From Candidatus Eisenbacteria bacterium RBG_16_71_46 (GTDB lineage Bacteria; Eisenbacteria; RBG-16-71-46): DNA of 64,000 nucleotides. Shown in pieces: positions 1 to 64,000 of this stretch (within the stretch, counting starts at the first letter, position 1; each line of letters opens with the position of its first letter). The stretch lies in contig MFFQ01000124.1 in assembly GCA_001780165.1 (NCBI GenBank), positions 2,825 to 66,824 of the forward strand, given 5' to 3'. A program made the position numbers and the translations under genes. The notes under the pieces were generated by a model. That model saw nothing but the letters and a program-made list of their open reading frames with translations, was not told where the DNA came from and did no database searches.

Positions 1-90
1 CCAAGGTACTGGGGCGCACGCTGTAGACTCCGTTCGCAAACGCCCGCGGGCAAGGTGTCGCGGGGTTCGCTTCCATCGGGCGCCGTGCTT

Positions 91-450
91 GGCGGTCCTC
101 CGCGGGCGGGGACCTGCGCGCGGGCCGCTCGATCCGGCTCTGTGCCCGGCGGGCCTCCGCGGGCGGGGACCTGCGCGCGGGCCGCTCGGCTCCGCCATCC
201 TGGCTCCGCCTCGCTTATCCTCGACGCGCCCGCCATCCTGGCTCCTGCGCGTCTGCGGAGCCCGCGCTCCGGTCCCCGTCCGCTGCGGTCCGCTTGGCGT
301 GCGCGGTTCCTCGCCGCGCCCGCCGTCCCTGGCTCCTGCGCGTCTGCGGAGCCCGCGCTCCGGTCCCCGCCCGCTCTGGCCCGCTGGCTCGCGCTTGTCC
401 TCGGCGCGCCCGCCCTCTCCCTGGCTCCTGCGCGTCTGCCGAGCCCGCGC
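91..450. repeat. Composite GC-rich repeat array: two ~41-bp direct copies (57-bp period) followed by about 2.6 copies of a ~90-bp unit that carries the inverted core
   Basis: ggcgg(t/g)cctccgcgggcggggacctgcgcgcgggccgctcg at 91-131 and 148-188. cctggctcctgcgcgtctgc(g/c)gagcccgcgc recurs at about 237, 328 and 420 (units start near 218, 308, 398). Confidence 0.9.
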
Positions 451-453
451 GCC

Positions 454-482
454 TTGACACTCCGTGCGCCGTGCGGCTTAAT
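454..482 (+). promoter_or_regulatory. sigma70-type promoter for tRNA-Val/thrS
   Basis: TTGACA (454-459), 17-bp spacer, CTTAAT (477-482), 12 nt upstream of the tRNA. Confidence 0.55.
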
Positions 483-494
483 CGTTGGTTCCGT

Positions 495-570
495 GGGCGA
501 TTAGCTCAGCTGGTAGAGCACTTGCTCGACAAGCAAGGGGTCACTGGTTCAAGTCCAGTATCGCCCACCA
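495..570 (+). tRNA. tRNA-Val (anticodon GAC)
   Basis: Full cloverleaf: acceptor gggcgat/atcgccc, anticodon stem cttgc/gcaag with GAC at 528-530, T-loop ttcaagt, encoded CCA. Confidence 0.95.
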
Positions 571-649
571 TCTTGGCGGGGCGTGCACGCCGCAGGGCCC
601 GGGCGAGGGTCCGGCGCGCCGCCCCGCGTTCGCCGGAAGGAACTCCGCG

Positions 650-2428
650 ATGTCCATGGCTTCGGCGCCCGCCTCGGGCCCCGACGTGTCGCATTACCCC
701 GGGGGCGAGGAGCTCTACCGCCTGCGGCATTCGGCCGCCCACGTGCTCGCGACCGCGGTCACCGAGCTGTTCCCCGACGTCAAGGTCGCCGGCGGGCCGC
801 CGATCGAGAACGGCTTCTACTATGACTTCGCGCGCGAACAGCCGTTCACCCCCGAGGACCTGGTGCGCATCGAGGCGCGCATGCGCGAGATCATCGCCGC
901 GGACCAGCCCTTCGAGTACCAGGAGGCGACCCGCGCGCTGGCGCGCCAGCACTTCGAGGCCGAGGCGGAGAAGTACAAGCTCCACTTCCTCTCGCAGATT
1001 CCGGAGGGGGCCAAGGTCACCTACTACCGCAACGGTCCGTTTCTCGACCTCTGCCGCGGGCCGCACCTGGCGAGCACCGGGAAGATCCTGGCGTTCAAGC
1101 TCACCCACGTGGCGGGCGCCTATTGGCTCGGCAACGAGCGCAACGAGATGCTCCAGCGCATCTACGGCACCGCGTTCCCCACCCAGGAGGCGCTGGATCT
1201 CCACCTCAAGAACGTCGAGGAGGCGCTGCGCCGCGACCACCGCCGGCTGGGGCGCGAGCTGGACCTCTACTCGGTGCACGAGGAGGTGGGAGCGGGGCTG
1301 ATCCATTGGCACCCGAAGGGGGCGATGGTGCGCCACCTCATCGAGCAGCTGTGGAAGGACGAGCACCTCCGCCGCGGCTACCAGCTCGTCTACACCCCGC
1401 ACATCGCGAGCGAGAAGCTCTACGAGATCTCGGGACACCTCGAGAACTACGCGGATCTGATGTACGCGCCGATGGACATCGACGGCCAGCCCTACCGGGT
1501 GAAACCGATGAACTGCCCCGGGCACATCATGATCTACCGGAGTGGCAAGCGCTCGTACCGCGACCTGCCGCTGCGCTACGCCGAGCTGGGGACCGTGTAC
1601 CGCTACGAGCGCTCGGGCGTGCTGCACGGCATGGAGCGCGTGCGCGGCTTCACCCAGGACGACTCGCACATCTTCTGCACCCGCGAGCAGCTCGCCGACG
1701 AGGTCGCGGGCGTGCTCGACCTGATGGACTTCCTGCTGCGCACCTTCGGCTACCAGTACACCTGCTACCTCGCCACCCGGCCGAAGGAGAAGTACCTCGG
1801 CAGCGACGAGGAGTGGAGCTTCGCCACCGAGGCGCTGCGCCAGGCGCTCGACCGCCGCGGCCTGCCCTACCAGGTGGACGAGGGCGGCGGGGCGTTCTAC
1901 GCGCCCAAGATCGACGTCAAGCTGCGCGACGCGCTGGGTCGCGAGTGGCAGTGCCCGACCATCCAGGTGGACCTCAACCTGCCCAAGCGCTTCAACGTCG
2001 CCTACACCGGCACCGACGGGCAGGATCACGAGGTGGTGATGGTCCACCGCGCGCTCTACGGCTCGCTCGAGCGCTTCGTCGGCATCTACATCGAGCATTG
2101 CGGCGGGGAGTTCCCGGTGTGGGTGGCGCCGGTCCAGGTGATGGTGATCCCGGCGAACCCCAAGGCGCTCGACTACGCGGGCGCGACCGCGGCGCTGCTC
2201 GAGGCGGGAGGGGTGCGGGTCGAGGTGGACCTGCGCGACGAGAAGATGGGCGCCAAGATCCGCGACGCCGAGCTCGAGAAGATCCCCTACATGCTGGTGG
2301 TGGGACCGCGCGAGGCCGAGGCCGGCACCGTGGCCCCGCGGCGCAAGGGCGCGGGCCAGCTCGAGCCCATGACCCGCCAGGCATTCCTCGAGCGGGTGCA
2401 GCGCGAGACGCGGGAGCGGAGCGGCTGA
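650..2428 (+). CDS. thrS: Threonine--tRNA ligase (short form without the N-terminal TGS domain)
   Basis: Motifs RHSAAH, DLCRGPH, KPMNCPGH, AFYAPKID, HRALYGSLERF; ATG at 650 after GGAAGG. Confidence 0.97.
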   Translation: MSMASAPASGPDVSHYPGGEELYRLRHSAAHVLATAVTELFPDVKVAGGPPIENGFYYDFAREQPFTPEDLVRIEARMREIIAADQPFEYQEATRALARQHFEAEAEKYKLHFLSQIPEGAKVTYYRNGPFLDLCRGPHLASTGKILAFKLTHVAGAYWLGNERNEMLQRIYGTAFPTQEALDLHLKNVEEALRRDHRRLGRELDLYSVHEEVGAGLIHWHPKGAMVRHLIEQLWKDEHLRRGYQLVYTPHIASEKLYEISGHLENYADLMYAPMDIDGQPYRVKPMNCPGHIMIYRSGKRSYRDLPLRYAELGTVYRYERSGVLHGMERVRGFTQDDSHIFCTREQLADEVAGVLDLMDFLLRTFGYQYTCYLATRPKEKYLGSDEEWSFATEALRQALDRRGLPYQVDEGGGAFYAPKIDVKLRDALGREWQCPTIQVDLNLPKRFNVAYTGTDGQDHEVVMVHRALYGSLERFVGIYIEHCGGEFPVWVAPVQVMVIPANPKALDYAGATAALLEAGGVRVEVDLRDEKMGAKIRDAELEKIPYMLVVGPREAEAGTVAPRRKGAGQLEPMTRQAFLERVQRETRERSG

Positions 2429-2513
2429 GCGGCGGCGACCCCCGACCCACTCGGCCCCGTCGCCTGGCGGCGGCGGGGCCGAATCACGAGCGGCGGCGTC
2501 TTCCCACCAACGA

Positions 2514-2545
2514 TCCGGGCGGCGCATGGAGACGCGCCGCCCGGA
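2514..2545. terminator. GC-rich hairpin between the convergent thrS and beta-barrel genes
   Basis: 12-bp perfect stem tccgggcggcgc/gcgccgcccgga with an 8-nt loop; a second stem lies at 2451-2482. Confidence 0.5.
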
Positions 2546-2575
2546 ACTTGAAACTCTTATCGTCTGATCGAGCGC

Positions 2576-3244
2576 TTACTGGCTGCCGAAGGCGAAGGCC
2601 AGCCCCCAGGCGGCATCGAAGCTGCTCGGCCACCAGGTGATCTTGGCATTGCCCTTGTCCGCGCTCGAGGTCGCGTAGCCGAGGTTGTGCCCCACACGGC
2701 CGACGATGCTGACGTTGTCGGAGATCTTCATCATTCCTCCGACGCGGCCGGAGACCCCGAAGCGCGTCGTGCTCGAGCTCTCGTTCTCGACGGTCGGACC
2801 GCCGCCGCCCTCGAACTTCTCCTTGGCCTTGCCGGTGAAGAACTCGAGGCCCGGTCCGATGAACACCGTGAGCCGATCGCCCACCTGCCCGACGCGATCG
2901 CCGCCGACCCGCACCCGGAAGGAGGTGTGGCTGAACGTGTCCTCGGTGTCGGCGGCCGGATCATCCGGCTCCTGCTTGGCGCTGAAGAAGCCGACGCCGC
3001 CCGAGATGTTGAAAGCGTAGTCCTCCGAGAACATGTGCCAGACCTCGATCTGGCCACTGATCTCGGGTTCCGCGAATCCATTGATGTAGCTTGGCGTTGC
3101 GGTGGAAGGGACCGGATTGGTCAGATCGGCCGTTCCCTGTCCCAGCTCGATCGCGAAGATCGTCGTGCCCTTCTCCATGGCCGACGCTCCGGAAACCAAT
3201 GTCACCATGAGCAACGCAGCGAGTAGCAGCAGCGACTTCTTCAT
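2576..3244 (-). CDS. Outer-membrane beta-barrel protein (paralog 1)
   Basis: Signal peptide MKKSLLLLAALLMVTLVSGASA, alternating amphipathic strands, C-terminal WGLAFAFGSQ; AGGGAGG RBS. Confidence 0.8.
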   Translation of the reverse strand: MKKSLLLLAALLMVTLVSGASAMEKGTTIFAIELGQGTADLTNPVPSTATPSYINGFAEPEISGQIEVWHMFSEDYAFNISGGVGFFSAKQEPDDPAADTEDTFSHTSFRVRVGGDRVGQVGDRLTVFIGPGLEFFTGKAKEKFEGGGGPTVENESSSTTRFGVSGRVGGMMKISDNVSIVGRVGHNLGYATSSADKGNAKITWWPSSFDAAWGLAFAFGSQ

Positions 3245-3308
3245 GTCGATGTTCCTCCCTCTGTGTGTTCAGTGGACGGCCCCACGTGGCCGAAACGGGC
3301 TGAGGACC

Positions 3309-3974
3309 TCACTGCCCCCCGCCAAACTCGAATACCAGACCCAGTGCAGCATTGAAGTGACTCGGCCACCAGGTGGCCTTGGCGCCGTTTTCCTCGGCCG
3401 TGGCGTACCCCAGTTGGTGGCCGACTTGGCCCACCACCCCCACGGCGCTCGAGAGCGCTAGGATGCCGCCGACCCGCCCGGAGATGCTGATGCGAGAGGT
3501 TGTGGCACTCTTCACGTCGTCGTCGGGCGGGGTGGTGCCGTAGATGTTCTTGAACTCCGTCCGGCCCGACCAGTACTCGAGCCCCGGCCCCAGGAACACC
3601 GTCAGGCGATCGGAGACCCGCCCCAGCCGGTCCACGCCCGCGCGCACGCCGAACGACGATGACGTGTAATCCAGCGTCGGGCTCCCCGCGGCATCGGGCT
3701 CCTGGCTGGCGCTGAAAAAGCCGTAGGCGCCGCGCAGCGCGAGGGCCCAGTCCGGAGCGAACTCGAATGAGAACTCGGCGAACGCCTCGGTCTGGCTCGG
3801 ATCGTCACCCGTGTCCACGGTCAAGGCGCCGGTGCCCGGCCGCGGATTCACGAAGTCCCCGACCCCCTGGCCGATGCCGACCGCCAGGCGCGAGGTCCCC
3901 TTCTCGGCCGCCGAGGGCGTGGGTAGGGCGGCAAGGGCCGCCAGCGCCACAAGCATCATCGTTGCTGCACGCAT
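3309..3974 (-). CDS. Outer-membrane beta-barrel protein (paralog 2)
   Basis: Signal peptide; shares EKGT..GQG..D..NP, DRLTVF.GPGLE and TWWPS.F.AA.GL.F.FG with the 2576-3244 gene. Confidence 0.8.
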   Translation of the reverse strand: MRAATMMLVALAALAALPTPSAAEKGTSRLAVGIGQGVGDFVNPRPGTGALTVDTGDDPSQTEAFAEFSFEFAPDWALALRGAYGFFSASQEPDAAGSPTLDYTSSSFGVRAGVDRLGRVSDRLTVFLGPGLEYWSGRTEFKNIYGTTPPDDDVKSATTSRISISGRVGGILALSSAVGVVGQVGHQLGYATAEENGAKATWWPSHFNAALGLVFEFGGGQ

Positions 3975-4022
3975 GGCTCTCTCCGTAAGTTTGCTGTCGC
4001 CGTCGATCGGACGAGGCGAGGC

Positions 4023-4051
4023 AGACTAGGAACTACGGTCGCCCTTGTCAA
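4023..4051 (-). promoter_or_regulatory. sigma70-type promoter for the beta-barrel pair
   Basis: On the - strand: TTGACA (4051-4046), 17 bp, TAGTCT (4028-4023). Confidence 0.65.
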
Positions 4052-4225
4052 CAGTCTCAACGGCCCCGGGAGGAGGGGGGCGCGCGGCGGTTCCAGGTAC
4101 GGCCCGGACCGGTCCCGGCGCCCGCGAGCCGCCCGGCGCTTGCGGGCCACCGGGCAGCCGCGAGCCGCTCGCCGGGTAGCCCGCGAGCGACCCGGCGCCC
4201 GCAGCCCGCCCGGCGAGAATCGCCC

Positions 4226-4254
4226 TTGCGCGTTCCGGCAGGGGCGGTTAGACT
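4226..4254 (+). promoter_or_regulatory. sigma70-type promoter for the infC operon
   Basis: TTGCGC (4226-4231), 17 bp, TAGACT (4249-4254). Confidence 0.55.
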
Positions 4255-4264
4255 GCCGCGCGTC

Positions 4265-4420
4265 ACATCAAGCAGAAGCCCCGCGCTTCTCACCCCCGCG
4301 GGCCACAGGGGCCCCGCTCAAGGGTTTAGACTGCGACCGCCGTCGCGATCCCGGACGGCGCGCGACCGGCCAAACGCCGGGCGGGGCCTCTGCCTCACGA
4401 GATCCCGCCCGGCGTTCCTG
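4265..4420 (+). ncRNA. L20-leader-like cis-regulatory RNA upstream of infC-rpmI-rplT
   Basis: AAGCAGAAGCcccgcGCTTCTCACC hairpin resembles the Firmicutes L20 leader motif as I recall it; loop ccccgc can pair with gcgggg (4381-4386); alternative 13-bp stem 4373-4385/4404-4416. Confidence 0.6.
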
Positions 4421-4470
4421 CGTTCGGGTCGGGCCGTTGCGTCACGGCACCGCGAAAGGAGGACATCCCT

Positions 4471-5178
4471 ATTCCCCCTATCAAGCAGCCGGAAGTCCGT
4501 GTGAACGATCGTATTCGCGTCCCGCAGGTCCGGGTGATCGGCGATGACGGATCGCAGATCGGGGTGCTGCCGGTGCGCGAGGCCCTCGCGATGGCGCAGT
4601 CGAAGGCGCTCGACTTGGTCGAGGTTTCGCCCACGGCGCGCCCCCCCGTGTGCCGGATCATGGACTACGGAAAGTTCAAGTACGAGCAGAACCGACGCAA
4701 TCGCAAAGCCAAGAAGAAGCAGCATCAGATGCAGCTCAAGGAGATCAAGCTGCGACCCAAGATCGAAGGGCACGACTACGGCTTCAAGGTCCAGCACGCG
4801 CGCGACTTCCTGACCTCGCGCGACAAGGTGAAGATCACGGTGACGTTCCGCGGGCGCGAGATGGCGCACCAGGACATCGGCCATCGGCTCATCCAGAAGG
4901 TGATCGCCGATCTCGCCGACGTCTCGACCGTGGAATCGTCGCCGCGCTCCGAGGGACGCACCCTCAACGCCGTGCTGATGCCGAAGCCGCCCAAGCCGGG
5001 CGGCAAGAGCGAGCATCGAGAGAGCGCAGGATCCTCCGGCGCGAAGTCGCCGGCCCCCAAGTCCGGCGCCAAGTCGCCGGCCCCCAAGTCCGGCGCGAAG
5101 CCGTCGGCCTCCCAGCCCGGCGCGGATTCGCCGGCCCCTCAGCCCGGCGCGCAGGCGCAAGCCGGCAGCAAGGAGTAG
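4471..5178 (+). CDS. infC: Translation initiation factor IF-3 with ATT start and repetitive C-terminal tail
   Basis: N.RIR.PQVRVI, PPVCRIMDYGKFKYE and KEIKLRPKI motifs; in-frame ATT at 4471, 8 nt after AAGGAGG (the ORF track gives GTG 4501). Confidence 0.95.
   Translation: MPPIKQPEVRVNDRIRVPQVRVIGDDGSQIGVLPVREALAMAQSKALDLVEVSPTARPPVCRIMDYGKFKYEQNRRNRKAKKKQHQMQLKEIKLRPKIEGHDYGFKVQHARDFLTSRDKVKITVTFRGREMAHQDIGHRLIQKVIADLADVSTVESSPRSEGRTLNAVLMPKPPKPGGKSEHRESAGSSGAKSPAPKSGAKSPAPKSGAKPSASQPGADSPAPQPGAQAQAGSKE
5035..5151 (+). repeat. 27-bp coding tandem repeat (about 4.3 copies; SGAKSPAPK-like units) in infC
   Basis: Units start at 5035, 5062, 5089, 5116 and 5143, consensus tccggcgcgaagtcgccggcccccaag. 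Confidence 0.9.
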
Positions 5179-5184
5179 CCACTC

Positions 5185-5382
5185 ATGCCCAAGCAGAAGA
5201 CCAATCGTGCCGCGGCCAAGCGCTTCACGCTCACCGGCACCGGCAAGCCCAAGCGCGCGCGCTCCGGCGTGCGCCACGGCATGATCGGCAAGCCCCGCGA
5301 TCGCAAGCGTCACCTCACCGGCACGGTCCTGGTGGCCGACGTCGACGCGCCGCGGGTCCTGCGACTGCTCGGAAAGCGTTGA
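5185..5382 (+). CDS. rpmI: 50S ribosomal protein L35
   Basis: MPKQKTNRAAAKRFTLTGTGK; follows infC. Confidence 0.96.
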   Translation: MPKQKTNRAAAKRFTLTGTGKPKRARSGVRHGMIGKPRDRKRHLTGTVLVADVDAPRVLRLLGKR

Positions 5383-5453
5383 CCCGAACGACCACGCAAC
5401 GCTCCGCCCGCGGCCCCCGGCCGCAACGACCGCGGAGCAGGAGGTAGAGCCCC

Positions 5454-5810
5454 ATGCCACGCGCAAAGACCGTCGTTCCGGGACGTGCCCGGCGGCGCAA
5501 AGTCCTCAAGGCCGCCAAGGGCGGCTTCAGCGGCCGCCGCAAGCTGTACAAGACCGCCATCCAGACCGTGCAGCGGGCCGGTCAGTTCGCCTACGAGCAC
5601 CGGCGGACCCGCAAGCGGGACTTCCGCCGCCTGTGGATCACCCGCATCAACGCCGCCGCCCGCATCAACGGCATGTCCTACAGCACGCTGATCTCGGGCC
5701 TCAAGAAGGCGAACGTGGACGTGAACCGCAAGCTGCTCGCCGACATGGCGGTCCGCGATGCCGCGGCGTTCGCGAAGATCGCGGAGGTGGCGAAGTCGGC
5801 GGTCGCGTGA
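5454..5810 (+). CDS. rplT: 50S ribosomal protein L20
   Basis: MPRAK..., [26 protein letters not shown]. Confidence 0.98.
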
Positions 5811-6979
5811 CCGCGGACCGGCAGCCGCATCCGCTCGCGGCGGGGCTGCTGCCCGCGAACTGGGACGAGGGCACCCCCGATCCCGGGCGCCTGGCGCCCG
5901 AGCACGCGGCCCACGTCGGGGAGCTGCAGCGCGCCGGCGCCGACCTCGCCGCGTTCTTCGCCCGGGCGGCCAACGGGCTCGCGGCAGCCGCCGACCTCCC
6001 GGAGTTGGACGAGCGCCATACCACGTTGCTCGGTCGCGAGCGCGGCCACGTCACGCTCGCGCTCGGCGACCTGCCGCACGTGCCGCTCGAGGAGCGCAAG
6101 CGGCTCGGGCGGGCCTACAACCTGGCGAAGCGCTGGCTCGGCGAGCTCGAGGCGGCCCAGCGCCGCGCGCTCGAGCAAGAACGCGAAGCCCGCGGCGCCG
6201 GGATGCTCGATGTCACGCTCCCGGGCCGGCGACCGTGGGTCGGCCACCGCCACGTGCTGGCGCAGATCCGCGAGGAGCTCCTCGACCTGTTCCACGGACT
6301 GGGCTACTCGGTCTACACCAGTCCCGAGGTCGAGCACGAGGCCTACAACTTCGGCAAGCTCAACTTCCCGCCCGATCACCCGGCGCGCGACGCGCACGAC
6401 ACCTACTTCGTGAGCGACACGCGGCTGCTGCGCACCCACACCTCGCCGGGCTGGGTGCGGGCGATGGAGGAGCGCCGCCCGCCGCTGCGCCTGGTGTTCC
6501 CGGGGCGCGTCTACCGCGCCGAGCAGGTGGACGCCTCGCATATGGACCAGTTCCACCAGGTGGACGGCCTGTTCGTGGCGCGAGACGTCAGCATGGCGGA
6601 CCTCAAGGGCACGCTCAACACCTTCGCGCGCTCGATCCTCGGCGCGGGAGTGCGCACGCGGATGATTCCGATCTACTTTCCGTTCGTCGAACCCGGCGCC
6701 CAGCTCGACGCCTCGTGCGTGAACTGCGCGGGGGAGGGGCGGACGCGGGGGCCCGACGGCGAGCGCCGCTGCGCGGTGTGCAAGGGTTCGGGCTGGCTCG
6801 AGCTGCTCGGCGCGGGCATGGTGCATCCGAACGTATTCCGCGCCGTGGGCTACGACCCCGAGGAGGTCACCGGCTTCGCCTTCGGCATGGGGCTCGAGCG
6901 CATCGCGATGGTGCGTCACGGCATCCCCGAGATCCGGCTGTTCCTCGAAAACGACATGCGGTTCCTGAGCCAGTTCTGA
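5807..6979 (+). CDS. pheS: Phenylalanine--tRNA ligase alpha subunit
   Basis: [44 protein letters not shown]; GTG overlaps the rplT stop. Confidence 0.96.
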
Positions 6980-6986
6980 GGACGCG

Positions 6987-9400
6987 ATGAAGCTGCCGAT
7001 CTCCTGGCTGCGCGAGTGGATCGAGTTCGACGCCACACCCGAGCGGGTGGCCGAGGCGCTCACTTGGCGCGGCTTCTACGTCGAGGGCATCGAGACCCAC
7101 GGGCGCGCGTTCCCGGGGGTGGTGGTGGCGCGGGTGCTCGAGGTCGCGCGCCATCCCAACGCCGACCGCCTCTCGCTCTGTCGCGTCGACGGCGGCGCCG
7201 GCGAGCTGCGCGTCGTGTGCGGCGCGCCCAACGTGCGCGCGGGGATGATCGTGCCGCTCGCCACGGTGGGCGCGACCCTCCCGGGCGGCACGGTCATCCG
7301 CGCGAGCAAGATCCGCGGCGAGGAGAGCCAGGGCATGCTGTGCTCGGCCCGCGAGCTGGAGCTGGCGGACGACCACGAGGGGATCGTGGACCTCGAGCGC
7401 TTCCTCGACGGCGACGCCGGCTTCACGCTCGGGCGTCCGCTCGACGAGGTGCTGGGTCCGCCGGAGACCGTGCTCGAGGTCGAGATCCCCTTCAACCGGC
7501 CCGACGGCCTGGGCGTGGTCGGACTGGCGCGCGAGGTGCGGGCCGCACTCGGCGGCCGCTGGACCGCGGCCGGCTCCCGGCGCCTCGCCGCGCGCTGGAG
7601 CGGTGGCGACGACTTCGATCTCGAGATCGAGGATCGCGAGGGCTGCCCGCGCTACATCGCCCAGGCGGTCGAAGGGCTCGCGATCGCGCCGTCGCCGCTG
7701 TGGCTGCGCCGCCGCATCGAGGCCGTGGGCCAGCGCCCGATCAACAACGTCGTGGATGCCACCAACCTGGTGCTGTTCGAGCTCGGCCAGCCGCTGCACG
7801 CCTTCGACCTCGACCGGATCGAGGGGCCGGCGATCCGCGTGCGGCGCGCGCGCGCGGGGGAGAAGATCGTGACCCTCGATGACCGCGAGCGAGCGCTCGA
7901 CCCCGAGGTGTTGGTGATCGCCGACCGCGCGCGCCCGGTGGCGGTTGCCGGGGTGATGGGCGGCGCCGGGTCCGAGGTCGGCGCGGGCACCACCCGGCTG
8001 CTGCTCGAGTGCGCCGGGTTCGACCCGGTGCGCATCCGGCGCGGCGCGAAGGCGCTCGGGCTTTCGACCGAAGCCTCCAAGCGCTACGAGCGCGGCGTGG
8101 ACCCGGGGCTGGGGCCGGCGGCGGCGGCGCGGTTCCTCGAGGTGCTGGCGGCGATCGCCCCCGGGATCCGCCGCGGCGCGGCGCGGGATCGCGAGACGGC
8201 GACGCGGCCCCGCGCAGGCTGCGGCTCAGGCCCGCGCGTTGCACGCGGCTGATCGGCCTGCCGTTCGAGCCGGCGGTGGCGGCCGCGCACCTGCGGGAAT
8301 TCGAATTCGAGGTGGCGGAGGGCGAGACGCTCGAGGTCACGGTGCCGTCGTGGCGGGTGGACGTCACCCTCGAGGATGACTTGGTGGAGGAGGTGGCACG
8401 CGCCCACGGCTACGACCGCATCCCGGACGCACCCCTCGAGACCCGCGGGGTCTACGCGGTGCGCGGGGAGGGCGAGCGGCTCCTCGCCCGCGCGCGCGAG
8501 GCGATGCGGGCCCGGGGATTGAGCGAGGCCTGGACCAGCAGCCTGCTGTCCGGGCGCGAGGCGGGCGACGCGGCGCGCCTGCTGGGCCAGGACGAGACCC
8601 GTTTGGTGCGCCTGCGCAATCCGATGAGCCGCGAGGGCGAGGTGCTGCGGCCGAACCCGGTGGCCGGGCTGCTGCGCGCCTGCGCGCACAATCTGCGCCT
8701 GGGCCAAGGCGCGGTGCGCCTGTTCGAGATCGGAACCGGCTTCCTGGCCCGCGGGGACGACCTCCCCGAAGAAACGGCGATGCTCGCCGCGCTGGTGGCG
8801 GGCCCACGCTACGCGCATGCTCACGACGCCGCGCAGCAGGAGGTGGACTTCGCCGATGCGCGCGGACTGTGGGACGCCTGGCTGCTGGAGATGAACGTTG
8901 ACACCCCCGAGTGGCGGGCCTATTCTGGCGCCGGATGGAAACCCGGTGCCAGTGCGGAAGTTGCAGCAACTACTTCGCGCATTGGATGGGCCGGCACGCT
9001 GGGCCAGCCGTTGCTCGGGGCGTGGGACATCGAGGTCCCGGTTCACCTCTTCGTGGTGCTCCTCGACGCGTTGTCCGCCCCCGCGGCGCCTTCCGCGCTC
9101 GTCCTCCCGGGTCGATTCCCGCCGGCGCGCCGGGATCTGGCATTCTTCGTGCCTGAGTCGACGACCCACCGGCAGCTCGAGCGCACCCTTGCCGGGGCGG
9201 CCGGCACGTGGCTGAGCTCGATCGAGTTGTTCGATGTGTACGCTGGCCCCGGAACGCCGCAGGGCATGAAGAGCCTGGCGTTCGCGCTCCAGTTCCAGCA
9301 TCCGGAGCGCACGCTGACGGAGTCCGAGGTCCAGGCCATTCAGGACCAAATGGTAGCGGCGGTCGCGAAGGACTGTGGCGGCCGATTGAGAGAGCGATGA
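6987..9400 (+). CDS. pheT: Phenylalanine--tRNA ligase beta subunit, split by one frameshift near 8180-8210
   Basis: N-half in ORF 6987-8252 (HPNADRL, RPINNVVDATN, STEASKRYERGVD). C-half in ORF 8009-9400 (VPSWRVDV..EDDLVEEVAR.HGYD, FPPARRDLAF, KSLAF..ERTLT). Confidence 0.92.
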
Positions 9401-9693
9401 GCGACCAAACGATGATGCAGACGGACCTGGACCGGTTGGCCGAGCGCGTCGAGAAGGCCGCGGCGCTGGTGCAGAACCTGCGCGGCGAGCGCGACCGGCT
9501 GGCGAAAGAACGCGACGAGATCGCGGGCCGCCTCGAGGCCCTGGAGCAGAGGCTCCAGGGGCAGGATCCGGCCGCGATCACGACGGAGCTGACCACGCTG
9601 CGCCGCGAACAACGGGAGTGGCAGGGAGAGCGACGCGAAGTCGCATCGCGGATCGAGGCGTTGGTCAAGAAGCTCGAGCGCCTCGAAGCCTAG
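9397..9693 (+). CDS. Small coiled-coil protein, ZapB-like
   Basis: ATGA overlap with the pheT stop; heptad-rich LDRLAERVEKAAALVQNLRGE; sits between pheT and zapA. Confidence 0.7.
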   Translation: MSDQTMMQTDLDRLAERVEKAAALVQNLRGERDRLAKERDEIAGRLEALEQRLQGQDPAAITTELTTLRREQREWQGERREVASRIEALVKKLERLEA

Positions 9694-9785
9694 GCCGCGA
9701 CTCGCCGGCGCCAGCCGCGCCGGCGGCGGTCCGCGGGATGAAGCTGGAGAACACACGCAGGGAATCGCGGCGAAGCGGGGGCGAG

Positions 9786-10088
9786 GTGGACCCTAAGAAC
9801 GTCGTTCAGGTCCAGATCTTCGGACACAGCTATACGATCCGCGGCGAAGCCGATCGGGAATACATCATGGGCGTGGCGGCCTATGTCGACCGCAAGATGC
9901 AGGAGATCACCGAGAAGCTCCCGGTGGCCTCGCTGTCGAAGGTAGCCATCCTCGCCTCACTCAACATCGCCGATGAACTCTTCAAGGAGCGCGCGCAGCG
10001 CGAGGCCCAGTCACATCTGCTGGACTCCCGTGCCGCGCGGCTCAACGAGGTCCTGGACCAGCTGTTCCAGGAGGGTCCGACGCGATGA
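9786..10088 (+). CDS. zapA: Cell division protein ZapA
   Basis: VQVQIFGHSYTI, VAAYVDRKM, AILASLNIADELF; the start could instead be ATG 9738. Confidence 0.9.
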   Translation: MDPKNVVQVQIFGHSYTIRGEADREYIMGVAAYVDRKMQEITEKLPVASLSKVAILASLNIADELFKERAQREAQSHLLDSRAARLNEVLDQLFQEGPTR

Positions 10089-10118
10089 CAGGGGTGCTCG
10101 TCCCGGGTTTGACTCGAT

Positions 10119-10305
10119 TTCCCTGCCGTGCAGGTGATGCAACGCAGTTCTTGAACCAACAGTCGTGAAAACGGGTGTTCCGGTGGCCGGCGACGTCATG
10201 CCATCGGCCCGCGAGGGCCGATGGAGCACCGACCCGGTCGACAGGAGCGCCCACCTGGATCGCCAGGTCTCAAGAACTATCGTGCACACGGCAATTCGGC
10301 GGGGA
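10119..10305 (+). ncRNA. ssrS: 6S RNA
   Basis: Lies between zapA and rny; contains GTTCTTGAACC, CCCACCTG and CAAGAAC elements; the 5' ccctgccgtg can pair with the 3' cacggca/cggcgggga. Confidence 0.82.
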
Positions 10306-10380
10306 TTCTTTCCTGCCTGAGGCCCGACCGCACGCGGCCGCCCGCACTCGCGGGCGGCGGCGGGTCCCGGGGGGTATCAC

Positions 10381-11943
10381 ATGAACCAGTGGCAGTTGTT
10401 CGGCGGCATCGCTCTCGGTGCCGTCGTGTCGTTTGTGCTCGGCTACCTGCTGCGCCTGCGCATCGGCGCGATGGGGCTGCGCAGTGCCGAGCAGCGGGGC
10501 AAGACCCTGCTCGAGCAGGCGAAGCACGAGGCGGACGCGCTCAAGCGCGACGTCCTGCTCGAGGGACGCGAGGAGGCGCTGCGGCTCAAGCAGCACGGCG
10601 AGCGCGAGCTGGCCGAGGCGCGCAACGCGCAGCTCGCCGCGGAGCGCGCCTTCCAGGAGAAGGAAGTCGCGTTCAACCGCCGCGTCGAGCTGATCGAGAA
10701 GAAGGACCGCGAACTCCGGCGCGCCGAAACCGAGCTGAACGAGCGCCAGCAGTCGGTGAAGGTGCGCGCGGCCGAGCTCGACCGCCTGCTGGCCGAGCAG
10801 ACCGCGCGGCTCGAGCGCATCGCCAATCTCAGCGCCGAGGACGCGCGCGCCCAGCTCGTGGCCTCGATCGAGAACGAGGCGCGCGCCGAGGCCTCGAAGC
10901 TGGTCACCGAGGTGCGCGACGCCGCCCAGCGCAACGCGGAGCGCGAGGCCCGCAAGATCATCGCGCTCGCCATCCAGCGATACGCCGCCGACCACGTCTC
11001 CGAGTCGTCGGTCTCGGTCGTCCACCTGCCGAGCGACGAGATGAAGGGGCGGATCATCGGGCGGGAGGGGCGCAACATCCGGTCGTTCGAGATCATCACC
11101 GGCGTGGACGTCATCATCGACGACACCCCGGAGGCGGTCATCCTCTCGGGCTTCGATCCGGTGCGGCGCGAGATCGCGCGCCTCGCGCTCGAGCGCCTGG
11201 TGGCCGACGGGCGCATCCATCCCGCCCGCATCGAGGAGGTCGTGGCCAAGGTCAAGGTCGAGATCGAGAACAAGATCCAGGAGCTGGGCGAAAACGCGTG
11301 CCTCGAGCTCGACGTCCACGGGATCCACACCGAGCTCCAGCGCCTGCTCGGACGTCTCCATTACCGCACCTCGTACGGGCAGAACATCCTGCGGCACTCG
11401 ATCGAGGTCGCCCACCTCACCGGCATGATGGCGGCTGAGCTCGGTATGGACCAGAAGCTGGCCAAGCGGGCCGGTTTGATGCACGACATCGGCAAGGCCA
11501 TCGACCACGACCAGGAGGGCACCCACCCGGTGCTCGGCATGGAGGTGGCCACGCGCTTCGGCGAGCCGCAGGGGGTGCTCGAGGCGATCGGCTATCACCA
11601 CGACGACTATGCCGGGGGCAGCCTGTGGCCGGTGCTGGTCGCGGCGGCCGACGCCATCTCCGGGGCGCGGCCCGGCGCGCGCCGCGAGAGCCTCGAGATC
11701 TACATCAAGCGACTCGAGGCGTTGGAGAAGATCGCCAACGCGTTCCCCGGGGTGGAAAAGTCCTATGCCATCCAAGCCGGGCGCGAGGTACGCATCATGG
11801 TCGAGCACCACCGCGTGGACGACGCCCGCGCCCAGAATCTCGCGGGCGAGATCGCCCGACGGATCGAGAAGGAGCTGCAGTATCCGGGCCAGATCCGCGT
11901 CACCGTCATCCGCGAGACCCGGGCCGTGGACTATGCCAAGTAG
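10381..11943 (+). CDS. rny: Ribonuclease Y
   Basis: N-terminal TM helix, coiled coil, KH domain ([14 protein letters not shown]), HD domain (HDIGK), [12 protein letters not shown]. Confidence 0.98.
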
Positions 11944-11961
11944 CGACGCGGACCCGCGCCG

Positions 11962-13650
11962 ATGCTGAACCTCCTGTTCATCGCCGACGTCATCGGTTCG
12001 CCCGGCCGCGAGGTCGTGCGCGCGCTCCTGCCCGAGCTGCGCCGGCGCCACGACGTGGGCCTGGTGGTGTGCAACGGCGAGAACTCCGCCGGCGGATTCG
12101 GGCTCACGCGCGAGTCCGCGCGCGATCTGTTCGCGGCCGGGGTGGACGTGCTGACCGGCGGCAACCACCTGTGGGATCGGAAGGAGTCCCTCGACTACCT
12201 CGCGGGCGAGGCGCGGCTGGTGCGCCCCGCCAACCTGCCGCCCGGCACCCCGGGACAGGGCTGGGCCGTGGTCGAGGCCGCGGACGGCACCCGCGTCGGA
12301 ATCGTCAACCTCCTCGGGCGGGTGTTCATGAAGGAGGCCGACTGCCCGTTCCGCGCCGCCGACGCCGCGCTGGCCACGCTCGAATCGAGGTCCCGCGTGG
12401 TGCTGGTGGACATCCACGCCGAGACCACCGCCGAGAAGGTGGCCCTTGGCTGGCACCTCGACGGGCGCGCGAGTGCGGTGATCGGCACGCACACGCACGT
12501 CCAGACCGCCGACGACCGCGTGCTGCCCGGCGGCACCGCGTTCGTCTGCGACGCCGGCATGACCGGCGGCTTCGACTCGGTGATCGGCATGGACCGCGTC
12601 AAGGCCCTCAGCCGGTTCCTCACCCTGATGCCCGCGCGCCTCACCCCGGCGGAGGGCGACCTGCGGCTGAACGCGATCCTGGTGGGGGTGGACCCGGCGA
12701 CCGGCCGGGCGTCGTTCATCCGCCGCCTCCAGGTTCCGTATCGTGCGGGTAGCACGCGCGGCGCGGCCCGGTTGCTCGCCGGCGACGAGCCAGCGGCGGC
12801 GGTGCGGCGGGCGGCGCGGATCGAGGTCGAGCGGTTGCGGGGGCTCGGCGTGGTCCCCACCCTCGCGCTGGTCTCGGTGGGAGACGACCCCGCCTCGGCG
12901 ATCTACCTGCGCCGCAAGAGCGAGGCCTGCGCCGAGGCCGGCATCGAGGTGCGCCGCGTCGGGCTGCCGGCCGGCATCGACACCGCGGCGGTGATCGAGC
13001 GGGTGCGCACCCTGGGCGGTGACACGACGGTGCACGGCATCCTGGTGCAGCTTCCGCTCGCGCCGCCGGCGGACCCCCAGGCGGTGCTCGAGGCGGTTCC
13101 GCCGGACAAGGACGTGGACGGCTTTCACCCCGAGAACGCCGGGCGCCTGAGCTTGGGGCTTCCGGGATTCGTGCCGGCGACGGCACTCGGGATTCTCGAG
13201 CTGCTGCGCTACTACCAGGTGCCGATCGCCGGCACCCACGCGGTGGTCCTGGGCCGCAGCTCCATCGTCGGCCGCCCGCTCTCCCAGCTGCTCTCGCGGC
13301 GCGGGATCGACGCCACGGTGACGCTCGGGCACAGCGCGAGCGGCCCGGCCCTGCGCGAACTGGCGCGCCAGGCGGATCTGCTGGTCGCCGCCGTCGGGCG
13401 CGCCGAGATGGTGGACGCGGACTGGGTCAAGCCCGGCGCGACGGTGGTGGACGTCGGCATCCACCGGGTGCCGGCGGCCGAACCCCGCGGCGCCACGCGA
13501 CTCACCGGCGACGTGCATGCCGCGTCGGTCGCCGCGGTGGCCGGGGCCCTCACGCCGGTGCCGGGCGGTGTCGGCCCGATGACGGTGGCGATGGTGGTCG
13601 CCGGCACGGTGCTCGCCGCGCAGCGCGCCCGCGAGCGCGTGAAGGTCTGA
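11962..13650 (+). CDS. folD: In-frame fusion of a YmdB-family metallophosphoesterase (N-terminal) and FolD methylene-THF dehydrogenase/cyclohydrolase (C-terminal)
   Basis: N-terminal: DVIG, NGEN, GNH.WD, DIHAETTAEK, GTHTHVQTAD. C-terminal: YLRRK, KDVDGFHP, GRSSIVGRP, TPVPGGVGPMT. Confidence 0.9.
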   Translation: MLNLLFIADVIGSPGREVVRALLPELRRRHDVGLVVCNGENSAGGFGLTRESARDLFAAGVDVLTGGNHLWDRKESLDYLAGEARLVRPANLPPGTPGQGWAVVEAADGTRVGIVNLLGRVFMKEADCPFRAADAALATLESRSRVVLVDIHAETTAEKVALGWHLDGRASAVIGTHTHVQTADDRVLPGGTAFVCDAGMTGGFDSVIGMDRVKALSRFLTLMPARLTPAEGDLRLNAILVGVDPATGRASFIRRLQVPYRAGSTRGAARLLAGDEPAAAVRRAARIEVERLRGLGVVPTLALVSVGDDPASAIYLRRKSEACAEAGIEVRRVGLPAGIDTAAVIERVRTLGGDTTVHGILVQLPLAPPADPQAVLEAVPPDKDVDGFHPENAGRLSLGLPGFVPATALGILELLRYYQVPIAGTHAVVLGRSSIVGRPLSQLLSRRGIDATVTLGHSASGPALRELARQADLLVAAVGRAEMVDADWVKPGATVVDVGIHRVPAAEPRGATRLTGDVHAASVAAVAGALTPVPGGVGPMTVAMVVAGTVLAAQRARERVKV

Positions 13651-13658
13651 CGCGGACG

Positions 13659-15026
13659 ATGGCCCTGTCACCGGCCACCGAGCCCATCCTCAGCGTCTCG
13701 GCCCTCACCCGGCTGATCAAGGACACGCTGCAGGGCAGTTTCCCAGCGGTGTGGGTCAAGGGGGAGCTCTCGGGCTTCAAGCGCTCCGACCGCGGCCACC
13801 TCTATTTCTCCCTCAAGGAGGGCACCGCCGCGGTGCTCGATTGTGTGATCTGGAAGGGGGTGGCCTCGCGGCTCGGCTTCGAGCCGCGCGACGGCACCGA
13901 GGTCGAGGCCTTCGGCAGCATCACCGTGTACGAGCCGCGGGGCCGCTACCAACTCGTGGTCGAGGAGATGCGCCCGGGCGGCCTCGGCGCGCTGCTGCTC
14001 CAGCTCGAGGAGCTCAAGCGCCGTCTGCAGGCCGAGGGCCTGTTCGACCCCGCGCGCAAGCGGGCGCTGCCGCGCTTCCCGCGCGCGATCGGGCTCGTCA
14101 CCTCCCCGAGCGGCGCCGCGGTGCGCGACATGGTGAAGGTGCTGCGCGCCCGCTGGCCCTCGATCCGGCTGGTGCTGGCGGCGGTGCGGGTGCAGGGTGA
14201 GGGCGCGGCGGCGGAGATCGCGGCGGCGATCGACCGCTTCAACCGCTACGGCGGCGTGGAGGTGCTGATCGTCGGGCGCGGCGGCGGCTCGATCGAGGAT
14301 CTGTGGGCGTTCAACGAGGAGCCGGTGGCGCGCGCGATCGCCGGCTCGCGGATCCCGGTGATCGCGGCGGTCGGCCACGAAGTGGACTGGACGCTGGCCG
14401 ATCTGGCCGCCGACGTGCGCGCCGCCACCCCGTCCAACGCGGGCGAGCTCGCGGTGCGCGACCGCACCGAGGTGCGCGAGCGGGTGGCGACGCTCACCGC
14501 GCGCGCGGCGCGGGCCGCGCGCCAGGGGCTGGTCGAGCGACGGCGGAGGCTGGCCGCGCTGATCGAGAAGTACGGATTCAAGCGCCAGCGTGACGCCTTC
14601 GGCCTGATGCAGCAGCGCATCGACGACCTGCTCGAGCGCATGCGGGCGGCAGCTCGCGCCCGGCTGCGGGCGGCGGGCGAGCGCCTGCGCGCGCTGGGAC
14701 TGCGCTACGGGTTGCGCCAGTGGCCGCGGCGCATCGTCGAGTACCGCGACACGCTCGCGGAGACGCGGCGCCGGCTGGGTGCCGCGGCGGTCCAGGCGGT
14801 GCTCGAGCGCCGCGGGCGGCTGGCGGCCGCCGCGGACCGCCTGCGGGCGCTGTCGCCGCGCCGGGTGCTCGAACGCGGCTATTGCCTCGCGCGCGGCCCG
14901 GACGGTACGCTGCTACGGACCGCCAATGCGCTGGCGGTCGGCGAGCTGCTCACGCTCGAGTTCGCGCGCGGCGAGGCCGCTGCGCGCGTCGAATCCATTC
15001 GAACCGGAGAGGACGATGGCTCCTAG
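13659..15026 (+). CDS. xseA: Exodeoxyribonuclease VII large subunit
   Basis: VWVKGELS, GHLYFSLK, RGGGSIEDLWAFNEE, AVGHE.D, LERGY. Confidence 0.96.
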   Translation: MALSPATEPILSVSALTRLIKDTLQGSFPAVWVKGELSGFKRSDRGHLYFSLKEGTAAVLDCVIWKGVASRLGFEPRDGTEVEAFGSITVYEPRGRYQLVVEEMRPGGLGALLLQLEELKRRLQAEGLFDPARKRALPRFPRAIGLVTSPSGAAVRDMVKVLRARWPSIRLVLAAVRVQGEGAAAEIAAAIDRFNRYGGVEVLIVGRGGGSIEDLWAFNEEPVARAIAGSRIPVIAAVGHEVDWTLADLAADVRAATPSNAGELAVRDRTEVRERVATLTARAARAARQGLVERRRRLAALIEKYGFKRQRDAFGLMQQRIDDLLERMRAAARARLRAAGERLRALGLRYGLRQWPRRIVEYRDTLAETRRRLGAAAVQAVLERRGRLAAAADRLRALSPRRVLERGYCLARGPDGTLLRTANALAVGELLTLEFARGEAAARVESIRTGEDDGS

Positions 15027-15360
15027 GAAGACTCCCGCCCCGGCCGGCGATCCGCCCGCGGACGCCGGGACCGAACCGCGCTTCGAGGAGGCGCTCGAAC
15101 GCCTCGAGACCATCGTCGAGCAGCTCGAGAGCGGGCAGCTCTCGCTCGAGGACGCGATCGCCCGCTACGAGGAGGGCGTCACGCTCTCGCGCCGCCTGTC
15201 GCAGACCCTCGACGAGGCGGAGAAGCGGATCGAGCGTCTGGAAGAGGGTGCCTCGCCCGGCGAGTCACCCACCACGCGCCCGGCCGACCTCGAGCCTCCC
15301 GACCCCGAGGGGGGCGGTCGCGGACCGGCCGAGAGCGGACCGGCCGAGCTGCCGTTTTGA
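15016..15360 (+). CDS. xseB: Exodeoxyribonuclease VII small subunit
   Basis: FEEALERLETIVEQLESGQLSLEDAIARYEEG. Confidence 0.93.
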   Translation: MAPRKTPAPAGDPPADAGTEPRFEEALERLETIVEQLESGQLSLEDAIARYEEGVTLSRRLSQTLDEAEKRIERLEEGASPGESPTTRPADLEPPDPEGGGRGPAESGPAELPF

Positions 15361-16295
15361 CGCGCCGCGTCTCGCGCCCCGCGCCCCCCGCCGGCCACGC
15401 GCTCGGCGAAGGCGCCTCCCGCGCGCTCGGCGCGTGGAGCCGCGCCTTCGAGCGCGCCTTCGCCGCCTGCCTCCCCGACGCCCGCCTGGCCCCGCGGCGG
15501 CTGCACGCCGCGATGCGCTACGGCGCGCTCTCGCCCGGCAAGCGGCTGCGCCCGCTGCTGGTGCTCGCCGGCTGCGAGGCGGTGGGCGGCGACTGGCGGC
15601 GCGCGCTGCCCGCCGCCGTGGCGGTCGAGTGCGTGCACGCCTTCTCGCTGATCCACGACGACCTGCCGGCGATGGACGACGACGACTTCCGCCGCGGCCG
15701 GCCGACCACCCACCGCCGCCACGGCGAGGCGCTGGCGCTGCTCGCCGGCGACGCCCTGCTGGCGCTCGCCTTCGAGCAGCTCGCGGGCCTCGAGGAGCGC
15801 GGCCTGCCGGCGAAGCGCGTGGTGCGCGCGCTCCGGGTGCTGGCGCGGGCGAGCGGCAGCCGCGAGCTGGTGGGAGGGCAGGCGCTCGACCTCGCGGCCG
15901 AGGGCCGCCGCGCGAACGGCGCGGCGGTGCGCGACATCCACCTGCGCAAGACCGGCGCGTTGATCAGCGCCTCACTGATGCTGGGCGGGTTCGCGGGCGG
16001 CGCCCGGCCCACGACCCTTGCCGCACTCGAGCGCATGGGGCGCGATCTCGGGCTGGCCTTCCAGATCCACGACGACCTCCTCAATCGGCGGTCCTCGCTG
16101 CGCCGGCTGGGCAAGCGCACCGGAACCGACGACGCGCGCAAGAAGGCCACGTTTCCGCGCGCGGTGGGGGAGGAACGGGCACGCGCCGAGGCGGCACACC
16201 TCTACCTGCGCGCGCTGCGGAGGGTCGAGCGGCTGGGGCCGCGCGCCTACAACCTTGGCCACCTCATCATCGCCGTGGCGGAACGGCAGAGCTGA
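15357..16295 (+). CDS. ispA: Polyprenyl (farnesyl/geranylgeranyl) diphosphate synthase
   Basis: GKRLRP, SLIHDDLPAMDDDDFRRG, GGQALD, KTGALI, LAFQIHDD. Confidence 0.92.
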   Translation: MTRRVSRPAPPAGHALGEGASRALGAWSRAFERAFAACLPDARLAPRRLHAAMRYGALSPGKRLRPLLVLAGCEAVGGDWRRALPAAVAVECVHAFSLIHDDLPAMDDDDFRRGRPTTHRRHGEALALLAGDALLALAFEQLAGLEERGLPAKRVVRALRVLARASGSRELVGGQALDLAAEGRRANGAAVRDIHLRKTGALISASLMLGGFAGGARPTTLAALERMGRDLGLAFQIHDDLLNRRSSLRRLGKRTGTDDARKKATFPRAVGEERARAEAAHLYLRALRRVERLGPRAYNLGHLIIAVAERQS

Positions 16296-16375
16296 CGGCC
16301 GGCTTGCCGCCGGCACCACCCGGTCCGTATGGTTGACCGACCAACATCGAAGAGGAGTCCCACCCCAGCAACGAG

Positions 16376-16810
16376 GTGAGCGCCACGGAACCATTCTGGC
16401 TGGCCCTGGGAATCGGGTTCGTCGTGCAGGGCTACAAGGGTTTCCGCACGTTCTTCACGACCGGTCGCTGGAACTTGCGGCGTTTCGTCGAGACCGGCGG
16501 CATGCCCAGCTCGCACGCCGCCTCGGTGGCCGCGCTCTCCACCGGGGTCGGCCTGCGCGAGGGTTTCGGCTCCAGCCTGTTCGGCGCCACGCTGTTTTTC
16601 AGCCTGATCGTCATGTATGATGCAGCCGGTCTGCGGCGCGCCGCGGGCCGCCAGGCGATGGTCCTCAACCGCCTGATCGACGAACACTTCAAGCATCCGG
16701 AGGAGGACGCCCAGCGGCTGTTCGAGCTCCTGGGGCACACGCCGTTCGAGGTGCTGGTCGGGGCGCTGCTCGGAGCCGCGACCGCCACGCTCTGGCACTG
16801 GATGACCTGA
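16376..16810 (+). CDS. Divergent PAP2 / DUF212 family membrane protein
   Basis: GGMPSSH, VMYDAAGLRRAAGRQA, ELLGHTPFEV. Confidence 0.9.
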   Translation: MSATEPFWLALGIGFVVQGYKGFRTFFTTGRWNLRRFVETGGMPSSHAASVAALSTGVGLREGFGSSLFGATLFFSLIVMYDAAGLRRAAGRQAMVLNRLIDEHFKHPEEDAQRLFELLGHTPFEVLVGALLGAATATLWHWMT

Positions 16811-16811
16811 C

Positions 16812-18704
16812 ATGAGCCTCCTCGATCGCATCAAGTCCCCCGCCGACGTCAAGACGCTCACCCGTGCCGAGATCGACCAGCTCGCCGTCGAGATGCGCCA
16901 CGTGATCATCCAGACCGTGGCGCGGCGCGCCGGGCACCTCGCCCCGAATCTGGGCGTGGTCGAGCTGGCGCTCGCCCTGCACCGCGTCTACGACTCGCCC
17001 CGCGACAAGATCATCTGGGACGTGGGCCACCAGTCCTACCCGCACAAGCTGCTCACCGGGCGCGCCGAGGGCTTCGACACCCTGCGCAGCCTCGACGGCA
17101 TCTCCGGCTACCCGCGACGCGCCGAGAGCGAGCACGATCCGTTCGGCACCTGCCACGGCAGCACCTCGATCTCCGCCGCGCTCGGCCTCGCCGTGGCGCG
17201 CGACCTCCACCACGAGGACCATCACGTCATCGCCGTCATCGGGGACGGGGCGCTCACCGGGGGCATGGCGTTCGAGGGGCTCAACAACGCCGGCGAGCTG
17301 GGCCGGCGGCTGATCGTCATCCTCAACGACAACGAGATGAGCATCTCGCCCAACATCGGGGCGATCCACCGTTACCTCACCAAGCTGACGACCAGCCGGA
17401 TGTACCGCGCGTTCGAGCGCGACGTCTTCGAGCTGCTCGGCAAGCTCCCGCGCCTCGGGCGGCAGGCCCAGGAGGCGGCGCGCCGGATCAAGGAGGGGCT
17501 GCACAACCTGGTGGTGCCGGGCGTGCTGTTCGAGGAGCTGGGTTTCAAGTACTTCGGCCCGATCGACGGCCACGACTTCGACGTGCTGGTGGAGACGCTC
17601 AGCGACCTGCGGCGCTTCGAGGTTCCGGTGCTGCTCCACGTCGTCACGCGCAAGGGACGGGGCTACGGGCCCGCCGAAGGCGACGCCCGCACCTTCCACG
17701 GCATCGGCACCTTCGACCCCGACACCGGCACCGCGGCCAAGGGGGGGAAGAAGACCTACACGCACGTCTTCGGCGCCACCGCGATCGAGATCGCCGAGCG
17801 CCTGCCGGAAGTGGTGGCGGTCACCGCGGCGATGACCGACAACACCGGCCTCACGCCCTTCTCGCAGCGCTTCCCCGACCGGTTCTTCGACGTCGGCATG
17901 GCCGAGGAGCACGCCGTGACCTTCTCGGCCGGCCTCGCCGCGGGGGGGTTGCTGCCGCTCACCGCCATCTATTCCACGTTCCTCCAGCGCGCCTTCGACC
18001 AGATCATCCACGACGTGGCGGTGCAGGACTTGCGCATGGTGCTGTGCGTGGACCGCGCGGGGCTGGTGGGGGAGGACGGCGCGCCGCAACACGGGGCGTT
18101 CGACGTCGGCTACCTGCGGATGATCCCCGGCATGATTCTGATGCAGCCGCGGGGCGGCGCCGAACTGCGCGACATGCTGTGGACGGCGGCCAAGCTCGAG
18201 CGCGGCGTGGCGGCGGTGCGATATCCGCGCGCCAACATCCCCGAGGCCGACCTCCCCACGGGCGAGCCGCGGCTGCTGCCGCTCGGCGTCTCGGAGCAAT
18301 TGCGCGCCGGGGGCGACGTGGCGATCCTGGCGCTCGGCACCATGGTGGATCCGGCGCTCGAGGCCGCGGAGACGCTCGCCGCCGGGGGAATCTCGGCCAC
18401 GGTGGTCAACGCCCGCTTCGTCTCACCGCTCGACGAGCGCGCGATCACCGGGCTCGCCCGCTCGGTCGGCCGGATCGTCACCGTGGAGGAGAATGTCGTG
18501 GCCGGCGGCTTCGGCAGCGCGGTGAGCGAATGCCTCGACCGGCACGGGCTCTCGGGCACCCCGCAGCTGCGGATCGGGATTCCCGACGAGTGGGTGCTCC
18601 ACGGCCCGCGCGATCGCCTGCTCGAACGGATCGGCCTCGACGCGGCCGGCATCGCGCGGCGCGCCTCCGACTGGATCCGCTCCACCCAGCGCCAGTACAC
18701 ATGA
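16812..18704 (+). CDS. dxs: 1-deoxy-D-xylulose-5-phosphate synthase
   Basis: WDVGHQSYPHKLLTGR, GDGALTGGMAFE, IYSTFLQRAFDQ, DRAGLVGEDG. Confidence 0.97.
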   Translation: MSLLDRIKSPADVKTLTRAEIDQLAVEMRHVIIQTVARRAGHLAPNLGVVELALALHRVYDSPRDKIIWDVGHQSYPHKLLTGRAEGFDTLRSLDGISGYPRRAESEHDPFGTCHGSTSISAALGLAVARDLHHEDHHVIAVIGDGALTGGMAFEGLNNAGELGRRLIVILNDNEMSISPNIGAIHRYLTKLTTSRMYRAFERDVFELLGKLPRLGRQAQEAARRIKEGLHNLVVPGVLFEELGFKYFGPIDGHDFDVLVETLSDLRRFEVPVLLHVVTRKGRGYGPAEGDARTFHGIGTFDPDTGTAAKGGKKTYTHVFGATAIEIAERLPEVVAVTAAMTDNTGLTPFSQRFPDRFFDVGMAEEHAVTFSAGLAAGGLLPLTAIYSTFLQRAFDQIIHDVAVQDLRMVLCVDRAGLVGEDGAPQHGAFDVGYLRMIPGMILMQPRGGAELRDMLWTAAKLERGVAAVRYPRANIPEADLPTGEPRLLPLGVSEQLRAGGDVAILALGTMVDPALEAAETLAAGGISATVVNARFVSPLDERAITGLARSVGRIVTVEENVVAGGFGSAVSECLDRHGLSGTPQLRIGIPDEWVLHGPRDRLLERIGLDAAGIARRASDWIRSTQRQYT

Positions 18705-19579
18705 GCGGTCGCATCCGCCGCGTCGCGATCCTGGGCCACAGGCGCAGACCAGGGGTGCGGCGCGCGGCGGCGGCCTTGCGCGCACGGCTCGCGCGGCGGC
18801 GGATCGAGGTGCGGATCGAGGAGGCGCTCGCCACCGCCCTGGGCGTGGAGGGACACTCCCTCGGGGCGCTGGCCTCGTGGTGCGAGCTGCTGGTCACGCT
18901 CGGCGGCGACGGCACCGTGCTCTCCGGCGCGCGCGCCCTCGCCGGAAAGCGCGGCGCACTGCTCCCGGTCAACCTCGGCGGACTCGGCTTTCTCACCGTG
19001 GCGGATGGCCGCGGGCTTGCCGCCGCGGTGAATGCCGTGCTCGCGGGGCGGTGGCCGGTGGCGCGACGCCGCGTGGTGACGGCGGCAATCCGCCGCCGCG
19101 GCCGCCAGGTGCGCACCGGCGTGGCCATGAACGACGTGGTGATCAAGGGCGCGGGCGGCTACGCCGCGCTGCATCTCGAGGTGAGCGCGCTCGGCAGCGA
19201 CGTCGGGCATCTGGTCGCCGACGGCCTGATCGCGGCCAGCGCCGCGGGCTCGACCGCCTACTCGCTCTCCGCCGGTGGCCCGGTCCTGGCCCCCGACCTC
19301 GACGCCCTGGTGCTCACGCCGGCCTGCCCGCACTCCCTCGGCAGCCGTTCGCTGGTGCTCCCGGCGGGGGCGGAGGTCGAGGTGCGACTGCTGGGTTCGA
19401 GCGATCATTGCCTGGTGTTGTTCGACGGCCAGGACGCCGCCGACCTCGAGACCGGCGACCAGGTGCGGATGCGCCTGGACCGGATGGTGGTGCGCGTGTA
19501 TCAGAATCCCGCCCGCCCCTTCATGCGCTCGCTCCAGACCAAGCTCGGCTGGCAGGGGAGCGAGCAGCGGAGCCTGTAG
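18701..19579 (+). CDS. nadK: NAD(+) kinase
   Basis: GGDGT, GGLGFL, ND, GSTAYSLSAGGP; ATGA overlap with dxs. Confidence 0.92.
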   Translation: MSGRIRRVAILGHRRRPGVRRAAAALRARLARRRIEVRIEEALATALGVEGHSLGALASWCELLVTLGGDGTVLSGARALAGKRGALLPVNLGGLGFLTVADGRGLAAAVNAVLAGRWPVARRRVVTAAIRRRGRQVRTGVAMNDVVIKGAGGYAALHLEVSALGSDVGHLVADGLIAASAAGSTAYSLSAGGPVLAPDLDALVLTPACPHSLGSRSLVLPAGAEVEVRLLGSSDHCLVLFDGQDAADLETGDQVRMRLDRMVVRVYQNPARPFMRSLQTKLGWQGSEQRSL

Positions 19580-19582
19580 TCC

Positions 19583-21279
<1,697 letters not shown>

Positions 21280-21283
<4 letters not shown>

Positions 21284-22742
21284 TCGTCCCCACCTCGTCC
21301 GAGTTCCGCGCCCTGGCGAAGGGCGGCAGGCTGGTGCCGGTGTACCGCGAGGTATTCGCGGACCACGACACCCCGGTGTCGGCCTTCCGCAAGATCGACG
21401 ACGGTCCGTACGGCTTCCTGCTCGAGAGCGTCGAGGGCGGGGAGAAGTGGGGTCGCTATTCCCTGCTCGGCAGCCGTCCTTCGCTGGTGTTCGTCGCGCA
21501 CGGCGACCGTTGCGAGATCCACGAGGACGGCCGCGTGACGCCCTGCACGCGCCACCCGGTGGAGGAGTTGGCGGCCCTGCTCGCGCGCCATCAGGCCGTA
21601 GCGCTCCCGGGGCTGCCGCGCTTCTGCGGCGGCGCGGTCGGTTATCTGAGCTACGACGCGGTGCGCTGGTTCGAGCGCATCCCCTCGCGGACGCGCGATG
21701 ATCTCCGGCTGCCCGACGCGGTGTTCATGTTCGGCGACGTGGTGAGCGTGTTCGACAACCTCACGCACACCATGAAGGTGGTCACCCACGCCCGTGGGGA
21801 CCGCGACCCGGACGGGGCCTACCGGGCGGCCGTGTCCCGCCTCGAGGCCGAGGTCGAGCGGCTCAAGCGCCCGCTGGCCTGGACCGAGCCGCCGGCGGGG
21901 GAAGCCCCGGCCGAGCCGCGCTCCTCGGCCACCCGCGACGAGTTCCGCCGCGCGGTCGAGACCGCGAAGGAGCACATCCGGGCGGGCGACATCTTCCAGG
22001 TGGTCTTGAGCCACCGCATGAGCGCCCGCGTCTCGCAGCCCGCCTTCGAGGGCTACCGCGCGCTGCGCGTGACCAATCCCTCGCCCTACATGTACTTTCT
22101 CCACCTCGACGGCTTCTCGCTGGTAGGCTCCTCGCCCGAGGTGCTGGTGCGGCGGACCGACGCCACGGTCGAGGTGCGGCCGATCGCCGGCACGCGCCCG
22201 CGCGGGCGAGGTCCCGAAGAGGACCGCCGGATGGAGGACGAGCTGCGCGCGAGCGAGAAGGAGTGCGCGGAGCACGTCATGCTGGTGGACCTCGGGCGCA
22301 ACGACATCGGCCGGGTGTCGCAATTCGGCACCGTGGAGACCAACGAGTACATGGCGGTGGAGCGCTATTCCCAGGTCATGCACCTGGTGTCGAACGTGCG
22401 CGGGCGCGCGCGCCCGGACCTGGGGCCGCTCGACATCGTGCGCGCCTGCTTCCCCGCGGGGACGGTCTCGGGCGCCCCCAAGGTGCGGGCGATGGAGATC
22501 ATCGAGGACCTCGAGCCGGTGCGACGCGGCGTCTACGCGGGCGCGGTCGGTCACTTCGACTACCATGGCAACCTCGATCTGGCGATCGCGATCCGCACGT
22601 TGGTGTATGCCGACGGCCAGGCGCACTGGGGCGCGGGCGCCGGCATCGTCGCCGATTCGGAGCCCGATCACGAGTGGGAGGAGACGCTCAACAAGGGGCG
22701 CGCGCTGTGGCTGGCGGTGCAGCGCGCCGAGCGGGGAAGCGC

Positions 22743-22746
<4 letters not shown>
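21280..22746 (+). CDS. trpE: Anthranilate synthase component I
   Basis: [51 protein letters not shown]. Confidence 0.95.
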
Positions 22747-23329
<583 letters not shown>

Positions 23330-23333
<4 letters not shown>

Positions 23334-24337
23334 TCCAGACGTGCATCGGCAAGTCCGTCCTGCGCGAGAACCTCACCCGCGAGGCCTCGCGCGAGTGCAT
23401 GGAGCAGGTCCTCAACGGCGAGGCCACCGCGGCGCAGATCGCCGGCTTGGCCATCGCGCTGCGCATGAAGGGGGAGACGCCCGAGGAGATTGCCGGCATG
23501 GCCGAGGCGATGCGCCGGCGGGTCCCCCCGCTGCGCACGCGCCGGAGCCCGCTGATCGACACCTGCGGCACCGGCGGCGACAACGCCGGCACCTTCAACA
23601 TCTCCACCACCGTGGCGATCGTCACCGCGAGCTGCGGGGTGGCGGTCGCCAAGCACGGCAACCGCGCGGTGTCGAGCCGCACCGGGAGCGCCGACGTGCT
23701 GGAGTCGCTCGGGGTGCGCATCGACCTGACCCCCGAGGCGGCGGGCCGCTCGCTCGACTTCCTGGGCATCACCTTCCTCTTCGCCCCCAACTACCACACC
23801 GCGCTGCGCTACGCGGCGGCGCCGCGGCGCGAGATCGGCGTGCGCACCGTGTTCAACCTGCTCGGTCCGCTCACCAACCCGGCGGGCGCCACGCGCCAGC
23901 TGCTCGGCGTGTTCGCCGACACCCTGGTGCGCCCGGTGGCCGAGGTGCTGCGCGGGCTCGGCAGCGAGCGCGCCTGGGTGGTCCACGGCCGCGACGGCCT
24001 CGACGAGCTGACGGTGTTCGCCCGGAGCCACGTCGCCGAGCTGCTGGACGGCAAGATCCGCGAGTTCGAGCTCGATCCGGCCTCCCTTGGGCTCGCCGAC
24101 ACCGACCGCTCCGCGATCGCCGGCGGCACCCCGGCGGAGAACGCCGCCAAGATCCGCTCGGTCCTGGAGGGCGCGCGCGGACCGGCACGCGACATCGTGG
24201 TGCTCAACACCGCGGCCGCGCTGTGGGTGGCGGGTGTCGTCGAGAGCGTCGAGGAGGGGGTCGAGCGCGCGACCCTGGCGCTCGAATCCGGCAAGGCCGC
24301 AGCCAAGCTCGCCGACCTCGCCGCCTTCCGCGGCTGA
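23330..24337 (+). CDS. trpD: Anthranilate phosphoribosyltransferase
   Basis: [27 protein letters not shown]; TTG start after AAGGAG. Confidence 0.96.
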
Positions 24338-24366
24338 GCACCGGCGCACCTCACCCAGGAGAGCCC

Positions 24367-25182
24367 ATGTCCGCCACACCCTCTGACTTTCTGACCCGTA
24401 TCGCCGACGACCGCCGGCGCCGCGTCGAGCAGGCCATGCAGCGCGTGCCGGGTCACGCGTTGCGCGAGCGACTGGGCCCGGCGCCACCCGCCGGCCGGCT
24501 GGAGCGCGCGCTGCGGCGCGGGACGCCGCGCGAGCCGCTGCGGCTGCTGTGCGAGGTCAAGCACACCTCGCCGGCCCGCGGGGTCCTGCGCGCGGACGTC
24601 GATCCGGTGGCGATGGCGCGGCTCTACGAGAAGGGGGGAGCGGCGGCGGTGTCATTGGTGACCGAGCCCGATCACTTCCACGGCGACCCGGCCTGGATCG
24701 ACGCGGTGCGGCCGGCGGTGACTCTGCCGATCCTGGCCAAGGACTTCGTGATCGACTCCTACCAGCTCCTGGATGCCGCGGTGCGCGGCGCCGACGGCGT
24801 GTTGCTGCTCGCCGCACTGCTCTCGGACGTGCAGCTCCAGCGCCTGATCGGCGAAGGGCGGATGCTGGGGCTGGATGCGCTGGTCGAAGTGCACGACGGC
24901 CAGGAGCTGATCCGCGTCCTGCGCGCGGGCGCCACTCTGGTCGGGATCAACAACCGCGACCTGCGCACCTTCGAGGTGGATCTCGGGACCTCGCTCGCCT
25001 TGCTGCCGCTGGTCCCGACGCTGGTGACGGCGGTCGTCGAGAGCGGGCTCTCGACCCCCGAGGACCTGGCGCGCCTGCGCGCGACGCGCTGCGACGCGGT
25101 GCTGATGGGCGAGGTGTTCATGACCAGCCCGGATCCGGCGAAGACGCTCTCCACGCTGGCCGCCGCGGCGCGCGGCTCATGA
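24367..25182 (+). CDS. trpC: Indole-3-glycerol phosphate synthase
   Basis: EVK..SP, LPILAKDF, EVH, GINNRDLRTF, ESG. Confidence 0.94.
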   Translation: MSATPSDFLTRIADDRRRRVEQAMQRVPGHALRERLGPAPPAGRLERALRRGTPREPLRLLCEVKHTSPARGVLRADVDPVAMARLYEKGGAAAVSLVTEPDHFHGDPAWIDAVRPAVTLPILAKDFVIDSYQLLDAAVRGADGVLLLAALLSDVQLQRLIGEGRMLGLDALVEVHDGQELIRVLRAGATLVGINNRDLRTFEVDLGTSLALLPLVPTLVTAVVESGLSTPEDLARLRATRCDAVLMGEVFMTSPDPAKTLSTLAAAARGS

Positions 25183-25832
25183 CCGCAGGCGGCGCGGCGC
25201 GGCGCACCGTGGTCAAGGTGTGCGGGCTGTCGCGGCTGGAGGACGCTCGCGCCGCGCTCGAGGCGGGAGCCGACTGGCTCGGCTTCGTGGTCGCGGGCGA
25301 GAGCCCGCGCCGCATCGACGCCGCGCGCGCGGGGGAGATCCTCGCCGCACTCCCCGGCGCCCACGGGGTGGCGGTGATGGTGGCGCCACGGCCGGACGAG
25401 GCGCTGGACCTCGCGCGGCGCGCGGGAGCGGCGCGGGTCCAGCTCCACCGCGTGGAGGCCGCGTCCTGGCCCGACGACTTCCCGCTCCCGGTGGTGTTCG
25501 CCTTGCCGGTGGGGCACGAGGGGCCGGCGGCGGCGCTGCCCCACGAGCGCCACCTCCTGCTGCTCGACGCCGCGCACCCCACGCTCGCCGGCGGCACCGG
25601 CGAGAGCTTCGACTGGTCGCTGGCCGCGGACCTGGCGCGGACCCGCCGCCTGCTGCTCGCGGGCGGTCTCGACGGTGACAACGTCGCCCTGGCGCTCGAG
25701 CGGGTGCGCCCGTTCGGCGTGGATGCGTCCTCGCGCCTCGAGCGCGAGCCCGGAGTCAAGGACCACGATCGGGTGCGGCGCTTCGTCGCCGCCGTGAGGG
25801 CCTTCGATGCCCGCATCGACCAGCACGCCTGA
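25179..25832 (+). CDS. trpF: Phosphoribosylanthranilate isomerase
   Basis: [36 protein letters not shown]. Confidence 0.93.
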
Positions 25833-27045
25833 CGCCACCGGGCACTTCGGCCCCTTCGGCGGGCGCTACGTGCCCGAGACTCTCATCCACGCCCTCGACC
25901 AGCTCGAGGCCGAGTACCGGCGCGCGCGCGAGGACCGCGGGTTCGCGGCGGAGCTGGAGTCCGCCCTGCGCGACTTCGCCGGGAGACCGACGCCGTTGCT
26001 GCGGGCGTCGCGCTTCTCGGAGGCCGCCGGCTGCGAGGTGTTCCTCAAGCGCGAGGACCTGCTCCACACCGGCGCGCACAAGATCAACAACACCATCGGC
26101 CAGTGCCTGCTCGCCCGCCGCATGGGCAAGCCGCGGGTGATCGCCGAGACCGGCGCCGGCCAGCACGGCGTGGCGACCGCCGCGGCCGCGGCGCGCTTCG
26201 GGCTCGAATGCGTCGTCTACATGGGGACCGAGGACGCGCGTCGCCAGCATCTCAACGTCGAGCGCATGAAGCTGCTCGGCGCCGAGGTGCGTGAGGTGGA
26301 CTCCGGCAGCCGCACGCTCAAGGACGCGATCAACGAGGCGCTGCGCGACTGGGTCACCCGTGTCGAGGACACCCACTACGTGCTGGGCTCGGTGCTGGGG
26401 CCGCATCCGTTTCCGATGCTGGTGCGCGACTTTCATCGCGTCATCGGGATTGAGACCCGCGCGCAGTTCGCGGCCGCCGCCGGCGGCCTGCCCGACCTGC
26501 TGGTGGCGTGCGTGGGCGGGGGGAGCAACGCCATCGGGCTGTTCCACGAGTTCCTCGACGACCGCGCGGTGCACAAGGTGGGGGTGGAGGCCGGCGGCCA
26601 CGGCATCGCTTCGGGCCTCCACGCCGCGCGCATGGTGGAGAAGAGCGTCGGCGTGCTGCACGGCACGCGCACCCTGCTGCTCCAGGACGAGCGCGGGATG
26701 ATCCGCGAGACCCACTCGGTCTCCGCCGGGCTCGACTACCCGGCGATCGGCCCGGAGCACGCCTGGCTCGCGCAGCAGGGCCTGGTCGAGTACGCCCACG
26801 CCACCGACGAGGAGGCGCTCGCGGCGTTCGAGACGCTGTCGAGGCTCGAGGGCATCCTGCCCGCGCTCGAGACCGCGCACGCGCTGGCCTGGGTGCTGCG
26901 CGAGGGGCGCGGTCTCGGCGCCACGACCCGGGCGGTGGTCAACCTCTCCGGCCGCGGCGACAAGGACGTCAGCGAGGTGCTGCGGGTGCTGGCGGCCCGC
27001 GACCCCGCGGCGCCGGGCGGTTCGCCGCCGGCCGGGCGCCCGTGA
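25807..27045 (+). CDS. trpB: Tryptophan synthase beta subunit (TrpB1 type)
   Basis: [24 protein letters not shown] (PLP Lys), [24 protein letters not shown]. Confidence 0.97.
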
Positions 27046-27059
27046 ACGAGGACGCGGCC

Positions 27060-27089
27060 GTGACCGCGGCGTCGTTCCTGTGCTATAAA
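27060..27089 (+). promoter_or_regulatory. Extended -10 promoter for tRNA-Arg
   Basis: TGcTATAAA at 27081-27089, 10 nt upstream of the tRNA; weak -35 GTGACC. Confidence 0.5.
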
Positions 27090-27099
27090 CGCTGGTCGC

Positions 27100-27176
27100 G
27101 CGCCCGTAGCTCAATTGGATAGAGCGTTAGCCTCCGGAGCTAAAGGTTACAGGTTCGATTCCTGTCGGGCGCACCA
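27100..27176 (+). tRNA. tRNA-Arg (anticodon CCG)
   Basis: Acceptor gcgcccg/cgggcgc, anticodon arm ttagc-ctCCGga-gctaa, T-loop ttcgatt, encoded CCA. Confidence 0.96.
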
Positions 27177-27286
27177 CCTCGTGACCGCTCCTACCCCCGG
27201 TTTCCCGTCCCGCGCGCCGATCGTGGCGGCCCGGCGCCTTCGGGCCCGCGCCGGGCCGTTCTCGGGCGGCTGCCCCCGGCGGCGAC

Positions 27287-28327
27287 ATGCATCCACCTGA
27301 CGCCCACGATCGCTTCCGTCCCCACGCCGTGCGCGAGCTGGCGGGGATGTTCGACGACGTCTCCCCGAGCTACGACCTGCTCAATCGGCTCATGAGCCTG
27401 GGCCAGGACCGGGCGTGGCGCGCGGCCCTCGCCCGCGCGGTTCCCGCGGAGGCGCGCCTGGTGCTCGACCTGTGCACCGGCGGCGGCGCCTCGCTCTCCG
27501 GACTCAGGCGCCCGGGGCGGCTGGTGCTCGGCATGGACGCGAGCCTCGGCATGCTCGCGCGCGCGGCGGCGGGCCACGCCGGGCCGGGGTGGGCGCCGCG
27601 GCTCGCCTGCGCCGACGCGTTCCACCTGCCGCTGCGCGATGCCGCGCTCGACGCGGTGACGCTGGCGTTCGGCATGCGCAACCTGCGCCCGCGCCGCGCG
27701 GCGCTCGCCGAGCTGGCGCGGGTGATCCGGCCGGGGGGCACGCTGGCGGTGCTCGAGGCCACCGCGCCGGCACCGGGGATGCTGCGCCCGCTGCACGCGT
27801 TCTTCCTGCGGCGCGTCGTGGCCGCGCTCGGCCGGCTCTCGCCCGACCCCAGCGCTTACGTCTACCTCGGCCGCTCGATTTTCGAGTTCGGCTCTGGCGA
27901 CGAATTCGAGCGCGATCTCCTGGAGGCGGGGTTCGGGCGGGGGGCGAGCACCCGCTTCCTGCTCGGGGCCACCCGCCTGTGGGTGACCCGTCGCCGGGCG
28001 GCCGCCGGCGAGACTAGGTTCGTCCCGGCGGGAGACGTGCAAAATGCGAGCGGGTGGGGGGCCGGACGGCGCGAAATGCCCCAGGCCGCCTCCGGGCGCG
28101 AGGGGGAGTGGAGGCTCTGGTCCGGTGCCCAGGCGCTGGTATCCGCCGCACTGTTCATCGCCCTGGCTTACGGCCTGTGGGTATTCGTCAACTACCAGGA
28201 CCAGTTGCCGTTGGAGCCCTGGCAGCGGACCGGGATGGGGTGGCTGCTGGCTGGCGGGGCGCTGGTGTTCGGGGCCCGCGCGCTGGTCCTGCTGGTTCGC
28301 TTTCTCGGACCTCCCCCGCGGGCGTAA
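27287..28327 (+). CDS. UbiE/MenG-family SAM methyltransferase with a C-terminal two-TM extension
   Basis: MFDDVSPSYDLLNRLMSLGQDRAWR, LDLCTG, AFGMRN, AYVYL..SI; hydrophobic tail. Confidence 0.85.
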   Translation: MHPPDAHDRFRPHAVRELAGMFDDVSPSYDLLNRLMSLGQDRAWRAALARAVPAEARLVLDLCTGGGASLSGLRRPGRLVLGMDASLGMLARAAAGHAGPGWAPRLACADAFHLPLRDAALDAVTLAFGMRNLRPRRAALAELARVIRPGGTLAVLEATAPAPGMLRPLHAFFLRRVVAALGRLSPDPSAYVYLGRSIFEFGSGDEFERDLLEAGFGRGASTRFLLGATRLWVTRRRAAAGETRFVPAGDVQNASGWGAGRREMPQAASGREGEWRLWSGAQALVSAALFIALAYGLWVFVNYQDQLPLEPWQRTGMGWLLAGGALVFGARALVLLVRFLGPPPRA

Positions 28328-28340
28328 ACCCTGATTTTCG

Positions 28341-28357
28341 TTGGCATAGGCGTTGCG
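28341..28357 (+). promoter_or_regulatory. sigma54 (-24/-12) promoter
   Basis: TTGGCATAGGCGTTGCG with GG at 28343-44, N10, GC at 28355-56; in the intergenic gap about 50 nt before the GGDEF gene. Confidence 0.75.
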
Positions 28358-28408
28358 TATCCGAAGTGCACCTCCTCCTTTGTTCACTCAAGCAAGGACG
28401 CGACGCGC

Positions 28409-29419
28409 ATGCCGAGTCCGCAACGGGTTCTCCAGGCACTGACCGAGCACGGCGGCCGTCCCGCCGCGCGCACGCGTCCCGCGCTCATCCAGCGCGTGCT
28501 CGAGACCGCCCTGCTGATGGTGGAGGGCCGCGGCGCGGTGGTCCAGGCGACGCGCGGACGCCGGATCGAGCGCTACTGGCTGCGGCGCGGCATGCGCGAG
28601 GTCGAGGCCATCGAGGATCCGCCCGGCGGCACCGAGTTCCTGCGTCTCCTGGGCCGCGGCGGCGCTCCGGTGATGGTCGCCGACGTCGAAAAGGACGGCC
28701 ACCTCACCGCCGAGGACCGCTGCCCCGGGGTGGCGGGAGGGCCGGCGCTGTTCGTGCCGCTGCGCCAGCGCGAGCAGCTCTGGGGCAGCCTCGCGGTCTA
28801 TCGCGGACGCGGGGAGCGTCCGTTCGGCCCCAAGGACATCGGCCTGGTCTCGCTGCTCGCCGCCTGGACGTCGCTGGCGTTCGAGAACCTGCGTCTCTCC
28901 GAGAGCCTCGAGCGGCTCGCCGTGACCGACGACCTCACCCAGGTGTACAACTTCCGCTACCTCAAGAGCGCGCTGCGCCGCGAGATCAAGCGCGCCGGCC
29001 GCTACCGGCAGGACCTCTCGCTGGTCATGATCGATGTGGACAACCTCAAGGGCTACAACGACCGGTTCGGGCACCTGCGCGGCAGCTCCCTGCTCAAGGA
29101 GATCGCCGCGCGTTTCTTGGCGCAGGTGCGCTCGTTCGACATCATCGCCAAGTACGGCGGCGACGAGTTCACGCTGATCCTGCCGCAGACCGAACGCGAG
29201 GGAGCGCGGATCGTGGCCGAGCGCATGCGCGAGTCCATCGCCAACCATGGCTTTCCGCTCGCCGAGGCCGGGAAGATCACCATCAGCCTCGGCGTGGCGA
29301 CCTATCCGCACGACGCGGCGGACGCCCACGGGCTGATCCAGGCCGCGGACCGCGCCCTCTACCGGGCGAAGAAGGCGGGGCGGAACCGGGTGGCGACGAC
29401 CATGGACCGGGCCGCCTGA
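28409..29419 (+). CDS. GAF-GGDEF diguanylate cyclase
   Basis: TDDLT.VYN, DVDNLK.YND.FGH, RSFD I-site, KYGGDEF, ADRALYRAK..GRN. Confidence 0.93.
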   Translation: MPSPQRVLQALTEHGGRPAARTRPALIQRVLETALLMVEGRGAVVQATRGRRIERYWLRRGMREVEAIEDPPGGTEFLRLLGRGGAPVMVADVEKDGHLTAEDRCPGVAGGPALFVPLRQREQLWGSLAVYRGRGERPFGPKDIGLVSLLAAWTSLAFENLRLSESLERLAVTDDLTQVYNFRYLKSALRREIKRAGRYRQDLSLVMIDVDNLKGYNDRFGHLRGSSLLKEIAARFLAQVRSFDIIAKYGGDEFTLILPQTEREGARIVAERMRESIANHGFPLAEAGKITISLGVATYPHDAADAHGLIQAADRALYRAKKAGRNRVATTMDRAA

Positions 29420-29493
29420 TGCGACGGCCGCCGCGCGCGGCCCGCGTGGAGCGGCGCCGGCCGGTCCAGAGCGACGCTCGCCGCTCGGTTGCG

Positions 29494-29523
29494 TTGACCC
29501 TCCGCCGGAACCGCTGTTAGACT
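29494..29523 (+). promoter_or_regulatory. sigma70-type promoter for the sugar-modification triad
   Basis: TTGACC (29494-99), 18 bp, TGt-TAGACT (extended -10, 29518-23). Confidence 0.55.
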
Positions 29524-29589
29524 CGCGCGCCGCCGAACGCCGGGATGGGCGTCCGGCATCGTGCTGTGGGCGGAAGGAGAGGCGAAACG

Positions 29590-30627
29590 GTGGCGGATCC
29601 GATCGGCATCGGGGTGGTGGGCACCGGCGACTGGGGCGCGAATCTCGTGCGCAACTTCGCCAGCCTGCCCGAGGCGCGTCTGGTCGCCCTGTGCGACACC
29701 GACCCCAAGCACCTCGCGCGTACCGCCGCCCGGTACCCCGGCGCGCGTGCGGTTGCCGACGTCGCCGAGATCGCGGGTGATCCCGCGGTGCGGGCGGTCG
29801 TGGTCTCCGCCTCGGCGGTGAGCCACTATCCCGTCGCCCGGGCGATGATCGAGGCGGGCAAGGACGTCTTCGTCGAGAAACCGCTCGCCCTCCAGGTGGA
29901 CCAGGCCGAGGCGCTGGTCCGGCTCGCGCGCGAGCGCGAGCGCGTGCTGATGGTCGGGCACCTGCTCCTCTATCACCCGGGCGTGCGCTACCTCAAGGAG
30001 CTGGTGCGGAGCGGCGACCTGGGCGACGTCCTCTACATCTACTCCCAGCGGGTGAACCTGGGCAAGGTGCGCCGGGACGAGAACGCGTTGTGGAGCTTCG
30101 CCCCGCACGACCTCTCGGTGATCCTGCACCTGCTCGAGGTCGAGCCGCTCGACGTCGTGGCGCGCGGCTCGGCGTTCCTCCAGGGCAAGGTCGAGGACGT
30201 GGTCTTCGTGGACCTGCGCTTCCCGGGCGGACGGATCGCCCACGTCCACGTTTCGTGGCTCGATCCCCACAAGCTGCGCAAGTTCACGGTCGTCGGCTCG
30301 CGGAAGATGGTGGTGTTCGACGACATGGAGGCCAGCGAGAAGATCAAGATCTACGACAAGGGCGTGGACCGCGGAGGAGAGGTGGTCTCCTACGGCGACT
30401 CGCTCACGGTGCGCAGCGGCGACATCCTCATCCCGCGCATCTCGCTGCAGGAGCCGCTCACCCTCGAGTGCCGGCACTTCCTCGAGTGCGTCCGCGACCG
30501 TCGCACCCCGCTCACCGACGGCGCCGATGGCCTGCGGGTCGTCAAGGTGCTGGCGGCGGCCCAGGCCTCGCTCGACGCGGGCGGAACACCGGTGGCGATC
30601 GCTCCCGCGACCCAGGAGGTCGCGTGA
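29590..30627 (+). CDS. Gfo/Idh/MocA-family NAD-dependent oxidoreductase (WlbA/WbpB-like)
   Basis: GVVGTGDWG, FVEKPLA, LMVGH, APHD; GTG after GGAAGGAG. Confidence 0.88.
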   Translation: MADPIGIGVVGTGDWGANLVRNFASLPEARLVALCDTDPKHLARTAARYPGARAVADVAEIAGDPAVRAVVVSASAVSHYPVARAMIEAGKDVFVEKPLALQVDQAEALVRLARERERVLMVGHLLLYHPGVRYLKELVRSGDLGDVLYIYSQRVNLGKVRRDENALWSFAPHDLSVILHLLEVEPLDVVARGSAFLQGKVEDVVFVDLRFPGGRIAHVHVSWLDPHKLRKFTVVGSRKMVVFDDMEASEKIKIYDKGVDRGGEVVSYGDSLTVRSGDILIPRISLQEPLTLECRHFLECVRDRRTPLTDGADGLRVVKVLAAAQASLDAGGTPVAIAPATQEVA

Positions 30628-31382
30628 CCGGCATGATCCATCCGAGCGCGACGGTCGCCGCCGACGCCACCTTCGGCGAGTACTGCGTCATCGGCGCCCA
30701 GGCGCGGATCGGCTCCGGCTGCCGCATCGGACACCACGTCGTCATCCACGCCGACACCGTGGTCGGGAACGACGTGCGGATCGACGACCACGCCAGCCTC
30801 GGCAAGTTGCCGATGCGCGCCGCCAACTCGGCGACCACCAAGGAGCAGGCCCTGCCGCCGCTGACGCTCGGCGACCTGGCGATCGTCGGCACCGGCGTGG
30901 TGCTGTACCGCGGCGCCACGATCGAGGGCAAGGTGCTGATTGCCGATCTCGCCACGGTGCGCGAGAACGTCTCGATCGGCCGCGGCACGATCGTCGGCCG
31001 CGGGGTGACGGTGGAGAACTTCTGCACCATCGGCCGGTTCTGCAAGCTCGAGAGCGAGTGCTACATCACCGCCTACTCCGCGCTCGAGGACCGCGTGTTC
31101 GTCGCACCCGGCGTGGTCACCTCCAACGACAACTACGTCGGCCGCACCGCCGAGCGCTTCAAGCACTTCAAGGGCGTCACCGTGCGCCGCGGCGGTCGCG
31201 TCGGTGCCGGCGCCGTGGTGCTGCCCGGGGTCACGATCGGCGAGGACGGCCTGGTGGCCGCCGGCTCGGTCGTGACTCGCGACGTCGCGCCGCGCACCAT
31301 CGTGATGGGCGCGCCGGCCAAGCGCTGGCGCGACGTGCCGGTCGAACAGTGGCTCGAAAACCAGGGCTGGGTGGATTCCTGA
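30624..31382 (+). CDS. Hexapeptide-repeat (left-handed beta-helix) N-acetyltransferase (WlbB/WbpD-like)
   Basis: IHPSA, hexapeptide repeats, FVAPGVVTSND, VAAGSVVTRDV, GAPAK. Confidence 0.85.
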   Translation: MTGMIHPSATVAADATFGEYCVIGAQARIGSGCRIGHHVVIHADTVVGNDVRIDDHASLGKLPMRAANSATTKEQALPPLTLGDLAIVGTGVVLYRGATIEGKVLIADLATVRENVSIGRGTIVGRGVTVENFCTIGRFCKLESECYITAYSALEDRVFVAPGVVTSNDNYVGRTAERFKHFKGVTVRRGGRVGAGAVVLPGVTIGEDGLVAAGSVVTRDVAPRTIVMGAPAKRWRDVPVEQWLENQGWVDS

Positions 31383-31404
31383 CCCATGGAAAGGACCTGA
31401 CACC

Positions 31405-32535
31405 ATGTGCGCGATGCCGACCCGCGCGGCGATGACCGTGCCGCTGCTCGACCTCAAGGCGCAGTACGCCGACATCCGGCGCGACGTGGACGACGCCGTG
31501 CGGCGCGTGATGGAGAGCGCGCGCTTCATCGGCGGACCCGAAGTGGCGGCCCTCGAGGAGGAGGTCGCCCGCTACTCGCAGTGCGCGCACGGCGTGGGCT
31601 GCGCCTCCGGCACGGATGCCCTGCTGCTGTCGCTGCGCGCGCTCGGCGTCGGACCCGGCGACGAGGTCGTCACCAGCGCCTACTCGTTCTTCGCCAGCGC
31701 CGGGGTCGTCGCCAACGTCGGCGCGACTCCGGTGTTCGTGGACATCGACCCGCGGACCTACAACCTCGACCCCCACCGCCTCGAGGCGGCCGTCACGCCG
31801 CGCACCAAGGCGGTGATCGCGGTGGATCTCTACGGCCAGTGCTGCGACCTCGCCGCGGTGCGCAGTGTCTGCGACAAGCACCACGTCTGGCTGATCGAGG
31901 ACGCGGCGCAGGCGATCGGCTCGGAGTGGGAGGGGAAGCGCGCCGGCTCGATCGCCGACTTCGGCTGTTTCTCGTTCTTCCCGTCCAAGAACCTCGGCGG
32001 CGCGGGCGATGGCGGCATGATCGTCTCGCAGGACCCCGAGCGCGCCGACCGCGCGCGCCTGCTGCGCGAGCACGGCGCCCGCCCCAAGTACCACCACACG
32101 CTGGTCGGCACCAACTCCCGGCTCGACGCCCTGCAGGCCGCGATCCTGAGGGTGAAGCTGCGCCACCTCGACCGCTGGAGCGAGGCGCGGGCCCGCAATG
32201 CCGCGCTCTACAACCAGCTGTTCGAGGGCTCGCGCGTCGGCCGCCCGTTTCACGATCCGCGCACCCGGCACATCTACAACCAGTACGTGGTCCGGCTGCA
32301 GAAGCGCGACGAGGTCCGGCAGCATCTCGCCGACCGCGGCATCGGTTCCGAGATCTACTACCCGGTGCCGCTCCACGTGCAGAAGTGCTTCGCCATGCTG
32401 GGATACAAGCCGGGGGACATGCCGAATGCCGAGGCCGCGGCGCAGGAGACGCTCGCGCTCCCGATCTACCCCGAACTGACGGAGGACCAGATCCGCTACG
32501 TCGCCGCCACCGTGCGCGACTTCACCGACTCGTAG
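31405..32535 (+). CDS. DegT/DnrJ/EryC1/StrS PLP aminotransferase (WlbC/WbpE-like)
   Basis: SGTDAL, IEDAAQAIG, SFFPSKNLG..GDGG, NSRLDALQAA, LPIYPEL. Confidence 0.93.
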   Translation: MCAMPTRAAMTVPLLDLKAQYADIRRDVDDAVRRVMESARFIGGPEVAALEEEVARYSQCAHGVGCASGTDALLLSLRALGVGPGDEVVTSAYSFFASAGVVANVGATPVFVDIDPRTYNLDPHRLEAAVTPRTKAVIAVDLYGQCCDLAAVRSVCDKHHVWLIEDAAQAIGSEWEGKRAGSIADFGCFSFFPSKNLGGAGDGGMIVSQDPERADRARLLREHGARPKYHHTLVGTNSRLDALQAAILRVKLRHLDRWSEARARNAALYNQLFEGSRVGRPFHDPRTRHIYNQYVVRLQKRDEVRQHLADRGIGSEIYYPVPLHVQKCFAMLGYKPGDMPNAEAAAQETLALPIYPELTEDQIRYVAATVRDFTDS

Positions 32536-32648
32536 CCCGCACCATCCCCCGGCGCGTCGCGCCTCCCCGCCCTCAGGTGGGCGCGCCGGCGATTTCCGAA
32601 TACTCCAGCGACGGCCCGCCCCTGCGCCGCCGCTCGGGCACGAGGAGC

Positions 32649-34607
32649 ATGCCCGTTTCGCATCGAGATGCACTGCGCGACCTGCTGCGTCGGGTCGACG
32701 AGGTCCGCGGGCTTTCGGGCTGGCCGGACCCGCCGTCCGCGCTCGAACTCGAGGACGGCCCCTCGCTCATCCGCACCCTCGGGGAGCTGGTCGAGGAACT
32801 CGAGCGCAGCCACCGCCGGCTGATCGAGACCAACGTCCAGCTGGTGTCGCTGCGCGAGGTCACGAGCGGAATGGTCTCCGCGCTCGACGCGGCGGAGACG
32901 GCGCGCACGGTGACGCGTTACCTGTGCCGGGCCTTCGGCTTCCCGGACGTGTTCCTGCTGCTGGTCAACCGCGATGCGCGCCAGCTCGAGGGCACCTGGA
33001 CCTGGCACCGCGGTGAGCGCGAGCGCAGCGTCGAGGTCGAGCTGCCGCTGCTCGGCGACCACGGAGCCATCGCGCGCGCGCTGTGGCTGAACCGAACCAC
33101 CGTGCACCACGCGCCGCGGGAGCACCCGCCGGCGGTGCTGCCCGACGGGCACGAGCTGCAGGACGCCCTGGCCGAGCTCGGCGCCACCGTGTGCGTGCCG
33201 CTCCAGCGCAGCCACGCCCTCACCGGCGCCGGAGCACCCCACGAGGTGTGCGGGGCGCGCTGCATCGTGGGGGAGATGGACCTCATGGTGCCGCCGCCGG
33301 GGGCGGATGCCGCCGCGTGGGCCGCGGACCGCGACGAGCGCCAGCGCCATTGTCTGGGCTGCGAGCTGCTGCCCCCGCTGGGCGTGATCGGCATCGCCCG
33401 CCGCACCGGGACGCCGCCGCTGGCGAGCGTGGACGTGACCCTGCTCGAGTCCATCGCGCTCTCGGTGGCCCCGGTGGTCGAGAACGCCCGGCTCTACCAG
33501 GACCTGCGCAAGAGCGAACGCTTCCGCGAACACGTCCTCGACAGCATGGCCAGCGCCCTGGTGGCGGTGAACATGCAGGGCGAGATTCTCACTTTCAACC
33601 GCGCCGCCGAGAACCTGCTCGGCCACTCCGAGGCGGAGGTGCTGGGGCAGCCGTTCGGCGCCCTGTTCGGCACCGAGGGCGAGCAGGCGCTCCAGGCCAC
33701 CCTCGAGCAGGGGCGCGAGTCGCTGCGCGAGGAGATCCTGCTGCGCACCCGCGACGGCTCGCCGCTGCCGGTGAGCCTCACGACCTCGCTGCTGCGGAAC
33801 GAAAAGCGCAACGTCTACGGCGCGATCGCCACCTTCGCGGACCTCACGCCGCTCAAGCGGGCGGAGGAGCACGCGCGCCGGCTCGACCGCCTCGCCGCGC
33901 TCGGCCGCTTCACCTCGAGCGTGGCCCACGAGATCCGCAACCCGCTCACCGGGATCGGGGCGGGGGTGCAGTACCTGGCGCGCGCCCTGGCCCAGGACGG
34001 GCCGCAGCGCGAGAACCTGGACTTCATCCGCGCCGAGATCGAGCGCCTCGATCGCATCGTCCAGAACCTCTTCGACATCACGCATCCGCGCGGCCTGCAG
34101 GCGCGCACCGCGCCGGTCGAGGACACGGTGCGCCGCGCCCTCCAGGTGCTCGGGGCCCAGATCGCCGAGCGGCAGGTCGAGGCCCGCCTCACCGTCTCCC
34201 CGCGCACGCCGCCGGTGGCGCAGGATGCCGACCAGCTCGAGCAGGTGTTCATCAACCTGCTCAAGAACGCGGTCGAGGCCTCCGTCCAGGGCGGTGCGAT
34301 CGAGGTCTCGATCGCTCCCGCGGCGCCGGCGCCCGCGACGCCCCGCGGGCGCCGGGCGCGCCCGCTCGGCGCCCCCGGCGTCGTGGTGCGCATCACCGAC
34401 CAGGGCGCGGGCATCGGTCCCGATCAGCTGCAGAACGTCTTCGAGCCGTTCTTCACCACCAAGCCCGGTGGCACCGGGCTCGGCCTCTACGTCAGCTACG
34501 ACATCGTCAAGCGTCACGGTGGGACGCTCAGCGTCCACAGTGAGTCGGGACGCGGCACCACTTTCGTCGTGGAACTTCCGCCCGAAATCAACGGAGGCAG
34601 CACATGA
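32649..34607 (+). CDS. Cytoplasmic GAF-PAS sensor histidine kinase
   Basis: H-box VAHEIRNPL, N-box QVFINLLKNA, DQGAGI, FEPFFTTKPGGTGLGL; PAS FNRAAE.LLG; ATG after GAGGAG. Confidence 0.93.
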   Translation: MPVSHRDALRDLLRRVDEVRGLSGWPDPPSALELEDGPSLIRTLGELVEELERSHRRLIETNVQLVSLREVTSGMVSALDAAETARTVTRYLCRAFGFPDVFLLLVNRDARQLEGTWTWHRGERERSVEVELPLLGDHGAIARALWLNRTTVHHAPREHPPAVLPDGHELQDALAELGATVCVPLQRSHALTGAGAPHEVCGARCIVGEMDLMVPPPGADAAAWAADRDERQRHCLGCELLPPLGVIGIARRTGTPPLASVDVTLLESIALSVAPVVENARLYQDLRKSERFREHVLDSMASALVAVNMQGEILTFNRAAENLLGHSEAEVLGQPFGALFGTEGEQALQATLEQGRESLREEILLRTRDGSPLPVSLTTSLLRNEKRNVYGAIATFADLTPLKRAEEHARRLDRLAALGRFTSSVAHEIRNPLTGIGAGVQYLARALAQDGPQRENLDFIRAEIERLDRIVQNLFDITHPRGLQARTAPVEDTVRRALQVLGAQIAERQVEARLTVSPRTPPVAQDADQLEQVFINLLKNAVEASVQGGAIEVSIAPAAPAPATPRGRRARPLGAPGVVVRITDQGAGIGPDQLQNVFEPFFTTKPGGTGLGLYVSYDIVKRHGGTLSVHSESGRGTTFVVELPPEINGGST

Positions 34608-36028
34608 GCAAGGCGAACATCCTGCTGGTCGACGACCAGGAGTCGATCCGGCACTTCGTCCGAAAGGCCCTCGAGGACGAGGGCTTCGAGGTCCGCTCCA
34701 CCGGCTCGATCCGCGAGACCCGCGAGGCGCTGGGCAGCGACCTCCCGGACCTGGTCGTGCTCGACCTCAAGCTTCCGGACGGGAACGGCATCGAGATGCT
34801 GCGCGAGATCAAGCGGGCCCAGCCGGAGCTGCCGGTGATCCTCATGACCGCCTTCGGCGACCTGGAAACCGCCGTCGAGGCGATGAGCGCCGGGGCCTTC
34901 TGGTTCGTCAAGAAGCCGTTCCAGAACGAGGAGCTGCTGGCCCTGGTGGCGCGCGCGCTCGAAGCCCACAAACTGTGGCTCGAGATCAAGCGGCTGAGGC
35001 ACGGCGCCTTTGCCGACGAGGACTACCTCCATTCGTCGAGTCCGAGCATGCAGGAGGCCTACGCGATCGCCGAGCAGGTGGCGCGCGGCGACACCACCAG
35101 CGTGCTCATCGAGGGCGAGAGCGGGACCGGGAAGGAGTACTTCGCCAACCTCATCCACCGCATGAGTGCGCGACACGCCCATCCGTTCGTCGAAATCAAT
35201 TGCGCCGCCATCCCCAGCGAGTTGCTCGAAAGCGAGCTGTTCGGGCACGAGAAGGGCGCCTTCACCGACGCCCGCGCGCAGAAGCAGGGATTGATGGAGC
35301 TGGCGAGCGGCGGCACCCTGTTCCTCGACGAGATCGGGGAGATGAACCCGATGCTCCAGGTCAAGCTGCTGCGGGTGCTCGAGCGCCGGAACTTCAAGCG
35401 CGTCGGCGGCACCAAGGACATCACCGTGGACGTGCGCATCATGTCGGCCACCAATCAGGACCTCGAGAAGCGGGTGCGGGAGGGGGGCTTCCGCGAGGAC
35501 CTCTACTACCGCCTCAAGGTGGTGCCGCTCTACGTCCCGCCGCTGCGCGAGCGCAAGGACGACATCGTGCCGCTGTCGCGACTGTTCATGGAGCGGTTTG
35601 CCAAGCAGTTCAAGAAGCCGTTCCGCGAGATCTCGCCGGGCGCCGAGCGCATGCTCACCGACTATCCCTGGCCGGGCAACATCCGTGAGCTCAAGAACCT
35701 GTTCGAGCGCACGGTGCTGCTCGAGGTGGGCGAGGTGCTCGAGCCCCGGCACCTCAAGCTCGCGCCGCGCACCCGGCCCGGCGTCGAGGTCACCCTCGGT
35801 CAACGCGTCGACGAGTACCTCAGCGGGGCCCTTGCCGAAAGCGGCATCCCGTTCGAGGCCGTGATCGAGGAGCTGGAGCGAGCCTTGATTCTGCGCGCCT
35901 CGTATGCTACCAAGTGGAACCAGAGTCGCACCGCGGAGCTGCTCAACCTCAAGCGCGACAAGCTCCGTTACCGGATGAAGCTCTACGAGATCCAGCCGGA
36001 GAGCGAGGCGACGACCCCGACCGAATAG
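34604..36028 (+). CDS. sigma54-dependent NtrC/AtoC-family response regulator (REC-AAA+-Fis HTH)
   Basis: LVDD, DLKLP, GESGTGKE, ESELFGHEKGAFTDA, FREDLYYRL, WPGNIREL. Confidence 0.95.
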   Translation: MSKANILLVDDQESIRHFVRKALEDEGFEVRSTGSIRETREALGSDLPDLVVLDLKLPDGNGIEMLREIKRAQPELPVILMTAFGDLETAVEAMSAGAFWFVKKPFQNEELLALVARALEAHKLWLEIKRLRHGAFADEDYLHSSSPSMQEAYAIAEQVARGDTTSVLIEGESGTGKEYFANLIHRMSARHAHPFVEINCAAIPSELLESELFGHEKGAFTDARAQKQGLMELASGGTLFLDEIGEMNPMLQVKLLRVLERRNFKRVGGTKDITVDVRIMSATNQDLEKRVREGGFREDLYYRLKVVPLYVPPLRERKDDIVPLSRLFMERFAKQFKKPFREISPGAERMLTDYPWPGNIRELKNLFERTVLLEVGEVLEPRHLKLAPRTRPGVEVTLGQRVDEYLSGALAESGIPFEAVIEELERALILRASYATKWNQSRTAELLNLKRDKLRYRMKLYEIQPESEATTPTE

Positions 36029-36038
36029 GCGCCCGCAC

Positions 36039-36560
36039 GTGGTGAGAATCGGCACGTCGACCCTGGGCCTGTGGGTGTTGTGCGCGGCCGCGACGTGCGG
36101 CTCGTGCGCCTACACCACCACCAGCGCGCTGCTGCCTCCCCACATCAAGACCGTGGCGATCCCGGTGTTCGAGAACGCCACCACCGAGTACACCCTGGAG
36201 CAGGACGTCACGAACGCGGTGATCGCGCGCTTCGTGGCCGACAACCACCTGCGCGTGGTGGACGAGCGCTCGGCGGACGCGGTGATCCGCGGACGGATCG
36301 TCAGCTACCAGAACTCGGTGTTCGGCTTCACCGCCCAGACCGGGGCGCAGGAGTACCGCGTGAGCATCGGGGTCTCGGCGGTGTTCAAGGACCAGGTGAA
36401 GAACCGCGAGATCTGGAACGAGCCCAACCTGCTCAAGACCGCCAACTACTACGTGCAGGACGTGCCGGGCCAGACCGCGAAGACGGAGCTCGATGGACGC
36501 AAAGAAGCGATCGACAAGATCGCCGACGAAATCCTCAGCCGCAGCATCGAAGGCTGGTAG
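36039..36560 (+). CDS. LptE-family lipoprotein
   Basis: Cys-containing signal peptide; LPPHIKTVAIPVFEN motif typical of LptE-like proteins; next to holA/leuS. Confidence 0.75.
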   Translation: MVRIGTSTLGLWVLCAAATCGSCAYTTTSALLPPHIKTVAIPVFENATTEYTLEQDVTNAVIARFVADNHLRVVDERSADAVIRGRIVSYQNSVFGFTAQTGAQEYRVSIGVSAVFKDQVKNREIWNEPNLLKTANYYVQDVPGQTAKTELDGRKEAIDKIADEILSRSIEGW

Positions 36561-37578
36561 CCAGGGCGCCGGCGCCGCGGCGCGCCGGCCGGCGCGCAAG
36601 GGTGCTCCGGCGCGGCCCGCGACCGCCGACGGATTCGAGTTGCTGACCCGCGCCGATCGCGGCGAGTTCCCGCCGTCGCTCTACCTGGAGGGCCCGAGCG
36701 AGCCGCTGAAGGCGGCGTTCCTCGCCGCGTGGCGCCGCGCGTGGGCGGAGGCGTGCCCCGAGGCGCCGATCGGGCGCGTGTTCCGCACCGCCGAGAGCGG
36801 GGTGGAGGAGATCCTCGCCGCGCACCAGAGCGCCTCGCTGTTCAGCCCGCGCAACCTCCACATCGTGCTCGAGATCGAGGACCTGGGCCGCAGCGAGAAG
36901 AAGGTCGCTGCCCTTGCCGCCGGACTCGCGCACCCCGCGGGCGCCTCGTGCCTGGTGCTGGTCGAGTCCGAAGCCGACAGCCCGCGCAAGACGCTGGAGC
37001 CGCTGCGCGCCGCCAGCGCCGCGCGCTGGGTGGCGTGGCCCGCGGATCGGCGCGCGCTCGCGCGCTGGGGCGAGCGCCGCCTCGCGCAGGAAGGCGTGGG
37101 GGCGGAGCCCGGGGTGATCGAGGCGCTGGTGGACGCGTGCGAGGGCGACACCCTGGCGTTCTTCAACGAGCTCGACAAGCTGTGCACGCTCGCCGGCGGC
37201 TCCGGGCCGCGCCGCATCGCGCCCGCCGACGTCGCCGCACTGCTGCGCCCCACGGTCGGCGCCGACCTGCCCGCGTACCTCGGCGCGGTGGCGCTGGGGC
37301 AGCCGCGGCTCGCGGCCCAGCGCCTCGGGCGGCTGCTCGCGAGCGGCGTGGGGGAGGGCACGGTGCTCTTCGCTCTCTCGAACCTGGTGGGGGGCGCCCT
37401 CGGGGGATGGGCGCGCTGGCGCGACCTCAGCTTCGCCCTCGCCCGCCGGGTGCCGCCCCCGGGGTTGTCGCGGGCGATGGACGCCCTGTTCCGCGCCGAG
37501 GCGGCGTGGAAGGGCGGGCGCGCCGATTCGATCGCGGTGCTGGAGCAGGTGACGAGGGCGGTCTCGGGCCAGGGCTGA
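36493..37578 (+). CDS. holA: DNA polymerase III delta subunit-like protein (divergent; start uncertain)
   Basis: YLEG.., SLFSPR, GD....NELDKL pattern; position beside lptE and leuS. Confidence 0.7.
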
Positions 37579-37658
37579 GGCCGGTGGCAGCACGCGCTTG
37601 CCGCGGGCTCGGCGCCGGTGATAGCGTTCGCGCCCCCCGAACCATCACAGGACCATCC

Positions 37659-40109
<2,451 letters not shown>

Positions 40110-40654
40110 GCGCCGGCAAGTAGGCGCTGGCGCCGCGTGGCGTTCGCCGCGGCGCAGGGCGGGGCGGGAGGGCGGGCGGACCCGCTCGAGCACCGCGGGG
40201 GAGACTCGCGATGGTCTGGTGGAAGGCCGGCCGACGCCTCGCGCTGGTCCCCGGTCTCCTGGCGGCCCCGCATCTCGCCCTGGCGTGGAGGCCGGGCACG
40301 GCTCCGGCGGCCGCTGCCGATCGGCGTCTCGCGTATCCGGCGCTCCTGGACGCCGGCGCGACCTGGACGAGGGCCGGGCGTCGGACTCGGCCGGGGGACC
40401 CGGCACGCGACCTACGCGGGGCGCCACCCCCCGCTCCCGGTGCGCGGCCGCCGGGCCGTCGGACTCCGCCACGAAGTGCCGCAGAATGCAGCACGCCATG
40501 AGGGACCCCATCCCGCCCCCGGCGTCCCCGCCAACCGTTTGCACAAGAAGTGAACCGAAAGTGAGCGGCGGATCGATTTCACTCTTGATGCCCCCGCGAC
40601 GGCAGTAGACTCACTTCACGGTGAGATTCGCACCTGCACGGAAAGGAGAGTTTT

Positions 40655-42109
40655 ATGGGCCGCCACCTCCCGACACCCGCCACGATTATCTCCGCGCTCA
40701 TCGGCACGCTGCTGTTGTCCGGATCGGCATTAACTCCCGTGCGTGCCGCAAGCGGGACATTCACCACGACAGTCGACAACACGGTCTCCCCGCCGAGAAT
40801 CGACATCACCTACACGCCCGCGGTGAATTGCGCCAAGGTCCTCCTGAGCCAGACCGTCAAACCGACGCTGAGCGACGCGGATGGATCCAATGCCGTCGAC
40901 TGTCCATTCAAGGACTGGGACGCATACGCAATCAACGACATCACGACCGTGGCCGGCAATACCAGTATCGATCACAACTTCTGCGAGAAGGATCACTACT
41001 ACAACGGCGACGACAATCCTCAGGACAACCTGAAGGGCAATCAGCAGGGAAGCAAGGCGGGTGCGACCGTGGTCGACGCGAAGCTGCGGGACAAACCGCA
41101 CGCCAACGTGCCCAAGAACGGCAAGGACAAGTTCACGGCGGAATTCGAGACCTGCGCCATCTGCGCCGACGACGGCACGGTCCTGGGCTGCATGACGTGG
41201 AAGTACGAGAACACGAGTGGCGGCGCCGAGAAGATCACGGTGACCGGGGGCGCAGGCGGCAATCCTCCGGCGGATCCCTCGGCGACCTTTGGAACCGCGG
41301 TCACCAAGTTCAAGGACACTCACACCAAGGACGGCAATCCCATCTGCCCGGAGAAAGTGGCGGCGGACGCCAAGAAGAACCGCGAGGGAGGGAAAACCGT
41401 GGACGTCGATCCGATCCTCATCCCTCCCCCCGGCAACGGGGAGGATCCCGGCTACATCATCACCTACGAGGTCCTCCCGGCCCTCGGACCGTTGGGTTAC
41501 GCGCTGCTGGCCGGTCTTCTACTTGCAGGGGGGCTGTTGGTGCTCGGCCGGCGGCGAGCGGTCGGACTGGCAGTGATGCTCGCGCTCATCCTGATTTCGG
41601 GTCTGCCGCGCAGCTTGCAGGCAGCGACATGCGTCTCGTACCCATCCATCGTGGCCGGAAGCCCCACGGAGTACGCGGACTACGAGATGCGGTTCTGCTG
41701 GATCGGGGAGGCGAAATCCAAACCCACGTTCGGCCTCAACGGGGTTTCGCGGACCTTCAACTTCGCGGACTTCGAGCCGTGCGCGCTTCCTCCCGAAAAG
41801 TACGACGACAACTCCAACGTGACGCTGACCCTCTCGAACACGGAGTGGAATGACTTCATCAATCGCCTCGGGTCCTACTCGGAGTTCTACGGGTTTGGAA
41901 CCGTCCCGGGAGCCTCTCTGTCACTTCAGATTCTCAGAGGCACCGGTCCAGGCACACTGATCTACGAGCACGTCACGAACAGGACCGGGGCGCGGACGAT
42001 GCTCCTGCTCCTGATCGACAGCATTTCCCCTGGCAACACCGCCGCGCTCGACCTGACGATCGCGATGAAGAGAATCTACCTCGGAGACTGCGTGAACTGC
42101 GGCCAGTAG
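40655..42109 (+). CDS. Secreted two-domain hypothetical protein with an internal sorting-signal-like TM and a second signal-peptide-like segment
   Basis: AAAGGAG RBS; N-terminal signal peptide (..TPVRA); Cys-containing domain; VLPALGPLGYALL..GRRR; AVGLAVMLALILISGLPRSLQA; second Cys-containing domain. Confidence 0.85.
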   Translation: MGRHLPTPATIISALIGTLLLSGSALTPVRAASGTFTTTVDNTVSPPRIDITYTPAVNCAKVLLSQTVKPTLSDADGSNAVDCPFKDWDAYAINDITTVAGNTSIDHNFCEKDHYYNGDDNPQDNLKGNQQGSKAGATVVDAKLRDKPHANVPKNGKDKFTAEFETCAICADDGTVLGCMTWKYENTSGGAEKITVTGGAGGNPPADPSATFGTAVTKFKDTHTKDGNPICPEKVAADAKKNREGGKTVDVDPILIPPPGNGEDPGYIITYEVLPALGPLGYALLAGLLLAGGLLVLGRRRAVGLAVMLALILISGLPRSLQAATCVSYPSIVAGSPTEYADYEMRFCWIGEAKSKPTFGLNGVSRTFNFADFEPCALPPEKYDDNSNVTLTLSNTEWNDFINRLGSYSEFYGFGTVPGASLSLQILRGTGPGTLIYEHVTNRTGARTMLLLLIDSISPGNTAALDLTIAMKRIYLGDCVNCGQ

Positions 42110-42370
42110 GGGCCCGAGAGCCGCTCGCGCGGGCCGGCCACGCAGAAGGCTCGCCAAGAGGGGTCAGCCTTCGCGCGCGCCCGTCGCGCGCGCCAGGCCA
42201 GGCTCGGGGCGGTGTAAGCCCGTCTCGTTCGCGCTGGGCCCGGCGGCCAGCCATTGTGCCGCCGGGCTCCTTCGTTCGTCCCCACCGTTCCAACAGCGGG
42301 AGAGGGAATGCCCGAGACGCTGTGCCGACGGCCGAATCGGGCCGCGGATCCGAATCGGTCCAAGGCTCCA

Positions 42371-42398
42371 GGTTTACATAATAGATATTATGCGACAC
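42371..42398. other. dif-like XerC/XerD recombination site
   Basis: The - strand reads GTGTCGCATAA-TATCTA-TTATGTAAACC versus E. coli dif GGTGCGCATAA-TGTATA-TTATGTTAAAT; intergenic AT-rich patch at the gene-strand switch. Confidence 0.85.
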
Positions 42399-42507
42399 GC
42401 TGATTGGGCGTCCTGGGACGGATCCGGCGGCGGTGGCCGGTGCGCTACACTGGGCCCGCTTCCCGCTCGCGCCTGACAAACGCTCGATTCCCTCGAAAGA
42501 CCACGCC

Positions 42508-43461
42508 ATGCGACCACCGGCTTCGAGCCTCGGCCTCGTCCTCGCGCTCGGCTTGCTCGTCCTGCCCGCCCTGATCTCCGGCGTCGCCCGGGCCGAAGGT
42601 CGCGGCATCCTCGGTCGCTGGGACCTGACGCTCCACACCGCGCACCGCGCGCTGCCGGCCTGGTTCGAAATCGCGGACCAGGGCGGCACGCTGGGCATGC
42701 GCTACGTCGGCTGGGTCGGCGGCGCGCGCCCGGTGTCCCGGCTCGAGTATTCCGACCGCCAGATCCGCTTCAGCCTGCCCACACAGTTCGAGCGGCCGGG
42801 CGGGACGCTCACCTTCACCGGCCGCTTCAACGGTGCGTGGCTCGAGGGCGAGGGCTCGCTCGGCGGCGGCCCGGCCTTCCGCTGGACGGCGGTGCGATCA
42901 CCCGGGCTGGCCCCGAGGCCGCGCCCGCGCTGGGGCGAGCCCATCGCGCTGTTCGACGGCCGCGACCTCGACGGCTGGTGCCGCCGCCACGAGGGCGGCG
43001 AGGCGTGCTGGGGCGTCGAGGACGGCGTGCTCTCGAGCCAGGCGCCGTGCGTGGACCTGGTGAGCCGCCGGCGCTTCCGCGACTTCAGGCTGCACGTCGA
43101 GTTCCGGCTCGCCGAGGGCGCCGACAGCGGTATCCACCTGCGCGGTCGCTACGAGATCCAGCTCAGGGACGACAACCGCATGGATCCGGCCGAGGGGTGG
43201 CACGCCGGCCTCTACGGCTTCATCGCCCCGGCGAGCGACGCGCGCCGCCCCGCGGGCGAATGGCAGACCTGCGACGCCACCTTGATCGGCCGCCGCGTGA
43301 CGGTGGTGATGAACGGCGTCACGGTGATCGACGACCAGGAGATTCCGGGCATCACCGGCGACGCGCTCGACAGCGACGAGGGCGCGGCAGGACCGATCAT
43401 GCTCCAGGGCCGCGCGGGCGGGGTGTCGTTCCGCGACATCACCGTCGTGCCCGCTCGGTGA
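42508..43461 (+). CDS. Secreted DUF1080 (3-keto-disaccharide hydrolase-like) protein
   Basis: Signal peptide; LFDGRDLDGW, FRDFRLHVEF, DSGIHLRGRYEIQ, GEWQ, GPIMLQG, VSFRDI. Confidence 0.88.
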   Translation: MRPPASSLGLVLALGLLVLPALISGVARAEGRGILGRWDLTLHTAHRALPAWFEIADQGGTLGMRYVGWVGGARPVSRLEYSDRQIRFSLPTQFERPGGTLTFTGRFNGAWLEGEGSLGGGPAFRWTAVRSPGLAPRPRPRWGEPIALFDGRDLDGWCRRHEGGEACWGVEDGVLSSQAPCVDLVSRRRFRDFRLHVEFRLAEGADSGIHLRGRYEIQLRDDNRMDPAEGWHAGLYGFIAPASDARRPAGEWQTCDATLIGRRVTVVMNGVTVIDDQEIPGITGDALDSDEGAAGPIMLQGRAGGVSFRDITVVPAR

Positions 43462-43494
43462 GTCGTTGCCGCGCCATCGGTCAGGACGGTGTCT

Positions 43495-44322
43495 TCAAGT
43501 GTTGTCTAGGGTCATGCACACCTTGGAGTATGCCAGCTGAAACCCCGCGCGGCGCACGTTGCGCTCCGAGTCCGAGTCGGCGTTGACCTTGACCACGACC
43601 TGCGCGCAGCCGAGCGTGCGCGCGGCGTCCACGCGGGCCCGCAGCACCGCGCTCTGCACCCCACGCCGGCGGAACACGGGCAGCGTGACCATCGAGAACA
43701 GGTGCCCGCGGGTGCGCGAGGCGTCGAGCGCCCCGCCCCCGGCATCCTCCCCCTCCACCCGCGCGAGGTAGCACAGCACGCCGTCGCGCCGGCAGGCGGT
43801 CCGCCCCAGGCGCAGGCCCCGCTCGAACTCGGGACCGGCCTCGGCCCCGGTGAAGCCGTGCGTGACCGTCCGCGCCCAGCGCTCGTAGTCCTGCGGCCCG
43901 ACCCGCGCCACCTCGACGCCCGGCGCCGGATCGGCCGCGGCAGGGCCGGCTGACGGCTCGATCTCGAGCGCGTAGACCCGCAAGGCGTGCTGGAGGCTGT
44001 ACCCGCGAGCTTCGAGCATCGCGCGAAGTCCGGGATCGGTCGGGTCGCACGCCTCGACGCGCGGCGGCGACCCGAGGCGGCGGTAGAACGCCTCGACCCG
44101 ATCGAGGTCCGCGGGACGCGTCGGCCCGGCGAGCCCGAGTCCCGCGGTGCGGTTGAGCGGGTCGCCCGGGCCGGTGAAGATCGCCCACCCGCCGGCGACC
44201 GCGATCGCCTCGGCCTGGGGTGCGAAGCCGAGCCGGCCCATGGTCCGCACGTAGTCGAGCAGGACGACCGCGTCGTCCTCCTCGACCGCGCGCGCGATAT
44301 CCCCCGCCCCCGCCTCGCTCAC
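43495..44322 (-). CDS. GNAT-family N-acetyltransferase
   Basis: C-terminal acetyl-CoA motif TLPVFRRRGVQSA and SERNVRRAGF; GTG overlaps the upstream gene's stop. Confidence 0.85.
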   Translation of the reverse strand: MSEAGAGDIARAVEEDDAVVLLDYVRTMGRLGFAPQAEAIAVAGGWAIFTGPGDPLNRTAGLGLAGPTRPADLDRVEAFYRRLGSPPRVEACDPTDPGLRAMLEARGYSLQHALRVYALEIEPSAGPAAADPAPGVEVARVGPQDYERWARTVTHGFTGAEAGPEFERGLRLGRTACRRDGVLCYLARVEGEDAGGGALDASRTRGHLFSMVTLPVFRRRGVQSAVLRARVDAARTLGCAQVVVKVNADSDSERNVRRAGFQLAYSKVCMTLDNT

Positions 44323-44531
44323 CCCGGCGCGTCCTTGCGCAGCAGCACGATCTGGCCCGCGTGGTAGAGGTGGTGCACCAACTCCCAGATCGAGTGCGCC
44401 GCGCGGATCGGCCGCGCCGCCGCCTGCGACGCCGTCACCCCCGCGAGCGCCAGACGCACCTCCGGGCCGTGCCACGCAGGGCCCTGCCACGCCCGGTCCA
44501 ACTGGTCCACGATCCGTGCGATCTCTCCCAT
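44319..44531 (-). pseudogene. Internally deleted DinB/YfiT-like protein (70 aa)
   Basis: N-terminal GPAWHGP..AAARPI..AHSIWELVHH joins directly to C-terminal LYHAGQIVLLRK; AGGAGG RBS intact. Confidence 0.65.
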
Positions 44532-44787
44532 CGCCGCCTCCTGATCCCCCGCCCGCGCGAGACCCGCGGCCGCGCGTCCCGGACGGCGCGCGTCGCGGCT
44601 CACCCCCGAGCGTCGCCAGCATACACGGTGCGCGGGCGCGGGGCCGGGACCGGCGCGAGTCGTGAGCGACACCCGACCTGCTCGCGTCCCCACCCGAGCC
44701 CACCTGCCGCACCCTTCGCCCAGATCCGGGACACCGGCTCGCACCGCCCGCTGCGTGGCACCCCCGGCCATGCGCTATGCTCCGCGC

Positions 44788-46146
44788 GTGCAAGCGATCA
44801 ATCCCGCCACCGGGGAGCCGCTGGCCCACTACCCCGAGCACGATGCCGCGACCGCGGCGCGGATGCTCGAGACGGCCGGCGAGGCGTTCATCTCCTGGCG
44901 CCGCGCGCCGCTCGCCCAGCGCGCGGTCCTGCTCGGGCGCGCCGCCCAGCTGCTGCGCTCGGGCAGTGCCGGGTTCGCCCGCACCATGACGCTCGAGATG
45001 GGCAAGCCGATCGCCGCCGCGGAGGCCGAGGTCGAGAAGTGCGCCTGGGTCTGCGAGTACTTCGCCGAGCATGCCGCCGAGTTCCTCTCCCCCACGCCGG
45101 TCTCGAGCGACGCGAGGCGCAGCTTCGTGCGCTACGACCCGCTGGGCGTGGTGCTCGCCGTGATGCCGTGGAATTTCCCGTTCTGGCAGCTGTTCCGCTG
45201 TGCGGCGCCGGCGCTGATGGCGGGCAACGTGGTGGCGCTCAAGCACGCCGCCAACGTGCCCGGATCGGCACTCGCCATCGAGAAGGTGTTTCGCGAGGCG
45301 GGCTTCCCGCCGGGCGGCTTCACCACCTTGTTGGTGCCGTCGCCGGGCGTCGCCGCGCTGATCCGGCATCCCGCGGTGGCCGCGGTCTCGCTCACCGGCA
45401 GCGAGGCGGCGGGTGCGGCGGTCGCCGCCGAGGCGGGACGCGAGATCAAGAAGACCGTGCTCGAGCTGGGCGGATCGGACCCGTTCGTGGTGCTCGCCGA
45501 CGCCGATCCCTCGCGGGTCGCGGAGCAGGCGGTGGCGGCGCGCACCATCAACAACGGGCAGAGCTGCATCGCCGCCAAGCGCTTCATCGTCGAGGAGCCG
45601 GTGGCCGAGGCGTTCGAGGCGGCGATGGTGGAGCGCATGCGCGCGCTCCGGCTCGGCGACCCGCTGGACCGCGCCGTGCAGCTCGGGCCGCTGGCGCGCG
45701 CCGACCTGCGCGACGAGCTGCACCAGCAGGTGCGGCGCTCGGTGCGCGCCGGAGCGAGGCTGTTGGCCGGCGGCGCCGTGCCGGAGGGACCGGGCTTCTT
45801 CTACCCCGCGACGGTCCTGACGCGGGTCGTGCCGGGGATGCCGGCGTTCGACGAGGAGACCTTCGGACCGGTGGCGGCGATCGCGCGGGCGCGCGACGCG
45901 GCCCACGCCGTCGAGCTCGCCAACCGCTCGCGTTTCGGGCTCGGCGCCAGCCTGTGGACCGGCGACCCGGCGCGCGGCGAGTCGCTGGCCGCCGAGATCG
46001 AGGCCGGGGCGGTGTTCGTCAACGGCATCGTCAAGTCCGACCCACGGCTGCCCTTCGGCGGCATCAAGCGCTCGGGCTACGGGCGCGAGCTGGCGCGCGA
46101 GGGGATCCGCGAGTTCGTCAACGTGAAAACCGTCTGGGTGGGCTGA
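44788..46146 (+). CDS. NAD(P)-dependent succinate-semialdehyde dehydrogenase-like aldehyde dehydrogenase
   Basis: QAINPATGE, MPWNFP, LTGS, LELGGSDP, GQSCIAAKR, EETFGPV, PFGGIKRSGYGREL. Confidence 0.92.
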   Translation: MQAINPATGEPLAHYPEHDAATAARMLETAGEAFISWRRAPLAQRAVLLGRAAQLLRSGSAGFARTMTLEMGKPIAAAEAEVEKCAWVCEYFAEHAAEFLSPTPVSSDARRSFVRYDPLGVVLAVMPWNFPFWQLFRCAAPALMAGNVVALKHAANVPGSALAIEKVFREAGFPPGGFTTLLVPSPGVAALIRHPAVAAVSLTGSEAAGAAVAAEAGREIKKTVLELGGSDPFVVLADADPSRVAEQAVAARTINNGQSCIAAKRFIVEEPVAEAFEAAMVERMRALRLGDPLDRAVQLGPLARADLRDELHQQVRRSVRAGARLLAGGAVPEGPGFFYPATVLTRVVPGMPAFDEETFGPVAAIARARDAAHAVELANRSRFGLGASLWTGDPARGESLAAEIEAGAVFVNGIVKSDPRLPFGGIKRSGYGRELAREGIREFVNVKTVWVG

Positions 46147-46156
46147 GCCGCGCCGC

Positions 46157-48292
46157 TCACGCGCTCCACATCGACGCTTCGTAGCCGGCATCGGGCACGG
46201 TGAAGCGCACCGCGTCGTCACCGGGAATGCTCTCCACCGGCTCGCCCCCGCGCAGGAGCACCAGCACCAGCTCCACGGCTTCGCCCGGGGCCAGCCCCAG
46301 CGCTACGAACGGCACCCCGAGCTCGAGCACGCTCCCGAGGGCGCACTCGGCACCCTCGACCGGGGCGCCGGCGCGGCCGTCCATGTCCCAGGTCACCGCG
46401 CGCCGCCCCCGGGCGAGGCCGCGCACGGCGAGCCGGCGCGAGTTCGGGGCGAGCAGCTCCAGCACCAGGTCGAGCCCCGGCTCGGGCGGCCGGTGGGCGG
46501 TAAAGTCGAGTCGGAGATAGAGGGCGGTGGCGTCGAAGCCGAAGTGGACCTCGCTCACCCACCGCCGGCTGCGATGCGTCGCGCTGCCGCTGTCCACCCG
46601 GTGCCGGCCCGCGGCGTACCACTCGTAGAAGTCCGACAGGCGCCCGTCGATCTGCGGATGCAGGAAGCCCAGCGGCTGCTCCCACACTTCGCGCGGGCCG
46701 CGCACGCCGAGGATCGGCACCTGGAGCCACCCCGGCACCGGGTGGCCGCTGCGCTCGAAGGCGGCCTGCAGGTGCTCGCGGAAGATGCGCTCGAACAGCG
46801 CCTTGTCGGAGGTGTAGTGGTCCTCCCCCAGCCACCAGAACCAATCCGAGCCCTCGGCGGCATCGATCGCGTGCCAGGCCTCGGGATGCGATGCCGCGGT
46901 CACGCCCGCCTCGACCAGCACCCGCCGCGAGCGCGCCAGCAGATCCCAGGCGCGGTTCTTCTCCGGGTGGCCGATCCAGATGTGGAAGTCGGCGTCGATC
47001 CACGAGCCGGTGTGGAGCGCTTCGAGCCGCGGCAGCGTCCCCCGTTCGGCCAGCACCTGCGACGGCGTGCGCGTGCGGATGTCGGGCGCGGCCTCGAGCG
47101 CGGCGTAGAGCGCGTCGAGGAAGGGACCACCGTCGTTCGCGTAGTACTCCCAGCAGTTCTCCCCGTCGAGGATGACGCTCACCACCGGGGGGCCGTCGCC
47201 GCGCTGCTCGCGGCCGATGCGGCGCAGGCGCGCGAGGAAATCCGACACCGCCTCCTCGACGCTCCAGCGCTGGTAGACGAACCCGATGCGATCCGACAGC
47301 TCGTGATCGCGGAAGAAGAGCGCCACGTCCCCGGCGGGCGTGGACACCGCCCACGGGCGGTAGCGCGGGTCACCGCGCGGGGGCTGCGCCGGCCGCGAGC
47401 GCGCGAGGACGCTCTCGTCGCTCGCCAGCCAGCGCAGCCCCAGGCGGGCCGCGATCTCGGCGACTTCGGGACTCACGCTGCCCTCCGGCGGCCACATGCC
47501 CTGGGGCCGGGAGCCGAAGACCTGCGCGTGGCGCGCGATCGCCCGCTCGATCTGGCGCGTGGCATCCTCGGGGCAGGCGAACGGCAGCGCGGGCAGCCGC
47601 AGGTCGGGCTTCGCCCGGCGCGCGCTCGCGACGTCCACGAGCAGGGGCAGGATCGGGTGGCAGTAGGCGGACTCCGACAGCTCGATCTGTCCCCGCTCGG
47701 CGAGCGCGCGGTAGGCCGGGATCACTCGCGCCGCCAGCCGCGCCTGCAGGAGGAGCAGCGCGTCGCCGTGCGCCTCGGTCAGCGGACCCGGCTCGTCGAG
47801 CGCCTGCCGCGCCTCGGGCTCGTCGTGGAACATCGGATCGATCCAGGCGAGCAGGAACCAGGCTTCGAGCGCCGCCAGCTCCGCGTCGCTGAGCGCCGGC
47901 GCGGACGGATCGTGGCGCGTCGCGTTCGCCCGATCGCACAGTGCCCGGAAGCGCGGCCAGCGCTGAAGCGCATGCCGCGGCGCCAGCACGCAGCGCGCCG
48001 CGAGCTCGGCGCGCTCCGCCGGCGCGAGCCCGCCCACCGGACGCGCGATGAGCTCCATGAGCGCGTCCGCCGTGGTGAGGCCGCTCTCGAGCTGGTCGAG
48101 CAGCGTGGGGACGAAGTTGAACGTGGCGCGGAGCCCGGGGTGGCGCTCGAGCCGCAGCGCCATGTCGAGGTAGTCCTTGGTGGCGTGGAGGCGCACCCAG
48201 GGCAGCAGGCCCCGCCCATCATGCGGGCCGCGATAGTCCGGCTGGTGGTGATGCCAGAGGAAGATCAGGTCGACGGCAGGTGTCTCGCTCAA
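46157..48292 (-). CDS. Glycoside hydrolase family 57 protein (amylopullulanase/alpha-amylase-like)
   Basis: WHHHQP, LPWVRLHATKDY, HPILPL, GMWPPEGSVS, ILDGENCWE, AEGSDWFWW. Confidence 0.93.
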   Translation of the reverse strand: MSETPAVDLIFLWHHHQPDYRGPHDGRGLLPWVRLHATKDYLDMALRLERHPGLRATFNFVPTLLDQLESGLTTADALMELIARPVGGLAPAERAELAARCVLAPRHALQRWPRFRALCDRANATRHDPSAPALSDAELAALEAWFLLAWIDPMFHDEPEARQALDEPGPLTEAHGDALLLLQARLAARVIPAYRALAERGQIELSESAYCHPILPLLVDVASARRAKPDLRLPALPFACPEDATRQIERAIARHAQVFGSRPQGMWPPEGSVSPEVAEIAARLGLRWLASDESVLARSRPAQPPRGDPRYRPWAVSTPAGDVALFFRDHELSDRIGFVYQRWSVEEAVSDFLARLRRIGREQRGDGPPVVSVILDGENCWEYYANDGGPFLDALYAALEAAPDIRTRTPSQVLAERGTLPRLEALHTGSWIDADFHIWIGHPEKNRAWDLLARSRRVLVEAGVTAASHPEAWHAIDAAEGSDWFWWLGEDHYTSDKALFERIFREHLQAAFERSGHPVPGWLQVPILGVRGPREVWEQPLGFLHPQIDGRLSDFYEWYAAGRHRVDSGSATHRSRRWVSEVHFGFDATALYLRLDFTAHRPPEPGLDLVLELLAPNSRRLAVRGLARGRRAVTWDMDGRAGAPVEGAECALGSVLELGVPFVALGLAPGEAVELVLVLLRGGEPVESIPGDDAVRFTVPDAGYEASMWSA

Positions 48293-48335
48293 CGTGATTC
48301 CCCGGCGAGCCGCGGCCGCCGCTTGGGACCCGCGG

Positions 48336-49004
48336 TCAGCGGCTCGCGGCCTGGGCCTCGGCGAGCTTCTCGCGGGCGAGCGTCGCGTACGAGGTCTCGC
48401 CGAAGTCGTCCACCAGGCGCTGCAGCGACTTGACGGCCTCGGCCGGCTGACCCATCGCCCGGTAGCAGCGCGCGGCCGCCATCAGGAATTCCGCCGAGGA
48501 CTCGCGGTCGAACACGCCCACCAGCCCCGCATAGGTGGTCGCGGCCTCCGGGTACACTCCGTCGCTCTCCAGGGCATAGGCGAGGCTGCGGCGCACCGCG
48601 TTGGCGAGGATGCCGCGGCGGTTCTTCTTGAGGTAATCGCGGTAGTGCCCGATCGCGCCTTTGAAGTCGCCGCTCCAGAACGCGTCGTCGCCCGCCAGCC
48701 GGGAGGCGTCGATGCCGCTCGGCGTGCTGCCGTACTGCTGGATGATCTGCTTCGCGGTCTCGAGCGAGCGGTCGTAGCTGCCCTGCCAGAACAGCACCGA
48801 CGCTTCGGCGAGCCGGCCCGCCGCCGCGTCTTCGGCCGCGGCCCGGGCGCGCAGGGTGAAGAATGCGAGCACCCCCGCCACGGCGAGCGCGCCGACGCCG
48901 ATCAGCACCACCCGGCCGAAGCGGCCCCAGAAGCCGGTCACCCGGTCCAGCAGGTCGTGGCCAGGATCCTCCAACCCGCCGCGTTTCAGCGACTGTAACG
49001 TCAA
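48336..49004 (-). CDS. Single-pass membrane TPR protein (YfgM-like)
   Basis: One TM helix followed by TPR-like helices; TTG start after GGAGG. Confidence 0.75.
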   Translation of the reverse strand: MTLQSLKRGGLEDPGHDLLDRVTGFWGRFGRVVLIGVGALAVAGVLAFFTLRARAAAEDAAAGRLAEASVLFWQGSYDRSLETAKQIIQQYGSTPSGIDASRLAGDDAFWSGDFKGAIGHYRDYLKKNRRGILANAVRRSLAYALESDGVYPEAATTYAGLVGVFDRESSAEFLMAAARCYRAMGQPAEAVKSLQRLVDDFGETSYATLAREKLAEAQAASR

Positions 49005-49071
49005 GTTCTACCTCCGATTACGATCTTGCATTAAAGTTCAAAACGAGGCCGCGCCAGCTTCGAGCGCACGA

Positions 49072-49100
49072 AACGTATCCGCTCGCTCGCGGTCCGTCAA
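49072..49100 (-). promoter_or_regulatory. sigma70-type promoter for the TPR/GH57 genes
   Basis: On the - strand: TTGACG, 17 bp, TACGTT. Confidence 0.5.
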
Positions 49101-49211
49101 GCGCGGGCGTCCGCGCTCCGCCCGCGTGTGGGCGACGTCCCGCGCGACCGCCCGGCATTCCGGCCCGTTCTTTCGGGCCCGCGCCGGCGCCACCCCGTTC
49201 CCGACCGGGAG

Positions 49212-50336
49212 TCACTCCGGCGCGCAGCGCACGCACGCGACGGCCCCGCGCGAGCGCACCAGCATCTCGGCCGGAGCGCCGCAGCTCGGGCACCCCGGCA
49301 GCGCGGGCCGCCCGCGTGCCACGTCCACCCGGCTCGCGACGCGCACGCGCACCGCGCCGGCCTTGAGCTCCTGCTCGAGGTCCGCGACCGGCCACGACCA
49401 CTCCTCGATGCCCCAGACGCGCAGCTCGGTGCGCAGCGCCCAGCGCTGCTGCACCTCGGCCGCGCGCCGCTCCCACTCCAGCTTGAGGGAGGTGGCATCC
49501 CCCTGCTCGAGATCCCCCTCCTCGCCGTTCGAGCTGCGGCGGCGCAGGCGCTCCTCTTCCTCTTCGATGCGGGCCGAGAAGAACGCCCCCAGCCGCCCCA
49601 GCTCGTCGTCGCGCAGCCGGGACACCGCGCGTTCCCATTCGCGCTCGCGCTCGTCGAGCAGCCGCGCGAAGTGCTCCCGCGCCGCCGCGGTCATCCGCGC
49701 GCGCCCGTCGGGATCGAGCGCATCGGCGATCTGATAGAGCCCCTCGCGGGGACGCACCTCGGGAAGGGCCGAGCCGATCGCGGTTTCGAGCAGGCCGCCG
49801 TCCGCATCGAGCAGGATCACCCACGACTCCTGGGCGGGCAGCCCGCCCCAGCGCGTCACCACGCCGTGGAATGCGAAGCGTCGCTCGTAACGCACCGGAC
49901 CGAGGCGCGGCGCGGCCCAGGCCAGGCCGCGCACGCGACACACCGGGGCGAGTCCCTCCGCCGGCGCTCCCGGCACCTGGGCCAGCGCGGTGCGCCGCGT
50001 CACCAGCGGCTCCTCGAGTGCCGCCTCGAGGATCTTGCGTCCGCCGCCGCTGCCCGGGGCGGTGAACCACGCCCCGCGCGGCAGGGTCGGGCGCGAGGGA
50101 TCGAACACCAGCCGCACGCGCTGGCGCCGCCAGCGCCGCCGCAGCGCCGGCGAGAGCTCCACCTCCCAGTCGCCGCGCGCCGCGTCGCGCACCGTGCAAC
50201 CGGCGGCTTCGAGCCAGCGCCCGACGAACGCGCGCCACTCCGGGTGCAGGACGGGCGCGGCCGCCGGCGCGGCCGCGCGCACCGCCGCCGCCGCCGCTCG
50301 CGCGCGCCGGCGCTGGGTGGCGGCACTCGCGATCAC
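49212..50336 (-). CDS. Hypothetical protein, YqhG-like, with a coiled coil and C-terminal Zn ribbon
   Basis: GTGA overlap with the helicase stop; F..RWLE..GC.V.....WEV.L N-terminus; CPSC...CVRC at the C-terminus. Confidence 0.7.
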   Translation of the reverse strand: MIASAATQRRRARAAAAAVRAAAPAAAPVLHPEWRAFVGRWLEAAGCTVRDAARGDWEVELSPALRRRWRRQRVRLVFDPSRPTLPRGAWFTAPGSGGGRKILEAALEEPLVTRRTALAQVPGAPAEGLAPVCRVRGLAWAAPRLGPVRYERRFAFHGVVTRWGGLPAQESWVILLDADGGLLETAIGSALPEVRPREGLYQIADALDPDGRARMTAAAREHFARLLDEREREWERAVSRLRDDELGRLGAFFSARIEEEEERLRRRSSNGEEGDLEQGDATSLKLEWERRAAEVQQRWALRTELRVWGIEEWSWPVADLEQELKAGAVRVRVASRVDVARGRPALPGCPSCGAPAEMLVRSRGAVACVRCAPE

Positions 50337-52273
50337 GCCTTATCCTCCTTCGGCACCACGGGGAACAGCCAGTTCTGTCGCTCCTTCTGCTTCTGGTAGA
50401 GGCGCCGCGCCACCACCAGGTGCTGGGCCAGCTCGGCGAAACGGCGCTTGCGCATCCGCGGACCGGAGGACTCGACCCAGCGCCGGAACACCTCGTCCTC
50501 GAAGGAGCCGTGCTGCTGCCACGTGCCGAGGATCTCCTCCATCTCCCCCACCACCAGCTCGAACATCCGGATCTTGCGGTCGAGGATCTCGAGCACGTAG
50601 GCCTCGATCGTCCCGCGCGCGGCGAGATTGATGACCCTCACCGGGTGCTCCTGGCCGAGCCGATGGACGCGACCGATCCGCTGCTCGATGCGCATCGGAT
50701 TCCAGGGCAGATCGTAGTTCACCACGATGCGGCAGAACTGGAGGTTGCGTCCCTCCCCGCCCGCCTCGGTGCTCACCAGCACCTGCAGGCCCGCGCGGAA
50801 GTTCTCGAGCGACTCCTCCTTCTCGCGCCAGCCCATTTCGCCGTGGAACACGGCCGGCTCGATCCCGGACTCGCGCAGGGCCTCGACGATCGTGTCCTGG
50901 GTCGCGCGAAACTGGGTGAAGATGATGCACTTCTCGCCGCCCATCCCCGCCACGCTCCGCAGCAACGAGCGGATCTTGCTCGGGCTGCGACTGACTTCCG
51001 CGGCGCGCGCGGTGAGCGCCTTGAGCCGCCGCGTTTCGAGCCCGTCGGGGTGCTGCGCGAGCCGCTCCATGGTCGAGCGGGCGGCGGCCCACGAGGAGCC
51101 CATCTCCTTCTGCAGCACCATGAGCGTGAAGTAGTGCGGGCGCCCGGGCCCGCCGCTGTCGGCGCGCACCGACTCGGCCACGAAGTCGCTCACCTGCTGG
51201 TAGAGCAGGCGCTCGGCCGGGCTCTGCGAGACCCACAGCGTCTCGACCTTGCGCGGCGCGAAGGTGAGGTCGGTGTCGGCGCGCCGGGTGCGGATCATGA
51301 CGGACTCCAGCAGGGTACGCAGGCGCGGCGTGTTGCGCGGGCTGCGCTTGTCGTGTCCGCTGAGGAAGTCCCGCCGGAACTGCGAGAAGGTGCCGACCGT
51401 GCCGGGACGGACCAGGGTGGACAGGTTGTACAATTCGCGCATGTCGTTCTGCACCGGAGTGGCGGTGAGCAGCAGCAGGTAGCGCGGGTTGAGGTCGTTG
51501 ATGAACTTCCATCCTAGCGTGAGGTGGTTGCGCAGGCGGTGCGCCTCGTCCACCACCACCAGGTCGTAGTTGGCTCCGCGGACCCGGCGGCGGTGGCGCT
51601 CGTGGCGGGCGGTCTCGAGCGAGGAGATGACCAGCGGATGCCGGCCCCACTGCCCGGCCGGACCCCGCGACACGACGAAATCGAGCTCGAACTTCTCCCA
51701 CAGCTCGGCCCGCCATTGCTCGCACAGCGACGCCGGCACCAGGACCAGGATGGTGCGCACGGCGCCGCGCAGCAGGTATTCCTTGAGCACGATGCCGGCC
51801 TCGATGGTCTTGCCGAGTCCGACCTCGTCGGCCAAGATCGCGCGCCCATTGAGGTCGCGCATCACCTTGAGGCAGGCCTTGATCTGGTGCGGGAAGCGCT
51901 CGACGCCGCGCAGCGAATCGAGCGAGATCAGGCGAGCGGTGCCGGCCCAGCCCGCCCAGCGCTCGGCCTCGGCGCGCAGATCGAAGGAGGCCGGCGGCGC
52001 GTACGACTCGGCGCTCCAGCCCTCGACCAGGCGGTCGCCGAGCGCGTTCCAGTGCCGGCTCGCCGCATGCAATGGGGCGGTCGCCGCCACCGGCATGCGC
52101 CCGTCCACCACCTCCCACTCGCGCTGGGCCGAGAGTCGCTTGAGCCGGCCCTCGAAGACCACTTCGAGCACCTCGCGCCCGCGGTCGGTGTGCACCTCGA
52201 CGATCAGACCCTCGCCGAACTGAGGATGGCGCAGCCGCTGGCCGACCTGGTAGCGGGTTCCGGTCAGTTCCAT
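50333..52273 (-). CDS. SNF2-family helicase (YqhH/RapA-like) with an N-terminal Tudor-like domain
   Basis: ILADEVGLGKT, DEAH, LTATPVQN, STEAGGEGRNLQ, YDLPWNPMRIEQRIGRVHRLGQ; N-terminal VGQRLRHPQFGEG. Confidence 0.92.
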   Translation of the reverse strand: MELTGTRYQVGQRLRHPQFGEGLIVEVHTDRGREVLEVVFEGRLKRLSAQREWEVVDGRMPVAATAPLHAASRHWNALGDRLVEGWSAESYAPPASFDLRAEAERWAGWAGTARLISLDSLRGVERFPHQIKACLKVMRDLNGRAILADEVGLGKTIEAGIVLKEYLLRGAVRTILVLVPASLCEQWRAELWEKFELDFVVSRGPAGQWGRHPLVISSLETARHERHRRRVRGANYDLVVVDEAHRLRNHLTLGWKFINDLNPRYLLLLTATPVQNDMRELYNLSTLVRPGTVGTFSQFRRDFLSGHDKRSPRNTPRLRTLLESVMIRTRRADTDLTFAPRKVETLWVSQSPAERLLYQQVSDFVAESVRADSGGPGRPHYFTLMVLQKEMGSSWAAARSTMERLAQHPDGLETRRLKALTARAAEVSRSPSKIRSLLRSVAGMGGEKCIIFTQFRATQDTIVEALRESGIEPAVFHGEMGWREKEESLENFRAGLQVLVSTEAGGEGRNLQFCRIVVNYDLPWNPMRIEQRIGRVHRLGQEHPVRVINLAARGTIEAYVLEILDRKIRMFELVVGEMEEILGTWQQHGSFEDEVFRRWVESSGPRMRKRRFAELAQHLVVARRLYQKQKERQNWLFPVVPKEDKA

Positions 52274-53673
52274 AGCGCGAACTCCTCTCCGGGGCGGGGG
52301 ATGTGGACGGCGGCATCGATCCGTTCGCGCAGCCGGGCCTGAAGGGTCTCGGCCGGCGCCAACTCGCCGTGCACCAGGAAGATCGCGCGCGGCGAGGGCT
52401 CGAGCCCGGCCGCCCACTGCACCAGGTCGCGCTGGTCGGCGTGGGCGCTGAAGCCCTCGAGCGCCACGATCTCCGCCCGCCGGCGCACCGGCTCGCCGAA
52501 GATGCTGACGGTCTCGGCCCCCTCGACCAGGCGCCGGCCCAGGGTGTGCTCGGCCTGAAATCCAACGAACAGCACGGTGTTGCGCGCGTCACCGAGCCCG
52601 TTCTGGAGGTGGTGCAGGATGCGCCCCCCCTCGCACATGCCCGAGGCGGAGATGATGATGCAGGGCTCGCGCCGGTCGTTGAGCGACTTGGACTCCTCGA
52701 CCGAGGCGACGTAGCGCAGGCGCCGGAAGCCGAACGGCGCGCCGTCCTCGCTCTCGAACCGGCGGTGGGTCTCGGCGTCGAAGCACTCCGGGTGGCGGCG
52801 GAAGACCTCGGTGGCCTGGCGCGCCATCGGGCTATCCACGAAGATCGGCAGGTCGCACAGCCGCTTCTGCTCGCACAGGGTGTGGATCGTGGCGACCAGT
52901 TCCTGCGTGCGCCCGACCGCGAAGGCCGGCACCAGCAGGCGACCGCCCCGCGCCGCGGTGCGCTCGATCACCTCGGTCAGCCGGCGTTCGTTGTCCTCGG
53001 GGTCGGGGTGGAGACGGTCGCCGTAAGTGCTCTCGAGCACCAGCGCGTCCACTCCCGGGGGCGTCTCCGGATCGCGCAGGATCGGACGGTCGCGCCGCCC
53101 GAGGTCGCCGCTCATCCCGAGCCGGAACCGCCGCCCCCCACTCGAGATCTCGAACACGGTGAGCGCCGAGCCCAGGATGTGTCCGGCGTCGAAAAAGGTC
53201 ACGTCGATCTCCGGGTGCAGGCGCCACGGCGCGTGATAGTCGTGCTCGACGAAACGCTCGACCGTCCTCGCGACGTCCGCCCGCGTGTAGAGCGGGCGCC
53301 GAGGCGGCTGATGAGGTCGGCGGCGGCGGTTGACGTGCTCGACATCGCGCTCCATCAGGAAGGCGCTGTCCTGCAGCAGGACTGCGGCCAGGTCGGTGGT
53401 GGCCCCGGTGGCGTGGATGCGTCCCGGGTAGCCGCGGGCGACCAGCGTCGGGAGACTGCCGGTGTGGTCGAGGTGCGCGTGCGACACGACGACGTCCGTC
53501 AGTTCCGCGGGCTCGAAGGCGAACGTGCGGTTGATCGCCTCGGCCTCGTCCCGATGCCCCTGGGAGAGGCCACAGTCGAACAGCCAGGATCGCGCGCCGA
53601 GGCGCACCCGGTGACGCGACCCCGTCACCGTGCGCGCGGCCCCTTGGAACGCGATGGCGAGCGGCTCGGACAT
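52264..53673 (-). CDS. MBL-fold beta-CASP ribonuclease
   Basis: GAARTVTGS, DCG, SHAHLDHTG, AGHILGSA, ESTYG, PAFAVGRTQE, SGMCEGGRILHH, FSAHAD. Confidence 0.93.
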   Translation of the reverse strand: MSEPLAIAFQGAARTVTGSRHRVRLGARSWLFDCGLSQGHRDEAEAINRTFAFEPAELTDVVVSHAHLDHTGSLPTLVARGYPGRIHATGATTDLAAVLLQDSAFLMERDVEHVNRRRRPHQPPRRPLYTRADVARTVERFVEHDYHAPWRLHPEIDVTFFDAGHILGSALTVFEISSGGRRFRLGMSGDLGRRDRPILRDPETPPGVDALVLESTYGDRLHPDPEDNERRLTEVIERTAARGGRLLVPAFAVGRTQELVATIHTLCEQKRLCDLPIFVDSPMARQATEVFRRHPECFDAETHRRFESEDGAPFGFRRLRYVASVEESKSLNDRREPCIIISASGMCEGGRILHHLQNGLGDARNTVLFVGFQAEHTLGRRLVEGAETVSIFGEPVRRRAEIVALEGFSAHADQRDLVQWAAGLEPSPRAIFLVHGELAPAETLQARLRERIDAAVHIPRPGEEFALWN

Positions 53674-54290
53674 CAGTAGCTCGCGTAGAAGATCAGGCCG
53701 AGCGAGGCCTGGAGGTCGTGGTTGGTTTCGCCGTTCTGGAACACGGTCATGTAACGCGCGCTCAGGTCCCAGGCCCAGCTGTTCCAGAAGAAGCGCTCGA
53801 CCCCGGCACCCGCGCTGAGGTAGAGCCCGTCGTTGGGGTAGAAGGTCTCGCCGTCCCGGAGGCGCTCCGACACCTGTGCCAGGCCGAGGCCGAGGCTCAG
53901 CATGCGGGTGGTCCGCGTGCGGGTGCCGTACAGCTTGTAGAACTCCACACCCGACGTGATGAAGGTGAGCCGCTCCGGGGCGAAGAGGCTGTCCGGCGGC
54001 TGCGGGTTGCGCGCATCGAAGGTCTGGCTCTCGAACGAGAAGCCGATCGCGCGCTCGTAGCGCATGCGGTAGCGCAGCCGCACCGTCAACCCGGGACCGG
54101 CCGCGAATTCCGATCCCAGCTTCGCGCCGTCCAGCAGCGTGCCGAACTGCCCCTGCATCCCGATGCCGACCTGCCCGGGACGCGGCAGCACCACCACCGT
54201 CTTCGCGTCCGCCCGCCCCGCGAACCCGGCCGCGAGCGCGAGCCCGACCACGGCCCCCGCCATGCACCACCTCCGACGGCTCCACATCAT
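53673..54290 (-). CDS. Putative outer-membrane beta-barrel protein
   Basis: Signal peptide (..GRADA), amphipathic strands, C-terminal LGLIFYASY; AAGGAG RBS. Confidence 0.7.
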   Translation of the reverse strand: MMWSRRRWCMAGAVVGLALAAGFAGRADAKTVVVLPRPGQVGIGMQGQFGTLLDGAKLGSEFAAGPGLTVRLRYRMRYERAIGFSFESQTFDARNPQPPDSLFAPERLTFITSGVEFYKLYGTRTRTTRMLSLGLGLAQVSERLRDGETFYPNDGLYLSAGAGVERFFWNSWAWDLSARYMTVFQNGETNHDLQASLGLIFYASY

Positions 54291-54318
54291 CGGTGACTCC
54301 TTCCTGGTTCGGTGTCCC

Positions 54319-55242
54319 TCAGGGTCGAGGGTGGAAGGTGCGGTGCACCTCCCGCAGGTAACCCCGGTCGAGATGGGTGTAGATGGCGGTCGTCGCCACC
54401 GACGCGTGGCCCAGCAGCTCTTGCACCACGCGCAGGTCGGCGCCTCCCTGGAGCAGGTGCGTGGCAAACGAATGCCGCATCACGTGCGGATGCACGCGGC
54501 CGGAGATCCCCGCGGCGCGCGCCCAGCCGCGCAGGATCTTCCAGAAGCCCATGCGGCCGAGCCGCCCGCCGCGAGCGTTCACGAACACCGCGTCGTGGCG
54601 CGCTCGCGGGGCGAGCGGCGCGCGTCCGCGATCGAGGTATTCGCGCAGCGCGCGCGCGGCGGCGCGTCCGAACGGCACCGTGCGCTCGCGCCCGCCTTTG
54701 CCCGCGACCGACACCGACCGCTCGGCGAGATCGAGCCGCGAGCGGTCGAGCCCGCACAGCTCGGAGACCCGGAGGCCGCTGGCGTAGGCCAGCTCGAGGA
54801 GCGCGCGGTCGCGCAACCGGAGCGGATCCTCTCCCTGGGGCTGGGCCAGTAGCCGCTCGACGTCCGCCACCGGCAGCGCGTGGGGCAGGCGTCGCTCCCG
54901 GCGCGGAGGCGGCAGCTGGGCGAGCGGATCGACCTCCTGCGCGCCCTGGCGCGCGAGAAAGGCGTGAAACCCGCGCAGCGACGAGCGGCGCCGCGCCACG
55001 GTCGCGCCGGCGAGGCCGCGGCGCATGAGCCGGGCAAAATAGGCGTCGACGAACACCGGCGTGGCCTCGTGCCAGCCGGTCAGCCGGTGGCGGCGGGCGA
55101 AGGCCAGATAGTCGGCGAGGTCGCGCGCGTAGGCGTCCAGCGTGTTCGGGCTGAGCCTCCGGCCGGTGCGCAACTCGTCCAGAAACGCCTCGAGACCGCC
55201 CCGCAGCGCCTGCTCGGGTGCGGCCGCACCGGGGGCCCTCAC
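54319..55242 (-). CDS. xerD: Tyrosine recombinase XerD
   Basis: DRALLELAYASGLRVSEL, GKGGRER, HPHVMRHSFATHLL.GGADLRVVQELLGH..VATTAIYTH, C-terminal HPR. Confidence 0.85.
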   Translation of the reverse strand: MRAPGAAAPEQALRGGLEAFLDELRTGRRLSPNTLDAYARDLADYLAFARRHRLTGWHEATPVFVDAYFARLMRRGLAGATVARRRSSLRGFHAFLARQGAQEVDPLAQLPPPRRERRLPHALPVADVERLLAQPQGEDPLRLRDRALLELAYASGLRVSELCGLDRSRLDLAERSVSVAGKGGRERTVPFGRAAARALREYLDRGRAPLAPRARHDAVFVNARGGRLGRMGFWKILRGWARAAGISGRVHPHVMRHSFATHLLQGGADLRVVQELLGHASVATTAIYTHLDRGYLREVHRTFHPRP

Positions 55243-57101
55243 GCGCGCTTCCGCTCGGCCACGACCGTGGCTCCCGCGGTCCCCGGCGTGGGCGCGGCGC
55301 CGAGCCGTTCGGCGATGCGCCGCGCCAGCGCCAGCGGAACGTGCGCCCGGCTCGCGATCTCCTCGGGGCCGGCCGCGCGCAGCGACGACGCCGATCCGAA
55401 GGCGCGCAGCAGTGCCGCGCGCCGCGCCGGGCCCACCCCCGGCACCTGGTCCAGGGCGCTGGCGATCCGCACGCGCCCGCGCAGCACCCGATGGTAGGCG
55501 AGCCCGAAGCGGTGAGCTTCGTCGCGCAGGCGTTGGATGGCGCGCAGCGCGCCGCTGCGCCGCGGCAGGTGCAGCGGCGCCGCGCGCTCGCGCACCACCG
55601 TCTCCTCGCGCTTGGCGAGCCCGATCAACGACACCGGCCGCGTGCTCACGCCGTCGAGCGCCGCGCGCGCCGCCGCCACCTGGCCCGCGCCTCCGTCCAC
55701 CACCACCAGGTCGGGCCGCGGCAACTCGCCGGACTCGACCCGCGCCCAGTAGCGCTCCACCGCCTCGGCGATCATCGCGACGTCGTCGGGACCGGGGTGC
55801 CGGATCCGCATGCGGCGGTAGAGCGACTTGCGCGCCTGCCCGTTCTCGCTCGCCACCACCGCCGCCACCGCCCCTTCGGCGCCGAGATTCGAGATGTCGA
55901 AGCACACCAGGCGATGCGGCGGCACCGGCAGGTCGAGCGCCTTCTGCAGCTCCAGCACCTCCGGAGAGAAGCGGGCGCGGCGTCCGGCGGCGCGCGCCTC
56001 GAGATCCTCGAGGGCGAGCGCGGCGTTGCGCTCCGCGGAGGCCACCAGGCGCCGTTCGCGTCCGCGCGCGGGCACCGTCAGCTCCACGCGCCGCCCGGCG
56101 CGCTCACCCAGCGCTTCGAGCAGGGCCTCCGCATCGGCCGGCTCCAGCCCCGCGATCAGCCGACGCGGGATCGGCGCTCCCCCCAGGTAGTGCTGGCCGA
56201 CGAAGGCCTGCAGCACCCGGGCCTCGTCGAGGGTATCGAGGTGGTCGAGGATGCGGCTCTCCTTCCCCACCACCCGGCCCTCCCGCAGCAGCAGCAGGGC
56301 GACGGCGGCGCGGCGACCGTGGCGCGCCACGCCCAGGATGTCGCGGTCGCCCCCCCCGCCACCCACCACCTTCTGGGGCACGCGGGCGGTCTCGAGCAGC
56401 GCGATCTGGTCGCGCCGCCGCGCGGCCGCCTCGTAGCGGAGGCCGGTGGATGCCTCCTCCATCTCGGCCCGCAGGCGGACGAGCAGCTCCTGGTCCCGTC
56501 CCGACAGGAAGAGGAGCAGCCCGTCCACCAACGCGCGGTACTCGTCCCGATCCACCCGGGCGCGGCTGTAACACGGCCCGGCGCAACGTTTGATATGGAA
56601 GTAGAGGCACGGCCGGTCGGCCCGCCGGTAGTCTTCGAAGTTGCGGCAGGTGCGCACCGGGAAGATCCGCCGGATCTCGCGCAGCGTGCGGCGCAGGTTC
56701 TTCACGTCGGTGTAGGGGCCCAGGTAGCGCGCCCCGTCCTCACGCACTTGGCGGGTGACCGAGAGGCGGGGGAAGTCCTCCTGCACGCTGATCCGGACGT
56801 ACGGAAAGGACTTGTCGTCCTTGAGCAGGGTGTTGAAATGGGGCTTGTGCTGGCGGATGAGGGTGGCCTCGAGCAGCAGGGACTCCGCCTCGGTATCGGT
56901 GAGGATGGTGTCCAGGTCCGCCGCCTGGGCCATCAGCCCGGCCAGCCGGAGATGGCCGTTATCGCCGGTCAGGTAGCTGCGGACGCGGTGGGACAGGCTC
57001 TTGGCCTTGCCCACGTAGAGCACCCGCCCCAGGGGGTCCTTGAACAGGTAAACCCCGGGGGACGGCGGCAGATTCAGCACCTTTTCGCTCAGTGCGCTCA
57101 T
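55239..57101 (-). CDS. uvrC: Excinuclease ABC subunit C
   Basis: GIY-YIG (PGVY..YVGKAKSL..RVRSY), LKDDKSFPY, Cys cluster, FDIS, VDGG.GQ, RDEAHRF, HhH. Confidence 0.97.
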   Translation of the reverse strand: MSALSEKVLNLPPSPGVYLFKDPLGRVLYVGKAKSLSHRVRSYLTGDNGHLRLAGLMAQAADLDTILTDTEAESLLLEATLIRQHKPHFNTLLKDDKSFPYVRISVQEDFPRLSVTRQVREDGARYLGPYTDVKNLRRTLREIRRIFPVRTCRNFEDYRRADRPCLYFHIKRCAGPCYSRARVDRDEYRALVDGLLLFLSGRDQELLVRLRAEMEEASTGLRYEAAARRRDQIALLETARVPQKVVGGGGGDRDILGVARHGRRAAVALLLLREGRVVGKESRILDHLDTLDEARVLQAFVGQHYLGGAPIPRRLIAGLEPADAEALLEALGERAGRRVELTVPARGRERRLVASAERNAALALEDLEARAAGRRARFSPEVLELQKALDLPVPPHRLVCFDISNLGAEGAVAAVVASENGQARKSLYRRMRIRHPGPDDVAMIAEAVERYWARVESGELPRPDLVVVDGGAGQVAAARAALDGVSTRPVSLIGLAKREETVVRERAAPLHLPRRSGALRAIQRLRDEAHRFGLAYHRVLRGRVRIASALDQVPGVGPARRAALLRAFGSASSLRAAGPEEIASRAHVPLALARRIAERLGAAPTPGTAGATVVAERKRA

Positions 57102-57189
57102 CGGAGCCTCCACCCACCACGGGGGATACTCGGAGCGAAAACAGTACACCCGGCCGAGGCGGCCCGGCAATCCCCGAAGCGGACGCGTC

Positions 57190-57217
57190 TTGACAGAGCG
57201 CCGCGGTCCGGCATACT
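57190..57217 (+). promoter_or_regulatory. sigma70-type promoter for rpsT
   Basis: TTGACA (57190-95), 16 bp, CATACT (57212-17). Confidence 0.55.
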
Positions 57218-57262
57218 GTCCGTGGGCTTTTTCGCCAGCGTCGCCCCCGAAGGAGGAAGTGA

Positions 57263-57520
57263 ATGCCGACCCACAAGTCCGCTGCCAAGCGCATCATTAC
57301 CAACGCCAAGGCCCAGCGGCGCAACATCGCGAACCGGTCGCGGTTGCGCTCGGCGATCAAAGCGGTGCGTCAAGCGGCGAACCGGACGGACGCCCTGGCT
57401 GCCTACCGGACCGCCACCTCGGTGCTCGACCGCACCGTCGCCAAGGGGGTCATCAAGAAGGAAGCCGCCAACCGGCAGAAGGCGCGGCTGGCCTTGTTCG
57501 CGCAGAGGCTGCCGGCCTGA
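57263..57520 (+). CDS. rpsT: 30S ribosomal protein S20
   Basis: MPTHKSAAKR, RSRLRSAIK, LDRTVAKGVIKK.AANRQKARL. Confidence 0.96.
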   Translation: MPTHKSAAKRIITNAKAQRRNIANRSRLRSAIKAVRQAANRTDALAAYRTATSVLDRTVAKGVIKKEAANRQKARLALFAQRLPA

Positions 57521-57533
57521 TCGTCGGCTCGCC

Positions 57534-57962
57534 ATGAGGCGTTCCGCGACCGCGTTAGCCGCGGTCCTGTTCCTGATCACCAGCGTCGATCCGGCCGCCT
57601 GCGCGCCCGCGCGGACGGCCTCGCCGTTCGAGCCGGTGCCGATTCCACCGCCGCCCCGCCACTCGCACGCTTGGGCCTATGCCGCGCTCGCGGCCGGGGC
57701 GGGTCTGGTCGCGGCCTCGTTCCCCCTGACCAACCACGCCAATCGCACCTACGAAGCCTACCTGCGCGAGACCGATCCGGACCGGATCGACCAGCTCTAC
57801 GACGAGACGGTCCGCTTCGACCACCTGGCGGGAAGTGCCCTGATCACCGGGGAAGTGCTGCTGGCGGCGGGGCTCTACCTGCGCTTCATCCGCGCCCCCG
57901 CCCCCTCCCGGGTCCTGCTCACGCTGACCCCCAGTCGATGCGCGCTCGCCTTGCGCTTCTAG
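57534..57962 (+). CDS. Hypothetical exported/membrane protein
   Basis: Signal-like N-terminus, two hydrophobic helices, C-terminal ALALRF; overlaps the next gene. Confidence 0.6.
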   Translation: MRRSATALAAVLFLITSVDPAACAPARTASPFEPVPIPPPPRHSHAWAYAALAAGAGLVAASFPLTNHANRTYEAYLRETDPDRIDQLYDETVRFDHLAGSALITGEVLLAAGLYLRFIRAPAPSRVLLTLTPSRCALALRF

Positions 57963-59185
57963 CAGCCCTCGTCCTGGTCGCGGGCTGCAGCTCGCGCGAG
58001 CGGCTCAATCCGTTCGATCTGCGCAACCCCTACACGCGGGGCAGGCCCGAGGGCTTCGTCGCGCTGGCCGACGACGCCCAGGTGCGACTGGAGTGGCAGC
58101 CGGAAACCGGCTCGGATCTCGCCGGCTTCCAGGTCTACCGGCAATTGGGTGGCATCGGGCCGTTCGTCTCCATCACCGGCGTGCTCAGCTCCCTCACGTC
58201 CTCCTTCACCGACCGCGGGCTCGCCAACGGAGTGGACCACGCCTATCGCCTGGTCTTCGTCTTCCGCTCCGGCGAGGGCTCGGCACCGGCCGAGGCCATC
58301 GCCACGCCGGGTCCGCTGCGGCCGTGGGTGGCCGATTTCGGCGCCGGCGTCCTCGCCCGTATCACCGCCGACGGCCGCCACGTGCTGTCGCGGGTGCGCG
58401 GATTCGACTCCCCATCCGGCGTGGCGGTGGATGCCGCGACGCGCAAGGTCTGGTTCACCGACACCGGCGGCGGCTCGCTCATCCTCTACGACCCCTCCGG
58501 CACATCCCAGCCGCTCTCCATCTACGTCTCCGGCCAGCCCGGGGCGGTGGTAACCGACTCCGTCGACCACACGGCGTGGGCGTGCGAACCCGAGCAGGGC
58601 CGCCTGTTCCACTTCAACGACGGCGGCCTCGAGGCCTCGCCAACCATCGGGCTCATCGACCGGCCGATCGGCATCGCGCGGCTGCCTTCCGACCGCTCGG
58701 TCGTGGTGTGCGAGCGCGGGGGGAACCGGCTGCGGCGTTTCGCCAGCGACGGCACGCCGCTGTGGGGGGTCCCGCTTCCGGCCCCCTCGCGGGTGGCGGT
58801 GGACAGCAGCACCCTCGAGCTGTGGGTCACGTCGTTCGATCTCGGGCGCGTGGTGCGGCTGTCGGCCGCGGGCGTGGCGCTCGACAGCGTCGGCGGATTC
58901 GACGGTCCGATCGGCGTCGCGGTGGACGCGCGGCGCGGGCGCATCTGGGTGGCGGACGCGAGGGCAGGCGAGCTGGTGGCACTGACCCGCGGCGGCGCGG
59001 TGGTGCTGCGCGTGAGCGGTCTCTCCGAGGTGCGCGAGGTGGCGGTAGATCCCGCCTCCGGCGACGTCTGGGCGACCGTGCCCGGGGCGAAGGCGGTGGT
59101 CCGGGTGACGGCCGACGGCACCCGGCGCTGGCAGGCCGGCGGCCTTTCCCTCCCCGACGGCATCGCGCTCGACCCCGGGCGCTGA
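57938..59185 (+). CDS. Lipoprotein with an FN3-like domain and an NHL-type beta-propeller
   Basis: Lipobox LVAGC; VRLEW..AGFQVYR (FN3-like); repeated P.GVAVD...WV.D units. Confidence 0.8.
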   Translation: MRARLALLAALVLVAGCSSRERLNPFDLRNPYTRGRPEGFVALADDAQVRLEWQPETGSDLAGFQVYRQLGGIGPFVSITGVLSSLTSSFTDRGLANGVDHAYRLVFVFRSGEGSAPAEAIATPGPLRPWVADFGAGVLARITADGRHVLSRVRGFDSPSGVAVDAATRKVWFTDTGGGSLILYDPSGTSQPLSIYVSGQPGAVVTDSVDHTAWACEPEQGRLFHFNDGGLEASPTIGLIDRPIGIARLPSDRSVVVCERGGNRLRRFASDGTPLWGVPLPAPSRVAVDSSTLELWVTSFDLGRVVRLSAAGVALDSVGGFDGPIGVAVDARRGRIWVADARAGELVALTRGGAVVLRVSGLSEVREVAVDPASGDVWATVPGAKAVVRVTADGTRRWQAGGLSLPDGIALDPGR

Positions 59186-59279
59186 GGTCCGGCGCGAAAC
59201 CGCCGCTCCGACCGCGAGGCGGCTCACCCCACCGGGCCGCCCATGCCCCGAGCCCGGAGGCGACGGGACGCTAGCCTGC

Positions 59280-62075
59280 CTAGAAGTTGAAGCCGATGGT
59301 GAACTGCGTGCGCGGGCGCCTGGAGTACTCGCGGAAGTCGGGCGTCGCCCACACGAAGTCCCAGCGGATCGCCGGGAAGTAGCCGCCGCCGACGTAGACT
59401 CCGGTGCCCACGCTGCCGCGGCGCCGCTCCACTCCCCCTTCCCAGGCCCACGCCAGGTCGGCGAAGGCGGCGGCATTGAGGGTCGGGAACACCCAGGGCG
59501 CCGGCACCGCCAGCGTCAGGCCGCGCAGGAGCGGAAAGCGTATCTCCTGCTGGAGCAGCACGGTCTCGAGCCCGGCCAGCTCGCGGCGATCGTAGCCGCG
59601 CAGCGAACCCCGCCCGCCGAGGTAGAAGCGCTGCGCGTCGCGCCCCAGGCTCACCTGACCCTGGCCGCGCGTGGCCGAGACCAGCTGCGGCGCCCACTGC
59701 CCGTAGTGGCGATACTCGCCGATCACCGTGCCGAAATCGCCGGCCCCCGACGACAGATCGCGCGTGAAGCCGGCCGCGACGAAGAAGCGCGAGCCGCTCG
59801 AGGGCCCGAGCATCGTCCAGCCGGAGTTGTCGTGGACCAGGGTGAGGAAGTTGGACACCAGGTCCACGTCCTGGAAATCGCCGCGGCGCAGCAGGTGGTC
59901 GCTCGCGTGCCGGACCAGCACCGAGCCCTCGAGCCGCGTGAACTTGCTGAACGGGTAGCTCGTGAGCCCGACCATGCCCACTCGCCGCTCGCGCCGGATG
60001 AGATCGAGGTCGGCGTCGTAGACCTGGGTCAGGCGGAAGACGCCCAGCCCGTAGTTGAGGCGCCGGGCCTGGTTGACGTAGGTGAGTCCGCCCTCGAATC
60101 CGTCCCAGAAATTTCCGAAGCGGTCCGAGTCGTTGGCGAGGAAGATGAAGACCTGCTCGTTGCCGAGCACGTCACTGAGCGCGATCTGGCCCCCGCCGCC
60201 GGTCGCGCCGAGGCCGGGGTCGTAGGCGACCGCGTTCTGCACCAGGTCGAGCCCGAGCCGGCGCTGGTAGCGCTGCGGGGTGCCGTCGAAGGCGACGCGT
60301 GGCAGCACCGGGGCGCGGTCGGGAGGCTGCTCGATCTCGTACTCGAGCGTGTCCGGATCGAAGTCCACGCGATAGGTCTGGAATTCGATCTGCTCCTGGG
60401 CGGTGAACAGCAGCCCGCCTCCGCCGGGGAGCCAGTCGGGGTCCGACGCCGGTCCGAGGAGGCGGGTCACGCGACGCACCTCGCGCGACGGCGCCGCCGG
60501 GCGCAGGTAGAGGTCGCTGGTCCCCCCGCGGGTCGAACGGAACGCGATCCAGCGTCCGTCCGGGGAGTACACCGGCTGGCGGTCGTCTCCGCTCACCGGG
60601 TCGCTCAGCGTCTCCAGCGTCCCGTCGTCGAGCGCCAGGCGGAAGAGGGAATACCGGCCGCCGCGGTCGCAGCGATCCGAGGCGAATGCCACCCAGCGCC
60701 CATCCGGCGAGGCATGCGGCTCGACGTCGTCGAAGTCGTCGTTCGTGAGCCGCTCGAGGGTGACGGCGTGCGCGCTCCAGCGCGCGCGGTAGAGGTCGCT
60801 GCGCCCGCCGTAGTCCTGCCCCGAGAACACCACGGCGCTGTCGCCGGGCAGCACGCTCGGGTCGTTGATCGCGACCAGGTTCGGAAACTCGAGCCGGCGC
60901 CGGACGCGCCCCCGCCGAGCGTCGAGCAGGTAGAGGGCGTCGCGCCCCCCGCGCTTCGAGCTGACGACGATGGTGCCGGTCGGTGACGCGTCGGGTCGGT
61001 TCTGGAACAGGTGGAACGACTCGAACTGCGGCGACTGCCCGCCCCGCAGCACCCGGCGGTCACGACGGCGGCCGCCCGGGCCGGGCTCGTTGATGACCAG
61101 GTGGATGCCGTTCTCGCCGGCGGAGAAGTAGCAGAAGCGCAGCGAGGTGTCGGCGTGGTCGCGCGCCGGGAGCACGCGCGGCCCGAGGTTGTAGTGCCCG
61201 CGCATCGTGAGCCGGCGGCCGGTCTCCTTCGCCGACCGGTCCACGGCCACCGCCGGGTAGTAGCGGCGTTTGAGCTCCGCGAACCAGTCCTCGTCGAGCG
61301 CGCGGACCGTCTGGCCGAAGGTGAGCCGGAACGCGGTCTCGAAGTCCTCGGCCCGGTACCAGTTGTCGAACAGGTCGAACACCTTGTCGCGCCCGAAGCG
61401 CTCGGCCAGGAACAGCAGGAACGACTGGCCCTCCTTGTACATCAGCACCGTGCCCAGGATCCTGTCGCTGCGGGTGAGCGGCAGGGCCTCACCCGAGATC
61501 ACGGCATCGCGCAGCAGACCCTCGGCGTCGGCGTCCCAGTCCGTGCCGCAGTACTCGGCCAGTCCCTCGATGAACCACAGCGGCGGCAGGTAGCCCTGGC
61601 TGCGGCGGTGCTCGCGCATGACCTGGGTGAGCTTCTCGAGCATGTACGCATGGGCGAGCTCGTGGCGGGTCACCCAGCGCAGCCGGTCCCACGATCCGGT
61701 GTGCGGCAGCATCACCCGACCCTTGATCAGCTCGGTGAGGCCGCCGGTGCCCTCCGAGACCAGCCCCGGCGTGGCGTTGCTCTGCTGGAACAGGTGGTGC
61801 ACGGAGAACAGCAGGAACGGCACCCGGTTGCGCGGCGTGACCCGGAAGCGGCCGTCGAATTCGACGCACACGCTCTCGGCGAACACCACGAGGTGTCGCG
61901 CCAGGCTCTCCTCCTCCGCGTAGTAGTGCAGGCGCAGGTGCGGCGTCTCGAGCACTGCCCAGTCGAGGACCTCGTACTGGACCTTGTTCTTGCCGAACCA
62001 CTGGGCGGAGGCGGGGGTGGCTGCGAGCAGAAGGGCGGCGATGAGGATCGCGATCGCCGACCGCGGGTGGAACAT
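59280..62075 (-). CDS. Peptidase-MA-like + TolB/PD40 propeller + Omp85-type beta-barrel protein
   Basis: Signal peptide; HELAH..WFIEGLAEY; SPDGRW.AF.S repeats; FYLGG.GSLRGY; C-terminal FTIGFNF. Confidence 0.82.
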   Translation of the reverse strand: MFHPRSAIAILIAALLLAATPASAQWFGKNKVQYEVLDWAVLETPHLRLHYYAEEESLARHLVVFAESVCVEFDGRFRVTPRNRVPFLLFSVHHLFQQSNATPGLVSEGTGGLTELIKGRVMLPHTGSWDRLRWVTRHELAHAYMLEKLTQVMREHRRSQGYLPPLWFIEGLAEYCGTDWDADAEGLLRDAVISGEALPLTRSDRILGTVLMYKEGQSFLLFLAERFGRDKVFDLFDNWYRAEDFETAFRLTFGQTVRALDEDWFAELKRRYYPAVAVDRSAKETGRRLTMRGHYNLGPRVLPARDHADTSLRFCYFSAGENGIHLVINEPGPGGRRRDRRVLRGGQSPQFESFHLFQNRPDASPTGTIVVSSKRGGRDALYLLDARRGRVRRRLEFPNLVAINDPSVLPGDSAVVFSGQDYGGRSDLYRARWSAHAVTLERLTNDDFDDVEPHASPDGRWVAFASDRCDRGGRYSLFRLALDDGTLETLSDPVSGDDRQPVYSPDGRWIAFRSTRGGTSDLYLRPAAPSREVRRVTRLLGPASDPDWLPGGGGLLFTAQEQIEFQTYRVDFDPDTLEYEIEQPPDRAPVLPRVAFDGTPQRYQRRLGLDLVQNAVAYDPGLGATGGGGQIALSDVLGNEQVFIFLANDSDRFGNFWDGFEGGLTYVNQARRLNYGLGVFRLTQVYDADLDLIRRERRVGMVGLTSYPFSKFTRLEGSVLVRHASDHLLRRGDFQDVDLVSNFLTLVHDNSGWTMLGPSSGSRFFVAAGFTRDLSSGAGDFGTVIGEYRHYGQWAPQLVSATRGQGQVSLGRDAQRFYLGGRGSLRGYDRRELAGLETVLLQQEIRFPLLRGLTLAVPAPWVFPTLNAAAFADLAWAWEGGVERRRGSVGTGVYVGGGYFPAIRWDFVWATPDFREYSRRPRTQFTIGFNF

Positions 62076-62100
62076 CGGGACTCCGAAGCGAGGAAGGTGA

Positions 62101-62877
62101 CTAGTGGGTGCGGCCCTGGGTGGTCAGCACCTGCTCAAGAGTATAGAGGCCCGGAGACGCCGTGGCGACAAATTGTGCGGCCGCCAGTGCGCCCTGGGCG
62201 AAAGCACCCCGGTCCTGGGCGACGTGCCGCAGCTCGAGCCACTCCCCCTCGCCGGCGAGCAGCACGAGGTGGTCCCCGACCCAGCTGCCGCCGCGCACGG
62301 CGTGCACGCCGATCTCGGCCGCGGGCCGCGGTCCGGCGCGGCCCTGCCGCCCGTGGCGCAGGGCCTCGGCCGGAAGCTCGCGCAGCGCCGCCGCCTCGCG
62401 GGCCAGCGCCATCGCCGTGCCCGAGGGGCTGTCGAGCTTACGCCGGTGATGGCGCTCGACGATCTCGACGTCCCAGTCCCGCGGCAGCGCCAGCAGTGCC
62501 GCCGCCAGCGCCCGCCTCAGGGCCAGAACCCCCAGGCTGAAATTCGCGGCGCGCAGCACCGCCGTGCGGCGTGCCGCCCGCTGGATCGCGGCGTCCTCCT
62601 CGGGCGAGAGCCCGGTGGTGCCGGAGACCAGCGCGGCGCGCCGCTCCGCGCAGATCTCCGCGGTCTCGCGTGCCGCCGCCGGGCTGCTGAACTCGATCAC
62701 GACGTCCCCGGCGGACACGCTGTCGGCGATCGAGCGGCTCCAGCCCGGCTCGCTTCCCAGCGGGTCGCCGGCGGCCACGACGCGCGCCTTGAGCTCGAAG
62801 CCGTCGGCCTCGCCGGCCGCCTGTTCCACCGCGCGCCCCATGCGTCCGGCGGCGCCCACCAGCACCAGGCGGATCAC
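62101..62877 (-). CDS. dapB: 4-hydroxy-tetrahydrodipicolinate reductase
   Basis: GAAGRMG, VSGTTG, ANFSLG, ERHHRRKLDSPSGTA, FAQGAL. Confidence 0.96.
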   Translation of the reverse strand: MIRLVLVGAAGRMGRAVEQAAGEADGFELKARVVAAGDPLGSEPGWSRSIADSVSAGDVVIEFSSPAAARETAEICAERRAALVSGTTGLSPEEDAAIQRAARRTAVLRAANFSLGVLALRRALAAALLALPRDWDVEIVERHHRRKLDSPSGTAMALAREAAALRELPAEALRHGRQGRAGPRPAAEIGVHAVRGGSWVGDHLVLLAGEGEWLELRHVAQDRGAFAQGALAAAQFVATASPGLYTLEQVLTTQGRTH

Positions 62878-63773
62878 GCGCGCGCCGCCGGCTGCGCCTC
62901 GGGGGCGAGCGGCAGCCCGACCGCGCGGGCGGCGGCCAGGACCGCCTGCTCGGTCGCGGGCTCGACCGGCACCAGCGGCAGGCGCAGCTCGTTGCGGAGG
63001 ATGCCCATCGCCGAGAGCAGGTACTTCACCGGTCCGGGGTTGGATTCGACGAACAGCGCCTTGAACAGCGGCATCAGCCGGCGATGCTCGGCCTCGGCCT
63101 CGCGCATGCGGCCGGCGCGCGCGTGGTCGCACAGCGCGCGCATCTGCCGCGGCGCGGCGTTCCCCGCCACCGAGACCACCCCGGTCGCACCCACCGCGAT
63201 CATGGGCAGGGTGAGCGAATCGTCGCCCGACAGCAGCGTGAGCCCGGTGCGCGCCCGCACCGCGCTCGCCTGGTCCAGGCTCCCCGAGGCCTCCTTCACC
63301 GCCACGATGTTCGGCAGGTCCTGCACCTGCGCCAGCGTCTCGGGCAGGGTGTTGGTGCCGGTGCGCCCGGGCACGTTGTAGAGGATGATCGGCAGCCGCG
63401 TGCTCTTGGCCACCGCGGTGAAGTGCGCGACCTGGCCGCGCGGCGTGGGCTTGTTGTAGAAGGGCGTGACCACCATCGCGCCGTCGAGCCCGATCTCCTC
63501 CGCCAAGCGCGTGATCGTGATCGATTCGGCGGTCGAGTTGGTGCCGGTTCCGGCCACCACCGGGACCCGGCCCGCCACGCGCTCGCGCACGAAGCGCCAC
63601 AGCGTGCGGCGCTCGTCGAGCGTGCAGGTCGCCGCCTCGCCGGTCGAGCCCGACACCACCAGGCCCTCCACCCCGCCCTCGAGCAGGCCATCCACCAGCC
63701 GGGCGGTGGCCTCGAGATCGAGCGCTCCGCCCTGGAACGGCGTCACCATCGCAACCGTCAGTCCGTCGAACAC
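62874..63773 (-). CDS. dapA: 4-hydroxy-tetrahydrodipicolinate synthase
   Basis: AMVTPF, GSTGE, PFYNKP, LYNVPGRTG, VKEAS, SGDD, ESNPGPVK. Confidence 0.97.
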   Translation of the reverse strand: MFDGLTVAMVTPFQGGALDLEATARLVDGLLEGGVEGLVVSGSTGEAATCTLDERRTLWRFVRERVAGRVPVVAGTGTNSTAESITITRLAEEIGLDGAMVVTPFYNKPTPRGQVAHFTAVAKSTRLPIILYNVPGRTGTNTLPETLAQVQDLPNIVAVKEASGSLDQASAVRARTGLTLLSGDDSLTLPMIAVGATGVVSVAGNAAPRQMRALCDHARAGRMREAEAEHRRLMPLFKALFVESNPGPVKYLLSAMGILRNELRLPLVPVEPATEQAVLAAARAVGLPLAPEAQPAARA

Positions 63774-63800
63774 GGGATCCTCCTTCGCGCGAGCCTCGTC

Positions 63801-64000
63801 TTATTCCCTACCGGCGCCGACCGCCGCGGGTTCCATCCATTCGCCTCGGAACGCGATTTCCGCCGGTCCTCCGAGTCGGACGTCGCGGCCGCCTTCGACC
63901 TCTCGGAACGCCACCACCAACTCATCTCCTCCCGCCGTCACCACCGTCACCGGGGAGCGCTCTCCGCGTGCCTCGGCGACGAGCGCCGAAGCGATGGCAC
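63801..64000 (-). CDS. dapF: Diaminopimelate epimerase, C-terminal part (cut by the window edge)
   Basis: My translation: AIASALV..SPVTVVTAGGDELVV..VRLGGPAEIAFRGEW..*; directly upstream of dapA. Confidence 0.8.
   Translation of the reverse strand, partial: AIASALVAEARGERSPVTVVTAGGDELVVAFREVEGGRDVRLGGPAEIAFRGEWMEPAAVGAGRE

What the first reader, a model, noticed from the sequence alone, without database searches (positions are those of the whole stretch)
40655..42109. Candidate bacterial polyprotein: signal peptide, domain A, internal IPTL-CTERM-like sorting signal, second signal peptide, domain B
Seen: residues 273-301 (nt 41471-41557) read VLPALGPLGYALLAGLLLAGGLLVLGRRR. This is the motif/TM/Arg-cluster layout of C-terminal sorting signals such as IPTL-CTERM, which normally end a protein. 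Here the RRR doubles as the n-region of a second signal-peptide-like segment (AVGLAVMLALILISGLPRSLQA|A, nt 41558-41623). A ~160-aa domain with 5 Cys follows and ends in CVNC; domain A has 7 Cys. Inference: both domains are exported, and cleavage by a sorting protease and by signal peptidase I would release two proteins at 1:1 from one ORF (for example effector plus partner). The gene looks less GC-rich than its neighbours and ends 260 bp from dif, suggesting acquisition. This is my best candidate for an undescribed system.
Basis: partly seen in the sequence, partly recalled or inferred. Interest (0 to 1): 0.8.

Follow-up and report, generated by a model that had tools for sequence, protein, structure and literature searches.

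The report
Two secreted proteins fused into one
A soil or sediment bacterium has joined two neighbouring genes for exported proteins into one gene that keeps a membrane sorting tag and a second export signal in its middle, so it is probably cut into two proteins after export.

Summary
ORF 40655-42109 (484 aa) reads signal peptide, Cys-rich domain A, motif/TM/RRR sorting signal (res 273-301), second signal-peptide-like segment (302-323), domain B.

It is a real, recurrent gene fusion. Two metagenome contigs carry A and B as separate, overlapping genes. There A ends just after the same motif/TM/basic tail, and B starts with a normal N-terminal signal peptide. Fused forms occur in at least three further lineages.

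Contigs from other samples cross the junction without a difference.

The genome has one exosortase-family gene. It just passes the XrtH cut-off (87-88 vs 86 bits). One split locus has such an exosortase about 1 kb downstream.

The internal tag is the genome's second-best IPTL-CTERM match (14.2 bits) but falls below the cut-off (20.5). It is not a member of NCBIfam "midcut-by-XrtH" (9 vs 45 bits), the only precedent I found.

A and B match no Pfam or NCBIfam family and have confident models without PDB fold matches. They sit fused or adjacent at 13 of 17 B places.

Cleavage into two proteins is inferred, not shown, and function is unknown. The gene is GC-poor cargo in a variable slot between leuS and a conserved dif-like site.

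The parts
40643..40648 (+). Shine-Dalgarno-like AAGGAG, 6 nt before the ATG
   Evidence: read directly from the sequence
40655..42109 (+). whole ORF, 484 aa plus stop: a fused A-B precursor
   Evidence: An identical 484-aa protein is in the protein collection (P0002). Contigs from other runs cover it without differences.
40655..40747 (+). N-terminal Sec-type signal peptide, residues 1-31 (…TPVRA|ASG)
   Evidence: n/h/c layout by inspection. The hydrophobic segment 9-23 was found. No SignalP was available.
40748..41470 (+). domain A (Cys-rich beta-rich fold, about res 32-243) plus a Pro-rich linker (about 244-272)
   Evidence: AF2 model with pLDDT 88.0 and pTM 0.84; the last 19 residues have pLDDT below 50. 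123 of 134 other HMMER hits carry this domain. No Pfam or NCBIfam family matches.
41471..41557 (+). internal exosortase-type sorting signal, residues 273-301: LPALGP motif (41474-41491), TM helix (about 280-298), RRR (41549-41557)
   Evidence: IPTL_CTERM scores 14.2 bits, second best in the genome. It is positionally homologous to the C-terminal tails of P0004, P0006, L019-A and L020-A.
41558..41623 (+). internal signal-peptide-like segment, residues 302-323. The RRR before it serves as the n-region. Predicted signal peptidase I site is SLQA|A.
   Evidence: It aligns with the N-terminal signal peptides of stand-alone B proteins. In all of them the cut site falls just before [Q/A]-x-C-V or an equivalent.
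41624..42106 (+). domain B, residues 324-484 (alpha/beta fold)
   Evidence: AF2 model with pLDDT 92.9 and pTM 0.88. Stand-alone homologues carry their own signal peptide.
42371..42398 (.). dif-like 28-mer GGTTTACATAATAGATATTATGCGACAC (context, not part of the gene)
   Evidence: It is unique in the genome. The core motif is present in 23 of 24 same-family genomes. It lies next to leuS in 4 of 4 relatives examined.

Best explanation
The ORF is a natural in-frame fusion of two adjacent genes that form a conserved pair. Gene A encodes a secreted Cys-rich domain that ends in an exosortase-type C-terminal sorting signal (PhiP-x-x-x-P motif, TM helix, basic cluster). Gene B lies immediately downstream, is translationally coupled, and encodes a secreted alpha/beta domain with its own Sec signal peptide. 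In the fused precursor both signals are kept.

Inferred mechanism: the N-terminal signal peptide sends A across the inner membrane. The sorting-signal helix stops transfer and leaves RRR in the cytoplasm. The next hydrophobic segment acts as an internal signal peptide and restarts export, so B also reaches the periplasm. Signal peptidase I then cuts after Ala323 and frees B (new N-terminus ATCVSY). The genome's single XrtH-like exosortase cuts at or near LPALGP and frees or transfers A. A hairpin of about 48 residues stays in the membrane. The result is A and B at 1:1.

Shown here: the anatomy, the fusion/split relationship, the conserved A-B linkage, the presence of the exosortase, and the reality of the junction. 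Inferred: both cleavages, the topology, and any A-B interaction. The biochemical roles of A and B are unknown. My guess is that A is a surface-sorted effector or binding module and B is its periplasmic partner.
For: (1) Split orthologues. In L019, A (4997-5941) ends ...YPALSAPNLLLLIGLFLTAGVLLAYRSKRLAIRSLT*. B (5938-6495) starts at a GTG overlapping the TGA. In L020, A ends ...MPALSNRSILVLVMLLLASSLLLLRRGHRPPPMEVTHG*, and B (769-1326) starts at an ATG 8 nt before A's stop.
(2) Other fused forms have the same order of parts: P0003 (483 aa, 45% id), P0005 (578 aa) with its relative in genome G035 (L004), and P0008 (458 aa, 31% id). All five fused sequences keep Ala at -1 before the start of B.
(3) In the B-domain tree, the window protein, fused P0003 and the split forms make one clade (100/99). 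The split forms are nested inside it (91/83).
(4) Enzyme. There is 1 exosortase-family match in the genome. It scores 87.2-88.0 bits on XrtH against a cut-off of 86. L020 has an XrtH/ArtB-like exosortase about 1 kb downstream of B (78 bits on XrtH). It is 32% identical to the G000 enzyme, and the Cys, Arg and His motifs align.
(5) An XrtH-like gene is present in 3 of 3 assessable cases where A carries this tag (G000, G035, L020). It is present in 2 of 8 genomes whose A-B pair lacks the tag.
(6) Four G000 proteins end in tags of the same style, on C96 (two), C103 and C109.
(7) The junction is real. X3 record 6 (41096-41751) and X6 record 12 (41422-41611) show 0 differences and 0 gaps.
(8) An A domain lies on the same strand, fused or adjacent, at 13 of 17 B places examined.
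Against: No experiment or proteomic data shows either cleavage. The internal tag scores 14.2 bits on IPTL_CTERM, below the 20.5-bit cut-off, with E 0.35 for one genome. The XrtH call for the enzyme is marginal, and 29 of the 30 XrtH-like genes in 61 related genomes are below the cut-off. The exosortase is on another contig (C13), not beside the gene. The -3 residue of the predicted internal signal peptidase site is Leu, which is not the commonest choice, and no signal-peptide predictor could be run. The cytoplasmic loop is only three residues (RRR), a tight hairpin. The co-occurrence counts are small and the genomes are kin. X3 shares a study with X1, the possible source run. X6 shares a sample with X4, which may be the same data set as X3, so independence of the read support is limited.
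Confidence: 0.6

Rival explanations
1. The fusion is real, but the protein is not fully cut. It stays as a two-TM hairpin-anchored membrane protein with A and B both on the periplasmic side. Alternatively only signal peptidase I acts, so that B is released while A stays anchored by the hairpin.
For: The two hydrophobic segments with RRR between them fit a stable helical hairpin. The tag is below the IPTL_CTERM cut-off. Every curated C-terminal sorting model I tested expects the tag at the protein's end, whereas here 183 residues follow it.
Against: In split orthologues A and B are separate polypeptides, so tethering is not needed for function. All five fused sequences keep Ala at -1 in front of B. 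They also keep the PhiP-x-x-x-P motif in front of TM1, which would be free to drift if no protease read them.
Confidence: 0.27
2. The fusion is an assembly or sequencing artefact, or a recent inactivating mutation (a frameshift that joined two genes), without biological meaning.
For: Split homologues with stop and restart exist. Sequencing depth in the laid runs is low, about 3-7.
Against: Contigs of three runs agree letter for letter over the junction. Fused forms recur at 45%, 35% and 31% identity and in relative G035 at the DNA level. Both domains give confident folds.
Confidence: 0.03
3. B is made mainly from an internal start inside the fused ORF (for example at Met308). The long ORF would then yield A with a long membrane tail, plus a separately translated B.
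For: An in-frame GTG-ATG lies at residues 307-308. In the split forms B has its own start.
Against: No Shine-Dalgarno-like sequence precedes it. A product starting at Met308 would lack the positively charged n-region. Ribosomes reading A would still run on into B.
Confidence: 0.1

Closest known systems
NCBIfam NF033207 'midcut-by-XrtH protein'
   Same: Going by the model's name, it is a protein with an XrtH-type sorting signal in its middle rather than at its end. It was the only NCBIfam model to touch this ORF. The match lies on the right place, residues 268-332 against model positions 26-93.
   Different: The score is 9 bits against a cut-off of 45, so this ORF is not a member. The model is 175 positions long and the tag starts at about position 26, so the family cannot hold a 240-residue domain in front of the tag. 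No genome of 201 in this phylum has a match over the cut-off. What that family does, and whether it lies beside XrtH, is known to me only from the model name and from recall. I found no paper on it.
IPTL-CTERM / exosortase H sorting system (TIGR04174 / TIGR04177)
   Same: The tag has the same three parts: a Pro-containing motif (LPALGPLG here, versus IPTLxxWG, a consensus I recall rather than took from a call), a TM helix, and an Arg cluster. An XrtH-scoring enzyme is in the same genome. Four true C-terminal tags of this style are in the genome.
   Different: The tag is internal and scores below the cut-off (14.2 vs 20.5 bits). The enzyme only just reaches the XrtH cut-off, and its relatives fall below it. 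The enzyme beside the split pair in L020 scores slightly higher on archaeosortase B (82 bits) than on XrtH (78 bits).
Bradyrhizobium japonicum FbcH, the cytochrome b/c1 precursor cut at an internal signal peptide (recalled: Thony-Meyer, James and Hennecke, PNAS 1991; no text seen, and the term fbcH was not found in any of the 8 papers listed)
   Same: One bacterial ORF yields two proteins. The second is released by signal peptidase at an internal signal sequence that follows a membrane-embedded part.
   Different: The first product there is a polytopic membrane protein, not an exported soluble domain. No sorting-enzyme cleavage is involved. The proteins are unrelated.
PEP-CTERM/exosortase and PGF-CTERM/archaeosortase A systems
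   Same: A short C-terminal motif/TM/basic tag on Sec-exported proteins is read by an exosortase-family enzyme (abstract of 10.1101/2023.06.07.544157).
   Different: In all descriptions I could read, those tags are C-terminal. Neither text that I searched for such wording mentions an internal tag followed by a second signal peptide: 10.1101/2023.06.07.544157 and PMC3237569.

Membership tests
IPTL-CTERM sorting domain (TIGR04174) | HMM score at or above the curated cut-off (20.5 bits) | tested here: not met
   The score is 14.2 bits with E 0.35 in the six-frame scan of the genome. It is the second best of 7 matches; the best is a true tag at 22.4 bits.
IPTL-CTERM sorting domain (TIGR04174) | Three parts: signature motif, TM helix, basic cluster | tested here: met
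   The segment reads LPALGP, then about 19 hydrophobic residues, then RRR.
IPTL-CTERM sorting domain (TIGR04174) | Located at the extreme C-terminus of the protein | tested here: not met
   183 residues follow the RRR. In split orthologues the tag is C-terminal.
IPTL-CTERM sorting domain (TIGR04174) | Cognate exosortase H in the same genome | tested here: met
   G000:C13 (L002:844-1539, minus strand) scores 87.2 and 88.0 bits against a cut-off of 86. It is the only exosortase-family match in the genome.
midcut-by-XrtH protein (NF033207) | HMM score at or above the curated cut-off (45 bits) | tested here: not met
   The score is 9 bits with E 1.3, on residues 268-332 only. The best hits in the genome are ordinary C-terminal tags at 21 bits or less.
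VPxxxP-CTERM sorting domain (TIGR04143) | HMM match to the tag | tested here: not met
   There is no match on the segment. The two matches in the genome lie elsewhere, at 13.2 bits or less.
Sec-type (signal peptidase I) signal peptide, for residues 302-323 | Positive n-region, hydrophobic h-region, small residue at -1 and an allowed residue at -3 | tested here: inconclusive
   The segment reads RRR / AVGLAVMLALILISGL / PRSLQA|A, with Ala at -1 and Leu at -3. It is positionally homologous to the N-terminal signal peptides of stand-alone B proteins. No SignalP-type predictor was available.
Exosortase H (TIGR04177), for the enzyme | Score over the cut-off, with conserved Cys, Arg and His motifs | tested here: met
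   The scores are 87.2 and 88.0 against 86. DCSPH, NTIRIV and FAHVYLWQ align with ECTAVH, NQVRLV and TAHLLVWQ of the L020 enzyme. That these are the catalytic residues rests on recall.

The most novel reading that the evidence does not exclude
A and B form a previously undescribed two-component extracellular module. A is sent to the surface by whichever sorting route the host has: an exosortase tag, a T9SS-type C-terminal domain, or none. B is its obligatory periplasmic partner, for example a chaperone, inhibitor or immunity-like protein. In the fused form the cell makes a true bacterial polyprotein that is cut by two unrelated membrane proteases, an exosortase acting on an internal site and signal peptidase I. 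This delivers both partners at the same translocon at 1:1 and leaves a hairpin remnant. Repeated switching between fused and split genes would be a natural demonstration that exosortase signals work away from a C-terminus.
Probability: 0.35. Interest if true: 0.75.

Novelty: new variant of a known kind. Interest (0 to 1): 0.62.

Why it matters
Exosortase systems are widespread, but their chemistry is almost untested. What they cut, and what they attach the protein to, is largely unknown. This ORF offers a substrate with a built-in read-out. If the tag is cut internally, two soluble domains of known size appear and a defined hairpin remains, and natural split versions serve as controls. It would also be a rare bacterial case of one exported ORF giving two exported proteins through two membrane proteases. 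Separately, A and B are two unannotated domain families. Both have confident predicted folds with no PDB match at E <= 0.001, and their linkage is conserved across three different sorting architectures. That makes the pair a well-defined target for function discovery.

Tried and rejected
- A-B binding: complex prediction with alignments A3 and A4 gave no verdict (score 0.26, mark 0.32).
- Fold searches: Foldseek against the PDB gave no match at E <= 0.001 for A or B. BFVD gave none for A.
- PDB sequence profiles for A and B: 0 matches at E <= 1.
- Family libraries: Pfam and NCBIfam gave nothing beyond the weak hits reported. PADLOC and PHROGs gave 0.
- ESM Atlas: scores of 0.83 or less for B, and no usable hit for A.
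- Word-indexed protein search: it found only the protein itself. The exhaustive HMMER search was needed to find relatives.
- Genome-contig scans: none for B. One distant A fragment turned up in a Bifidobacteriaceae MAG. Two alignments were too diverse to scan with and one was too large.
- Expression: no RNA holder was listed. Run X5 laid nothing.
- VPxxxP-CTERM model: no hit on the tag.
- Second dif-like site: none was found within 36000-47000 that would mark a Xer-integrated element. The only other match is the site's own reverse strand.
- Promoter and terminator scan of 40050-42500: 1 weak promoter-like site inside the ORF and no terminator.
- Earlier findings were not open. The Haft 2012 paper was not held.
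Full report
**Observation**

The ORF at 40655-42109 (+) is open for 484 codons and has AAGGAG 6 nt before the ATG.
- Residues 273-301 (nt 41471-41557) read VLPALGPLGYALLAGLLLAGGLLVLGRRR.
- Residues 302-323 (nt 41558-41623) read AVGLAVMLALILISGLPRSLQA and are followed by ATCVSY.
- Domain A has seven Cys and domain B has five.
- The C-terminus reads ...CVNCGQ.

A simple hydropathy scan finds three hydrophobic segments: 9-23, 280-298 and 300-319. The gene has 62.2% GC in a genome of 70.9%. Its GC3 is 82%, against 95% in the neighbouring leuS.

**Curated libraries**

Pfam gives nothing. NCBIfam gives one weak line, NF033207 'midcut-by-XrtH protein'. It scores 9 bits against a cut-off of 45 and lies exactly on residues 268-332. 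That is not membership. It did point to exosortase H.

The window's genome (3.72 Mb, 128 contigs, completeness 100) has a single exosortase-family match, on contig C13. That 231-aa ORF scores 87.2 bits on TIGR04177 (XrtH), against a cut-off of 86. The next best model, XrtX, scores 61.5 bits.

A six-frame scan of the genome with the IPTL_CTERM model returns 7 matches at E <= 10. The best (22.4 bits, over the cut-off) is a true C-terminal tag on C96...GLPTWGIGALTLLLLAAGAAFLRRREPATA*. The second best (14.2 bits, under the cut-off) is the internal segment of this ORF.

My own scan for C-terminal 'Pro motif, hydrophobic stretch, basic cluster' tails returned 16 frames. Four of them are tags of this style, on C96 (two), C103 and C109. 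These are the same four that the midcut model picks up through its tag region. The VPxxxP_CTERM model does not hit the segment.

**Relatives**

The word-indexed search found only the protein itself. The exhaustive HMMER search found 135 proteins at E <= 0.001. I read 16 of them in full. For all 136 stored proteins I examined the last 45 residues and the hydrophobic segments. They fall into four groups:
- Fused like the query: P0003 (483 aa, 45% identity, aligned 23-479), P0005 (578 aa, with an extra domain between A and the tag) and P0008 (458 aa, 31% identity).
- A ending in the tag: P0004 (318 aa) ends ...DIPALSPGVMTGLAILFVTSALILLWRNRRRIPPGTEVTYG. HMMER aligns it to the query through residue 301, the last Arg. 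P0006 is similar.
- B alone: eleven proteins of 117-281 aa, each with an N-terminal signal peptide.
- The remaining hits carry domain A only. Of 10 that I scanned with Pfam, 4 had a family hit: Ig, CARDB, Por_Secre_tail or dockerin, all extracellular modules. The other 6 had none.

**The split form at DNA level**

A scan of metagenome contigs with a B alignment gave two loci.

In L019, gene A (4997-5941) ends ...YPALSAPNLLLLIGLFLTAGVLLAYRSKRLAIRSLT. Gene B (5938-6495) starts at a GTG that overlaps A's TGA.

In L020, A ends ...MPALSNRSILVLVMLLLASSLLLLRRGHRPPPMEVTHG. B (769-1326) starts at an ATG 8 nt before A's stop. Downstream in L020 lie two further genes. The first is a membrane protein with a SEC-C motif. 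The second is an exosortase that scores 78 bits on XrtH and 82 bits on archaeosortase B. It is 32% identical to the G000 enzyme over 166 residues, and the Cys, Arg and His motifs align.

So the query's residues 273-301 correspond to a tag that really ends a protein elsewhere. Residues 302-323 correspond to a signal peptide that really starts one.

**Is the fusion real here?**

Logan contigs of three runs cover the junction with no other letters and no gaps: X1 record 1 (40500-42162), X3 record 6 (41096-41751) and X6 record 12 (41422-41611). X5 laid nothing.

There are limits to this support. X1 may be the source of the window. X3 is from the same study as X1. X6 shares a sample with X4, which may duplicate X3. 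Independence is therefore limited and depth is low.

Stronger support comes from recurrence. The fused layout is seen at the DNA level in a same-family genome (G035, L004, a 580-aa continuous frame). It is also seen in P0003 and P0008.

In a maximum-likelihood tree of 26 B domains, the window protein, fused P0003 and the split forms L019-B, L020-B, P0007 and P0043 form one clade (100/99). The split forms are nested inside it (91/86, 91/83). Either one fission or two fusions happened in this clade alone, so the two states interconvert.

All five fused sequences keep Ala at -1 immediately before the start of B. They also keep a PhiP-x-x-x-P-type motif before TM1: LPALGP, VPALFP, APAVSP, MPGASP and LPLLSP.

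**A and B are a conserved pair**

B occurs in 9 of 61 related genomes and in 13 of 206 genomes of the phylum. A occurs in 6 of 61.

I built HMMs of A and B and ran them over all fetched loci. An A domain lies on the same strand, fused or adjacent, at 13 of 17 distinct B places. The four without A are G006, G015, G024 and G025:C207, each with about 1.5 kb of upstream sequence in hand.

Three architectures appear:
- Class I: A with the TM tag, then B, either fused or split.
- Class II: B, then A followed by a CARDB-like region and a tail like those of the A homologues that matched Por_Secre_tail (judged by eye, not scanned). This occurs in G037 (twice), G136 and G128.
- Class III: an N-terminal extension, then A without an anchor, then B with a C-terminal extension of about 140 aa. 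This occurs in G019, G025, G052 and G153, and loosely in G062.

An XrtH-like gene (E <= 1e-5) is present in 3 of 3 assessable class I cases: G000, G035 and L020. It is present in 2 of 8 genomes of the other classes: G037 and G062 have it, while G136, G128, G019, G025, G052 and G153 do not. The background rate is 30 of 61 related genomes. The numbers are small and the genomes are kin. L019 could not be assessed because its contig ends 265 nt after B. For P0003, P0004, P0006 and P0008 I had no DNA context.

**What A and B are**

A (241 residues, 124-row alignment) folds with pLDDT 88.0 and pTM 0.84. The fold is mostly beta with three helices. The Pro-rich linker before the tag is disordered.

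B (161 residues, 26 rows) folds with pLDDT 92.9 and pTM 0.88 as an alpha/beta domain.

No informative match was found for either domain. Foldseek against the PDB found no match at E <= 0.001 for either, nor BFVD for A. PDB sequence profiles, PADLOC, PHROGs and the ESM Atlas also gave nothing usable. Function is therefore unknown.

The sorting of A to the surface by three different routes, and the Sec-only export of B, suggest an exported effector or binding module with a periplasmic partner. That is inference only.

**Mechanism**

The best reading (confidence about 0.6) is as follows. Sec exports A. The tag helix stops transfer with RRR on the cytoplasmic side. The following segment restarts export as an internal signal peptide. 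Signal peptidase I frees B at SLQA|A. The XrtH-like exosortase cuts at the LPALGP motif and frees or transfers A. A hairpin of about 48 residues remains in the membrane.

Three rivals remain:
- Incomplete processing, leaving a hairpin-anchored protein, or release of B only (0.27).
- An internal start for B (0.1).
- An artefact or a dead fusion (0.03).

**Comparison with what is known**

The nearest precedent is the NCBIfam model name 'midcut-by-XrtH'. The ORF is not a member (9 vs 45 bits). That model has only about 25 positions before the tag. No genome of 201 in this phylum reaches its cut-off.

Full-text searches for XrtH, for exosortase with IPTL-CTERM, and for midcut found no paper on either. 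Two Haft papers that I searched for such wording do not mention internal tags. The 2012 archaeosortase/exosortase paper was not held.

An internal signal peptide that splits one ORF into two proteins is known from the Bradyrhizobium cytochrome b/c1 precursor. I recall this and have not seen the text. The term fbcH was in none of the 8 papers listed.

I rate the finding as a new variant of a known kind of system, built on two undescribed domain families.

**Context**

The 28-mer at 42371-42398 is unique in the genome. Its core, ACATAATNNNNATTATG with at most one mismatch, occurs in 32 of 41 related genomes, including 23 of 24 in the same family. It usually occurs as one palindromic site. The reversed control pattern hits 2 genomes.

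In 4 of 4 relatives that I fetched, leuS ends 135 to 1417 nt from this site. The sequence in between differs from genome to genome. In G001 the genes beyond the site match the window's. In G000 the gap is 2261 nt and holds this gene. The gene is thus cargo in a variable slot beside a dif-like site. This agrees with its lower GC. No second dif-like site flanks it.

Noticed in passing
window 42371-42398, and 40110-42370: A dif-like 28-mer is unique in the genome. Its core motif occurs in 23 of 24 same-family genomes. The stretch between leuS and this site is a variable slot: 135, 651, 1031 and 1417 nt in four relatives, with different or no ORFs, against 2261 nt here with the A-B gene. No second dif-like site flanks the gene.
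   Followed up: yes
loci L005/L012/L022 (G037), L030 (G136), L031 (G128), L024-L026 (G019, G052, G025), L032, L033: Domains A and B form a conserved gene pair with three architectures. In one, A carries a TM tag and B follows. In another, B comes first and A carries a CARDB-like region and a tail that looks like a T9SS sorting domain (by eye, not scanned). In the third, A has no anchor and B has an extra C-terminal domain of about 140 aa ending ...AGPG(T/M/I)(R/P). Neither domain has a Pfam or NCBIfam family.
   Followed up: partly
G000 contig C13 (L002:390-836, minus strand): A 148-aa membrane protein lies 8 nt downstream of the XrtH gene. It matches no NCBIfam family at E <= 1 and is unrelated to the L020 membrane protein. 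The contig starts about 390 nt beyond it, so the rest of the exosortase locus is not assembled.
   Followed up: partly
L020:1502-2383: Between gene B and the exosortase lies a 293-aa membrane protein. It has a C-terminal SEC-C/SWIM-type Cys motif and a very weak XrtH-like stretch (E 0.015). It may be a degenerate exosortase paralogue or an accessory protein.
   Followed up: no
proteins P0012, P0036, P0038, P0040, P0041, P0045, P0049, P0053 and others: A subgroup of A-domain proteins of about 415-470 aa has no detectable N-terminal hydrophobic segment. They end in a conserved ...Y(L/I)xLNMG motif. The A fold may therefore not be restricted to exported proteins.
   Followed up: no
G000 contigs C96 (two genes about 8 kb apart), C103, C109: Four proteins end in XrtH-style tags: GLPTWG..RRR, IPGTST..RRR, VPAISWP..RR and VPGASSWG..RRRR. 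They are the likely ordinary substrates of the single exosortase.
   Followed up: partly
window 36681-40544 (minus strand): A 1287-aa open frame lies antisense to leuS. It is Arg/Ala/Gly-rich and looks like a shadow ORF of the kind expected in 71% GC DNA, not a gene.
   Followed up: no
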